From the NCBI GenBank assembly GCA_965231035.1, contig OZ246409.1, positions 29,001 through 61,000 on the forward strand: a stretch of 32,000 nt of DNA. The letters run 5' to 3'. The notes beneath the pieces were generated by a model. The model had not been told where the DNA came from and did not search any database. It saw only the letters and a list, made by a program, of their open reading frames with translations. Source of the DNA: an uncultured Muribaculaceae bacterium. GTDB taxonomy: Bacteria > Pseudomonadota > Alphaproteobacteria > Rs-D84. Position numbers and translations under genes: made by a program. The stretch's first letter is position 1. Each line of letters starts with the position of its first letter. Of this stretch, positions 1 to 32,000 are shown piece after piece.

Positions 1-591
1 GATGTAAAAATGTACAGATTCAAGAAGTCTGACGGTATCGCAGGTTATTATGACGAGTCTGGAAACGGTGCGATTAAATCTTTGAAACGTACCCCAATAA
101 ATAATGCTCGCGTAACCAGCAGTTTCAGCCTGCATCGTTTACATCCGGTTTTGGGATTTACACGTGCACACAAGGGTGTAGACTTTCGTGCAGCAACCGG
201 AACTCCGATTCCTAGTGCAGGTGCTGGTCGTGTTGTTGCACGCGGATATAATGGCGGATACGGAAACTTTATTAAAATCAGACATAATGGGTCTTATGAA
301 ACTTTATACGGTCATATGTCCAGATTTGCCAAAGGTGTTGGTGTAGGAACAGCTGTACGCCAAGGTCAGATTGTTGGATATGTTGGTGCAACAGGAATTG
401 CAACAGGTCCACATTTACATTATGAAATTATAAAAAATGGCGTTCATGTTAATCCTATGACAGTTCAGTTGCCTGCGATTGATAATTTGAATACAACGGA
501 CAAGGAAAAATTCCTGAGTTTAAGAAAGATGATGGATTCAGCAATAAATGTGCTTGCCGAAAAACCAGATATGTTTGTTCAGATGTTATAA
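1..591 (+). CDS. M23 (LytM) family metallopeptidase, C-terminal part; 5' end lies outside the window
   Basis: The frame is open from the window edge. Zinc-ligand motifs HKGVDFRA (HxxxD) and GPHLHYEI (HxH) are present, along with GNFIKIRH and YGHMS, as is typical of M23 peptidases. Confidence 0.85.
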   Translation, partial: DVKMYRFKKSDGIAGYYDESGNGAIKSLKRTPINNARVTSSFSLHRLHPVLGFTRAHKGVDFRAATGTPIPSAGAGRVVARGYNGGYGNFIKIRHNGSYETLYGHMSRFAKGVGVGTAVRQGQIVGYVGATGIATGPHLHYEIIKNGVHVNPMTVQLPAIDNLNTTDKEKFLSLRKMMDSAINVLAEKPDMFVQML

Positions 592-616
592 AAAACCGCC
601 AATTTGGCGGTTTTTA
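591..616. terminator. Bidirectional rho-independent terminator between the M23 peptidase gene and ogt
   Basis: Hairpin AAAACCGCC-AATTT-GGCGGTTTT, flanked by an A-run and a T-run, between convergent genes. Confidence 0.6.
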
Positions 617-910
617 TTTTATAAAAACGTTTTCAGCGGCCAGTAATTTTCTTTTTGTTTTAATTCCACCGACACCGGAATATCCACCAATAGAACCATC
701 CGAGCTTATTACTCTGTGGCAGGGGATTATTGGGGCCATTGGGTTTTTGCCAACGGCATTTGCAACTGCACGAACGGCATTAGGATGTCCACACATCGCG
801 GCCGGTTTCTTATAACTGACCATTTGCCCACAGGGAATCATTGTCAACGCCCGCCAAACATCCTTTTGAAAAGGTGTTCCATTCAATTTTTCGATATTTA
901 TATTTTTCAT
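614..910 (-). CDS. ogt: Methylated-DNA-protein-cysteine methyltransferase, short single-domain form (98 aa)
   Basis: Contains the PCHRV active site (IIPCHRVISS), FQKDVW and a NAVGKNP-type helix. I use the internal start MKNINIEKL at 910. The longer ORF to 1111 would run through the promoter and start of the divergent neighbour. Confidence 0.8.
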   Translation of the reverse strand: MKNINIEKLNGTPFQKDVWRALTMIPCGQMVSYKKPAAMCGHPNAVRAVANAVGKNPMAPIIPCHRVISSDGSIGGYSGVGGIKTKRKLLAAENVFIK

Positions 911-959
911 ATCCTTGATAGTATCAAAGTTTCTGATATTGTATAAATAAATTAATATA

Positions 960-987
960 TTGACAAAAATATATAAAGTATTATATT
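960..987 (+). promoter_or_regulatory. Sigma70-like promoter for the ORF at 1008
   Basis: TTGACA (960-965), a 16-nt spacer, then TATATT (982-987), about 20 nt upstream of the ATG at 1008. Confidence 0.4.
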
Positions 988-1007
988 TGTCTAAAAGAGA
1001 ATAATAT

Positions 1008-1634
1008 ATGAAAAATAAAAAAGAAATTTTTGAAACAGTGGAAATTATCGCAGGAAGCCTGAATATTAGTGGGTATAAAACAGTTTTGGCAACAAACCTT
1101 GTTTTGTGCAAGAACTTTTATGCTCCTGATGCAGAAAAAGTTGAAATACCAGGGCTTATAAGAGCTTGGAATGTTCTGATTAAAAATGCAACGTTTGCAG
1201 ATTTTAGTAATATCGAAGAAACCGTATGTTTTGACGGGAGAAAATTAAAAAATGTAAATGCTCCGAAATACAGAATGTCTGGAAATTTGCATTTTCACTC
1301 GGCTGGTATAATCAATGCGCCAAAGGTGCAGGTAGATGGTAATTTATATGCTTTTAATGCGCATACAATAATTGTAAAAGATGTTAATGGAAAACTGTAT
1401 TGTAATAAAACAGCCGTTGTCGAAGGCAATTGTAAAGAAATTAAAAGAAATGATAATTGGGTTTTTGTTAATAACAAGGTTTTTATTATAACAGAAGAAA
1501 AAAATAAAAAATGTGTGCTGGTCAGCGAGGATGGTGAATATAATCCCCATGCTATACTAAACAAATATGGAGAATGGGTTTTACACAGTAACCTTATTTC
1601 AAATATAAAAAGAGACATGGAAAAAGGTATATAA
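1008..1634 (+). CDS. Hypothetical protein (208 aa), AT-rich orphan
   Basis: Long ORF with its own consensus promoter and a downstream hairpin terminator. I recognise no family motif. Confidence 0.5.
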   Translation: MKNKKEIFETVEIIAGSLNISGYKTVLATNLVLCKNFYAPDAEKVEIPGLIRAWNVLIKNATFADFSNIEETVCFDGRKLKNVNAPKYRMSGNLHFHSAGIINAPKVQVDGNLYAFNAHTIIVKDVNGKLYCNKTAVVEGNCKEIKRNDNWVFVNNKVFIITEEKNKKCVLVSEDGEYNPHAILNKYGEWVLHSNLISNIKRDMEKGI

Positions 1635-1642
1635 TTTTTAAT

Positions 1643-1667
1643 AAACACCCGAAAGGGTGTTTATTTA
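1643..1667 (+). terminator. Rho-independent terminator
   Basis: Hairpin AAACACCC-GAAA-GGGTGTTT followed by T-rich sequence. Confidence 0.55.
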
Positions 1668-1722
1668 ATTAAGGTTTGAATTAAGGCCTAAAATAGTGTA
1701 AAATATAACATGTGGGAGAGAT

Positions 1723-2220
1723 GTGTTAATGGCTTTTATAAAGCGCGTTTATAACACGTTGTTTAAATTTTTATCACTTCTGTTTTTTTTGCGACATATT
1801 ACTTTTAATTTTAAATATGGTCTCAAAAGGAAAGAGGGTGGTCTTTTATACCCTAAAAGATTTCAATTTATTTTAATTTGTTTTTGCTGTGTATTTATTC
1901 CTGATGTTTCTTATGCTGAATTAACAGCTAAAACATATGTTGATACAATAGCCTCAAGCAAAGTGAATACTGTGGATTTGGCAAGTATTATTGCCGCGGC
2001 CATTACCGGTAAAGAAGATACGACTAATAAAATTAAATCTGTGTCTGGTGGTGGAACTGGGATCACATCCAGTTCAACTGATACTGGGTACCCCAGTGCA
2101 AAAGCGGTTTATGATTTATCAACGACCAAGGTAAGTTTAACTGGTGATGAAACAATAGGTGGAACAAAAACATTTTCGACTGGACCAATTGTTCCAACTC
2201 CAACTTATCCGACTTTGTAG
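1723..2220 (+). CDS. Hypothetical secreted or membrane protein with a tail-fibre-like C-terminal motif
   Basis: Has a hydrophobic N-terminal region (FILICFCCVFIPDVSYA). The motifs YPSAKAVYD and GDETIGGTKTF resemble those common in phage tail-fibre and adhesin proteins. The ORF ends 10 nt before the BspA-like gene. The exact start is uncertain. Confidence 0.45.
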   Translation: MLMAFIKRVYNTLFKFLSLLFFLRHITFNFKYGLKRKEGGLLYPKRFQFILICFCCVFIPDVSYAELTAKTYVDTIASSKVNTVDLASIIAAAITGKEDTTNKIKSVSGGGTGITSSSTDTGYPSAKAVYDLSTTKVSLTGDETIGGTKTFSTGPIVPTPTYPTL

Positions 2221-2230
2221 TGTTTAAAAA

Positions 2231-4792
2231 ATGAAAAAAATATTTTTGATTTTTTTAAGTGTTTTTTTATTTTGGACCTCTGATGCGTTTTCCAATCAGG
2301 GGATAAACGTTCAGTATGTTCACAATGCCGTAATGGCAGAGCATAATATTAACATCCCAATAAATGCAGCTGTAAATCCAAATGCGGCTGCAAATATGCA
2401 ATATGTCTTGTACCTTGTTGATTTAGCAAATCAATCATTGAATGGATGGGCTGTAACAAATTATGCATCAACTGCATATGCTACAACAAAATGGGCAGAC
2501 ACAACATCTGCAAACTATGTTTTGAAAAATTTAATAAGAATAGTACCTGTTTTTACAGCAACTACGGTTGCCAGTACAACAAGTTTCAGTTTTTACATAA
2601 GTGCAAAGGGAAATTTTTCAATTAATTGGGGTGATGGGAATACAGATACAATTACAAAAGCAAATACAACAAATACTTCATATTCTCATACATATTCAAC
2701 GGCTGGAACATACCAGGTAAAAATATCTGGATTGGCAACAGGTTATAATACAAGTCCGACCGTATCTGCGATAAGTTTTTCTTCTAATAGTAAACTTGCA
2801 GGAATTAGTGGAAAATTAGGTACTATATTTCCCACAGTTGGAACCGGGGTCGGTAATCAACCGGTTTTTTATAATTTGTTTTCTAATTGCACAAATTTGG
2901 TTGGGTCAATTCCCACAGGGTTATTTGATGGTATAACAGGAACCCCGATTCCATCAATATTTCAAAACACTTTTTATGGGTGCGCTAGGTTAACAGGATC
3001 TATACCTGATGGATTATTTTCTGGTTTAACAGGTGTTCCTGCTGCAAATATGTTTGATGGTACTTTCCGAGGTTGCACTGGATTAACAGGGGCCATTCCA
3101 TCAGTATTGTTTGGCAGCATGTCAGGTGTTCCAGCTTCAAGTATGTTTAATCAAACATTTTATAATTGCAGTGGGTTAACAGGTTCTATACCAAGTGATT
3201 TATTCGCTGGAATGTCGGGTGCACCAGCAGCTAGTATGTTTAATGGGACATTTTGTGGTTGTAACAGTTTAACAGGATCAATAGCTTCTGAATTATTCGC
3301 TGGAATATCGGGTTCCCCAGCAGCAAATATGTTTAATCAAACATTTTATGGTTGTGTTGGATTAACAGGGGCTATTCCATCAGGATTGTTTGGCAGTATA
3401 TCAGGTGCGCCAGCAGCAAACATGTTTTATGGGACATTTTATAGTTGTACCGGTTTAACAGGCACAATACCTTCTGGGTTATTCACTGGAATTTCGGGTA
3501 CTCCTGCAAGTCAGATGTTCTATGCAATTTTTTCAGGTTGTACCGGTTTAACTGGTGCAATACCTTCGGGATTATTTGGAAATATATCTGGTACACCGGC
3601 GCAGTACATGTTTTATAGAACTTTTTATAATTGCAGCAATTTAACTTCTATACCAACCAATTTATTTGGAAATATATCTGGCACGCCAGCTACGGGTATG
3701 TTTCAACAAACATTCAATGGATGTACAGGTTTAACTGGAACAATACCTTCGGGTTTATTTGGAAATATATCTGGTGCACCAGCATCAGGAATGTTTAATT
3801 CAACATTCAGTGGGTGTTCTGGATTGACTGGATCTATTCCAACGGGTTTATTTGGAAGTTTGTCTGGTGCCCCAGCTACCCAAATGTTTGATTATACTTT
3901 TATGAGTTGCAGTGGATTGACTGGATCTATTCCAACAAATTTATTTGGAAGTTTATCTGGTGCCCCAGCCACATATATGTTTGAAGGTACATTCTTGGCA
4001 TGCGGTGGTTTAACAGGAACTATACCCTCAGGATTGTTTGGAAGTTTAACTGGTGCACCAGCAGTAAATATGTTCAGTGGTACTTTTCAGGGTTGTGTTG
4101 GATTAACTGGTGAAATACCATCGGGATTGTTTGGAAGTTTAACTGGTGCACCAGCACAGTACATGTTCAGTGCAACTTTTGGCGGTTGTACCGGTTTGAC
4201 AGGCATACCATCGGGTTTATTTGGAAATATAACTGGGGCACCTGCACAAAGTATGTATTATGGTACATTCAACGGGTGCACCGGTTTAACAAGTTCTATT
4301 CCATCAGGTTTGTTTGGAAATGTAAGCGGGGCAGCGGCTGTTTCAATGTATTATGGAACGTTCAGTGGGTGCACTGGCTTGACAGGATCAATACCCTCAG
4401 GGTTATTTGGAAACATAACGGGCTCTCCGGCTGCAAATATGTTTCGTGATACATTCAGAAATTGTTCAAGCTTAACCGGAACAATACCATCCGGATTATT
4501 TGGCAGCATATCAGGAAGCCCAACTAACTATATGTTTAATTCAACATTTAATGGGTGTAGTGGTTTGACAGAGTTGGGTGGTTTTGAAAACTGTACATTT
4601 ACATCTGGAACTTCAGTTTATTATCCAATTGGTGGAACATTTTATGGATGTACAAGTGCAACTGGGGAATCCCCGTCAGATAAAAATGGAATGAAGTTCT
4701 ATAACTGGGATACATCTACATCATCATTACAAACATTTTATGGTGATACAAATCTATCAGATTACAGTACAATCCCATCAACAAGAAAATAA
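2231..4792 (+). CDS. BspA-family / DUF285-type leucine-rich repeat surface protein (853 aa)
   Basis: Sec signal peptide (MKKIFLIFLSVFLFWTSDAFS). An N-terminal module reads SINWGDGNTDT..YSHTYSTAGTYQVKISG. It is followed by about 18 tandem ~31-aa units with consensus GLTG(S/T)IPSGLFG(N/S)(I/L)SGAPAxxMFxxTFxGC. Confidence 0.8.
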   Translation: MKKIFLIFLSVFLFWTSDAFSNQGINVQYVHNAVMAEHNINIPINAAVNPNAAANMQYVLYLVDLANQSLNGWAVTNYASTAYATTKWADTTSANYVLKNLIRIVPVFTATTVASTTSFSFYISAKGNFSINWGDGNTDTITKANTTNTSYSHTYSTAGTYQVKISGLATGYNTSPTVSAISFSSNSKLAGISGKLGTIFPTVGTGVGNQPVFYNLFSNCTNLVGSIPTGLFDGITGTPIPSIFQNTFYGCARLTGSIPDGLFSGLTGVPAANMFDGTFRGCTGLTGAIPSVLFGSMSGVPASSMFNQTFYNCSGLTGSIPSDLFAGMSGAPAASMFNGTFCGCNSLTGSIASELFAGISGSPAANMFNQTFYGCVGLTGAIPSGLFGSISGAPAANMFYGTFYSCTGLTGTIPSGLFTGISGTPASQMFYAIFSGCTGLTGAIPSGLFGNISGTPAQYMFYRTFYNCSNLTSIPTNLFGNISGTPATGMFQQTFNGCTGLTGTIPSGLFGNISGAPASGMFNSTFSGCSGLTGSIPTGLFGSLSGAPATQMFDYTFMSCSGLTGSIPTNLFGSLSGAPATYMFEGTFLACGGLTGTIPSGLFGSLTGAPAVNMFSGTFQGCVGLTGEIPSGLFGSLTGAPAQYMFSATFGGCTGLTGIPSGLFGNITGAPAQSMYYGTFNGCTGLTSSIPSGLFGNVSGAAAVSMYYGTFSGCTGLTGSIPSGLFGNITGSPAANMFRDTFRNCSSLTGTIPSGLFGSISGSPTNYMFNSTFNGCSGLTELGGFENCTFTSGTSVYYPIGGTFYGCTSATGESPSDKNGMKFYNWDTSTSSLQTFYGDTNLSDYSTIPSTRK
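2860..4570 (+). repeat. Intragenic tandem repeat array, about 18 units of about 93 nt (imperfect)
   Basis: The units ..GGTTTAACAGG..ATACC(T/A)TC(G/A)GG(A/T)TTATTTGGAA..GGTGCACCAGC..ATGTT.. recur periodically, visibly so at both DNA and protein level. Confidence 0.8.
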
Positions 4793-4816
4793 AAAACACC
4801 CATAACGGGTGTTTTA
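4792..4816 (+). terminator. Rho-independent terminator
   Basis: Hairpin AAAACACCC-ATAAC-GGGTGTTTT directly after the stop codon. Confidence 0.6.
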
Positions 4817-4826
4817 TTCTGAAAAC

Positions 4827-4903
4827 TGGTGCGCCCAGAAGGATTCGAACCCTCAGTCTTCTGATCCGTAGTCAGATGCTTTATCCAGTTAAGCTATGAG
4901 CGC
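4827..4903 (-). tRNA. tRNA-Arg (anticodon ACG)
   Basis: The reverse complement folds as a 77-nt cloverleaf: GCGCTCA/TGGGCGC acceptor stem, GCTT..AAGC D arm, TCTGA-CTACGGA-TCAGA anticodon arm, GAGGG-TTCGAAT-CCTTC T arm and an encoded CCA. Confidence 0.9.
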
Positions 4904-4980
4904 AACGGGGCTAATTTTATATTAAATTCATCAAAAAGCAAGAAAAAATAACATGTTTTTAGTATAATATCTGATATGTA

Positions 4981-5008
4981 TTGACAAAGTCGTTATACAG
5001 TCTATATT
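4981..5008 (+). promoter_or_regulatory. Sigma70-like promoter for the radical SAM gene
   Basis: TTGACA (4981-4986), a 16-nt spacer, then TATATT (5003-5008), about 33 nt upstream of the ATG at 5042. Confidence 0.45.
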
Positions 5009-5041
5009 ATTAGCACAAATTTTGAAATTAATAAAATACCA

Positions 5042-5971
5042 ATGCGAAAAGAAAAACAATTTTATGTGCCTCATGTAAGTTTTTACCTGAATGCCTATGT
5101 AACTTATTTTTGTAACCGTGCGTGCGAACATTGTCTTACTTGTTCCAGTCCGAAAAGATCCAAAGAAATTTTACCGTTTGAAGATATTTTGTTTTATATT
5201 CATGAATTCAAAAAAAGTAACAATTTTAGGCATGTAGTATTAAATGGTGGAGAAGCAACATCTGCATATTATTTTCATTCTGATGATTATATGTCAATTC
5301 TTTATACTGAACTGTTAAAAAATAAATGCAATATAGAGTTGCATACAAATTCTGTTTGGGCCAGTTCGGCAAAAGCTGATATTATATGGCAAGATTTAAA
5401 AATTTTGGATAATCCTGATAAATGTGGAAGTTCTGAAAATATTTTGGATTTGTCTTGCGATAAATATCATAAAAATATGAAAGAGATAAAAGAAAGTATT
5501 AAAATTTTGTCAGGTTCTGAATTTAATCAAAAAAAACTTTCAAAGAAAATATTATCTTTTAAAAATGATCCTATTGTTGCCGAAGTTCAAAATTATCAAA
5601 AAAAAGATTATCCAAAATCTGACATTTTTTATTCAATTTATAATGATGTTATTAAAACTGGTCGAGCAGCAAAAAATAATATAGGTATTGATGTACCATT
5701 CTTTGAATATCAGACGGAATATACAACATTTATAAATTTTTGGTCAGATTTTATGATAAGTCTTTATCCAAACAGAACTGCTTCAATAGGGGCTTCTCAT
5801 GATGGTAAACGAAGAGTTTCTTATGTTAATAAAGACGGTTCATTAAAATCATGGGAACAGCTGTATCCACAGCTTGTACAGAAATATCTTGATTGTTATA
5901 AGGCAGATAAATGCAATTTATTAGATATAAAAGTTTTAACCAGAGCTTTTGTGCCAAAAAACTGTAGATAA
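5042..5971 (+). CDS. Radical SAM enzyme of unknown specificity (309 aa)
   Basis: N-terminal CxxxCxxC cluster motif (FCNRACEHC) and a GGE SAM-binding motif (VVLNGGEATS). The remainder is unrecognised. Confidence 0.75.
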   Translation: MRKEKQFYVPHVSFYLNAYVTYFCNRACEHCLTCSSPKRSKEILPFEDILFYIHEFKKSNNFRHVVLNGGEATSAYYFHSDDYMSILYTELLKNKCNIELHTNSVWASSAKADIIWQDLKILDNPDKCGSSENILDLSCDKYHKNMKEIKESIKILSGSEFNQKKLSKKILSFKNDPIVAEVQNYQKKDYPKSDIFYSIYNDVIKTGRAAKNNIGIDVPFFEYQTEYTTFINFWSDFMISLYPNRTASIGASHDGKRRVSYVNKDGSLKSWEQLYPQLVQKYLDCYKADKCNLLDIKVLTRAFVPKNCR

Positions 5972-5975
5972 AAAA

Positions 5976-6564
5976 TTATTTTCCGTTTCCATAATACGCT
6001 TTGTTATAACATATTCTGCATACAGAAAGATAATTCTCGTCACCAATTGAGAATTGTTCTCCTTCTCGAATAACATTCCCGTTTTTGTCTTTACGCAAAT
6101 GATGTGTTGCTTTTCTTAAACACTCTTCTGTCTGACAACTTGATTCAATTATGTGTAAATTTGCTCCAACTTCTACAAGTCTTTGGGATGCAGGGAACAG
6201 GTGTTGATTACTATCTACCATCAAACCATAACACATCACAATAACATTTTTATTATCGGCAATATCAACCATAATATCGATATTGGATGGTTTAAAGAAC
6301 TGAACTTCATCAATAAATAAAATTTTAGTATCTTTTTTTTATTGAATAACTAGAAAGGTCGGGTAAAGCCAAAGCTGGTGTTTTAATCATATTTCCTGGA
6401 CCACCCATACGTGATACAACCTCTGATTTAGAAAATCTATTATCAAAAGAAGGTTTTAACACTTCTACACCTACACCTTTTTTTCGAAAATTAAATGCAT
6501 TAGAAATAAGAAAACCAGATTTTAGAGACCCCATAACACCATAATGAAAATGTAAATTTGCCAT
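5976..6564 (-). pseudogene. tdk: Thymidine kinase, frameshifted
   Basis: Two same-strand ORFs are together colinear with type II thymidine kinase (MANLHFHYGVMGSLKS.., ..ILFIDEVQFF.., ..CYGL.., ..LSVCRICY). Their frames differ by 1 nt at an A8 run (T8 on the + strand, 6333-6340). The P-loop GSLKSG lacks the conserved Gly of GK(S/T). Confidence 0.8.
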
Positions 6565-6583
6565 ATTTTGCCTTTTAGGTTGA

Positions 6584-7513
6584 CTACATACTTTCTAATC
6601 TTTTAATACGTTCAGCGACCGGTGGGTGAGTTGCAAAAGCTTCACCAATAAATTCGCGTGGTGCTGTTGGATCTGCAATGCACATTGCCGCCATAGATTT
6701 TACTTTGTCTAGGCATTCAACACGAGAATCTTCGGTAATCTTGCGCAGCGCAGATGCCAATAATTTTGGGTTTCTGGTAATTTGAGCACCTGTGGCATCC
6801 GCTGCAAATTCACGCTTTCTGGATATTGCCATACGAAGTATTGGTGTGATAATCCAATTGAAAACCATAAATGCCAGCCATACCATTAACAAAATTGCAC
6901 CGTTGTTATTCTTTTCATCACTGCTGCGGTTGCCCCCATACATGGCTGTGCGTAAAATAATATCCGCTGCGAACACAGTAACACCAATTCCGGTTACCAA
7001 TAACATATCTAATCTGATATCACGATTTCCAATGTGTGCCATTTCATGTGCAATTACACCTTCCAGCTCCAGACGGCTTAATTTTTTTATAATTCCGGTG
7101 GTCAGTGCAACACTGGCGTCTTTGGGACTGCGTCCGGTTGCAAAAGCATTCAAAGATTCATCTTGGATTATATAAACACGAGGGCGGGGCAGTCCCGCAG
7201 CCAATGCAACATTTTCAACACTGCGAAAAACCTCGCGGTATTGTTCTTCATCTTCGTGAATTTCGGTTGCATTTGCAGAAGACAACATCATTGAATCACC
7301 AAAAGCCCAAGATATTCCCAACCAAACAAAGCAAGCCACAAACGTTGGAATTGCAACCATAGTTGTTGTATCAATCGCCTTTTGTAACGGTGCTACCATC
7401 CAAACAAACAAGAAAACTAATGCAATAAAAATTACAGGAAATAAAATAACCAAAATTGCAGTTTTTACATTATTGCTGCGAATATGATCATAAACAGTTT
7501 TAACTTTTTTCAT
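6584..7513 (-). CDS. htpX: Zinc metalloprotease HtpX (M48 family)
   Basis: Has N-terminal transmembrane segments, the HEMAH zinc motif (GVIAHEMAHIGNRD), two further transmembrane segments and the C-terminal FATHPPVAERI motif. Confidence 0.9.
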   Translation of the reverse strand: MKKVKTVYDHIRSNNVKTAILVILFPVIFIALVFLFVWMVAPLQKAIDTTTMVAIPTFVACFVWLGISWAFGDSMMLSSANATEIHEDEEQYREVFRSVENVALAAGLPRPRVYIIQDESLNAFATGRSPKDASVALTTGIIKKLSRLELEGVIAHEMAHIGNRDIRLDMLLVTGIGVTVFAADIILRTAMYGGNRSSDEKNNNGAILLMVWLAFMVFNWIITPILRMAISRKREFAADATGAQITRNPKLLASALRKITEDSRVECLDKVKSMAAMCIADPTAPREFIGEAFATHPPVAERIKRLESM

Positions 7514-7565
7514 AATTACTTCTTTTAATCATGACAATTATAGATAAAAAAAGAATTTTTTCAAT

Positions 7566-7937
7566 CTAATCTGATTTAACTTTTTTAATAAATATTTCAA
7601 AGCAACCATTGTTAATCGTTTTCCAAGAACGAATTTTATTGGCAAGTATCCCATTGGTTATCCAATCTTGGAATTTTGGTTTTAATATTCCGCTGGCACC
7701 AGTAATTATTCTCGCGCTTTTTATGCCTGAATTTATTAACTCATTAATTTCCGCCCATGCTTGTTCTTCGGTTTTTTGATGAAGATCCAAAGTAAAGTGT
7801 TCTGGGATTGGTTTTTTTTCTGGAATAAGCCGACTTAACTTTAATTCTGAACGAACTTGTTTTTTTACACTACTTTCATCTGGTGAAAAATCTTCACCAA
7901 TCATTTTATGCAAATCAAAATCAGACAATTGTTTCAT
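7566..7937 (-). CDS. Smr domain protein
   Basis: Smr-type core reading TLDLHQKTEEQAWAEINELI..ARIITGASG.. Confidence 0.7.
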   Translation of the reverse strand: MKQLSDFDLHKMIGEDFSPDESSVKKQVRSELKLSRLIPEKKPIPEHFTLDLHQKTEEQAWAEINELINSGIKSARIITGASGILKPKFQDWITNGILANKIRSWKTINNGCFEIFIKKVKSD

Positions 7938-7973
7938 ACTGGGTTATGTTAAAGCCAGTAATAGAAAAGTCCA

Positions 7974-7999
7974 TAAAAAAATCCGCCGAAGCGGATTTA
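7974..7999 (-). terminator. Rho-independent terminator after rlpA
   Basis: On the minus strand the hairpin reads AAATCCGC-TTCG-GCGGATTTTTTT, immediately after the rlpA stop. Confidence 0.55.
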
Positions 8000-8002
8000 A
8001 TT

Positions 8003-8893
8003 TTAAATACTGTCAGCATTTACCCATTTACCGCTTTTCAGCAATCCTGGGGTCATACCTTCGTTTGTACGCAAAGCATCAATAGTGCTGCGAGCCTTGG
8101 TTGCATCCAAATTGCTGATGCGAACCTTGAACATATCGCCTTCTTTGGTTACTGTTGCGTTACCGTATGTGCTGATTTTCTGTGCCAGATTTTTTGCACC
8201 ATCTTCTGCATAGAAAGCGCCAGCTTGAATTGTGTATTCACCGGTTGTTGCAACTGGTTCTGCTGCGACTGGTGCAGCTTCAACTGGGGCAGGTGTTTCT
8301 GTTACTGCTGGTTCTGTTGTACCAACAGTTGCATTCTTTACAGCTGTGCTTTGATCTGCCAAAACTTGAACTTGGACCTTGGTTTGACCGTTAAAGCTTA
8401 ACTTGCGTGCAACAGCAGGGGAAACGTCCATAATTCTGGTGTTAACAAATGGACCACGATTGTTTATACGAACGATTGCAGATGTTCCATTGTCCAAGTT
8501 TGTAACTTTGGCAATTGTTGGCAAAGGCAATGTTTTGCTGGTTGCAACCATTTGGTCAATATTAAATGTTTCACCGTTGCTGGTTTTTGAACCATTCAAT
8601 TCTGCTGGGATAATTCCGGCAACACCAGTTTGATCATAAGTTAAATCTTCGGCTGGGACGTATTGAGTATCTTCGACCTTATAAGCACTGCCAACGTAAT
8701 ATTTTGGTGCAGCAGCTGTCAAATAAGCATCTGTTGTGTCTGGGGTTGTTGATGTTGTTGCATCTTTGGAAATCAAAGTTTCCTCGGAAATTCCATCAGC
8801 ACCATATCCGCCCATATTATTTTCTGATGTGCCATAATCGCTACATGCGGCCAGTAAAGCTGTTAATACTGCCAATGATACAAGTTTTTTCAT
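8003..8893 (-). CDS. rlpA: Septal ring lytic transglycosylase RlpA (lipoprotein with DPBB and SPOR domains)
   Basis: Lipobox LLAACS. DPBB core reads TSNGETFN..ATSKTLPLPT.AKVTNL.NG.S..VRINNRGPF. The C-terminal SPOR-like segment reads YTIQAGAF....A..LAQKI. Confidence 0.85.
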   Translation of the reverse strand: MKKLVSLAVLTALLAACSDYGTSENNMGGYGADGISEETLISKDATTSTTPDTTDAYLTAAAPKYYVGSAYKVEDTQYVPAEDLTYDQTGVAGIIPAELNGSKTSNGETFNIDQMVATSKTLPLPTIAKVTNLDNGTSAIVRINNRGPFVNTRIMDVSPAVARKLSFNGQTKVQVQVLADQSTAVKNATVGTTEPAVTETPAPVEAAPVAAEPVATTGEYTIQAGAFYAEDGAKNLAQKISTYGNATVTKEGDMFKVRISNLDATKARSTIDALRTNEGMTPGLLKSGKWVNADSI

Positions 8894-8959
8894 TATGAAC
8901 TCCTTACATTCTTGAACGTAATTGTATCATATAAAAAGCTATGTTTCAACTAAGAATTA

Positions 8960-10444
8960 TTAAATTTTCTTTCCTATGATATATGCAATCGGCAGATATA
9001 AGATTCCAAACACTGCGATTGCACCACCAAGTGCGAATATGCTGTTAATAGGTGCAAACCAAAGTACTGTACCGAAAACAGCGGAAAGAGTTCCAAAAGC
9101 AATCATTGCGCGGACTGTACGGGCTTCTAATTTGAACAATGCACGTTTTTTGCACGCGCGCGCCAGTAGATAGTTTTTCAAGTATCCGCTGATAAGTAAT
9201 CCCAATGGAATTGCTAAATAGTTAACAAATGGGAATAATACTACGTGCAGGATACTGGCAACAATTAATGAAACAATGCTGGTTTTTACAGGTGTTCTGA
9301 CATCTTGGGCGGCATATAATGTTTTGCTGTAAATCTGGCTGATAACCATTGCAGGTAATACAAAAACTTGAATCATAATTGCATGTGAAACTGCGTCTGT
9401 GGATGCGGATGTCCATGCCCCATATTCAAACAAAAATTTGATAATTGGATTTGCTAAAACGAACAATCCAACCATGCTTGGAAAAATCAGCATCATAGAC
9501 TGTCTGATTGAAGAATTCTGCTGAATATAAACGCTGCGCATATTTTTTTCTGCGATTGCATTTGATAACGAAGAAAGCAAAACCGTCCCAGCTGCCAAAC
9601 CAATCATAGCAAAAGGCAGTTGAATAATTCTGTCTGAAAAATAAAGCCAAGAAACAGCACCGCTTTGATAACTGGCAACCAAAGTTCCAACAATAATATT
9701 CAGCTGATAAAATCCGTTTCCAAAAATGCTGACAGCAAAGCGTTTAAACATTTGTTTAATTTTTGGTGTCCATTTTGGCACTATTAATTTCAATCCAAAA
9801 TGTTTGCTGCGTATTCTGCCTAATAAAATAATAACTTGCAGTACTCCGGATGCAACAACGGTCAAAGCCATCATAAATAGTAATGTTTCATTAACGTGAC
9901 CGCCTAAGAAAAACAGCAGGCATATTAGCATAACATTCAGCAAAACTGGCATAAAAGCAGCCAGGGCAAATTTTGAAAATGCATTCAAAACAGCAGATAA
10001 AAACGCTGCTACGCAAATAAATATGACGTAAAAGAACATTACGCGCGCTGTGAATATGGTCAAAGCAACCTTTCCTGGGTCATGAAAAAATCCAGGTGCC
10101 AGAATAAAAATAATCAATGGCATAAATATTTCAAACAGCAATGTTATACCCAGCAGGATAACTACCAGCCAAGAAAAAACATTCTTGGCAAAGTTTTCAT
10201 CTTTCTTTTGGTCGGTGAACATCGGAATAAAAATAGCAGACAAAGCACCTTCGCCTAACAGGTCGCGGAAAAGATTAGGCAGCTTGAATGCGGCAAAAAA
10301 AATGTCGGACAAACGTCCAGCACCCAATACACGCGCAACCATAGCATCACGTACATAACCAAATACTCGACTGATGCCGGTCATTACCCCTACGCCAAAA
10401 ATATGTTTGCCAAGCTTCACAAATGCGATTATACTCATGGTCAA
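8960..10444 (-). CDS. murJ: Lipid II flippase MurJ (MviN)
   Basis: Polytopic membrane protein with the N-terminal signature ISRVFGYVRDAMVARVLGAG..SDIFFAAFKLPNLFRDLLGEGALSAIFIPMF. The start could also be the ATG at 10438. Confidence 0.9.
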   Translation of the reverse strand: MTMSIIAFVKLGKHIFGVGVMTGISRVFGYVRDAMVARVLGAGRLSDIFFAAFKLPNLFRDLLGEGALSAIFIPMFTDQKKDENFAKNVFSWLVVILLGITLLFEIFMPLIIFILAPGFFHDPGKVALTIFTARVMFFYVIFICVAAFLSAVLNAFSKFALAAFMPVLLNVMLICLLFFLGGHVNETLLFMMALTVVASGVLQVIILLGRIRSKHFGLKLIVPKWTPKIKQMFKRFAVSIFGNGFYQLNIIVGTLVASYQSGAVSWLYFSDRIIQLPFAMIGLAAGTVLLSSLSNAIAEKNMRSVYIQQNSSIRQSMMLIFPSMVGLFVLANPIIKFLFEYGAWTSASTDAVSHAIMIQVFVLPAMVISQIYSKTLYAAQDVRTPVKTSIVSLIVASILHVVLFPFVNYLAIPLGLLISGYLKNYLLARACKKRALFKLEARTVRAMIAFGTLSAVFGTVLWFAPINSIFALGGAIAVFGILYLPIAYIIGKKI

Positions 10445-10457
10445 AGGAAAAGCAAGA

Positions 10458-11174
10458 ATGAAAAAAATAATTTTAGTTTTCGCAGTTATGGCTGGCTTGA
10501 CTGCTTGTGGTGGTAAAAAGATAGAACCTGAACAAACATTACCGGAAATTTATAACAAAGGGTATACCCAGTTGCATAAAGAAAATTATGACAAGGCTGC
10601 AACCGAGTTTTTGAATGCTGAAAGTCAATTTCCAGCCAGTCCCTGGGCGGCCGATGCATTGGTTATGGCGGCATATTCCCAGTATATGGATGGTGATTTT
10701 CCTGGTGCTTTACTGACTACGGATCGTTTTATGCGTTTTCATCCGGGTCATTCAGATGTTGCATATGTTTTGTACCTTCGCGGAATGTGTTATTATCGTC
10801 AGGTTTCAGATGTTCGTCGCGAACAAGGTATGTCAACGTATGCGCTGCAACAGTTTCAACAATTGGTGGACAGATTCCCAAATTCCCAGTATGCAGAAAA
10901 CGCAAAGAATAAAATTATTATCTTGAAAAACTATCTGGCTGGCAAGGTTATGTATTCTGCCAGAACCGATATGACAAAGGAAAATTGGCCATCTGCGATA
11001 AATCGTTTACAGTCAATTGTTACAGACGCCCAAGAAACCAAAATGACGCCCGAGGCTTTGTTCAGATTGACCGAGGCATACACAGCCATCGGATTGCCGA
11101 ACCAAGCAGACGGTTTTGCAAAAATGTTACGGACTAATTTTCCAGATAACGAATGGACCAAGAAGTTGAAATAA
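10458..11174 (+). CDS. bamD: Outer membrane protein assembly factor BamD (YfiO), TPR lipoprotein
   Basis: Internal start MKKIILVFAVMAGLTACGG (lipobox). TPR-like content includes FPASPWA, HPGH..V.YVLYLRGMCYY and RFPNSQYAENAK. Confidence 0.85.
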   Translation: MKKIILVFAVMAGLTACGGKKIEPEQTLPEIYNKGYTQLHKENYDKAATEFLNAESQFPASPWAADALVMAAYSQYMDGDFPGALLTTDRFMRFHPGHSDVAYVLYLRGMCYYRQVSDVRREQGMSTYALQQFQQLVDRFPNSQYAENAKNKIIILKNYLAGKVMYSARTDMTKENWPSAINRLQSIVTDAQETKMTPEALFRLTEAYTAIGLPNQADGFAKMLRTNFPDNEWTKKLK

Positions 11175-11199
11175 AAAAACCGCCAACCGGCGGTTTTTT
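11174..11199. terminator. Bidirectional rho-independent terminator
   Basis: Hairpin AAAAACCGCC-AACC-GGCGGTTTTT between convergent genes. Confidence 0.6.
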
Positions 11200-12235
11200 A
11201 TCGGATAGTTTTTATCATAGAGTTTTGTATAAATACAAATGCCTTAGATGTGTTCGCAATTGGTTTATGAACCAGTTCAATCTTTTTTTTCTTAATAGCA
11301 TCTTTTATAAAATCAGAATAACTTGATAAGTCATATGATTCTGCATAAACGACTCGTTTTACACCAGATTGTAAAATGTTTTTAATACACTCATTGCATG
11401 GTTGTACGGTACAATATATTGTTGATCCTTGTAAGTTGTATCCTCCACCTTCTTTTGATTTAAAAAGTAATGCATTCATTTCAGCATGAATTTCGTTATC
11501 TAAAGAAAATTTATGGTGTTCTTCTCTATTAAAAAGTGGAGAGTTCTTTTTTGGAAATAAATCATCACAATTTTGACAGCCTTCGGGTGTTCCGTTTATG
11601 CCAGTTGATATTATCCTTTTGTTTTTTACTAATAGTGTACCTACTTGACGAGATACACAATGCGATCCACTTGCCATCGCAAAAGCCATAATTAAAAATA
11701 TTTCATCCCAATCTTTTTTATTTGCTGTTTCTAAAGAAAATTCTGAAAAATTATTTCTTTTCTTTGTTCTTTTTATTTTTTTTGCAATGTTGTTATTTAC
11801 AGAATCAACAATATTATTTTCTTTTATATATTGCAATAAACCAATTCGTACTATAACCAAAAAATTTATAATATCATCAACATTTTCTTTACAACGGTTA
11901 ATATTTTTTGCAAGACCTTTAATTAATTGGGCTAAACTGGAACATAATTTATATGTATTAACCCTTATTTTGTTTTTTGATATAACCAGCGAATTTACTT
12001 TTTCTTCTATATTAAAAGAAGTTATAACGTGTTGCATTGTTATAAAAACATCAGCAATTTCAGAAGATATTGCAGATTTATTTTTTCTTGTTTTTAGTAA
12101 CTCGATAATCAATTCGGAGTTTTCTTCTACATTTATGAGATTTTGAAAATTATATCCATTTTTTTCCAAAAGGAAATTTGACAGTTCACGCATAGAATCG
12201 AAATCTATTGAATTTTGAATGTTTAAAATGTTCAT
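11198..12235 (-). CDS. Fusion protein: N-terminal MazG-like all-alpha NTP pyrophosphohydrolase-like domain plus C-terminal dCMP (deoxycytidylate) deaminase
   Basis: The C-terminal half has the zinc motifs HAEMNAL and PCNECIKNI, with SRQVGTLLV..ISTGINGTP, as in dCMP deaminase/ComEB. The N-terminal ~170 aa contains EENSEL, 15 intervening residues, then SEIADVF, which fits the MazG ExxE..ExxD pattern. The N-terminal assignment is tentative. Confidence 0.75.
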   Translation of the reverse strand: MNILNIQNSIDFDSMRELSNFLLEKNGYNFQNLINVEENSELIIELLKTRKNKSAISSEIADVFITMQHVITSFNIEEKVNSLVISKNKIRVNTYKLCSSLAQLIKGLAKNINRCKENVDDIINFLVIVRIGLLQYIKENNIVDSVNNNIAKKIKRTKKRNNFSEFSLETANKKDWDEIFLIMAFAMASGSHCVSRQVGTLLVKNKRIISTGINGTPEGCQNCDDLFPKKNSPLFNREEHHKFSLDNEIHAEMNALLFKSKEGGGYNLQGSTIYCTVQPCNECIKNILQSGVKRVVYAESYDLSSYSDFIKDAIKKKKIELVHKPIANTSKAFVFIQNSMIKTIR

Positions 12236-12309
12236 ACTTGGCTTCCATTAATTGAACATTCTCTCTGGGGTTAAGTTTTACAGAAAATAAATAGGTTTTC
12301 AAGATTTTT

Positions 12310-12338
12310 ATTCACTTTTATTTTTTGTGTGGTAATAT
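12310..12338 (+). promoter_or_regulatory. Extended -10 promoter abutting the era start codon
   Basis: TTCACT (12311-12316) and TGgTAATAT (12330-12338). Only 6 nt separate the -10 element from the ATG at 12345, and there is no Shine-Dalgarno sequence. Confidence 0.4.
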
Positions 12339-12344
12339 CGCGAT

Positions 12345-13250
12345 ATGACTGAAAATATTAATAAAACTTATTCTGGGTTTGTGGCGATAATTGGACCGAC
12401 AAATGCCGGAAAATCAACACTTTTGAACCAAATTATGGGCCGCAAGGTTTCAATTGTATCACACAAGGTACAAACGACCCGTACCCGCCTGCGCGCTGTG
12501 AAAATGGTGGGCGAAAAACAGCTGATTTTTGTGGATACACCCGGTGTATTCAAACCTGCACGTCGATTGGATAGGGCAATGGTTGGTGCCGCCATGGACG
12601 CAATTTCGGATGCTGATGCTGTTTTATTACTGATTGACGCGACCAAGGGGATAACTGATACTATTCGTGAATTGACCAATAAAATCAAAGAACATAAAAA
12701 TCTATTCGCTGTTATAAACAAAACAGATGCAATCAGAAAACAGGATTTGCTTCCAATAGCTGCCGAGTTAAATGGTATGGCAGATTTTTGCGAGATATTT
12801 ATGACGTCGGCTTTGAAAAATGATGGTATTGAAAAAATGCTGATTTCATTGGCAGATGTTATGCCCGCCGGACCCTATTTATTTGATGCGGTTGATGCAC
12901 CTGATGTTCCGGATAATTTATATTTGGCTGAACTGACACGCGAAAAGATTTATAAATATATTCACCAAGAATTACCTTATCATATTCATGTTGTTACGGA
13001 AAAAGTTGATGTTGACCCCGAAGGTGTCTTGGAAATTCATCAAAAAATCGTTGTTAAATCCGAAGGTCATAAAAAAATAATAGTAGGGCGTGGCGGTTTA
13101 CAATTAAAACAAATTGGTACCGATGCACGCCATGATATCCAAGACCAGTGGGGCGTAAATGCACGTCTGCATTTATTTGTTCGTGTTGAACCAGACTGGG
13201 AAGAAAAAGCCGAAAACTATGAAGACCAGGGTTTAGAGTTTAAAAAATAA
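12345..13250 (+). CDS. era: GTPase Era
   Basis: G1 motif GPTNAGKST, G3 DTPG, G4 NKTD and a C-terminal KH domain (IIVGRGGLQLKQIG). Confidence 0.95.
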   Translation: MTENINKTYSGFVAIIGPTNAGKSTLLNQIMGRKVSIVSHKVQTTRTRLRAVKMVGEKQLIFVDTPGVFKPARRLDRAMVGAAMDAISDADAVLLLIDATKGITDTIRELTNKIKEHKNLFAVINKTDAIRKQDLLPIAAELNGMADFCEIFMTSALKNDGIEKMLISLADVMPAGPYLFDAVDAPDVPDNLYLAELTREKIYKYIHQELPYHIHVVTEKVDVDPEGVLEIHQKIVVKSEGHKKIIVGRGGLQLKQIGTDARHDIQDQWGVNARLHLFVRVEPDWEEKAENYEDQGLEFKK

Positions 13251-13259
13251 TTATCCAAA

Positions 13260-14801
13260 TTGAACACTTCTGATTTTGATTTTGAACTGCCAGAAAATTT
13301 AATCGCGTCGCATCCACTGGAACGGCGCGATGCTTCGCGTATGCTGGTTTTGCCAAAAAATGAAGACAAGCATATTCGTGATTTTTTGGATTATTTACAA
13401 CCTGGCGATGTAGTTGTTTTTAATAACAGCAAGGTTATTCCTGCAAGATTTGATGCGTCTGGATATGAAATTACATTGCATACCCATATTTCTGATAATA
13501 CTTGGTGGGGATTTGCCAAAAAATTTAACAAACTGCAAATTGGTGAAAAATTAAAATTAACCGACGGTACAGAAATAGAAGTTGTTGATAAAAACGATGA
13601 ATCTGGCTTAGCTGTGAAGTTTTTATGCAATGATGTTTTGTCTGTTCTGGATCGTGTTGGAAAAATGCCATTACCACCGTACATGAAGCGTCCAGACGAA
13701 GAATCTGACCGTGACCGTTATCAAACTGTTTATGCAAACCCGGTTGGCTCTATGGCGGCACCGACTGCCGGGTTGCACTTTACGAATGAAATGCTAAGTG
13801 AAATTGAAAAACGCGGTGCTAAGATTGTAAAGATAACTTTGCACGTTGGCGCTGGTACTTGGATGCCTGTTAAAACCGAAGATTTATCCAAACACAAAAT
13901 GCACAGTGAATGGGGGCAAATCACCACCGAACAAGCATCAATTATAAATTCTGCAAAACGTGTTATCGCTGTTGGTACAACATCTTTGCGATTACTGGAA
14001 AGTGCCGCAGCTTGTCTTATCCCTAGCGAGTGTGAAGTATTACCAGAATGTCAACGATTGGGTATGTCTCCCCCCCCAGAGGGGGGAGTGTCGCCAAAAT
14101 GGCGACAAGGGGGGGAAAATAGAAAATACTCAAATCGTGCTTTATCCGCCGCAAAATCCTTGCGACAAAGTATGACAATGTATGAATGTCTGTTGTGGAA
14201 AAAATTACGCAAATCACCGAATGGATTTGCTTTTCGCAAGCAACATCCAGTTGGAAAATACATTGTTGATTTTATAAACTTGGATAAAAAATTAATCATT
14301 GAATTGGATGGTGCATTGCACGGGGAAGAAAGACAAATAATTCATGACGCGATACGGGATAAGTTTTTACAAGATTTAGGTTTCAGAATTATCAGATTTT
14401 GGAACAACGAAGTGTTTAAAAAAATGGATATGGTTTTAGATACAATTTATCATTATCTGACTCACGATGATGTTCCGGATTTGGTTGCCCCCCCTCGGCT
14501 AACTTCGTCAGCCACTCCCCCCTCTCGGGGGGGAGACATCTTCCTCTTGGGGGTGAGACAAAAACCTCGCGTTCAACCATTTTGTGCAACCACTGATATT
14601 TTTATAACCCCAGGTTATAAGTTCCAGGTGGTTGATGTTTTGCTGACCAATTTTCATCTTCCTAAATCTACATTGTTTATGTTAGTTTGTGCATTTGCAG
14701 GAACGGACGAAATGAAATCGGCATACGCACACGCAGTGGCCGAAAAGTACCGCTTTTTCAGTTATGGTGATTGCTGTTTATTATTTAATAAAAAGGATTA
14801 A
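13260..14801 (+). CDS. queA: S-adenosylmethionine:tRNA ribosyltransferase-isomerase QueA carrying an in-frame insertion of about 180 aa
   Basis: TTG start. N-terminal NTSDFDFELPENLIASHP, then MPLPPYM, YQTVYA, APTAGLHFT, VIAVGTTS.R.LES, and after the insert IFITPGY.F.VVD.LLTNFHLPKSTL.MLV.AFAG and YRFFSYGD. The ORF is 513 aa, against the usual 340-360 aa. Confidence 0.9.
   Translation: MNTSDFDFELPENLIASHPLERRDASRMLVLPKNEDKHIRDFLDYLQPGDVVVFNNSKVIPARFDASGYEITLHTHISDNTWWGFAKKFNKLQIGEKLKLTDGTEIEVVDKNDESGLAVKFLCNDVLSVLDRVGKMPLPPYMKRPDEESDRDRYQTVYANPVGSMAAPTAGLHFTNEMLSEIEKRGAKIVKITLHVGAGTWMPVKTEDLSKHKMHSEWGQITTEQASIINSAKRVIAVGTTSLRLLESAAACLIPSECEVLPECQRLGMSPPPEGGVSPKWRQGGENRKYSNRALSAAKSLRQSMTMYECLLWKKLRKSPNGFAFRKQHPVGKYIVDFINLDKKLIIELDGALHGEERQIIHDAIRDKFLQDLGFRIIRFWNNEVFKKMDMVLDTIYHYLTHDDVPDLVAPPRLTSSATPPSRGGDIFLLGVRQKPRVQPFCATTDIFITPGYKFQVVDVLLTNFHLPKSTLFMLVCAFAGTDEMKSAYAHAVAEKYRFFSYGDCCLLFNKKD
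14066..14090. repeat. Left G/C-rich palindromic inverted repeat of the queA insert
   Basis: GTCTCCCCCCCCAGAGGGGGGAGTG. It is self-complementary and is the reverse complement of 14513-14537 apart from one base. Confidence 0.85.
14513..14537. repeat. Right G/C-rich palindromic inverted repeat of the queA insert
   Basis: CACTCCCCCCTCTCGGGGGGGAGAC. Its reverse complement, GTCTCCCCCCCGAGAGGGGGGAGTG, matches the left copy at 24 of 25 positions. Confidence 0.85.
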
Positions 14802-14803
14802 AT

Positions 14804-16078
14804 ATGAAATTCGAACCACAACTACACAAACTTTCAAATGGTATAACTGTCTTGCTTGATCCGATGGATATTGAATCGGTCAGTATGGAATTTACATCAC
14901 ATACTGGTGGTCGTGATGAATCAGAATCTGAATTGGGCATTACGCATTTCATGGAACATATTTTTATGAAGGGAACGCCGTTACACCCATCCCCACGTTC
15001 CATTAAAGATTATATAGAAAATAATGCCGGAACAATAAATGCAAGCACTGGAAATTCTAGTGTGCAAATTTATGGTCGAATATTGTCACAGAATTTGGTT
15101 GTCCTGGCAGAATTGGTTTCAGATTTATTAAAAAATTCATTGTTTGATGAAAAAATAATAGAAAATGAAAAACCTGTAATCCTGGATGAATATCGTCGTT
15201 CGCGCGATGATAAAGATCGAGAATTTTTCCATTTTCAAGCAGATAAATTGTTTAATGGTAGTGGCTTTGCAAACAGAATTTTGGGAACACCAGATACCAT
15301 ACAATCTTTTAATCGCGAGCAATTATTAAAGTATAAAGATACCAGAATATCTGCAAGAAATTCAATAATTGCTATCAGTGGAAAAATAAATGATTCATCG
15401 GCACTGTTGGAAAAACTAGAAGATTTATTTTCTTGGTTACCATCAATTGATGTATCCAGTAATTCAGAAATAAAAATAACACCAACTTCGGCGCATAATT
15501 TAAAGCCTGAACAAAAAAATGTAATGTTAAGAATTGGTTTTGCTGATGTATGGCCACAAACATTTGAAAATAGATTTCGTCAACAATGTATGGCAAGATT
15601 CGAAAGCATTTTATCTCGTCGTTTACATGATAAAGTTCGAAACGAAAATGGATTGGTTTATGGTATTGGTACCAGTGGTATTGGGAATGAAAACACTTTT
15701 GTAAATCAAATTTCTACGAACTCTGCACCTGGTAATTTGGAAAAAATAGTTTTTTTATGTGCAAATGTATCTGCAGAAATTTTAAATAAAAAATTAATAA
15801 CCCAGGAAGAATTAAATATAGATAAAACAAGACGTTTGTTGGGCGATGCTGATTTTCTTGAATCTCCAACGAGTAGATGTGACAGGTTGATAGATTTTTA
15901 TAGAAAATTTGAAAAATTATATGATTACTATGATACAGTCAGAATGGGTAAATCAATAACTCTGGAAGATGTTTATGAAAATACAAAAGATTATTTTTTG
16001 AATCCTGTTGGAATTTTAACTCAAGGGCCAGAATTTGATGCAGACCTAAAATCAATTTGGGAAGAAAGTTTTAAGTAA
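14804..16078 (+). CDS. M16 family (pitrilysin-like) zinc peptidase
   Basis: Inverted zinc motif HxxEH (GITHFMEHIFMKGT) with a downstream Glu region, and a two-domain length of 424 aa. Confidence 0.85.
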   Translation: MKFEPQLHKLSNGITVLLDPMDIESVSMEFTSHTGGRDESESELGITHFMEHIFMKGTPLHPSPRSIKDYIENNAGTINASTGNSSVQIYGRILSQNLVVLAELVSDLLKNSLFDEKIIENEKPVILDEYRRSRDDKDREFFHFQADKLFNGSGFANRILGTPDTIQSFNREQLLKYKDTRISARNSIIAISGKINDSSALLEKLEDLFSWLPSIDVSSNSEIKITPTSAHNLKPEQKNVMLRIGFADVWPQTFENRFRQQCMARFESILSRRLHDKVRNENGLVYGIGTSGIGNENTFVNQISTNSAPGNLEKIVFLCANVSAEILNKKLITQEELNIDKTRRLLGDADFLESPTSRCDRLIDFYRKFEKLYDYYDTVRMGKSITLEDVYENTKDYFLNPVGILTQGPEFDADLKSIWEESFK

Positions 16079-16090
16079 TAAAGGTAAATA

Positions 16091-17212
16091 ATGTCGTTAA
16101 AATTTAATCTTATTAAAACTGATGGTGGGGCACGGCGGGGCAGTGTTGAAACTGCACACGGGGATTTTCAAACACCTGCTTTTATGGCGGTGGGTACCGC
16201 TGCAACGGTCAAGGCACTTACCATGGACCAGGTTGCCGCAACCGGCACCGAAGTTATCCTGGGAAATACTTATCACTTGATGATGCGACCAGGTGGTGAC
16301 TTGGTTGAGCAAATGGGCGGGCTGCATAAATTTTCTGGCTGGCGCGGACCAATTCTGACCGACAGTGGCGGGTTTCAAGTTATGTCACTTTCCAATCTGA
16401 CCAAGATGCGGGAAGAAGGTGTGGAATTTACATCGCATATTGACGGCGGAATAAAGCATTTTTTAACCCCAGAAAAATCTGTTCAGATTCAGCATCAACT
16501 GGATTCAAATATCACAATGGTTTTGGATGAATGTCTGCATTTACCGGCACCGCGCGATCGGGTTGAAAAAAATGTTGAAATGGTAACCCGCTGGGCGCGC
16601 CGTTCGCGGGACGCTTTTGTTGACCGCGATGGGTACGGAATTTTTGCAATTGTCCAGGGCGCAGACCAAAAAGATTTGCGCGAAAAATCTGCGCACGAAT
16701 TAACCGCAATTGGATTTGATGGTTATGCGGTTGGTGGGCTTGCTGTGGGTGAACCCCAAGATGTTATGTTTGATATGATTGCACACACAACCCCACTGTT
16801 GCCAAGCGATAAACCACGCTATTTAATGGGTGTTGGAACTCCATTGGATATTCTGGGGGCGGTTGAACGCGGAATTGATATGTTTGATTGTGTAATGCCA
16901 ACGCGTGCGGGACGCACCGCCCAGGCCTTTACACGTCACGGCACAATGAATTTACGAAATGCAAAGTTGCGTTATGACGCAGCTCCACTGGACGATAAGT
17001 GTGGTTGCCCGGCATGCAAACTTTCGCGGGCGTATTTACATCATTTGACCAAGTGTAACGAAATTCTGGGGGCAACATTGCTGACCCAGCATAATTTGTG
17101 GTTTTACCAGGATTTAATGCGCGATATTCGAACCGCCATAGAGCAGGGTCGCTTTGCAGAATTTAAAAAAGAATTTATTGAAAATTATATTGGTGATATG
17201 GATGACAAGTAA
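16091..17212 (+). CDS. tgt: Queuine tRNA-ribosyltransferase
   Basis: TPAFMAVGT, LGNTYHL, ILTDSGGFQV, GYAVGGLAVGE, YLMGVG.P, DMFDCV.PTR and the zinc site CxCxxC..H (CGCPACK..YLHHL). Confidence 0.95.
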   Translation: MSLKFNLIKTDGGARRGSVETAHGDFQTPAFMAVGTAATVKALTMDQVAATGTEVILGNTYHLMMRPGGDLVEQMGGLHKFSGWRGPILTDSGGFQVMSLSNLTKMREEGVEFTSHIDGGIKHFLTPEKSVQIQHQLDSNITMVLDECLHLPAPRDRVEKNVEMVTRWARRSRDAFVDRDGYGIFAIVQGADQKDLREKSAHELTAIGFDGYAVGGLAVGEPQDVMFDMIAHTTPLLPSDKPRYLMGVGTPLDILGAVERGIDMFDCVMPTRAGRTAQAFTRHGTMNLRNAKLRYDAAPLDDKCGCPACKLSRAYLHHLTKCNEILGATLLTQHNLWFYQDLMRDIRTAIEQGRFAEFKKEFIENYIGDMDDK

Positions 17213-17816
17213 AGATGTGTTTGAAAATGCTACGATAGAATTGGAAGAACGTATAAAAGTTATAACAGAAATATCAATGCAATTTAACGAAAAGAAAGCA
17301 GTTGAATTTGGAATTAAATTCAAAAATTGGATTTTAAACAATATTCCTGACGATTTATTAAATTATGCTGTTAATTGGAAATCTTTGTATTCTGATGAAA
17401 GAAAAAAGGCAGCCAGAGGATTTGTTTATTTTTTGGCTGAATATAAAAAAGTGAAAATAAAAAGTGTTCACTTTAAGAATGTTTTTGCCGAAGATGAAGA
17501 TGTTTTGTCTGAATGTGGTGATAAAGTTTTTAATTTTTATAATAAATTTTTAGAAAAAGATAATTTTAATGATATTATAGGATATATTGCACATGAAATG
17601 ACGCATTTGTTTCAAGATGTTTTTCAAACATCGTTATCTCATGAAGTTGCACGCAAAGGTCAGCTTTATTATGTTGAACCAATTGAAAATGAAAGTTTGT
17701 ATAAATCCAACCCCTGTGAAAGAGAATCTGATATTGTCGAAAATATAATTGGGGGTAATTTTATGCAGGAAATACTGAAAAATAATTTTATTGAAACATT
17801 TAATTATAAGAATTAA
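17202..17816 (+). CDS. Hypothetical protein with an HExxH metalloprotease-like motif (204 aa)
   Basis: The ATG at 17202 is preceded by GGTGA and overlaps the tgt stop by 11 nt. Contains IGYIAHEMTHLFQD. AT-rich, with no other recognisable family features. Confidence 0.5.
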   Translation: MTSKDVFENATIELEERIKVITEISMQFNEKKAVEFGIKFKNWILNNIPDDLLNYAVNWKSLYSDERKKAARGFVYFLAEYKKVKIKSVHFKNVFAEDEDVLSECGDKVFNFYNKFLEKDNFNDIIGYIAHEMTHLFQDVFQTSLSHEVARKGQLYYVEPIENESLYKSNPCERESDIVENIIGGNFMQEILKNNFIETFNYKN

Positions 17817-17843
17817 AGTTTTTACCAAATAAAGGAGATTTTA

Positions 17844-18746
17844 ATGAAACAAAAAGAACAGATTGAAATAATTGATCGCGGTGGTGCAAAAACTGTTGCC
17901 AAGAAGACCGCCTTTATCACACGCGTTAAACGTATATTTTGGATATTTTCAATCATATGGGTGGCTTTTGTCGCATCGTTCCCATTGTATGTAAAAAATA
18001 ACTATGCCGGCCCAATCAAAAAAACAATCGTAGTTTCGATGTTTTTTGATTTGCAAAGAAATATTTCTGAACAATACGAAAAATTATTGGCTGGAATTAA
18101 AAATTCTATCAATTTGGAAAAACCAATTTCTATTGCAATTGATAAAGTTAAAATCGCAGACAAAGGTGTTGCAACTGCAAAACAAGCAACTTCAACTGCA
18201 AACAGACTGAGTGGGATTGCAGGTCAATTTGGTATAAAAACTAATGAAGTTGACAAGGTTGTATCCAAGGTTGATAACAGCACAAACTTGGTTAATAAAA
18301 AATTGGATAGTGTAAAGAAAGAATTGGTTTCTGTATCACAAACCGAAGTCGACAAAATGGTTGACGAAGCAATCAAAAAACAATTGGATAAAAGCAGCGG
18401 GGGTCTGGGAACAACATTGTTAACCGATTATGGAATTCGCCATGTTTATCCTTGGCGTCCATCATCTTGGCCAGTTGGCGTAAAGATTTACAACGATTTA
18501 GAAAAATCCAGTGTAGGCGTTGTTCAAATCTTGACCAGCACAGTTGATAAATATTTCAGCTATGCTGCATGGGGATTGGTTGCAGCTGCATGGTTAATTG
18601 GTTTGCTTATTTGGATGATGATATTCAAAAAGGTCAAAGCACTGTTGTCACCATTCCTTGTATGTCCACGCTGTGGTCACATATTTGCAGACAAACGCAC
18701 AGCATACAGTCTGTTGAAAGTTTTAAAACCTTGGACTTGGTTGTAA
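17844..18746 (+). CDS. Hypothetical membrane protein with a coiled-coil-like central region and a CPRCGH zinc-ribbon-like motif
   Basis: Strong Shine-Dalgarno sequence (AAAGGAG) 7 nt upstream. N-terminal transmembrane segment IFWIFSIIWVAFVASFPLYV and C-terminal transmembrane segment AAWGLVAAAWLIGLLIWMMIF, followed by LVCPRCGHIF. Confidence 0.55.
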   Translation: MKQKEQIEIIDRGGAKTVAKKTAFITRVKRIFWIFSIIWVAFVASFPLYVKNNYAGPIKKTIVVSMFFDLQRNISEQYEKLLAGIKNSINLEKPISIAIDKVKIADKGVATAKQATSTANRLSGIAGQFGIKTNEVDKVVSKVDNSTNLVNKKLDSVKKELVSVSQTEVDKMVDEAIKKQLDKSSGGLGTTLLTDYGIRHVYPWRPSSWPVGVKIYNDLEKSSVGVVQILTSTVDKYFSYAAWGLVAAAWLIGLLIWMMIFKKVKALLSPFLVCPRCGHIFADKRTAYSLLKVLKPWTWL

Positions 18747-18761
18747 AATAAATCGAAAAAT

Positions 18762-18786
18762 AAAAACCGCCAATTGGCGGTTTTTT
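18762..18786. terminator. Bidirectional rho-independent terminator
   Basis: Hairpin AAAAACCGCC-AATT-GGCGGTTTTTT between convergent genes. Confidence 0.6.
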
Positions 18787-21145
18787 AAGCATATTGTTTT
18801 TGTAAGTTTGAAATATATTTTTCAATAGTCGCATTCAGATTACGATTACCATCTTCCTCTAAAACACTTTTTATTTCATGCTCTGTCCATCCAGCGTACC
18901 ACATCATTGGTATAAGTCCCATGTTTAATAAGTTATGTCTGTTACCATCATGCCAATCAATCAATAACCATTTTACTTTTTCTATTAATTTCAGATTTGG
19001 TCCTGTGTGATTTGCAAAAGAAGCTCTGAAAGCGGCTAATTCTTCTTCGCGTTGTTTTTGTTTTTGTAGATATTCTTGATATGCAGGACGCCAATCAATA
19101 TCTAAAATATTATTTGTTTGATGTACTAATTTTTGCAATTTATTTGTATCTGGTCTTACAATATCTGGGCGTCTGGTTGCTCTTCCGTTATTACTGCAAG
19201 AGAAATCCAGAATATTTGATGTATAAATAAATTCTTTCTTTTTAGTATCATATTTTTTCGATACCAGATTATATTTTTCTGCCAGATAGAAAAACAACCA
19301 TCTGTATTCCGATTTATTATTTGGAACATCTTTTATTGTGCATCTCATATGCAAAGATTTATTTCCAGAAAATACAATACGATTTATAACATTCAATGAT
19401 ACCAAGTGTTTAGCTAAGTTGACTTGGTCTTCCAAAGACAAATGATCCATTTCATAAAGAAAACTGCAAAAACCAAAATTTGCATCCGCAGGCGAAGGTT
19501 CTCCAGACTTGCTTAATAATGGCGGGTTTGGTACTAGCGGATTAATGGATTCAAATTCGCCGACTTTGGAATAATATCTTTTACCTGTATCAGTTGCTGC
19601 AAATGGAATTCCACGTGGAATAATAATGCTGGTTTCTGGCATAATTTCAAAATCGGGCAGGCTATGTTTATTCAGGTTTACAGGTTTTATCTCATATGTT
19701 TGTTCAATGTTTGATGAATTGTCTGATTTGTTTTCATTAAACAAATCCAGGCTTAATTGTTTTGAAAATAAATTTCCGGAACTAAGTTGAATATTCAAGA
19801 ATTCTGGAATATCAATACCATAAAGATTCATATTTTCTGAAGTAATTTTTTGTTTTAGTTCTTTTATTTTATCTGCACATTCAGGTGCAGTTTTCTTTTT
19901 AGTGGATATATCATGATAGATATTTATTAGATTATTTTCATATGATTTTTTAACTTCCATTACCCATATTTCATCATTGGAAAATAAGTGTTGATCGCGA
20001 TAAAAAGATATCCCTTCTGTATCACGGAATTTTATACCCCAATTATCAATATGACTGCGACCATTTCCTTTTTCTATACTATTAATGTTTTCAAAAGAAA
20101 CTGATTGATGATATTCTGAAAACAAGGATTTTTTGTTAAATAAAGAATCAATATTTTTGTCGGCTCGCTTTGATAATTCTAACTGATATCTGGTTTGAAT
20201 AAAAAATTTTGCAGCCAACGCATCTAATTTATTTGAACCTACAAATGTTGCATCTTCTTTTATTGATTTGTATATATAATCACAAAATTTATCAATTTGT
20301 TCACTTAAAAAAATCATTATGTGTGGTGCAATATAAGGAATTGGTGAGTTTGTTTTTGAATTTTTGATAACTTGTTTATAAATTTTTTCAAACGATTGTA
20401 GTTCATTAGGTTTATAAGCAGTTGCAAATAAAGTGTCAAAAATATGATTATGTAATAAATCTCTTACTTCAAAATAAAAAACTCTACCATTGAAGAGTTT
20501 TATTAAATTTCCTATACGAGCCTGAAAAATATCCGAAATTGTTTTTAGTTTTTCGCCGCGTATAAAATCCCATGTAGGTTGAATTAAATCGGATAGTTCG
20601 CAATCAGCAAATGCAAAATATGATCGAGCAAAAGCCATTTTTTCATAAGTAAAACCGTTTGAATCCCGTATAATTTTATTAGCAGCAGTACTTATCATCA
20701 AATATGCGCTGTATCTGGATAACCAAATGTTATCAAATCCATGATCGAAATATTTATATTTATGATGTATGTGTCGTTCTGGAATTTTGCATTCTGTTAT
20801 AAGAAATTTTAAATCTTTTCTGGACGGTGAAATTTTGTTGTTAGTGATTATTTCCATCAAATCATAAAAATTCCAACAATCGTTTTTATTAATGGTTCCT
20901 TTGGAGGCGTTTAATTTTTCAAAGATATTTTTAAATAATGAATTTGATTGTTCTTCATCGGTATAGAATTTAAACACAGGGCTGAATTCAATTGGTTTTG
21001 TATCACAGGGAATTCCAAAAAGTTCATTTATAATGGAATATATTTTTGCAGTTGTTTCAGATTTAAGTTTTCGCGCTTTGACCATACGCACGTGGGCGGT
21101 GTCCAATGTACCTGAAAAATTATCAGAATATAAATCTTGCGACAT
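18785..21145 (-). CDS. Large orphan protein (786 aa) with a C-terminal archaeo-eukaryotic-primase-like (AEP) domain, a PriCT-like domain, and an N-terminal DinD/Bro-like motif
   Basis: Start taken at MSQDLY (21145), because a TTGACA-N16-TAAAAT promoter lies inside the longer ORF. AEP-like motifs are FLYEMDH (I), VFSGNKSLHMRC (II) and ILDFSCSNNGRATRRPD (III). The PriCT-like segment is WHDGNRHNLLNMGLIPMMWYAGWTEHEIKSVLEE. The N-terminal LSRYSAYLMIS...FARSYFAF resembles DinD. All of these assignments are tentative. Confidence 0.5.
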   Translation of the reverse strand: MSQDLYSDNFSGTLDTAHVRMVKARKLKSETTAKIYSIINELFGIPCDTKPIEFSPVFKFYTDEEQSNSLFKNIFEKLNASKGTINKNDCWNFYDLMEIITNNKISPSRKDLKFLITECKIPERHIHHKYKYFDHGFDNIWLSRYSAYLMISTAANKIIRDSNGFTYEKMAFARSYFAFADCELSDLIQPTWDFIRGEKLKTISDIFQARIGNLIKLFNGRVFYFEVRDLLHNHIFDTLFATAYKPNELQSFEKIYKQVIKNSKTNSPIPYIAPHIMIFLSEQIDKFCDYIYKSIKEDATFVGSNKLDALAAKFFIQTRYQLELSKRADKNIDSLFNKKSLFSEYHQSVSFENINSIEKGNGRSHIDNWGIKFRDTEGISFYRDQHLFSNDEIWVMEVKKSYENNLINIYHDISTKKKTAPECADKIKELKQKITSENMNLYGIDIPEFLNIQLSSGNLFSKQLSLDLFNENKSDNSSNIEQTYEIKPVNLNKHSLPDFEIMPETSIIIPRGIPFAATDTGKRYYSKVGEFESINPLVPNPPLLSKSGEPSPADANFGFCSFLYEMDHLSLEDQVNLAKHLVSLNVINRIVFSGNKSLHMRCTIKDVPNNKSEYRWLFFYLAEKYNLVSKKYDTKKKEFIYTSNILDFSCSNNGRATRRPDIVRPDTNKLQKLVHQTNNILDIDWRPAYQEYLQKQKQREEELAAFRASFANHTGPNLKLIEKVKWLLIDWHDGNRHNLLNMGLIPMMWYAGWTEHEIKSVLEEDGNRNLNATIEKYISNLQKQYA

Positions 21146-21153
21146 AATTGAAA

Positions 21154-21181
21154 ATTTTATACTAAAATAAGTTGTTGTCAA
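21154..21181 (-). promoter_or_regulatory. Sigma70-like promoter directly upstream of the 786-aa ORF
   Basis: On the minus strand: TTGACA (21181-21176), a 16-nt spacer, then TAAAAT (21159-21154), with only 8 nt before the ATG at 21145. Confidence 0.4.
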
Positions 21182-21257
21182 TAAAATACAAATAAAAATC
21201 TCGAAAAATAAAAAAACTTGCAAAGTTAAAAAGAATATGTAAAAATCCCCTGGCTGT

Positions 21258-21334
21258 GCGAGCGTAGCTCAGTTGGCTAGAGCGCAACCTTGCCAAGGTT
21301 GAGGTCGAGGGTTCGAGCCCCTTTGCTCGCACCA
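21258..21334 (+). tRNA. tRNA-Gly (anticodon GCC)
   Basis: 77-nt cloverleaf: GCGAGCG/TGCTCGC acceptor stem, GCTC-AGTTGGCTA-GAGC D arm, CAACC-TTGCCAA-GGTTG anticodon arm, GAGGG-TTCGAGC-CCCTT T arm and an encoded CCA. Confidence 0.9.
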
Positions 21335-21414
21335 GAATTTTAAATGGTGCATAAAATTGTTAAACCTGATAAAATCTTATAATTAAAGTGTGCGACCATC
21401 GGTAAAAATTACGA

Positions 21415-21440
21415 CGGGCGCACTTTTGCGCCCGTTTTTT
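21415..21440 (+). terminator. Rho-independent terminator downstream of tRNA-Gly
   Basis: 8-bp stem CGGGCGCA-CTTT-TGCGCCCG followed by T6. Confidence 0.6.
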
Positions 21441-21458
21441 AATAAAAAAGGAAACAAA

Positions 21459-22928
21459 ATGGCATTAAATCCGCAACGTGAAGCTTATATCGAAAGGTTG
21501 AATAAGCTGGAAGAACTGGGTGTGGTGGCTTACCCACATATTTACACACCAAAAAATACAGCGGCCGAATTGCAAGAAAAATACAAAGATTTGGGCAATG
21601 ATGTTGTTTTGAATGATGTTGCAAATGTTGCTGGTCGTATTATGGCTTATCGTAATGGTGGTATGTTCATTGTTATAAAGGATGCCAGCGGTAAAATACA
21701 ACTTTTGTGCAACAAGGGTGATTTTGATGAAAAACAGCAAGCTGTTCTGAAATTGTTGCGTCCGGGTGATTGGATTGGTGCAACTGGCACAATTCGCCGT
21801 ACAGCAGCAGGCGAACTGACAGTTGCTGTTTCTGGGGATATAACGGTCTTGGCGAAAACTTTATTGCCATTGCCAGAAAAATATCATGGTTTGACCGATA
21901 CCGAAGCCCGATATCGTCAGCGTTATTTGGATATGATTATGTCCGATGAATCACGCGAAACATTGATTAAAAGATTTGAAATTGAACAAGAAATCCGCAA
22001 ATTTATGATTGAACGTGGATTTTTAGAGGTTGAAACACCAATTCTGCAAGAATCCAAGGGCGGGGCAACAGCGAAACCTTTTATTACACATCATAATTCC
22101 TTGGAACGCGACTTGTTTATGCGTGTTGCACCAGAATTGTTTTTGAAAAGATTAATTGTAGGCGGTTTGCCACGTGTTTTTGAAATTGGAAAAATGTTCC
22201 GTAACGAAGGAACCGATACCAGACACAATCCTGAATTCACTATGATGGAAGCCTATCAACAATTCGCAGATTACAACGATATGATGAATTTGGTTGAACA
22301 ACTGGTCGAAAGGGTATGCTTGAAATTCAACGGTACAACCAAAATGCAATTTGGTGACAAGATTGTCGATGTTAAAACACCTTGGAAACGTGCAGGTATG
22401 TTAGATTTGATAAAAGAAAAGACAGGTGTTGATTTCTTGGAAATTGCCGATGCTAAATCTGCACACAAGGCTGCTGAAAAACTGGAAGTTCATGTTGAAA
22501 AAAATGCAACTTGGGGCGAAGTAGTCGAAGAAGTATTTAATGAAAAAGTCGAAGAATCTCTGGAAGGTCCAATTCATGTTACAGACTATCCGGTGGAAGT
22601 TTCGCCACTGACAAAAACACATCGTTCAAATTCACGTTTGGTTGAAAGGTTTGAAACCAGAATCTTTGGAATGGAATTATGCAATGCGTACAGTGAATTA
22701 ACTGATCCGCGTGATCAACGTTCACGCCTGGAAGCCCAAGCGGCAAAACGTGCAGGCGGCGATGACGAAGCAGATATGATGGACGAAGATTTTATTACTG
22801 CACTGGAATACGGAATGCCACCAACGGGTGGAATTGGAATCGGAATTGACAGACTGGTGATGATGGTTTTGAACAAAGAATCAATTCGTGATGTTATTGC
22901 TTTCCCAATTTTGAAAGAAAAGAAATAA
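21459..22928 (+). CDS. lysS: Lysyl-tRNA synthetase, class II
   Basis: Start MALNPQREAYIERL, preceded by AAAGGAAA. Class II motifs are FLEVETPIL, FRNEG.D..HNPEFT..E.Y and GG.GIGIDRLVM. Confidence 0.95.
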   Translation: MALNPQREAYIERLNKLEELGVVAYPHIYTPKNTAAELQEKYKDLGNDVVLNDVANVAGRIMAYRNGGMFIVIKDASGKIQLLCNKGDFDEKQQAVLKLLRPGDWIGATGTIRRTAAGELTVAVSGDITVLAKTLLPLPEKYHGLTDTEARYRQRYLDMIMSDESRETLIKRFEIEQEIRKFMIERGFLEVETPILQESKGGATAKPFITHHNSLERDLFMRVAPELFLKRLIVGGLPRVFEIGKMFRNEGTDTRHNPEFTMMEAYQQFADYNDMMNLVEQLVERVCLKFNGTTKMQFGDKIVDVKTPWKRAGMLDLIKEKTGVDFLEIADAKSAHKAAEKLEVHVEKNATWGEVVEEVFNEKVEESLEGPIHVTDYPVEVSPLTKTHRSNSRLVERFETRIFGMELCNAYSELTDPRDQRSRLEAQAAKRAGGDDEADMMDEDFITALEYGMPPTGGIGIGIDRLVMMVLNKESIRDVIAFPILKEKK

Positions 22929-22933
22929 TAAAA

Positions 22934-24331
22934 ATGAAAAATCAAATACTCGAAAATAACGTGGAAGTTATCACGGCTGATAACGACCGAAAAAATCTTG
23001 CTGCGATTGATAGTGCGGAACAACAAGGTCGGATTAATTCCGAGGCTGCGGAATATTTGAAAACTCTTTATTCAAATGGAATGGATCGTTTTCGAGAAGT
23101 TTTCCATGTTTTGGGAAAATGTTTTGGTGCGCCAAAAGCTGCTGTGATGCCTTATGATTATAAGACAAGTGCCATCATAGATAAACCAATGAAGATTTCG
23201 GATATTAACCCGCTGTCTGCCTATATGGTATATCACCGTTTGGATAATGATCCAATGCGAAATCAATTCTTTTCAATCGTAGATAGTCACCACGTAGATT
23301 TGTATGTTTCGTCAATAGTTAGTGTAATTGTTGGGGCACAAAAAAATATTGATCGTGCTTTGGAAAAAATTACAGGAAAATATTATCAGGCCTATGTTCA
23401 AGAAGTTGCCACTGCTGCAAAGCGTGTGATTGTTGCAAATGGCTTGGACGGAGCAGGCGATAAAATTGCTGAAAAAATTCAAACGAAGTTTTTTGAAAAA
23501 TATATCACAAATGCATCTGAAACTGTGCTGGGGATGTTGGAATCAGGATATGAAAAAATCGCAGTAGAATTGGTTCGTGAATTAGATAAAATTGAAAAAC
23601 CACATCTGCGATTAAAAGACGTTTGGCGTGTAAAGTGCTTGTTTGATTTAATCCCCCAAGTTCGAGTTTTCTTGGAAAGAATTTATGAAATGGCACCAGA
23701 AAAGATAATAACTATTCGTGACAGGTTTTACGATACTAAAAATCCAAGAAATTACCGTGACGCAAAGTTAATTTTGAATATTGGTAAAGACGGAAAGGTT
23801 ATTCCTGTGGAAATAATCTGCCAGGTCAGAACCTTGTTTGAATTTGATAGAAGAAATCATGAAGATTATAAAAATTCTCGCGAGGGAGAAAACCTAAACA
23901 AAGAAGATATTGAAAAAGAAATGTCTGAATTTATGGAAAATGGCATAAAAGAATACAATAAAATGGTATGTCATTGTCTGGGCGAAATCTTTGATAGAGT
24001 TGGTTGGAACATTTTATATAATCGTGAAAGCGGTGCTTCTATGTTTGACGGGTTCCCCAGATTTTCAAAACAATATTACCCAGCCAAGGTTGTTGATACA
24101 ATTTCAAACAAATTAGACAGTGCAGTCGAAAATGAAATTTTTCATGTCGAAAATGCTCCACGAAAACTTAGCAAAACCGAAGAAATTGAAATATTCCGTT
24201 GGATGGCAAAGTTTATATTAATTTCCGCCATGCCATACATGAATGGAAATTGGGAAATTAAAAAGACTGATGTTTCAGGAAAATTATTTAACTTTGTAAT
24301 GAAAGAACTTCACAGGTACTATAAAAAATAA
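22934..24331 (+). CDS. Divergent RelA/SpoT-like (RSH) nucleotidyltransferase-fold protein (465 aa), function unknown
   Basis: The central segment LKDVWRVKCLFDLIPQVRVFLERIYEM..IRDRFYDTKNPRNYRDAKLILNIG...IPVEIICQVRTLFEFDRRNHEDYK parallels the RelA_SpoT synthetase pattern (D.xGxR.., GY.s.H.., E.Q.RT.....H..YK). Starts 5 nt after the lysS stop. Confidence 0.5.
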   Translation: MKNQILENNVEVITADNDRKNLAAIDSAEQQGRINSEAAEYLKTLYSNGMDRFREVFHVLGKCFGAPKAAVMPYDYKTSAIIDKPMKISDINPLSAYMVYHRLDNDPMRNQFFSIVDSHHVDLYVSSIVSVIVGAQKNIDRALEKITGKYYQAYVQEVATAAKRVIVANGLDGAGDKIAEKIQTKFFEKYITNASETVLGMLESGYEKIAVELVRELDKIEKPHLRLKDVWRVKCLFDLIPQVRVFLERIYEMAPEKIITIRDRFYDTKNPRNYRDAKLILNIGKDGKVIPVEIICQVRTLFEFDRRNHEDYKNSREGENLNKEDIEKEMSEFMENGIKEYNKMVCHCLGEIFDRVGWNILYNRESGASMFDGFPRFSKQYYPAKVVDTISNKLDSAVENEIFHVENAPRKLSKTEEIEIFRWMAKFILISAMPYMNGNWEIKKTDVSGKLFNFVMKELHRYYKK

Positions 24332-24458
24332 AAACCCTGTTAAACTTGACTTTTGGGCAAAAACGTTGTACTTTCTGGGCTGCAGTCGCTTATTATTACG
24401 ACAATCTCATATAAATTAGTAATTTTTAACCACATTGTGGTAACTGGGGGTTTTGCGG

Positions 24459-26228
24459 ATGAAAAATTTGCCAAAAAATCTTAAAAAGTTCCTTTGGAAG
24501 TACGGATTTAAACCTTACAGGATGGTTGTTTCCTTGTGGGTTGTTATTTCTATTATTTATGGCTTTTTTAACGGGGTTTTGACTCCGCTTCTGAACAAAT
24601 GGTTTGTTGCGTTGTTTGAAAAATCACTGCCTGCTGGCACAGATTTTGTTTCTTTTGCGATTCCAACAATAATTACAATAACAGCTATACTTATAACCCA
24701 GACCATCTTGGGTACTTTGCGTAATGTGACATTCGCCCATTGGACGCCCAAGGTCAGGAACAATATGTCCCAGGCAATGACAGACTATGTAAATGGTCAA
24801 TCTATGCGTTTTTATATCAAAAGAATGCCTGGAAAGATAAATTCTCAGATAAACTATGTGGTCAACAGCTTTAACGTCGTTGACGATATGATAAAGATAT
24901 TCGTTATCGTACTGGTTGTATTATTTAATATCGGTATGATATTAAATATCGATAAATGGGTTGCGATACTTTTGGGTGTGGCGTTTTTGTTGCGTTTTAT
25001 GTATGGGGTTTCCAGAATAAGGCCTATGAATGTAGCGTCCAAGGTTGCCTCGGAGTCTTCATCTGTTTTGTCAGGTAAAATTGTGGACAGCATATCTAAT
25101 TTTTCCATAGTAAAACTGTTTTCTGGTTCAAAAATAGAGAAAAGCTATATGGAACCTGTTCGCACCAAGGTTATAAGGGATTCTATACATTCCAGCTTTA
25201 TGCAGCGCTTATTCTGGGTTCCACAAGTGTTTTTGTGGGATATTATGTTTGGAATCACGATGTTTTTATGTGCCAAGTTGTATATGTCAGGGCATATAAA
25301 GGTTTCTGAAATCGTGTTCACTGTTTCTATTTATACGACTGTTATGGAATACATAGATGGAATGGTCGAGCAAATTCCGAATTTGGTTGATGTTAAGGCT
25401 TCAGCGCAACAGGCATACGAAGAACTGATAGAGCCTATCGAGATTCGTGATTCTCATAATGCCACAGATTTACATATTAAAAAAGGTGTCATAGAAATAA
25501 GGAATGTTTCATTCAGTTATGGCAAAAGAAAGGTTTTAGACGATTTATCACTGATAATAAAGCCTGGTGAAAAAGTTGGTATTGTAGGGTCGTCAGGTGC
25601 CGGTAAAACGACCATAGTTAATCTGTTGATGCGTTTTTATGACCCTTCCAGAGGTGCTATATTTATCGATGGGCAAAACATAAAAAAGGTAAAACAGGAC
25701 TCTTTAAGGAATAATATAACATTTATCCCCCAAGAACCATCATTGTTTAACAGAACTCTGTTTGAAAATATTGCCTATGGCAAGCACAATGCTACATTGA
25801 AAGAGGTTCGTTGTGCTGCAAAACAGGCCATAGCAGACGATTTTATAATGAAGACATCTAAAAAATACGAAAGTATGGTCGGTGATCGTGGCACCAGGTT
25901 ATCTGGCGGGCAAAGGCAACGTGTTGTTATTGCCAGGGCTTTCTTGAAAAATGCGCCAATTTTGATGTTGGACGAAGCAACCAGTGCGCTGGACTCTGAA
26001 ACCGAGGCCGTTATCCAAAAATCCTTTGAAGAATTGTCCAAAGGTCGCACAACAATAGCAATTGCACACCGACTGTCTACATTGCGTAACATGGATAGAA
26101 TTATCGTTCTGGACAAGGGTAAAATAGCAGAAAGCGGCAAGCATAGTTCTTTGATTAAAAAGAGAAAGGGGATATATGCAAAGTTGTGGAAAATGCAAAG
26201 CGGTGGATTTATAAAAGAAAAACAGTAA
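24459..26228 (+). CDS. ABC transporter, fused permease/ATPase (MsbA-like exporter family)
   Basis: Six-transmembrane N-terminal half. Walker A GSSGAGKTT, signature LSGGQRQR, Walker B ILMLDEATSALD and H-loop IAHRL. The ATG at 24459 follows GGGGG by 8 nt. Confidence 0.9.
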   Translation: MKNLPKNLKKFLWKYGFKPYRMVVSLWVVISIIYGFFNGVLTPLLNKWFVALFEKSLPAGTDFVSFAIPTIITITAILITQTILGTLRNVTFAHWTPKVRNNMSQAMTDYVNGQSMRFYIKRMPGKINSQINYVVNSFNVVDDMIKIFVIVLVVLFNIGMILNIDKWVAILLGVAFLLRFMYGVSRIRPMNVASKVASESSSVLSGKIVDSISNFSIVKLFSGSKIEKSYMEPVRTKVIRDSIHSSFMQRLFWVPQVFLWDIMFGITMFLCAKLYMSGHIKVSEIVFTVSIYTTVMEYIDGMVEQIPNLVDVKASAQQAYEELIEPIEIRDSHNATDLHIKKGVIEIRNVSFSYGKRKVLDDLSLIIKPGEKVGIVGSSGAGKTTIVNLLMRFYDPSRGAIFIDGQNIKKVKQDSLRNNITFIPQEPSLFNRTLFENIAYGKHNATLKEVRCAAKQAIADDFIMKTSKKYESMVGDRGTRLSGGQRQRVVIARAFLKNAPILMLDEATSALDSETEAVIQKSFEELSKGRTTIAIAHRLSTLRNMDRIIVLDKGKIAESGKHSSLIKKRKGIYAKLWKMQSGGFIKEKQ

Positions 26229-26372
26229 TATCCACAGGTTATAATTCAAAAAAACCATGTATTTGCATAGGCTTTGTTATTTTCTTGCTTTGTATAAAAA
26301 TATACGTCACAATACTAGCAGGTTCTTGTAAATTCATAAGAACCGTAACAAGCATAACAAAGGATTAAGATT

Positions 26373-26729
26373 ATGCGTCAAGGTAAAGTGAAGTGGTACA
26401 ACGGTAAAAAGTGTTTCGGATTTATTACTCCGGATTCTGCCAATGAAACCGGAAACAAAGAGGATGTATTTGTTCATTCCAGCTCATTAAAAGCTGCTGA
26501 TATCAGATTCTTGAACGAAAACGACATCGTAGAATTTGAAGAAGAAGTTCGTAATGGCAAATTGTCTGTCACAACATTGAAATTGATCAAACGTGACGAG
26601 GAATCTGCAAAGAAATTCCAAGAACGTCGTTCTGAATTTCATGGAAATCGCGGTGATCGTAACAATGATCGTGGCGACAGACGTGAAGATCGTGGCGAAC
26701 GTCGCGGTTTTGCTTTCTGGAAAAAGTAA
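26373..26729 (+). CDS. Cold-shock domain protein with a charged Arg/Asp/Gly-rich C-terminal tail
   Basis: CSD with RNP1-like KCFGFI and RNP2-like VFVHS. The tail reads HGNRGDRNNDRGDRREDRGERRGFAFWKK. Confidence 0.85.
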   Translation: MRQGKVKWYNGKKCFGFITPDSANETGNKEDVFVHSSSLKAADIRFLNENDIVEFEEEVRNGKLSVTTLKLIKRDEESAKKFQERRSEFHGNRGDRNNDRGDRREDRGERRGFAFWKK

Positions 26730-26730
26730 T

Positions 26731-26756
26731 AAAATCCCGCGTCTGCGGGATTTTTA
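26731..26756 (+). terminator. Rho-independent terminator
   Basis: Hairpin AAAATCCCGC-GTCT-GCGGGATTTTT. Confidence 0.6.
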
Positions 26757-26861
26757 ATTTTTATATCTTGTAAAAAATAGTTTTTTAACTACATGCTTGT
26801 TGTGTTTGCATTTAAATTTTTTTAGATGTAATATTATGCACATAAATGAAAGGAGTTCCAA

Positions 26862-27404
26862 ATGTGGACAGCTATTGCGATTGTCGCAGTGATTTTATTG
26901 TATTTTGTTTCGGTTTATAATGGATTGATTGCTCGTAAAACCCAGACGCGTGAAGCATGGGCGACTGTGGATACACAATTAAAACGCAGGTACGATTTAA
27001 TACCGAATTTGGTTAACACAGTCAAGGGTGCAACCAAACACGAAAGCAAAACACTGGAAGCGGTTATATCCGCCAGAAACAGTGCCATTTCTGCAACTGG
27101 TGCCGAAGGTAAGGCGGTTGCTGAAAACCAATTGACAGGTGCTCTGAAAAGTATTTTTGCATTGGCGGAAAGCTATCCAACATTACGTGCAAACGAAAAC
27201 TTTTTGGATTTACAACGCGAATTAACCGATACTGAAACCAAGATTCAGGCTGCGCGTCAGTTTTATAATACAGTTGTTATGGGTTTGAACACAGCGGTTC
27301 AACAGTTCCCAACAAATCTGATTGCGAATATGTTCAAGATTGGTACGGAAAAATTCTTTGAAATTGCAGAATCAGAAAAAACTGCCCCCAAAGTTGAATT
27401 TTAA
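26862..27404 (+). CDS. lemA: LemA family protein
   Basis: N-terminal transmembrane segment, then YN.LI......EAW..VD.QLKRRYDLIPNLV..VKG...HE...L..V..AR and ..YP.L.AN.NF..LQ.EL...E..I..AR..YN. Confidence 0.85.
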   Translation: MWTAIAIVAVILLYFVSVYNGLIARKTQTREAWATVDTQLKRRYDLIPNLVNTVKGATKHESKTLEAVISARNSAISATGAEGKAVAENQLTGALKSIFALAESYPTLRANENFLDLQRELTDTETKIQAARQFYNTVVMGLNTAVQQFPTNLIANMFKIGTEKFFEIAESEKTAPKVEF

Positions 27405-27408
27405 AATA

Positions 27409-27434
27409 AGAAACCGCTGAATGGCGGTTTTTTA
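27409..27434. terminator. Bidirectional rho-independent terminator
   Basis: Hairpin AAACCGCT-GAAT-GGCGGTTTTTT between convergent lemA and the xer gene. Confidence 0.55.
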
Positions 27435-28343
27435 TTTATTTGCCCTGGGGTGGGCATGGGTGTAAATATTGCTGATTTCTGACATATTTACCTTGGTGTA
27501 CAATTGTGTTGTTGACAGTGATGAATGCCCCAGTAATTCCTGCAATGTTCGAAGGTCTGCACCGTCTGCTAATAAGGCTGTTGCAAAAGTATGTCGTAAA
27601 GCATGTGGTGTTACATAATCCGGCAACTGTAAATAGTGACGGATTTTTTCAATGACTTTTTCTGCCATTCGTGGCGACATAGGCAATCCGCGAATGCTGC
27701 GAAAAACAGTATCATTTCCATCGTGTCCAAACGGTCTTATTGCAATATATTTTTGTATTGCATCATTAACAGCTGGTAGAACAGGAACCAATCTTTCTTT
27801 GCTACCTTTACCAAGTATTCGCAAAACACTGGGACGGTTTTTAATTTCAAAATTAGTCAGCCCAAGTGCTTCTGAAATACGAAGTCCACATCCAAAAATC
27901 AAAACCACCAATGCCCAATCGCGTGCTGCAATCCATGGTTCGTCTGCATCCAGATCTTTGATTGCATCTTGCATATTTTCGACGTCTGATGCTTCAATTG
28001 CTTTGGATAGTTTTCTAGGAACCTTTGGGCTGCTGATTAAACCAATTGCATCATTTTTAACATTGTGTGATTTGCCCAAAAATTTATAAAAACTGCGAAC
28101 CGAAGATAATGCACGTGCAGTTGATTTATGTGCCAGTTCTCGTTTTTGCCTGTCTGCCAACCAAGAACGAAAGGCAAGCGTATCAATATCTGATAAATCG
28201 TTAACAAAGACATCCGCGCTGCGAAATTTCTCGTAGAAATTCACAAAGTCACGGATATCTTTTTCATAGGCAACAGTTGTCAACGCAGAATAATTTTTCG
28301 TGCGCAGTAAATAGTTTATAAATTCAGCAATTACTTCGTTCAT
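27432..28343 (-). CDS. xerC: Tyrosine recombinase, XerC/XerD family (XerC-like)
   Basis: GLRISEALGL, R..GKG.KER.VP, HALRHTFAT.LL..GADLR..QELLGHSSLSTTQLYT and C-terminal HPRA. Assignment to XerC rather than XerD is tentative. Confidence 0.8.
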   Translation of the reverse strand: MNEVIAEFINYLLRTKNYSALTTVAYEKDIRDFVNFYEKFRSADVFVNDLSDIDTLAFRSWLADRQKRELAHKSTARALSSVRSFYKFLGKSHNVKNDAIGLISSPKVPRKLSKAIEASDVENMQDAIKDLDADEPWIAARDWALVVLIFGCGLRISEALGLTNFEIKNRPSVLRILGKGSKERLVPVLPAVNDAIQKYIAIRPFGHDGNDTVFRSIRGLPMSPRMAEKVIEKIRHYLQLPDYVTPHALRHTFATALLADGADLRTLQELLGHSSLSTTQLYTKVNMSEISNIYTHAHPRANK

Positions 28344-29080
28344 TTAACTTCGAATATGGTGCCAACACCAACAGAAATTTCTGTATCTTTGGAAACTAAA
28401 CCGCTACCGATTGATGCAGATTCAGCCTTGGCACTTAAAAAGTTCATAGGTCTGATATCGCTGTCCGATTGGGTTGTAATATATTGTGCAGAAATCATTT
28501 TTCCAACTTTTCTGCCTTCGGATTTTGCAATCGCATTTGCGCGTTCACGTGCATTTTCAACTGCTGTACCCAAACACTTTTCCATAATTGGTTTCATTGC
28601 TTCGGCACTGGTGAACATATGCAGGTTTTCTGAATACACATCTTTCATTCCGCCAAACTTGGTCAATACTGCCTGGATAGTTTCTATACTTTTTGCGGAA
28701 ACTTCAATTGAAATAGTCGTTTCAATTCCCAAGCTGATTGATTTTTGAGTGGTGTTATCCCATTCTGTTTTTTCATAAGAATCAAAACGTGTCGTCTGCA
28801 TTTCAACATCTTGGGTTTTCAAGAAATCCGTTATTTCTGCAATTTTTGCAGATGCATTTTTCATAGAAACTGCGGCATTTTTATCCAGTGTTTGAACGCG
28901 CAATGTGATTGCGGTTCTATCCTTTGGGGCAGATGTCAAACATTCCCCAGAAACAGAAATAGTGCGTTCTGAGTGTGTTTTAACAATATGTTCAAAGCCC
29001 AAAGTTAATACAGCCGCCGCACCAACAACTGATGCAATCCATACCAGATTCTTTTTTGTTTTTTCTGTTAACTTTTTCAT
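28340..29080 (-). CDS. SIMPL domain (DUF541, BP26/OMP28-like) periplasmic protein
   Basis: N-terminal transmembrane/signal segment. The size and layout (..ISVSGE....PD.A.......) are typical of SIMPL/BP26. Its stop overlaps the xer start (ATGA). Confidence 0.7.
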   Translation of the reverse strand: MKKLTEKTKKNLVWIASVVGAAAVLTLGFEHIVKTHSERTISVSGECLTSAPKDRTAITLRVQTLDKNAAVSMKNASAKIAEITDFLKTQDVEMQTTRFDSYEKTEWDNTTQKSISLGIETTISIEVSAKSIETIQAVLTKFGGMKDVYSENLHMFTSAEAMKPIMEKCLGTAVENARERANAIAKSEGRKVGKMISAQYITTQSDSDIRPMNFLSAKAESASIGSGLVSKDTEISVGVGTIFEVK

Positions 29081-29101
29081 AATTCTCTCCTGATTTTATT
29101 T

Positions 29102-30148
29102 CTAGTTAAAATAATTCAATTTCATTGCGCGTTTAACACGTTCTGTTGTTTTTGCAGCAACACGACGTGCGGCAGCTGAACCCTCACGCAGCATTTGCAT
29201 GATATATTCTGGATTTTTTTCGAACATATGTCTGCGTTCACGAATTGGACGCAAAGTTTCTTGTAAAACTTCGTTCAAGAATTTTTTAACCTTAACATCA
29301 CCCAATCCACCACGTTCATAATGTGCAGCCAGTTCGGCATAGTTTTTATAATCCGGCATAAATTTTGCAAAGTGTTCAGGTTTTGCAAAAACAGACAAAT
29401 AAATAAATACTGGATTATCTGTTGTATTACCTGGATCTTCGACACGCAAATGATTTGGGTCTGTGAACATAGTTTTTACTTTTGCAGAAATTGTTTTTTC
29501 GTCATCGCATAAATAAATTGCATTGTTCAAAGATTTTCCCATTTTCGAATTTCCATCAATGCCGGGCAGGCGGGCTGCAACCGCACTTTCAGGAACCATC
29601 GCATTTGGCATAGTCAAAGTTTCGCCATAAAGCGAATTAAACTTATGAACTATTTCACGTGTTTGTTCAATCATAGGTAATTGATCTTCGCCGACGGGCA
29701 CAACAGTTGCGTTGAATGCAGTAATATCAGCCGCCTGGGAAATTGGGTATGTAAGAAATCCGACAGGTATCCCGTCTTTGAATTTTTCTTTTTGTTCAAT
29801 TTCAGTTTTGACTGTTGGGTTTCTTTGCAGACGTGCGACAGTTACCAGATTGCTGTAGAAAAAAGTCAGCTCTGTCAGCTCTGGAATCTGGGACTGGATA
29901 AAGATTGTAGATTTATTTGGGTCCAATCCAACAGCCAGATAATCCAAAGCAACATTTAAAACATTGTCGCGAACCTTTTCAGGTGTATCGAAATTATCAG
30001 TTAATCCCTGGGCATCGGCAATCATTATGAAAGTTTCATACTGATCGCTGTTTTGCAGTTCTACACGTTTTTTTAGGCTGCCGACATAGTGTCCTATATG
30101 CAGGTTTCCGGTTGGTCTGTCACCAGTTAAAATAATATTTTTTGACAT
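29102..30148 (-). CDS. trpS: Tryptophanyl-tRNA synthetase
   Basis: HIGH motif ([12 protein letters not shown]), KMSKS variant (KMGKS), and QAADI and VPVGEDQ motifs. Confidence 0.95.
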
Positions 30149-30326
30149 TGTAAAATACCTTTACTTACTTGTTAAATTCTAAATTGTTTGTGTGAAAAAT
30201 GAAAGCGTAAAATTACGCATAAAAACAGTTAGGCGGCAATGCGCCAGGTAAAGGTTGAAAAAATACAATTTTTCTTTGTCATGGGGACTATTTTATCAAA
30301 TAAAATCACAAAGTCAAATTTGTAAT

Positions 30327-30353
30327 AAAAAACCGCACATTTCGTGCGGTTTG
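30327..30353 (-). terminator. Rho-independent terminator after rpsD
   Basis: Minus-strand hairpin AAACCGCAC-GAAAT-GTGCGGTTTTTT. Confidence 0.6.
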
Positions 30354-30371
30354 AATAATCCAAATTCACAA

Positions 30372-31004
30372 TTAACGAGAATAGAATTCAACAACTAATT
30401 CAGGTGACATTTGAACTTGGTATGGAACATCTTCAAACGATGGTATACGTACGAATTTTGCAACAAAATTTGCACTGTCTACGCTGACGTAATCTGTAAA
30501 GCCACGTTCTGGGGATTCCAAGGACAATACAACCAATGGCATCTGTTTTGCTTTTTCGCTGACTGTGATTTCATCACCAGGTTTTACCTGATAAGAAGCG
30601 ATTTTAATGCGTTTGCCGTTAATCAAAATATGACCATGGCTGACCAATTGACGTGCACTGAAAACGGTTGGTGCTAATTTTGCACGGTATACAACTGCGT
30701 CCAGACGACGTTCCAACAATCCAATCATATTTTGTGGGGTGTCACCTTTCATATTTGAAGCTTCCAGATAATAAGCGCGGAATTTCTTTTCGCCGATATT
30801 ACCATAGTAACCTTTCAAAGTCTGCTTGGCTTTCATCTGTTTTGCGTAATCGCTTGAATTTCCACCGCGTGCAGTTGGTCCATGCTGACCAGGTTTATAT
30901 TTACGTTTGTTAAATGGAGATTTAGCCTGACCCCACAGGTTCACGCCCAAACGACGGGCGATTTTTAATTTACGTGTGCTGCGTTTTGCACCAAGTCTTG
31001 CCAT
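30372..31004 (-). CDS. rpsD: 30S ribosomal protein S4
   Basis: [25 protein letters not shown].., with an S4 RNA-binding domain (LERRLD.VVYR...A.T...ARQLV.HGHI.ING.R..I.SY.VK.GD). Monocistronic arrangement. Confidence 0.95.
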
Positions 31005-31025
31005 AATTTAATCCTTTTGGTTTTG

Positions 31026-31287
31026 GGATAGTATCTGAAAAATATTTTTTGATTTGCGGCGTGGAAATTAAAGAAAGAACCAGGATTTTTGTGCAGAATG
31101 TAATTATACATTCAAGCGGAAATTCGCAGTTATTTGTTTAATTAACCGCCGTCCCTTTGGGATGCGGCTATAATCCCCCATCGCTTCGTCAGATCTTCTT
31201 GATGTATAACATACATCTTCGACGATCTTCCTTGTGCTGTGCGATTCTATCTCGCACAAATCAAATAATATTTTTCAGATACTATCC
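31026..31287. other. Hairpin-rich element closed by a perfect 20-bp long-range inverted repeat: a structured rpsD leader, an ncRNA, or a MITE-like element
   Basis: 31026-31045 (GGATAGTATCTGAAAAATAT) is the exact reverse complement of 31268-31287. It encloses four local hairpins with 7-8 bp stems: 31096-31113, 31146-31167, 31201-31217 and 31238-31258. The region is visibly more GC-rich than the surrounding intergenic DNA. Confidence 0.45.
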
Positions 31288-31375
31288 GTGGTGCCGGACA
31301 TTTTGCAGAATCCTTATCTCTCATGAGACCAAAATGCATCATGGATTATTCAGTTCTGGCTATCCAGCAGGGCAC

Positions 31376-31404
31376 AGTTTATACGGATTTTTCTCAAAAA
31401 TCAA
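31376..31404 (-). promoter_or_regulatory. Candidate sigma70 promoter reading toward the structured element and rpsD
   Basis: On the minus strand: TTGATT (31404-31399), a 17-nt spacer, then TAAACT (31381-31376). Confidence 0.35.
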
Positions 31405-31459
31405 GCTTTTTATTAATTTAAATTTGTGTTAAACTTAAACAAGGTGGTGGTTTAAAGCT

Positions 31460-32000
31460 TTGATTAAAAAATTAACTATTTTTATAGCGTTTTTGTCACT
31501 GGCTTTTTCCGGCAATAATTTGTATGCAGATCAACAAATTCAACAGTTTGAATGTGACAGCAAAACAATGTTTTTATTGGGCACAATTGTAAAAAATAAT
31601 ATCGGAGACGATGAAATTAGAAAAATGGTTCTTGAAATACAAGATTATTGCAAATCGGATGATCGTACATTATCAGGATTTACAGAAAGAAAGTCAAAAT
31701 TGGAAAAGATGATTGATGATTACAATGCCAATAAATCAAATCAAAAAGAGCATGGAAAAACAGAAGTTCCAGATTCAATACAGCCATTGAAAGCCAAACC
31801 AATAGAGTATAATAATTTGAAACCAGAATTAATTTCCAACGTAGAAATGTTAAAAAAATTAAATACAGAAACTGAACGAAAATCATCAGAAAATTTGACC
31901 GAATTGGAACCACTAAAAGCTAAACCACTGGAATATAAAGGTTCAAAACCAGAATTAATTTCCAACGTAGAAATGTTAAAAAAATTAAATACAGAAACTG
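31460..32000 (+). CDS. Secreted tandem-repeat protein, 3' end outside the window
   Basis: TTG start 12 nt after AGGTGG. Signal peptide (L)IKKLTIFIAFLSLAFSGNNLYA. The frame is open to the window end, so the ORF is absent from the supplied track. It contains 42-aa repeats PLKAKP.EY...KPELISNVEMLKKLNTET. Confidence 0.6.
   Translation, partial: MIKKLTIFIAFLSLAFSGNNLYADQQIQQFECDSKTMFLLGTIVKNNIGDDEIRKMVLEIQDYCKSDDRTLSGFTERKSKLEKMIDDYNANKSNQKEHGKTEVPDSIQPLKAKPIEYNNLKPELISNVEMLKKLNTETERKSSENLTELEPLKAKPLEYKGSKPELISNVEMLKKLNTET
31784..32000 (+). repeat. Tandem repeat with 126-nt period, at least 1.7 copies, continuing past the window edge
   Basis: Unit starts lie at 31784 and 31910. The ~55-nt core AAACCAGAATTAATTTCCAACGTAGAAATGTTAAAAAAATTAAATACAGAAACTG is identical in both copies. 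Confidence 0.85.

Follow-up and report, generated by a model that had tools for sequence, protein, structure and literature searches.

A solitary gene for a predicted two-module archaeo-eukaryotic primase beside tRNA-Gly in uncultured Alphaproteobacteria

Bacterial archaeo-eukaryotic primases (AEPs) related to RepB' are almost always found on mobile elements, with 1 of about 31 loci lying outside an identifiable integrated element (Kazlauskas et al. 2018, PMC5862659). The stretch of DNA analysed here (32 kb; hereafter the window) carries a primase-like gene among housekeeping genes beside tRNA-Gly, which raises the question of what such an enzyme is doing alone in a chromosome. The carriers are uncultured Alphaproteobacteria of guts, rumen and digesters.

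We located the 786-aa open reading frame that an earlier sequence-only reading had placed beside tRNA-Gly, with the tRNA-Gly(GCC) gene divergent from it, and all the motifs quoted in that reading were present in the translation (Table 1). A longer TTG-start reading extends up to position 21223 (812 aa), and the identical protein was called on 11 public contigs. The gene was AT-rich as described: its GC content was 0.30, and those of the window, tgt and lysS were 0.364, 0.47 and 0.40. Several further lineage-specific genes of the window were equally AT-rich. The promoter element ended 9 nt upstream of the primase ATG, so the transcript would be leaderless or have a very short leader; it was kept in the relatives L006, L008 and L012. 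The terminator hairpin was kept in L006, L008 and L011, and was also found at sites that lack the gene. The primase gene is real and intact, and these predicted signals give it its own promoter and its own terminator.

Table 1. Positions of the primase gene, its parts and its flanking signals in the window
Feature	Residues	Position	Strand	Basis
Bidirectional intrinsic terminator, common to the primase gene and the convergent 300-aa gene		18762..18785	.	Terminator scan
Complete CDS, 786 aa; ATG at 21145, stop 18785-18787		18785..21145	-	ORF list
C-terminal helical bundle, DGNRH...AGWTEHEI	715-786	18788..19003	-	Model
Tail motif DGNRHNLLNMGL	733-744			Motif check on translation
Tail motif AGWTEHEIKSVLEE	751-764			Motif check on translation
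AEP (archaeo-eukaryotic primase/Prim-Pol) catalytic core	495-705	19031..19663	-	AF2 and Foldseek
Motif III (D647) and downstream Arg stretch R655/R658-x-P, ILDFSCSNNGRATRRPD	645-661	19163..19213	-	Conservation; motif check on translation
Motif II, SGxKSxH, H599, VFSGNKSLHMRC	591-602	19340..19375	-	Conservation; motif check on translation
Motif I, FLYEMDH, E565 and D567 metal-binding acidic pair	562-568	19442..19462	-	ExD replacing DxD; motif check on translation
Disordered linker; holds the breakpoint to L006	453-494	19664..19789	-	pLDDT below 50
N-terminal module, mostly alpha-helical with three small beta-hairpins	50-452	19790..20998	-	Model
AFARSYFAF	171-179			Motif check on translation
LSRYSAYLMIS	142-152			Motif check on translation
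Sole DinD (Bro-N)-aligning stretch, FDNIWLSRYSAYLMIS	137-152	20690..20737	-	hhalign
Near-consensus sigma-70 promoter, TTGACA-16-TAAAAT		21154..21181	-	Promoter scan, 11/12 matches
tRNA-Gly(GCC); 5' flank is the variable site with the primase gene		21258..21334	+	ARAGORN, Rfam

The AF2 model of the AEP domain reached a pLDDT of 90.2, and its top 26 Foldseek matches in the PDB were all AEPs (probability 0.35-1.00). They included RepB' (3h20, the best at E 3e-4), LigD-Pol, Prim-PolC, CAPP, PrimPol, PriS and the PrimPol of cyanophage S-2L (6zp9), whose target TM of 0.57 was the highest in a set of modest scores (0.3-0.57). The full-length model searched against the PDB and BFVD repeated the AEP result, and the BFVD matches were phage primases. 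At the sequence level, the domain matched a single library family, phrog_2597 'DNA primase', with E=0.007 for the protein itself and 1e-6 to 2.5e-9 for its relatives; the alignment covered aa 563-709 and profile positions 225-348 of 747. Single-sequence searches of Pfam, NCBIfam, PHROGs, PADLOC and PDB sequences with the full protein returned no match, the AEP domain matched no AEP among the PDB sequences, and Pfam, including Prim-Pol (PF09250), gave no match to the protein at E<=1; aligned by hhalign with a genuine PF09250 member, the family profile reached a probability of 0.2%. The C-domain profile retrieved clathrin light chain alone from the PDB sequences, a match that we judged to be chance.

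In the model, motif I sits at the end of beta-strand 561-565; it showed no variation in alignments A3 and A4, and its conservation in A2 was at least 90%. Across 133 family members, E565, D567, S593, G594, K596, S597, H599, D647, R658 and Q671 were invariant or at least 90% conserved, a level that puts the putative AEP motifs beyond chance, and E565-x-D567, S597-x-H599 and D647 succeed one another in the right AEP order. R655 and R658, conserved 8-11 residues past D647, lie in or beside strand 656-658. In the PrimPol-PV1 supergroup, motif IV is a conserved Arg (Rh) on a flange strand downstream of motif III (PMC5862659), and we infer that the Arg stretch may be its positional equivalent. These results bear out the AEP-like C-terminal third proposed from the sequence, and in the model aa 495-705 take up a predicted AEP primase-polymerase fold in which no catalytic residue is missing, with a helical bundle after it.

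That bundle had been likened to a PriCT domain. Its helices (718-785) were modelled at a pLDDT of about 85-92, and the top fold match over 233 aligned columns was RepB', itself an AEP with a helix bundle. A scan of the tails from 10 members of the family found no Pfam PriCT_1 or PriCT_2 even at E<=10, and hhalign against a genuine PriCT_2 gave a probability of 0.65%. The tail appears to sit in the PriCT/helix-bundle position, PriCT membership is undetectable by sequence, and what remains of the likeness is positional analogy and a predicted all-helical structure.

The N-terminal half had been compared to DinD/Bro-type DNA-binding proteins and its middle region called unplaceable; the latter agreed with our searches, in which no recognisable motif was found there. 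AF2 modelled the N module at a pLDDT of about 90 over aa 50-450, and the fold had no match in the PDB or BFVD. The module likewise had no match in Pfam, NCBIfam, PHROG or PADLOC, none in IMG/VR, INPHARED or PLSDB, and no detectable membership of a DNA-binding family; in the homologue list it occurred in approximately 24 representatives, all related alphaproteobacterial MAGs. E. coli DinD matches Pfam Bro-N, whereas Bro-N (PF02498) was absent from 22 full-length members (E<=0.01) and 10 excised sub-domains (E<=10). Hhalign of the N-module profile against DinD aligned 16 columns (LSRY.CYL, probability 61%); a homologue search from DinD returned near-identical E. coli DinD sequences only, which are unsuitable for a profile. 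The two share a D-I-x-LSRY-A-C/A-YL motif and a similar predicted secondary-structure order around it, but neither a Bro-N match nor a fold match, so the putative resemblance is that of a single 16-residue motif. The models show the N module as a separate, confidently folded, predicted helical domain with no known relative and hitherto undescribed.

The number of relatives found depended on the type of search, with 3 from word-indexed, 11 from profile-based and 130 cluster representatives from exhaustive HMMER searches (E<=1e-3), and the label 'orphan' is therefore inaccurate. No Pfam model covers this AEP domain family of about 130 cluster representatives. In 42 long relatives, the AEP domain was preceded by DUF5906 (22), VapE-like (4) or SF1 helicases, and the family was present on 22 IMG/VR viral loci. 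One member lay within a phage-like replication cluster, adjoining a P-loop protein, and another within an integrase/HTH_17/AAA_25 element. A 567-aa neighbour of a stand-alone C-domain gene on the phage side was considered as an N-module relative and ruled out, since it has a P-loop. Neither half had a tblastn match among the INPHARED phages or the PLSDB plasmids. Domain matches and gene neighbourhoods show the family elsewhere fused to or adjoining SF3/SF1 helicases in phages and integrative elements.

We compared the protein with known systems. It shares with RepB' of RSF1010 the layout of an AEP core followed by a helical bundle, and with the RepB'/PrimPol-PV1 group the acidic motifs I and III, a conserved Arg past motif III that may correspond to motif IV, and a mobile-element-borne family. 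It differs in motif I (ExD instead of DxD), in motif II (His instead of the Gln of RepB'), in a tail without detectable PriCT-1 and in having no identifiable mobile element around the gene. Likeness to phrog_2597, a family of phage primase-helicase proteins, is confined to about 125 profile positions in the AEP core; a PriCT-2-like segment seems to precede the AEP there, the remainder of the profile is presumably helicase, and the protein lacks both segments. The motif II His is also kept in InversePrim, and we infer that phrog_2597 is possibly equivalent to that AEP family. GP55 of Lactococcus phage 1706 consists of an SF3 helicase, a PriS-like AEP, an alpha-helical domain and PolB (PMC12205980), the same order as in the helicase-fused relatives, with an N-terminal SF3/DUF5906 helicase, the AEP and a helical accessory domain needed for priming. 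In contrast, the protein here has neither helicase nor PolB, and a non-ATPase helical module stands in the helicase position. Sequence kinship to GP55 was rejected (hmmsearch, no match; hhalign probability 1.4%).

The N module is not bound to one primase type. P0008 combines it with Prim-Pol (PF09250) and PriCT_2 (PF08707), the latter matching phrog_2597 profile positions 5-82, so that in P0008 this pair occupies the position of the AEP domain and the two primase types appear functionally interchangeable within the protein family. The two primase modules have no sequence similarity (hhalign probability below 1%), and the protein here matches neither PF09250 nor PF08707. In L015, the N module and C domain are two adjacent ORFs. 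A DnaG/Toprim-type primase at the C-terminus of P0034 was tried and rejected, with non-significant results from PDB sequences, PHROGs and BLASTP against E. coli DnaG; this putative assignment is purely a reading of motifs.

We searched the locus for traces of mobility. Apart from a XerC/D-type recombinase gene (27432-28343), which was syntenic and 81-89% identical in relatives, the window was free of integrase, capsid and partition genes, and the housekeeping surroundings described earlier were confirmed. No mobile-element integrase, att-like tRNA repeat, or phage or conjugation gene was found in the window or in L011-L016, and no mobile element, episome or origin-like iterons in the window. 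A second 5' or 3' half of tRNA-Gly was absent from the whole window at up to 3 mismatches. The primase gene is located 5' of the tRNA, and the repeat of the tRNA 3' end and the integrase that mark an integrative element were both lacking. The only flanking repeat, an A/T-rich string of 14-21 nt, matched the terminator T-tract and an A/T run upstream of the promoter; because it coincides with these runs and is reduced to 10-12 nt in L006 and L008, we judged it to be compositional. A replication origin at the locus was rejected, since cumulative GC skew climbed monotonically across the gene without a switch. A suggested system with the two upstream genes did not hold either, as both are convergent to the primase gene with the bidirectional terminator in between, the 300-aa gene (a conserved membrane-protein gene) occurs in 41 loci without the primase gene, and the 204-aa gene does not strictly co-occur with it.

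Comparison of related loci showed that the site is polymorphic. In 41 of 67 informative loci it was empty, the 300-aa gene being followed directly by tRNA-Gly, while L044 held an intact copy and L116 a decayed one; L046, outside the informative set, had a C-terminal fragment at a contig end. The sequence-only reading had named strict conservation as core as evidence against a mobile origin. The gene is not core, and mobile origin therefore stands, whereas a domesticated core replicase is the less favoured reading. The hotspot was otherwise occupied by unrelated orphan proteins (LRR-like, coiled-coil), not recognisable as defence genes and without similarity to the primase gene, one another or the window ORFs. 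L013, L015 and L016 carried the gene at other housekeeping locations, and L011, L012, L014 and L044 had it at the same syntenic position despite 26-42% protein identity, which would also fit an old resident gene that was repeatedly lost instead of repeatedly gained.

Comparison of the N module with that of L006 gave a dN/dS ratio of 0.06, and comparison of the C domain with those of L008 and L011 gave 0.14-0.15. ORFs of 740-860 aa were intact in all lineages examined except L116. By these dN/dS estimates, the primase gene is under purifying selection. Its two halves, however, do not share one history. The flanks were 97-98% identical to those of L006, whereas the C domain was 33% identical in amino acids. 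Blastn against L006 ran at 97.4% identity from 24334 to 19717 and then ended, with no nucleotide similarity over 18787-19716, which places the recombination breakpoint at about 19716/19717, inside the disordered linker. The identity matrix gave 27% (N) and 72% (C) for P0001-P0005, and 63% (N) and 26% (C) for P0010-P0024. These comparisons show discordant histories of the N and C modules, which have been reshuffled repeatedly between lineages.

Overall, the AEP fold, the housekeeping setting and the unplaceable middle of the earlier interpretation stood, and its PriCT, DinD/Bro and upstream-gene proposals were weakened or found no support. We assign a probability of roughly 0.55 to the reading that the gene encodes a predicted functional two-module priming enzyme of mobile-element ancestry, kept alone as an accessory gene at a variable site and horizontally exchanged. 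The N module would take the place of the helicase or origin-binding domain of related replicases and anchor the enzyme on DNA or on a protein partner. Aided by the helical tail, the AEP core would synthesise primers de novo on single-stranded DNA, and a host polymerase would then extend them. The likeliest use would be priming in trans, to serve either an episome or phage-like element in the same cell or re-priming on the chromosome, and spread would probably proceed by homologous recombination in the conserved flanks, not by an integrase of its own.

It is possible, though unlikely, that the gene instead serves in anti-phage or anti-plasmid conflict, with the N module sensing an invader or a DNA structure and the AEP as effector, which might, for example, abort replication through aberrant priming or untemplated synthesis. 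Analogues would be the Abi/DRT systems of reverse transcriptases and the AEPs linked to CRISPR or Argonaute. Conflict (defence) genes are expected to show fast divergence together with module swapping. The patchy occurrence in a variable hotspot adjoining a tRNA gene, an N module down to 27% identity while neighbouring genes stay at 72-92%, the repeated shuffling of sensor/effector-like modules, the alternative primase types on one N module and the CAPP structures among the fold matches all point in this direction, as does the association of some AEPs with CRISPR or pAgo (PMC5862659). However, PADLOC gave no match for the protein or its neighbours (best, P0003 against PDC-S13, E=0.008), the remaining hotspot occupants are not recognisable defence genes, the gene is single, without partner nuclease or toxin, and dN/dS in close comparisons was low (0.06) and not raised. 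A bolder variant starts from the arrangements in which the N module occurs, namely fusions to two unrelated AEP families, a split gene pair and possibly a fusion to a third, non-AEP primase. We consider it improbable that the N module and an interchangeable primase cassette form a new class of single-gene conflict or self-propagating element, in which the N module would recognise an invader or its own insertion site, priming would be the effector act and an arms race would drive module swapping.

Doubtful to a similar degree is a host-domesticated damage-tolerance enzyme, namely a PrimPol-like re-priming or translesion polymerase that the N module recruits to stalled forks, accessory in the manner of LigD/Ku. 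Occupation of the same chromosomal housekeeping site in at least 5 species-level lineages, the gene's own sigma-70 promoter, purifying selection and the presence of LigD-Pol, Prim-PolC and PrimPol besides RepB' among the nearest folds are consistent with it. Yet most relatives lack the gene and L116 has a decayed copy, no Ku, ligase or other repair partner adjoins it, and its sequence relatives are helicase-fused replicative primases of phages and mobile elements, not repair enzymes; the wholesale swap of the catalytic domain between close strains would also be unusual for a housekeeping repair enzyme.

Very unlikely is a non-functional relic, the last gene of a prophage or integrative plasmid formerly at tRNA-Gly. 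The adjoining tRNA, the AT-richness, the mobile-element relatives and the decay in L116 fit such a history, but ORFs are otherwise intact, conservation extends to catalytic residues, promoter and terminator, dN/dS stays at 0.06-0.15, att-like tRNA repeats are absent, and the gene lies 5' of the tRNA whereas integration is usually 3'. A simple relic would also leave purifying selection on a solitary primase with no visible replicon unexplained. Scarcely credible is a secreted effector that targets the DNA of a eukaryotic host: some carrier MAG titles read 'Rickettsiales bacterium' and the ORF is AT-rich, fast-evolving and lineage-specific, but none of the loci showed a secretion signal or secretion-system genes, the catalytic-domain relatives are phage replicases, and an intracellular lifestyle is unproven because metagenomes from rumen, gut, sludge and digesters contain the clade in abundance, on contigs of up to 0.9 Mb.

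AEP primases of this type are seen as mobile-element replication genes; here, one is intact, selected, promoter-bearing and alone in the chromosome. Its catalytic part is predicted to act like a known kind of enzyme, the large N module fused to it matches nothing known, and near-identical strains have exchanged the catalytic domain. The AEP family of about 130 cluster representatives merits its own Pfam model. The N module is a new domain and, because it is found on Prim-Pol/PriCT-2 by non-orthologous displacement, may be a candidate primase-targeting or DNA-binding partner. With occupied, empty and decayed alleles at one site, these bacteria offer a simple natural system for the role of a solitary primase, be it trans priming, repair or defence.

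Single-sequence searches with the full protein encoded by the primase gene returned no match in Pfam, NCBIfam, PHROGs, PADLOC or PDB sequences. When 1.84 billion cluster representatives were searched exhaustively with HMMER, 130 relatives passed the cut-off of E<=1e-3, almost all aligning to residues ~520-786. These relatives were either stand-alone proteins of 250-320 aa or formed the C-terminus of 600-930-aa proteins, whose N-terminal part was DUF5906 (22/42) or VapE-like (4/42); other long relatives carried an N-terminal SF1 helicase of the AAA_30/Viral_helicase1/PIF1 type. E565, D567, S593, G594, K596, S597, H599, D647, R658 and Q671 were invariant or nearly so family-wide, a pattern that, at the sequence level, is the order of archaeo-eukaryotic primase (AEP) motifs I, II and III with the downstream arginine.

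We modelled residues 490-786 with AlphaFold2 from a 40-sequence alignment (pLDDT 90.2). The top 26 Foldseek matches in PDB were AEPs only, and the PDB matches included RepB' (3h20; E 3e-4), cyanophage S-2L PrimPol (target TM 0.57), the Mycobacterium LigD polymerase domain, Prim-PolC, CRISPR-associated Prim-Pol, human PrimPol and PriS. A model of the full-length protein again matched AEPs in PDB; its matches among predicted viral structures were VapE, RepB, AE_Prim_S_like and Prim_Pol proteins. The sole sequence-level match of the C domain was phrog_2597 'DNA primase' (E=0.007; relatives 1e-6 to 2.5e-9), and its family has no Pfam model. C-domain relatives were present on 22 IMG/VR viral loci; one lay directly after a P-loop protein in a phage-like replication cluster, and another inside a small integrase/HTH_17/AAA_25 element. 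The motifs, the fold, the PHROG match and these mobile-element settings therefore show that the sequence-only reading was right to assign the C-terminal third to the AEPs, and all the motifs it had quoted were found (residues 142-152, 171-179, 562-568, 591-602, 645-661 and 733-764).

Two finer assignments fared less well. Residues 715-786, after the AEP core, were confidently modelled as a helical bundle, as in RepB', and had been likened to PriCT; the Pfam PriCT_1/2 models matched none of the tails of ten family members, even at E<=10, and hhalign against a genuine PriCT_2 gave a probability below 1%. The tail is a helical domain in the PriCT position, but PriCT membership is not demonstrable. 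The proposed DinD/Bro-like N-terminus stood only at the motif level: hhalign of the family profile against E. coli DinD, which is Pfam Bro-N, aligned 16 residues around LSRY.CYL (probability 61%), but Bro-N matched 0/22 full-length family members and 0/10 excised sub-domains.

The N module (residues 50-452) had a confident predicted fold (pLDDT about 90), mostly helical with three small hairpins, and was separated from the primase domain by a linker modelled as disordered (residues 453-494). The fold had no match in PDB or BFVD, and the module showed no P-loop and no library match. It was carried by about 24 representatives; those that could be placed came from MAGs labelled Alphaproteobacteria or Rickettsiales, and searches of viral contigs, isolate phages and plasmids did not detect it. 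In the homologue P0008, the same module is joined to a classical Prim-Pol (PF09250) and PriCT_2 (PF08707), with no sequence similarity between that primase and the C domain studied here. At locus L015, the N module lies in a 594-aa ORF and the primase domain in an adjacent 314-aa one (identical to P0018), with a 17-nt overlap; the gene is either naturally split there or frameshifted. The P0008 fusion and the adjacent L015 ORFs tie the N module functionally to priming. In P0034, which is cut by a contig end, the module precedes a C-terminus (…RPLYNL…ICISEGAKTADA) that resembles neither AEP type; this reads like a DnaG/Toprim-type primase, a likeness supported by none of the searches. Because a helicase occupies the N module's place in the helicase-fused relatives, the module may serve in targeting, as a tether between the primase and either DNA or a partner.

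We compared the two parts of the protein across related loci. In L006, with flanks 97-98% identical in nucleotides, the N module was 96.8% identical in amino acids (dN/dS 0.06), whereas the C domain was 33% identical and without nucleotide similarity. In L008, amino-acid identity was 78% for the 300-aa neighbour, 58% for the N module and 85% for the C domain (dN/dS 0.14), and in L011 the corresponding values were 72-92% for the neighbours, 27% and 71% (dN/dS 0.15). A pairwise matrix of 16 proteins held many further discordant pairs, such as P0010-P0024 (N 63%, C 26%). Thus, both modules are under purifying selection, yet these identities indicate that they have been recombined repeatedly. Nucleotide similarity to L006 ends where a longer divergent tract has its right-hand limit. 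In this tract tgt is 82% identical in nucleotides and the 300-aa gene 93% identical, and the M16 peptidase gene and the 204-aa ORF are missing from L006. The tract resembles the product of one or more recombination imports that end in the linker and, given its tgt identity and gene-content differences, at least the exchange with respect to L006 appears to reflect homologous recombination from a diverged donor.

Coordinates of the primase gene, its neighbours and features of related loci
Feature	Sequence	Position	Strand	Remarks
Primase gene CDS	window	21145 (ATG) to 18785 (stop included)	minus	786 aa
Sigma-70 promoter, near-consensus	window	21181-21154	minus	TTGACA-16-TAAAAT; ends 9 nt ahead of ATG
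GC-rich hairpin, bidirectional terminator	window	18785-18762		common to primase gene and convergent 300-aa gene
21-nt direct repeat	window	18746-18766 and 21194-21214		86% identity
tRNA-Gly(GCC)	window	21258-21334	plus	divergent from primase gene; lysS next
Divergent tract vs L006	window	13250-19716		similarity ends at 19716/19717, within linker
queA	window	13341-14801	plus	
M16 peptidase	window	14804-16078		
204-aa ORF	window	17202-17816	plus	GC 0.26
300-aa gene	window	17844-18746	plus	
lysS	window	21459-22928	plus	
465-aa orphan	window	22934-24331	plus	
Decayed primase gene	L116	7730-8880		N and C fragments in different ORFs
Adjacent N-module and primase ORFs	L015	9791-12503		
P0034 gene	L017	119-2614		

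Close copies showed a uniform order of tgt, (204-aa ORF), 300-aa membrane protein, primase gene, tRNA-Gly, lysS and 465-aa orphan. The same synteny occurred in three species-level MAGs with 79-92% amino-acid identity in tgt and merely 26-42% in the primase protein. Elsewhere the gene had different housekeeping neighbours: parC-like, M23 peptidase, ClpX and SurA-like genes in L013 and L015, and lysS in L016. As first noted for the window, no integrase or other mobility gene was found in any examined carrier locus, and the search for att-like repeats of tRNA-Gly revealed no duplicated tRNA fragment within the window. A core-gene test used 80 metagenomic loci fetched via the 300-aa neighbour, of which 67 were informative and 13 uninformative (one of the latter, L046, held a C-terminal primase-gene fragment at a contig end). 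The site was empty in 41/67, with tRNA-Gly no more than 600 nt from the stop codon of the neighbour and a terminator hairpin, tRNA promoter and tRNA as its content. The primase gene was intact in one locus (L044) and decayed in one (L116, with the fragments in a 1.7-kb gap between the 300-aa gene and tRNA-Gly); unrelated orphan ORFs occupied seven (L055, L056, L069, L071, L072, L074 and L102), and 17 were rearranged with no tRNA-Gly nearby. Strict core conservation was thus absent, and the empty sites, decay and alternative occupants make the primase gene accessory, in a tRNA-Gly 5' flank that serves generally as an accessory-gene hotspot. The occupant in L072 was a 634-aa protein with leucine-rich-repeat-like repeats, and that in L074 a 356-aa coiled-coil protein.

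The primase gene, for which an alternative TTG start allows an 812-aa reading, is AT-rich as described (GC 0.30 vs 0.364 for the window), as are other nearby lineage-specific genes to an equal degree. Its predicted promoter and terminator are both kept in relatives; having its own promoter and a shared bidirectional terminator, it is a separate transcription unit, which leaves no operon for the suggested system with the two upstream genes. The 300-aa gene occurs independently of the primase gene, and the 204-aa ORF shows no strict co-occurrence with it. The direct repeat flanking the gene (exact 14-nt core, TCGAAAAATAAAAA) falls on the T-tract of the terminator and the A/T run that precedes the promoter; in L006 and L008 only 10-12 nt of it remain, and it is probably compositional.

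Several neighbours showed features of their own. In queA, a DUF559/MTES_1575 endonuclease-like insert appears to lie between two Queuosine_synth halves (513-aa product in L002-L004; plain 329-aa QueA in the close relative L006). The lysS gene, identical in L006 and 89% identical in L044, shared only about 38-42% identity with the gene that follows tRNA-Gly in L011, L012, L014 and some 20 metagenome loci; tgt was 79-92% identical there, and a foreign lysS may have taken the place of the original one. The 204-aa ORF encodes an HExxH motif (IAHEMTHLFQ), had no library match beyond a sub-threshold 19-bit NCBIfam one, and had a patchy distribution: the window type, L044 and L008 have it, L077 has a version with 40% identity, and L006, L011, L012 and L014 lack it. 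The 465-aa protein (60-70% identity after lysS across the clade) had no Pfam family and weak AbiEii/Toprim-level matches only. The 300-aa predicted membrane protein, of no known family, has a C-terminal CPRCG motif and occurred at 52-78% identity in >140 metagenome stretches (rumen, gut, sludge and termite samples), making its gene a good marker for the uncultured clade.

Slightly more likely than not, the gene encodes a working priming enzyme that descends from a mobile element, stands alone and is exchanged horizontally. The N module would do the targeting, the AEP core and helical tail would carry out de novo primer synthesis, and the gene would spread through flank-mediated recombination. 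A conflict or defence gene with sensor-plus-effector logic is an unlikely competitor, and a domesticated repair or re-priming enzyme is slightly less probable still. A dead relic is improbable, being contradicted by the dN/dS values and the conserved signals, and a secreted effector is very improbable. The original observation was confirmed, and its interpretation was supported in part. Surveyed related AEPs lie almost always within identifiable integrated elements (PMC5862659), so a stand-alone copy with a new N module is unusual. These results indicate that the gene encodes an AEP primase whose architecture and genomic setting are both new.

Follow-up and report, generated by a model that had tools for sequence, protein, structure and literature searches.

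An RSH-like synthetase domain in a conserved protein encoded directly behind lysS in the alphaproteobacterial order Rs-D84

The lysS–X locus and its distribution

The window, i.e. the whole stretch of DNA analysed here, comprises 32,000 nucleotides from a genome of the order Rs-D84. It contains the gene of a 465-aa protein, termed X in the following, which belongs to an unannotated family resembling the RelA/SpoT homologues (RSH), which synthesise bacterial alarm nucleotides, and lies immediately behind the gene for lysyl-tRNA synthetase. The features of the locus and the parts of X, with positions counted in the window, are:

21258–21334, + strand: tRNA-Gly(GCC) with encoded CCA (ARAGORN and Rfam)
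21413–21436, + strand: terminator-like hairpin (10 bp, 7 GC) and a T run, behind tRNA-Gly and ahead of the lysS start
21459–22928, + strand: lysS, class II lysyl-tRNA synthetase, upstream operon partner of X (PF00152, PF01336, TIGR00499 with 586 bits)
22929–22933, + strand: lysS–X spacer of 5 nt, without terminator
22934–24331, + strand: X, 465 aa, ATG start, stop codon included (ORF list)
22934–23305, + strand: X residues 1–124, family-specific N-terminal domain of three helices and short strands
23306–23377, + strand: X residues 125–148, RSH strand β1 and basic helix, G134-x-x-K137-x3-R141-x3-K145
23378–23587, + strand: X residues 149–218, helical insertion with four helices (model secondary structure)
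23588–23893, + strand: X residues 219–320, RSH catalytic core (Foldseek, HMM, hhalign register, conservation)
23894–24328, + strand: X residues 321–465, a 40-residue helix (323–362) followed by a family-specific helical domain (model secondary structure)
24453–26228: ABC exporter gene, between X and the cold-shock-domain gene
26373–26729, + strand: cold-shock-domain gene, csp (PF00313)
26731–26754: terminator after the cold-shock-domain gene (terminator scan)

The reading frame of X had been reported in a preliminary description of this DNA, and the ORF list contains it exactly so, with 465 aa from an ATG at 22934 and a distance of 5 nt from the lysS stop codon (TAA, 22926–22928), as claimed. 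For lysS itself the mechanical ORF start is a GTG at 21390, and the likely start is the ATG at 21459, which is accompanied by an AAGGAAA ribosome-binding site. The terminator scan gave no + strand terminator between lysS and X, the Rfam scan of the window returned two tRNAs only, with no riboswitch or leader, and no phage genes were found around X.

The label of an orphan, initially given to X, proved wrong, as searches returned 616 homologues at E ≤ 1e-3, and the family occurs in the genomes of 229 species belonging to Rs-D84 (Candidatus Enterousia and its relatives). The best 120 of the 616 homologues are 57–76% identical to X and about 465 aa long, and the mean pairwise identity of the orthologues is 70%. 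Among the related loci, collected with the close-clade alignment A1, lysS lies directly upstream of X in 85 of 86, with a median gap of 16 nt and a spacing of 5–28 nt in 79 of the 85; the linkage to lysS, for which a survey had been suggested, is thus almost universal. The pairing is kept even where lysS has been swapped for a version only 39% identical, as in the window and at locus L009. The usual immediate neighbour downstream is csp (74 loci), which in the window is displaced from its place beside X by the ABC exporter gene. Genomes of Rs-D84 are smaller than 1 Mb and have discarded most of their metabolism (PMC12306168). X is a core, vertically inherited gene of this reduced-genome order of gut Alphaproteobacteria, and literature searches on Enterousia, Rs-D84 and remote RSH homologues turned up no description of it.

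The tRNA gene upstream had been put forward as functional context for X. Of 46 loci scanned, 32 have a tRNA-Gly(GCC) gene on the lysS strand no more than ~6.5 kb ahead of X, and in 22 of these 32 it directly precedes lysS, indicating a synteny that is less tightly conserved than the lysS–X pair. Because the hairpin at 21413–21436 separates tRNA-Gly from the lysS start, the tRNA is probably not part of the lysS transcript. We therefore rejected it as functional context: tRNA-Gly is an ancestral neighbour outside the functional unit, and ancestral synteny insulated by a terminator provides no evidence for a tRNA-related function of X.

Sequence and structural evidence for an RSH synthetase domain

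Two sister subfamilies of the X family, type 2 (P0161-like, 456–510 aa) and type 3 (P0156-like, ~600 aa, with a Sel1-repeat gene following), come from MAGs of uncultured gut Alphaproteobacteria. They share with X the three-part architecture and six invariant residues, and differ from it in sequence (20–25% identity), in a canonical E-I-Q-x-K on strand β5, in a shorter insertion (alignment A3) and in having no linkage to lysS. Neither X by itself nor its close homologues gave a significant match in Pfam, NCBIfam, PADLOC, PHROG or PDB sequences (phmmer, A1 profile). The search against PF04607 that had been proposed as a check gave no match to X even at E ≤ 10, nor to any of 38 close homologues. 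Profiles of the close clade alone (A1) or of type 2 alone (A5) gave weak RSH signals, with an hhalign probability of 5% and HMM E-values of ~0.08, and the signal was significant only when the subfamilies were merged (alignments A4 and A6). When the three-subfamily profile was run against 177,635 PDB sequences, the sole matches at E ≤ 10 were RelP (E = 3e-4) and RelQ (E = 0.03). Alignment of the family profile to RSH with hhalign gave P = 1.6e-4 over 109 columns at a probability of at most 50%, the profiles being shallow, and reproduced the register of the preliminary description. In the reverse direction, an HMM built from five RSH sequences was run on 4,528 ORFs and retrieved a family member and nothing else (E = 7e-4). 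PF04607 is also the Pfam family most often matched by members of the wider family (12 of 53, all below threshold, best E = 4.2e-4); weak matches to Mu-like_Pro, Toprim, AbiEii and nitrogenase were dropped as inconsistent between members. Sequence homology to known RSH proteins is accordingly supported at the level of the family profile, but not with X on its own. An RSH HMM found no canonical RSH gene near X in 95 loci and the window, the search covering these loci only.

RSH synthetases are built on a mixed five-stranded sheet. The AlphaFold model of X (pLDDT 80.7, pTM 0.77) has strands at residues 128–136, 231–237, 258–263, 276–282 and 291–298 and helices at 139–147, 240–253, 299–317 and 323–362, and thereby runs through the full RSH order of β1, basic helix, β2, α, β3, loop, β4, β5, α and long α. 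Helix 323–362 corresponds in the model to the long helix with which small alarmone synthetases end. In a Foldseek search of the PDB with this model, ranks 1–47 are all RSH synthetases (RelQ, RelP, CapRel, FaRel2 and exported SAS), with probabilities of 0.6–1.0 (≥0.9 for 45 of them); the E-values of 1e-3 to 0.3 are modest and TM-scores do not exceed 0.48. Nucleotidyltransferase-fold proteins outside RSH (NF90/NF45, Utp22, TUT4, FAM46, Pol mu) rank below all RSH entries in the Foldseek lists. Among viral structures (BFVD), the best match is a 'RelA/SpoT family protein' of Sinorhizobium phage phiN3 (A0A0F6WCQ2, E = 2.2e-4), from which X differs in being chromosomal and core and in having no PHROG match. 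An independent model of a sister-subfamily protein (21% identity, pLDDT 88.6) again matches RSH proteins, namely CapRel, RelP, Tas1, Rel and RelA. The global TM of the X and sister-subfamily models against CapRel is 0.20–0.26.

The synthetase domain of long RSH proteins (Rel, RelA, SpoT) is homologous to that of X; the sister-subfamily model matches Rel Mtb (5xnx) and RelA (5iqr), and the H-x-x-Y spacing of X is identical to that of the RelA H-W-K-Y motif. Unlike them, X contains no HD hydrolase, TGS, ZFD or ACT/RRM domain according to Pfam, which confirms what had been said of HD, TGS and ACT, and residues 321–465 contain no Pfam domain of any kind.

The resemblance of X to RSH could in principle be a coincidence of motifs in a fold of another kind, since X alone reaches an hhalign probability of just 5% and has no HMM match. 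Four independent approaches, however, agree on the family and the register, and the hhalign register, the PDB-profile matches and the two AlphaFold models together place the resemblance beyond chance; we consider a coincidence extremely improbable. The middle part of X (~125–320) is truly homologous to the RSH synthetase domain, although very far diverged from it. The order of RSH-like motifs first read from the sequence is thereby borne out, while several of its details needed correction. The peptide quoted at that time corresponds to residues 227–313, its spacers measure 7 residues from ...YEM to IRD, where 9 had been counted, and 5 residues from NIG to IPVE, where 7 had been counted, and the domain does not start at ~225 but at ~125, with the strand and basic helix of residues 125–148 followed by the ~70-residue insertion (149–218). 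This leaves an N-terminal flank of ~124 aa instead of ~220 aa.

Active-site residues and flanking domains

Six residues, K137, R141, K145, D229, R232 and E293, are invariant over 53 sequences of the three subfamilies (~20% identity), and by alignment all six lie in or beside the RSH ATP/Mg site. In 85 orthologues these six and Y274, D276, K278, Q297, R299 and H309 are 100% conserved; the lysine of 'YK', previously counted as part of a conserved block, is E in 81 of the 85. The hhalign register places X 125–147 on RelQ 36–59 and equates K137 with K48, K145 with K56, D229 with D72, Y274 with Y116, K278 with H120 and E293 with E139. D229 is aligned by both hhalign and HMMER with the catalytic Mg-binding Asp on β2 (RelQ D72, FaRel2 D90), and Y274, the G-loop Tyr, is aligned with RelQ Y116 and the RelP Tyr and is at least 90% conserved across the subfamilies. 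In FaRel2, the corresponding residues K66, S70, K74, D90, E145 and Y128 serve the donor triphosphate, Mg, adenine and acceptor base, with K66, S70 and K74 binding the triphosphate of ATP (PMC11782079). Judged from its sequence, the segment X 125–148 with its basic helix is predicted to bind the triphosphate in the donor ATP site. A loss of catalytic residues, which would have spoken for a dead fold, is not seen in the sequence alignments, as the catalytic Asp, the Glu and the G-loop Tyr are retained.

The surroundings of these residues are remodelled. The arginines that sandwich the donor adenine (FaRel2 R64 and R95, RelQ R46 and R77) are A135 and K234 in X. Compared with the donor motif R-x-K-x3-S-x3-K-x2-R, K137 and K145 are kept, whereas A135 takes the place of the first Arg, R141 that of the Ser and G148, with K149 adjacent, that of the last Arg. 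On β2, the Arg at D+5 is K234, and the invariant R232 stands at D+3. Strand β5 reads E293-I-I-C-Q297-V-R299-T, with Q, R and T shifted by two relative to E-x-Q-x-R-T; the Gln of E-x-Q is an Ile in the Rs-D84 clade and is kept in types 2 and 3. The G-loop, N-P-R-N-Y-R-D-A-K (N270..Y274-R-D276-x-K278), is without the canonical K-x-x-G-Y-x-S-x-H; the alteration of the GY..H block noticed earlier is real, with K278 at the position of RelQ H120. The core after β5 continues with an α helix carrying H309..Y312. With the adenine-stacking arginines lost and the Gln of E-x-Q replaced by Ile, ATP may bind differently in X, or the chemistry may differ.

These substitutions allow two further readings. X could be a catalytically dead pseudo-enzyme acting as a scaffold or nucleotide sensor, in line with the replacement of several canonical RSH residues and the lack of any curated HMM match. 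The sole residues invariant over three subfamilies, however, are those of the predicted ATP/Mg site, a pattern typical of active enzymes, and we regard a dead enzyme as improbable. Alternatively, the RSH-like scaffold with its remodelled donor site could serve another reaction, for instance AMPylation, the transfer of a nucleotidyl group, or the phosphorylation of a protein or small molecule. The loss of the adenine-stacking arginines together with the new invariant arginines R141 and R232 is consistent with this, as are the lower-ranking Foldseek matches to NF90/NF45, Utp22, TUT4, FAM46 and Pol mu and one weak match to AbiEii (E = 0.09). Yet those non-RSH matches have probabilities of 0.1–0.6 against ~1.0 for RSH, AbiEii is matched by 1 of the 53 family members against 12 for PF04607, and the alignments contain no hG[GS]...DxD motif but a single conserved Asp on β2 (D229-V-W-R), as in RSH. 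Another reaction is unlikely in our estimate.

Classical pol-beta-type nucleotidyltransferases (including AbiEii/MenT) have an hG[GS] loop and a D-x-D/E carboxylate pair on β2 with a third carboxylate; X does not fit this group, given the absent G[GS] motif, the one Asp and the ranking of such structures below RSH. Two further candidates were rejected. A replacement for the CCA-adding enzyme is contradicted by the CCA encoded in the tRNA-Gly gene itself and by the missing DxD motif, and for a link to lysidine synthesis no PP-loop motif was seen; both readings were set aside because all structural evidence points to RSH.

Of the regions flanking the core, the N-terminal domain (1–124) is the one best conserved between subfamilies. 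Distant relatives match mostly profile positions 5–100, and over the three subfamilies conservation reaches at least 90% at I25, I34, L42, P67 and Y97, as it does at Y341 and N342 in the C-terminal part. The Foldseek lists gave no structural match beyond RSH for this domain. The insertion (149–218), which contains a Y151-x-x-Y154 string, is absent from RelQ, where 16 residues take its place, and is gapped in hhalign. X has a near-neutral pI of 7.2, compared with 6.6 for RelQ, and no signal peptide.

The closest known counterparts in fold and order of elements are RelP/SAS2 (YwaC) and RelQ/SAS1 (YjbM) of Firmicutes (PDB 6fgk, 6ewz, 5ded). They share with X the Mg-binding Asp, the β5 Glu, two lysines of the basic helix, the G-loop Tyr and the H-x-x-Y motif, and they too are cytoplasmic proteins of near-neutral pI, housekeeping rather than toxic, as X appears to be. 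Identity to X is only ~15%, and X escapes detection by PF04607. X further differs in its 465-aa length, to which an N-terminal domain of 124 aa, an insertion of 70 aa and a C-terminal domain of 100 aa contribute, in the replaced adenine-stacking Arg, in the Ile for the Gln of E-x-Q, in its G-loop (K-x-S-G-Y-R-S-Y-H in RelP/RelQ) and in the operon with lysS.

Candidate reactions and biological role

Toxic SAS modules are bicistronic, often as overlapping operons with a small antitoxin gene, and occur in patchy, variable or mobile contexts, and CapRel carries a C-terminal pseudo-zinc-finger antitoxin domain whose YXXY motif blocks the donor site. The preliminary description had implied an analogy of X to such toxins and fused sensors. 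Indeed, CapRel (7ztb, 9erv) and FaRel2 (8pu1) are among the best structural matches of X and of the sister subfamily, and toxSAS proteins, like X, combine the RSH core with extra N- or C-terminal elements, so that X could be a toxic SAS or a CapRel-type fused toxin–antitoxin or phage-defence sensor. Unlike these proteins, X has no antitoxin gene and no pseudo-ZFD: no small gene adjoins it in the 86 loci, where its neighbours are lysS and csp or the ABC exporter, and its 145 C-terminal residues are modelled as all-helical, not zinc-finger-like. It has no PADLOC match, lies outside defence islands and occupies one syntenic site throughout 229 species of an order with genomes below 1 Mb, in place of a sporadic or mobile distribution. 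The absence of an antitoxin and of a defence context indicates that X is a housekeeping gene and not a toxin, and we consider a toxin or sensor very improbable.

The same structural matches raise the question of a different acceptor. X could be a tRNA 3′-CCA pyrophosphokinase with the chemistry of CapRel, FaRel2 and PhRel2, a housekeeping enzyme that slows aminoacylation in a regulated way, possibly with tRNA-Lys as its target or in concert with LysRS. The nearly universal lysS–X operon, its survival of the lysS swap and a G-loop unlike that of GDP/GTP-specific enzymes are in keeping with such a role. Unregulated tRNA pyrophosphorylation is toxic, however, and the enzymes known to perform it depend on an antitoxin or on a fused pseudo-ZFD (PMC11782079), neither of which was found at X. 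The near-neutral pI of X also argues against this role, the sister subfamilies adjoin no aaRS gene, and synteny within a single order can be inherited rather than functional. We regard a tRNA pyrophosphokinase as quite unlikely.

The explanation that we prefer, and that we judge evenly poised between right and wrong as a whole, is that X is an active RSH-type pyrophosphokinase with an altered donor/acceptor site, a housekeeping enzyme co-expressed with lysS. The analysis demonstrates the homology and the fold of X, the conservation of its active-site residues, its phyletic distribution and the structure of its operon; we infer catalytic activity, transfer of a pyrophosphoryl rather than a nucleotidyl group, the nature of the acceptor and a physiological role. 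X would be a cytoplasmic enzyme co-transcribed with lysS. Mg-ATP would place its triphosphate against the basic helix (K137, R141, K145), the metal being held by D229 on β2, and E293 on β5 would complete the site. The acceptor base would stack on Y274 of the remodelled G-loop, and the β,γ-pyrophosphate would move to the ribose 3′-OH. The acceptor would most likely be a free purine nucleotide, giving rise to an alarmone-type signal, and X would act as a housekeeping regulator of growth and translation that is produced along with LysRS. Control of the enzyme would fall to its N-terminal domain, to the insertion of 70 residues and to the helical domain at its C-terminus.

RSH enzymes are central switches of bacterial growth control and have more recently also been recognised to act as toxins and to sense phages. 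They were catalogued by means of sequence HMMs (PMC7229694). The X family escapes the Pfam RelA_SpoT model, yet keeps the catalytic residues. Tentatively, X and its two sister subfamilies could form a previously unrecognised deep RSH branch outside the HMM-defined SAS, SAH and long-RSH groups, with a remodelled donor/acceptor site. In partner-dependent bacteria with very small genomes, it would serve as an essential pyrophosphokinase with a housekeeping role and a functional link to LysRS. Taken in full, this proposal is somewhat unlikely; if true, X might, for example, produce an alarmone of a non-canonical kind or cap tRNA-Lys in a reversible manner, and it might be the sole stringent-type control of Rs-D84 organisms. 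The family would extend the range of sequences and active sites known among pyrophosphokinases. Since X is kept in genomes of less than 1 Mb and stays attached to lysS even after lysS itself was exchanged, it is likely important, offering a testable entry to the regulation of translation or growth in partner-dependent bacteria.

Gene X and its genomic surroundings

The open reading frame directly after lysS is real, starts with ATG and encodes the 465-aa protein X, and the 5-nt spacing between the two genes, reported in the preliminary description, is correct. The relevant features of the region are:

21258–21334: tRNA-Gly(GCC), CCA encoded
21413–21436: strong, bidirectional terminator-like hairpin (10 bp, then a T run), between tRNA-Gly and the likely lysS start
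21459–22928, + strand: lysS, class II lysyl-tRNA synthetase (PF00152 and PF01336; TIGR00499, 586 bits), upstream of X, ending in TAA
22934–24331, + strand: X, ATG start, 465 aa

Because the hairpin falls inside the mechanically called, GTG-initiated lysS reading frame, the true start is likely ATG 21459, with the sequence AAGGAAA in front of it. With the hairpin lying between it and this start, tRNA-Gly is probably a transcript separate from lysS; a terminator scan of the window found no terminator between lysS and X.

A survey of the lysS linkage, as had been suggested, placed lysS immediately before X, in the same orientation, in 85 of the 86 close loci; in the one remaining locus the gap is 669 nt. 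The median spacer is 16 nt, and 79 of the 85 spacers measure 5–28 nt. A cold-shock-domain gene (csp) directly follows X in 74 loci, and an MsbA/HlyB-like ABC exporter gene (24453–26228, + strand) lies between X and csp only in the window and in loci L013 and L080. A short remnant of the inserted exporter is present in L009. tRNA-Gly(GCC) is found upstream of lysS in most loci and is absent there in some. The LysRS of the window is 37–43% identical to LysRS of 84 other Rs-D84 loci and 88% identical to that of L009, and both LysRS types score as true class II enzymes, suggesting that lysS was swapped in situ for a foreign version in the window/L009 sub-lineage and that the tight lysS–X junction was kept through the replacement. 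Across the same Rs-D84 loci, TGT, CSD and X are far more similar than LysRS; the GC content is 40% for the window lysS, 35% for X and 36% for the whole window. The conservation of the lysS operon, which appears to have outlasted the lysS replacement, speaks for X acting on tRNA, possibly tied to tRNA-Lys or LysRS, a serious rival to the free-nucleotide acceptor considered below.

X was initially described as an orphan, which does not hold, as 616 homologues match it at E ≤ 1e-3; the best 120 of them are all ~465 aa long, 57–76% identical to X, unnamed and without a Pfam domain. When a single genome was scanned for each GTDB species, 229 species carried the gene; their records, metagenome-assembled genomes (MAGs) from the gut of animals and humans, are titled Candidatus Enterousia, Alphaproteobacteria bacterium or Rickettsiales bacterium. 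Enterousia is a member of the uncultured order Rs-D84. Most of its genomes are <1 Mb; they have no TCA cycle or respiration and miss several steps of glycolysis, and the organism is thought to depend on a partner (PMC12306168). Only 54 clusters came up when 1.84 billion representative proteins were searched exhaustively with a profile. By this measure the X family is narrow, yet it is well populated inside its lineage. Mean pairwise identity is 70% for X (83 orthologues) compared with 80% for the adjacent LysRS. We found no published description of X in the literature on Enterousia, Rs-D84 or RelA/SpoT homologue (RSH) remote homologues.

X lies among genes of ordinary housekeeping type (era, queA, tgt, murJ, bamD and peptidases), no small partner gene adjoins it, and it matched nothing in PADLOC or PHROGs. 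A toxin–antitoxin or defence role is unlikely given the missing partner, the lack of a PADLOC match and the housekeeping neighbours.

Several other genes of the window are unusual in their own right. queA (13260–14801, + strand) encodes 513 aa, as against the usual ~343 aa and the 343 aa of its L003 orthologue; residues 295–400 match PF04480 (E = 1e-32), an endonuclease domain of the DUF559/Vsr-like type, which lies inside the QueA fold and splits the QueA Pfam match in two. In this tRNA-modification enzyme it may represent either an inserted domain or an insertion resembling a homing endonuclease. An 812-aa open reading frame adjoining tRNA-Gly (18785–21223, − strand) has no match in Pfam, NCBIfam, PADLOC or PHROGs; relatives occupy the same place in L005 and L010 (both 42% identity) and in L013 and L080 (26–28%), and most other loci lack them. 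A 345-aa protein (11198–12235, − strand) carries a C-terminal dCMP/ComEB-type deaminase domain behind an N-terminal extension of ~170 aa and scores 100 bits, below the cut-off of 400, against the NCBIfam 'anti-phage dCTP deaminase' model. Finally, an 853-aa protein (2231–4792, + strand) matches the CPR pilus protein PamR weakly over a short stretch (NF058578, E = 2e-7), and its 165-aa neighbour (1723–2220, + strand) has a weak match to a baseplate-protein N-terminus; the two may function at the cell surface or in attachment, in a bacterium that depends on a partner.

Homology to RSH synthetases

X had been proposed to contain a divergent RSH-like domain, on the basis of a peptide that we find at residues 227–313, with two spacers of 7 and 5 residues that had been counted as 9 and 7. 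X alone has no PF04607 match even at E ≤ 10, let alone at the gathering score, and no match in NCBIfam; searches of PDB sequences with X (phmmer) and with the close-clade profile likewise returned nothing. Two sister subfamilies, 20–25% identical to X, were found by a representative search and two follow-up searches: type 2, typified by P0161 (36 proteins, 456–510 aa), and type 3, typified by P0156 (19 proteins, ~600 aa). Members with a source name likewise come from gut Alphaproteobacteria MAGs. With this wider family, PF04607 became the Pfam family most often matched: 12 of the 53 aligned members hit it, the best at E = 4.2e-4, and none of them reached the threshold. At type-3 loci (P0156, P0168; L008, L092–L094), a gene for a Sel1-repeat protein (375–384 aa) begins 6–20 nt after the RSH-like gene; the pairing occurs in two different contig families and may be a conserved two-gene unit.

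The AlphaFold model of X (38-sequence alignment, pLDDT 80.7, pTM 0.77) has the RSH order of elements: strand 128–136, helix 139–147, strand 231–237, helix 240–253, strand 258–263, a loop, strands 276–282 and 291–298, helices 299–317 and a long helix 323–362. In a Foldseek search of the PDB, ranks 1–47 were all RSH synthetases, including the three suggested for comparison, RelQ (5ded/5f2v/5dec), FaRel2 (8pu1/8pu3) and CapRel (7ztb), as well as RelP (6ewz/6fgk/6fgx), 2be3, 3l9d and an exported small alarmone synthetase (SAS; 8vx3), with E values of 1e-3 to 0.3, probabilities of 0.6–1.0 (at least 0.9 for 45 of 47) and a target-normalised TM of 0.48 at most; Pol mu came next, at probability 0.25. 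In a viral structure library, Sinorhizobium phage phiN3 supplied the best match (E = 2.2e-4), a 'RelA/SpoT family protein', and several further RelA/SpoT-named proteins came after it. An independent model of P0161 (pLDDT 88.6, pTM 0.86) matched CapRel, RelP, Tas1, Rel (M. tuberculosis, S. aureus, B. subtilis), RelA and the exported SAS, with generic nucleotidyltransferase-fold proteins at lower probability.

Profile comparisons pointed the same way. Among 177,635 distinct PDB sequences, the merged-family profile matched only SAS at E ≤ 10 (RelP/YwaC, 2.7e-4 to 3.1e-4; RelQ/YjbM, 0.03). For hhalign, the target was a small alignment built from RelQ, RelA and Rel sequences confirmed identical to PDB entries. 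The motif register of the preliminary description came back as a single match, which improved from P = 7e-3 when only the close clade was used to P = 1.6e-4 (probability 50%, 109 columns) for the merged family; with the merged family the match also spans the N-terminal strand and basic helix. Reciprocally, a five-sequence RSH HMM matched only the type-3 protein (E = 7e-4) among 4,528 ORFs of the fetched loci. Taken singly, the Foldseek E values and hhalign probabilities are modest, and it is their agreement, together with the pattern of conservation, that carries the case; with structure, distant relatives, profiles and reciprocity, four separate lines, agreeing with each other, a chance resemblance is unlikely, and by sequence and model residues ~125–320 of X are homologous to the RSH synthetase domain, as had been proposed. 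The domain is preceded by a family-specific N-terminal domain (residues 1–124), the part best conserved between subfamilies, interrupted by a helical insertion of ~70 residues (149–218) and followed, after the long helix 323–362, by a helical C-terminal domain. Pfam finds no HD, TGS or ACT domain in X, as claimed, and no signal peptide was found.

Predicted active site and placement

Only six positions are invariant across 53 sequences of the three subfamilies (K137, R141, K145, D229, R232 and E293), with Y274, H309 and Y312 at least 90% conserved; all of these, together with D276, K278, Q297 and R299, are 100% conserved in 85 Rs-D84 orthologues. In the FaRel2 donor site, R64, K66, S70, K74 and R77 bind the triphosphate and D90 Mg, R95, E145 and Q147 are adenine residues, and Y128 is the acceptor-base residue (PMC11782079); RelQ has the same spacing.

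Correspondence of active-site residues, read from the hhalign and HMMER registers
FaRel2 R64, RelQ R46: X A135, Arg lost
FaRel2 K66, RelQ K48: X K137, invariant
FaRel2 S70, RelQ S52: X R141, invariant
FaRel2 K74, RelQ K56: X K145, invariant
FaRel2 R77, RelQ R59: X G148, adjoined by K149
FaRel2 D90, RelQ D72: X D229, invariant
FaRel2 R95, RelQ R77: X K234, invariant R232 two residues before
FaRel2 E145, RelQ E139: X E293, invariant
FaRel2 Q147, RelQ Q141: X I295, Gln in types 2 and 3 (E-I-Q-x-K)
FaRel2 Y128, RelQ Y116: X Y274, at least 90% conserved

By this alignment, X retains the elements for metal and triphosphate as well as the acceptor Tyr. Invariance is limited to the predicted catalytic pocket, a pattern that favours an active enzyme and makes a pseudo-enzyme unlikely. 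The two adenine-stacking arginines are not conserved, and the canonical G-loop signature K-x-x-G-Y-x-S-x-H is replaced by N-P-R-N-Y-R-D-A-K, which argues for altered substrate handling; with its donor site remodelled in this way, X may perform a different chemistry on the same scaffold. Directly after the basic donor-site helix, residues 149–154 (23378–23395) read K-Y-Y-x-x-Y, with Y150 and Y151 invariant and residue 154 Y or F in X orthologues, resembling the YXXY motif by which the antitoxin domains of CapRel and ATfaRel2 block the ATP site (PMC11782079).

The published HMM-based census of RSH proteins comprises 30 SAS, 11 small alarmone hydrolase and 13 long-RSH subfamilies (PMC7229694). 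Because X falls short of the PF04607 gathering score and does not show two donor-site features in their usual form at the homologous positions, we file it, on sequence and model, outside any named subfamily, as a branch of the RSH fold that is new and deeply divergent. RelP and RelQ are the systems that X would work most like. The best-supported reading is that X is an active housekeeping RSH-type pyrophosphokinase, predicted to be co-expressed with LysRS. Its acceptor would most likely be a free nucleotide, giving an alarmone-type product, since X is encoded by a single core gene with no antitoxin, carries a charge close to neutral (pI ~7.2; RelQ, 6.6) and is structurally closest to non-toxic SAS.
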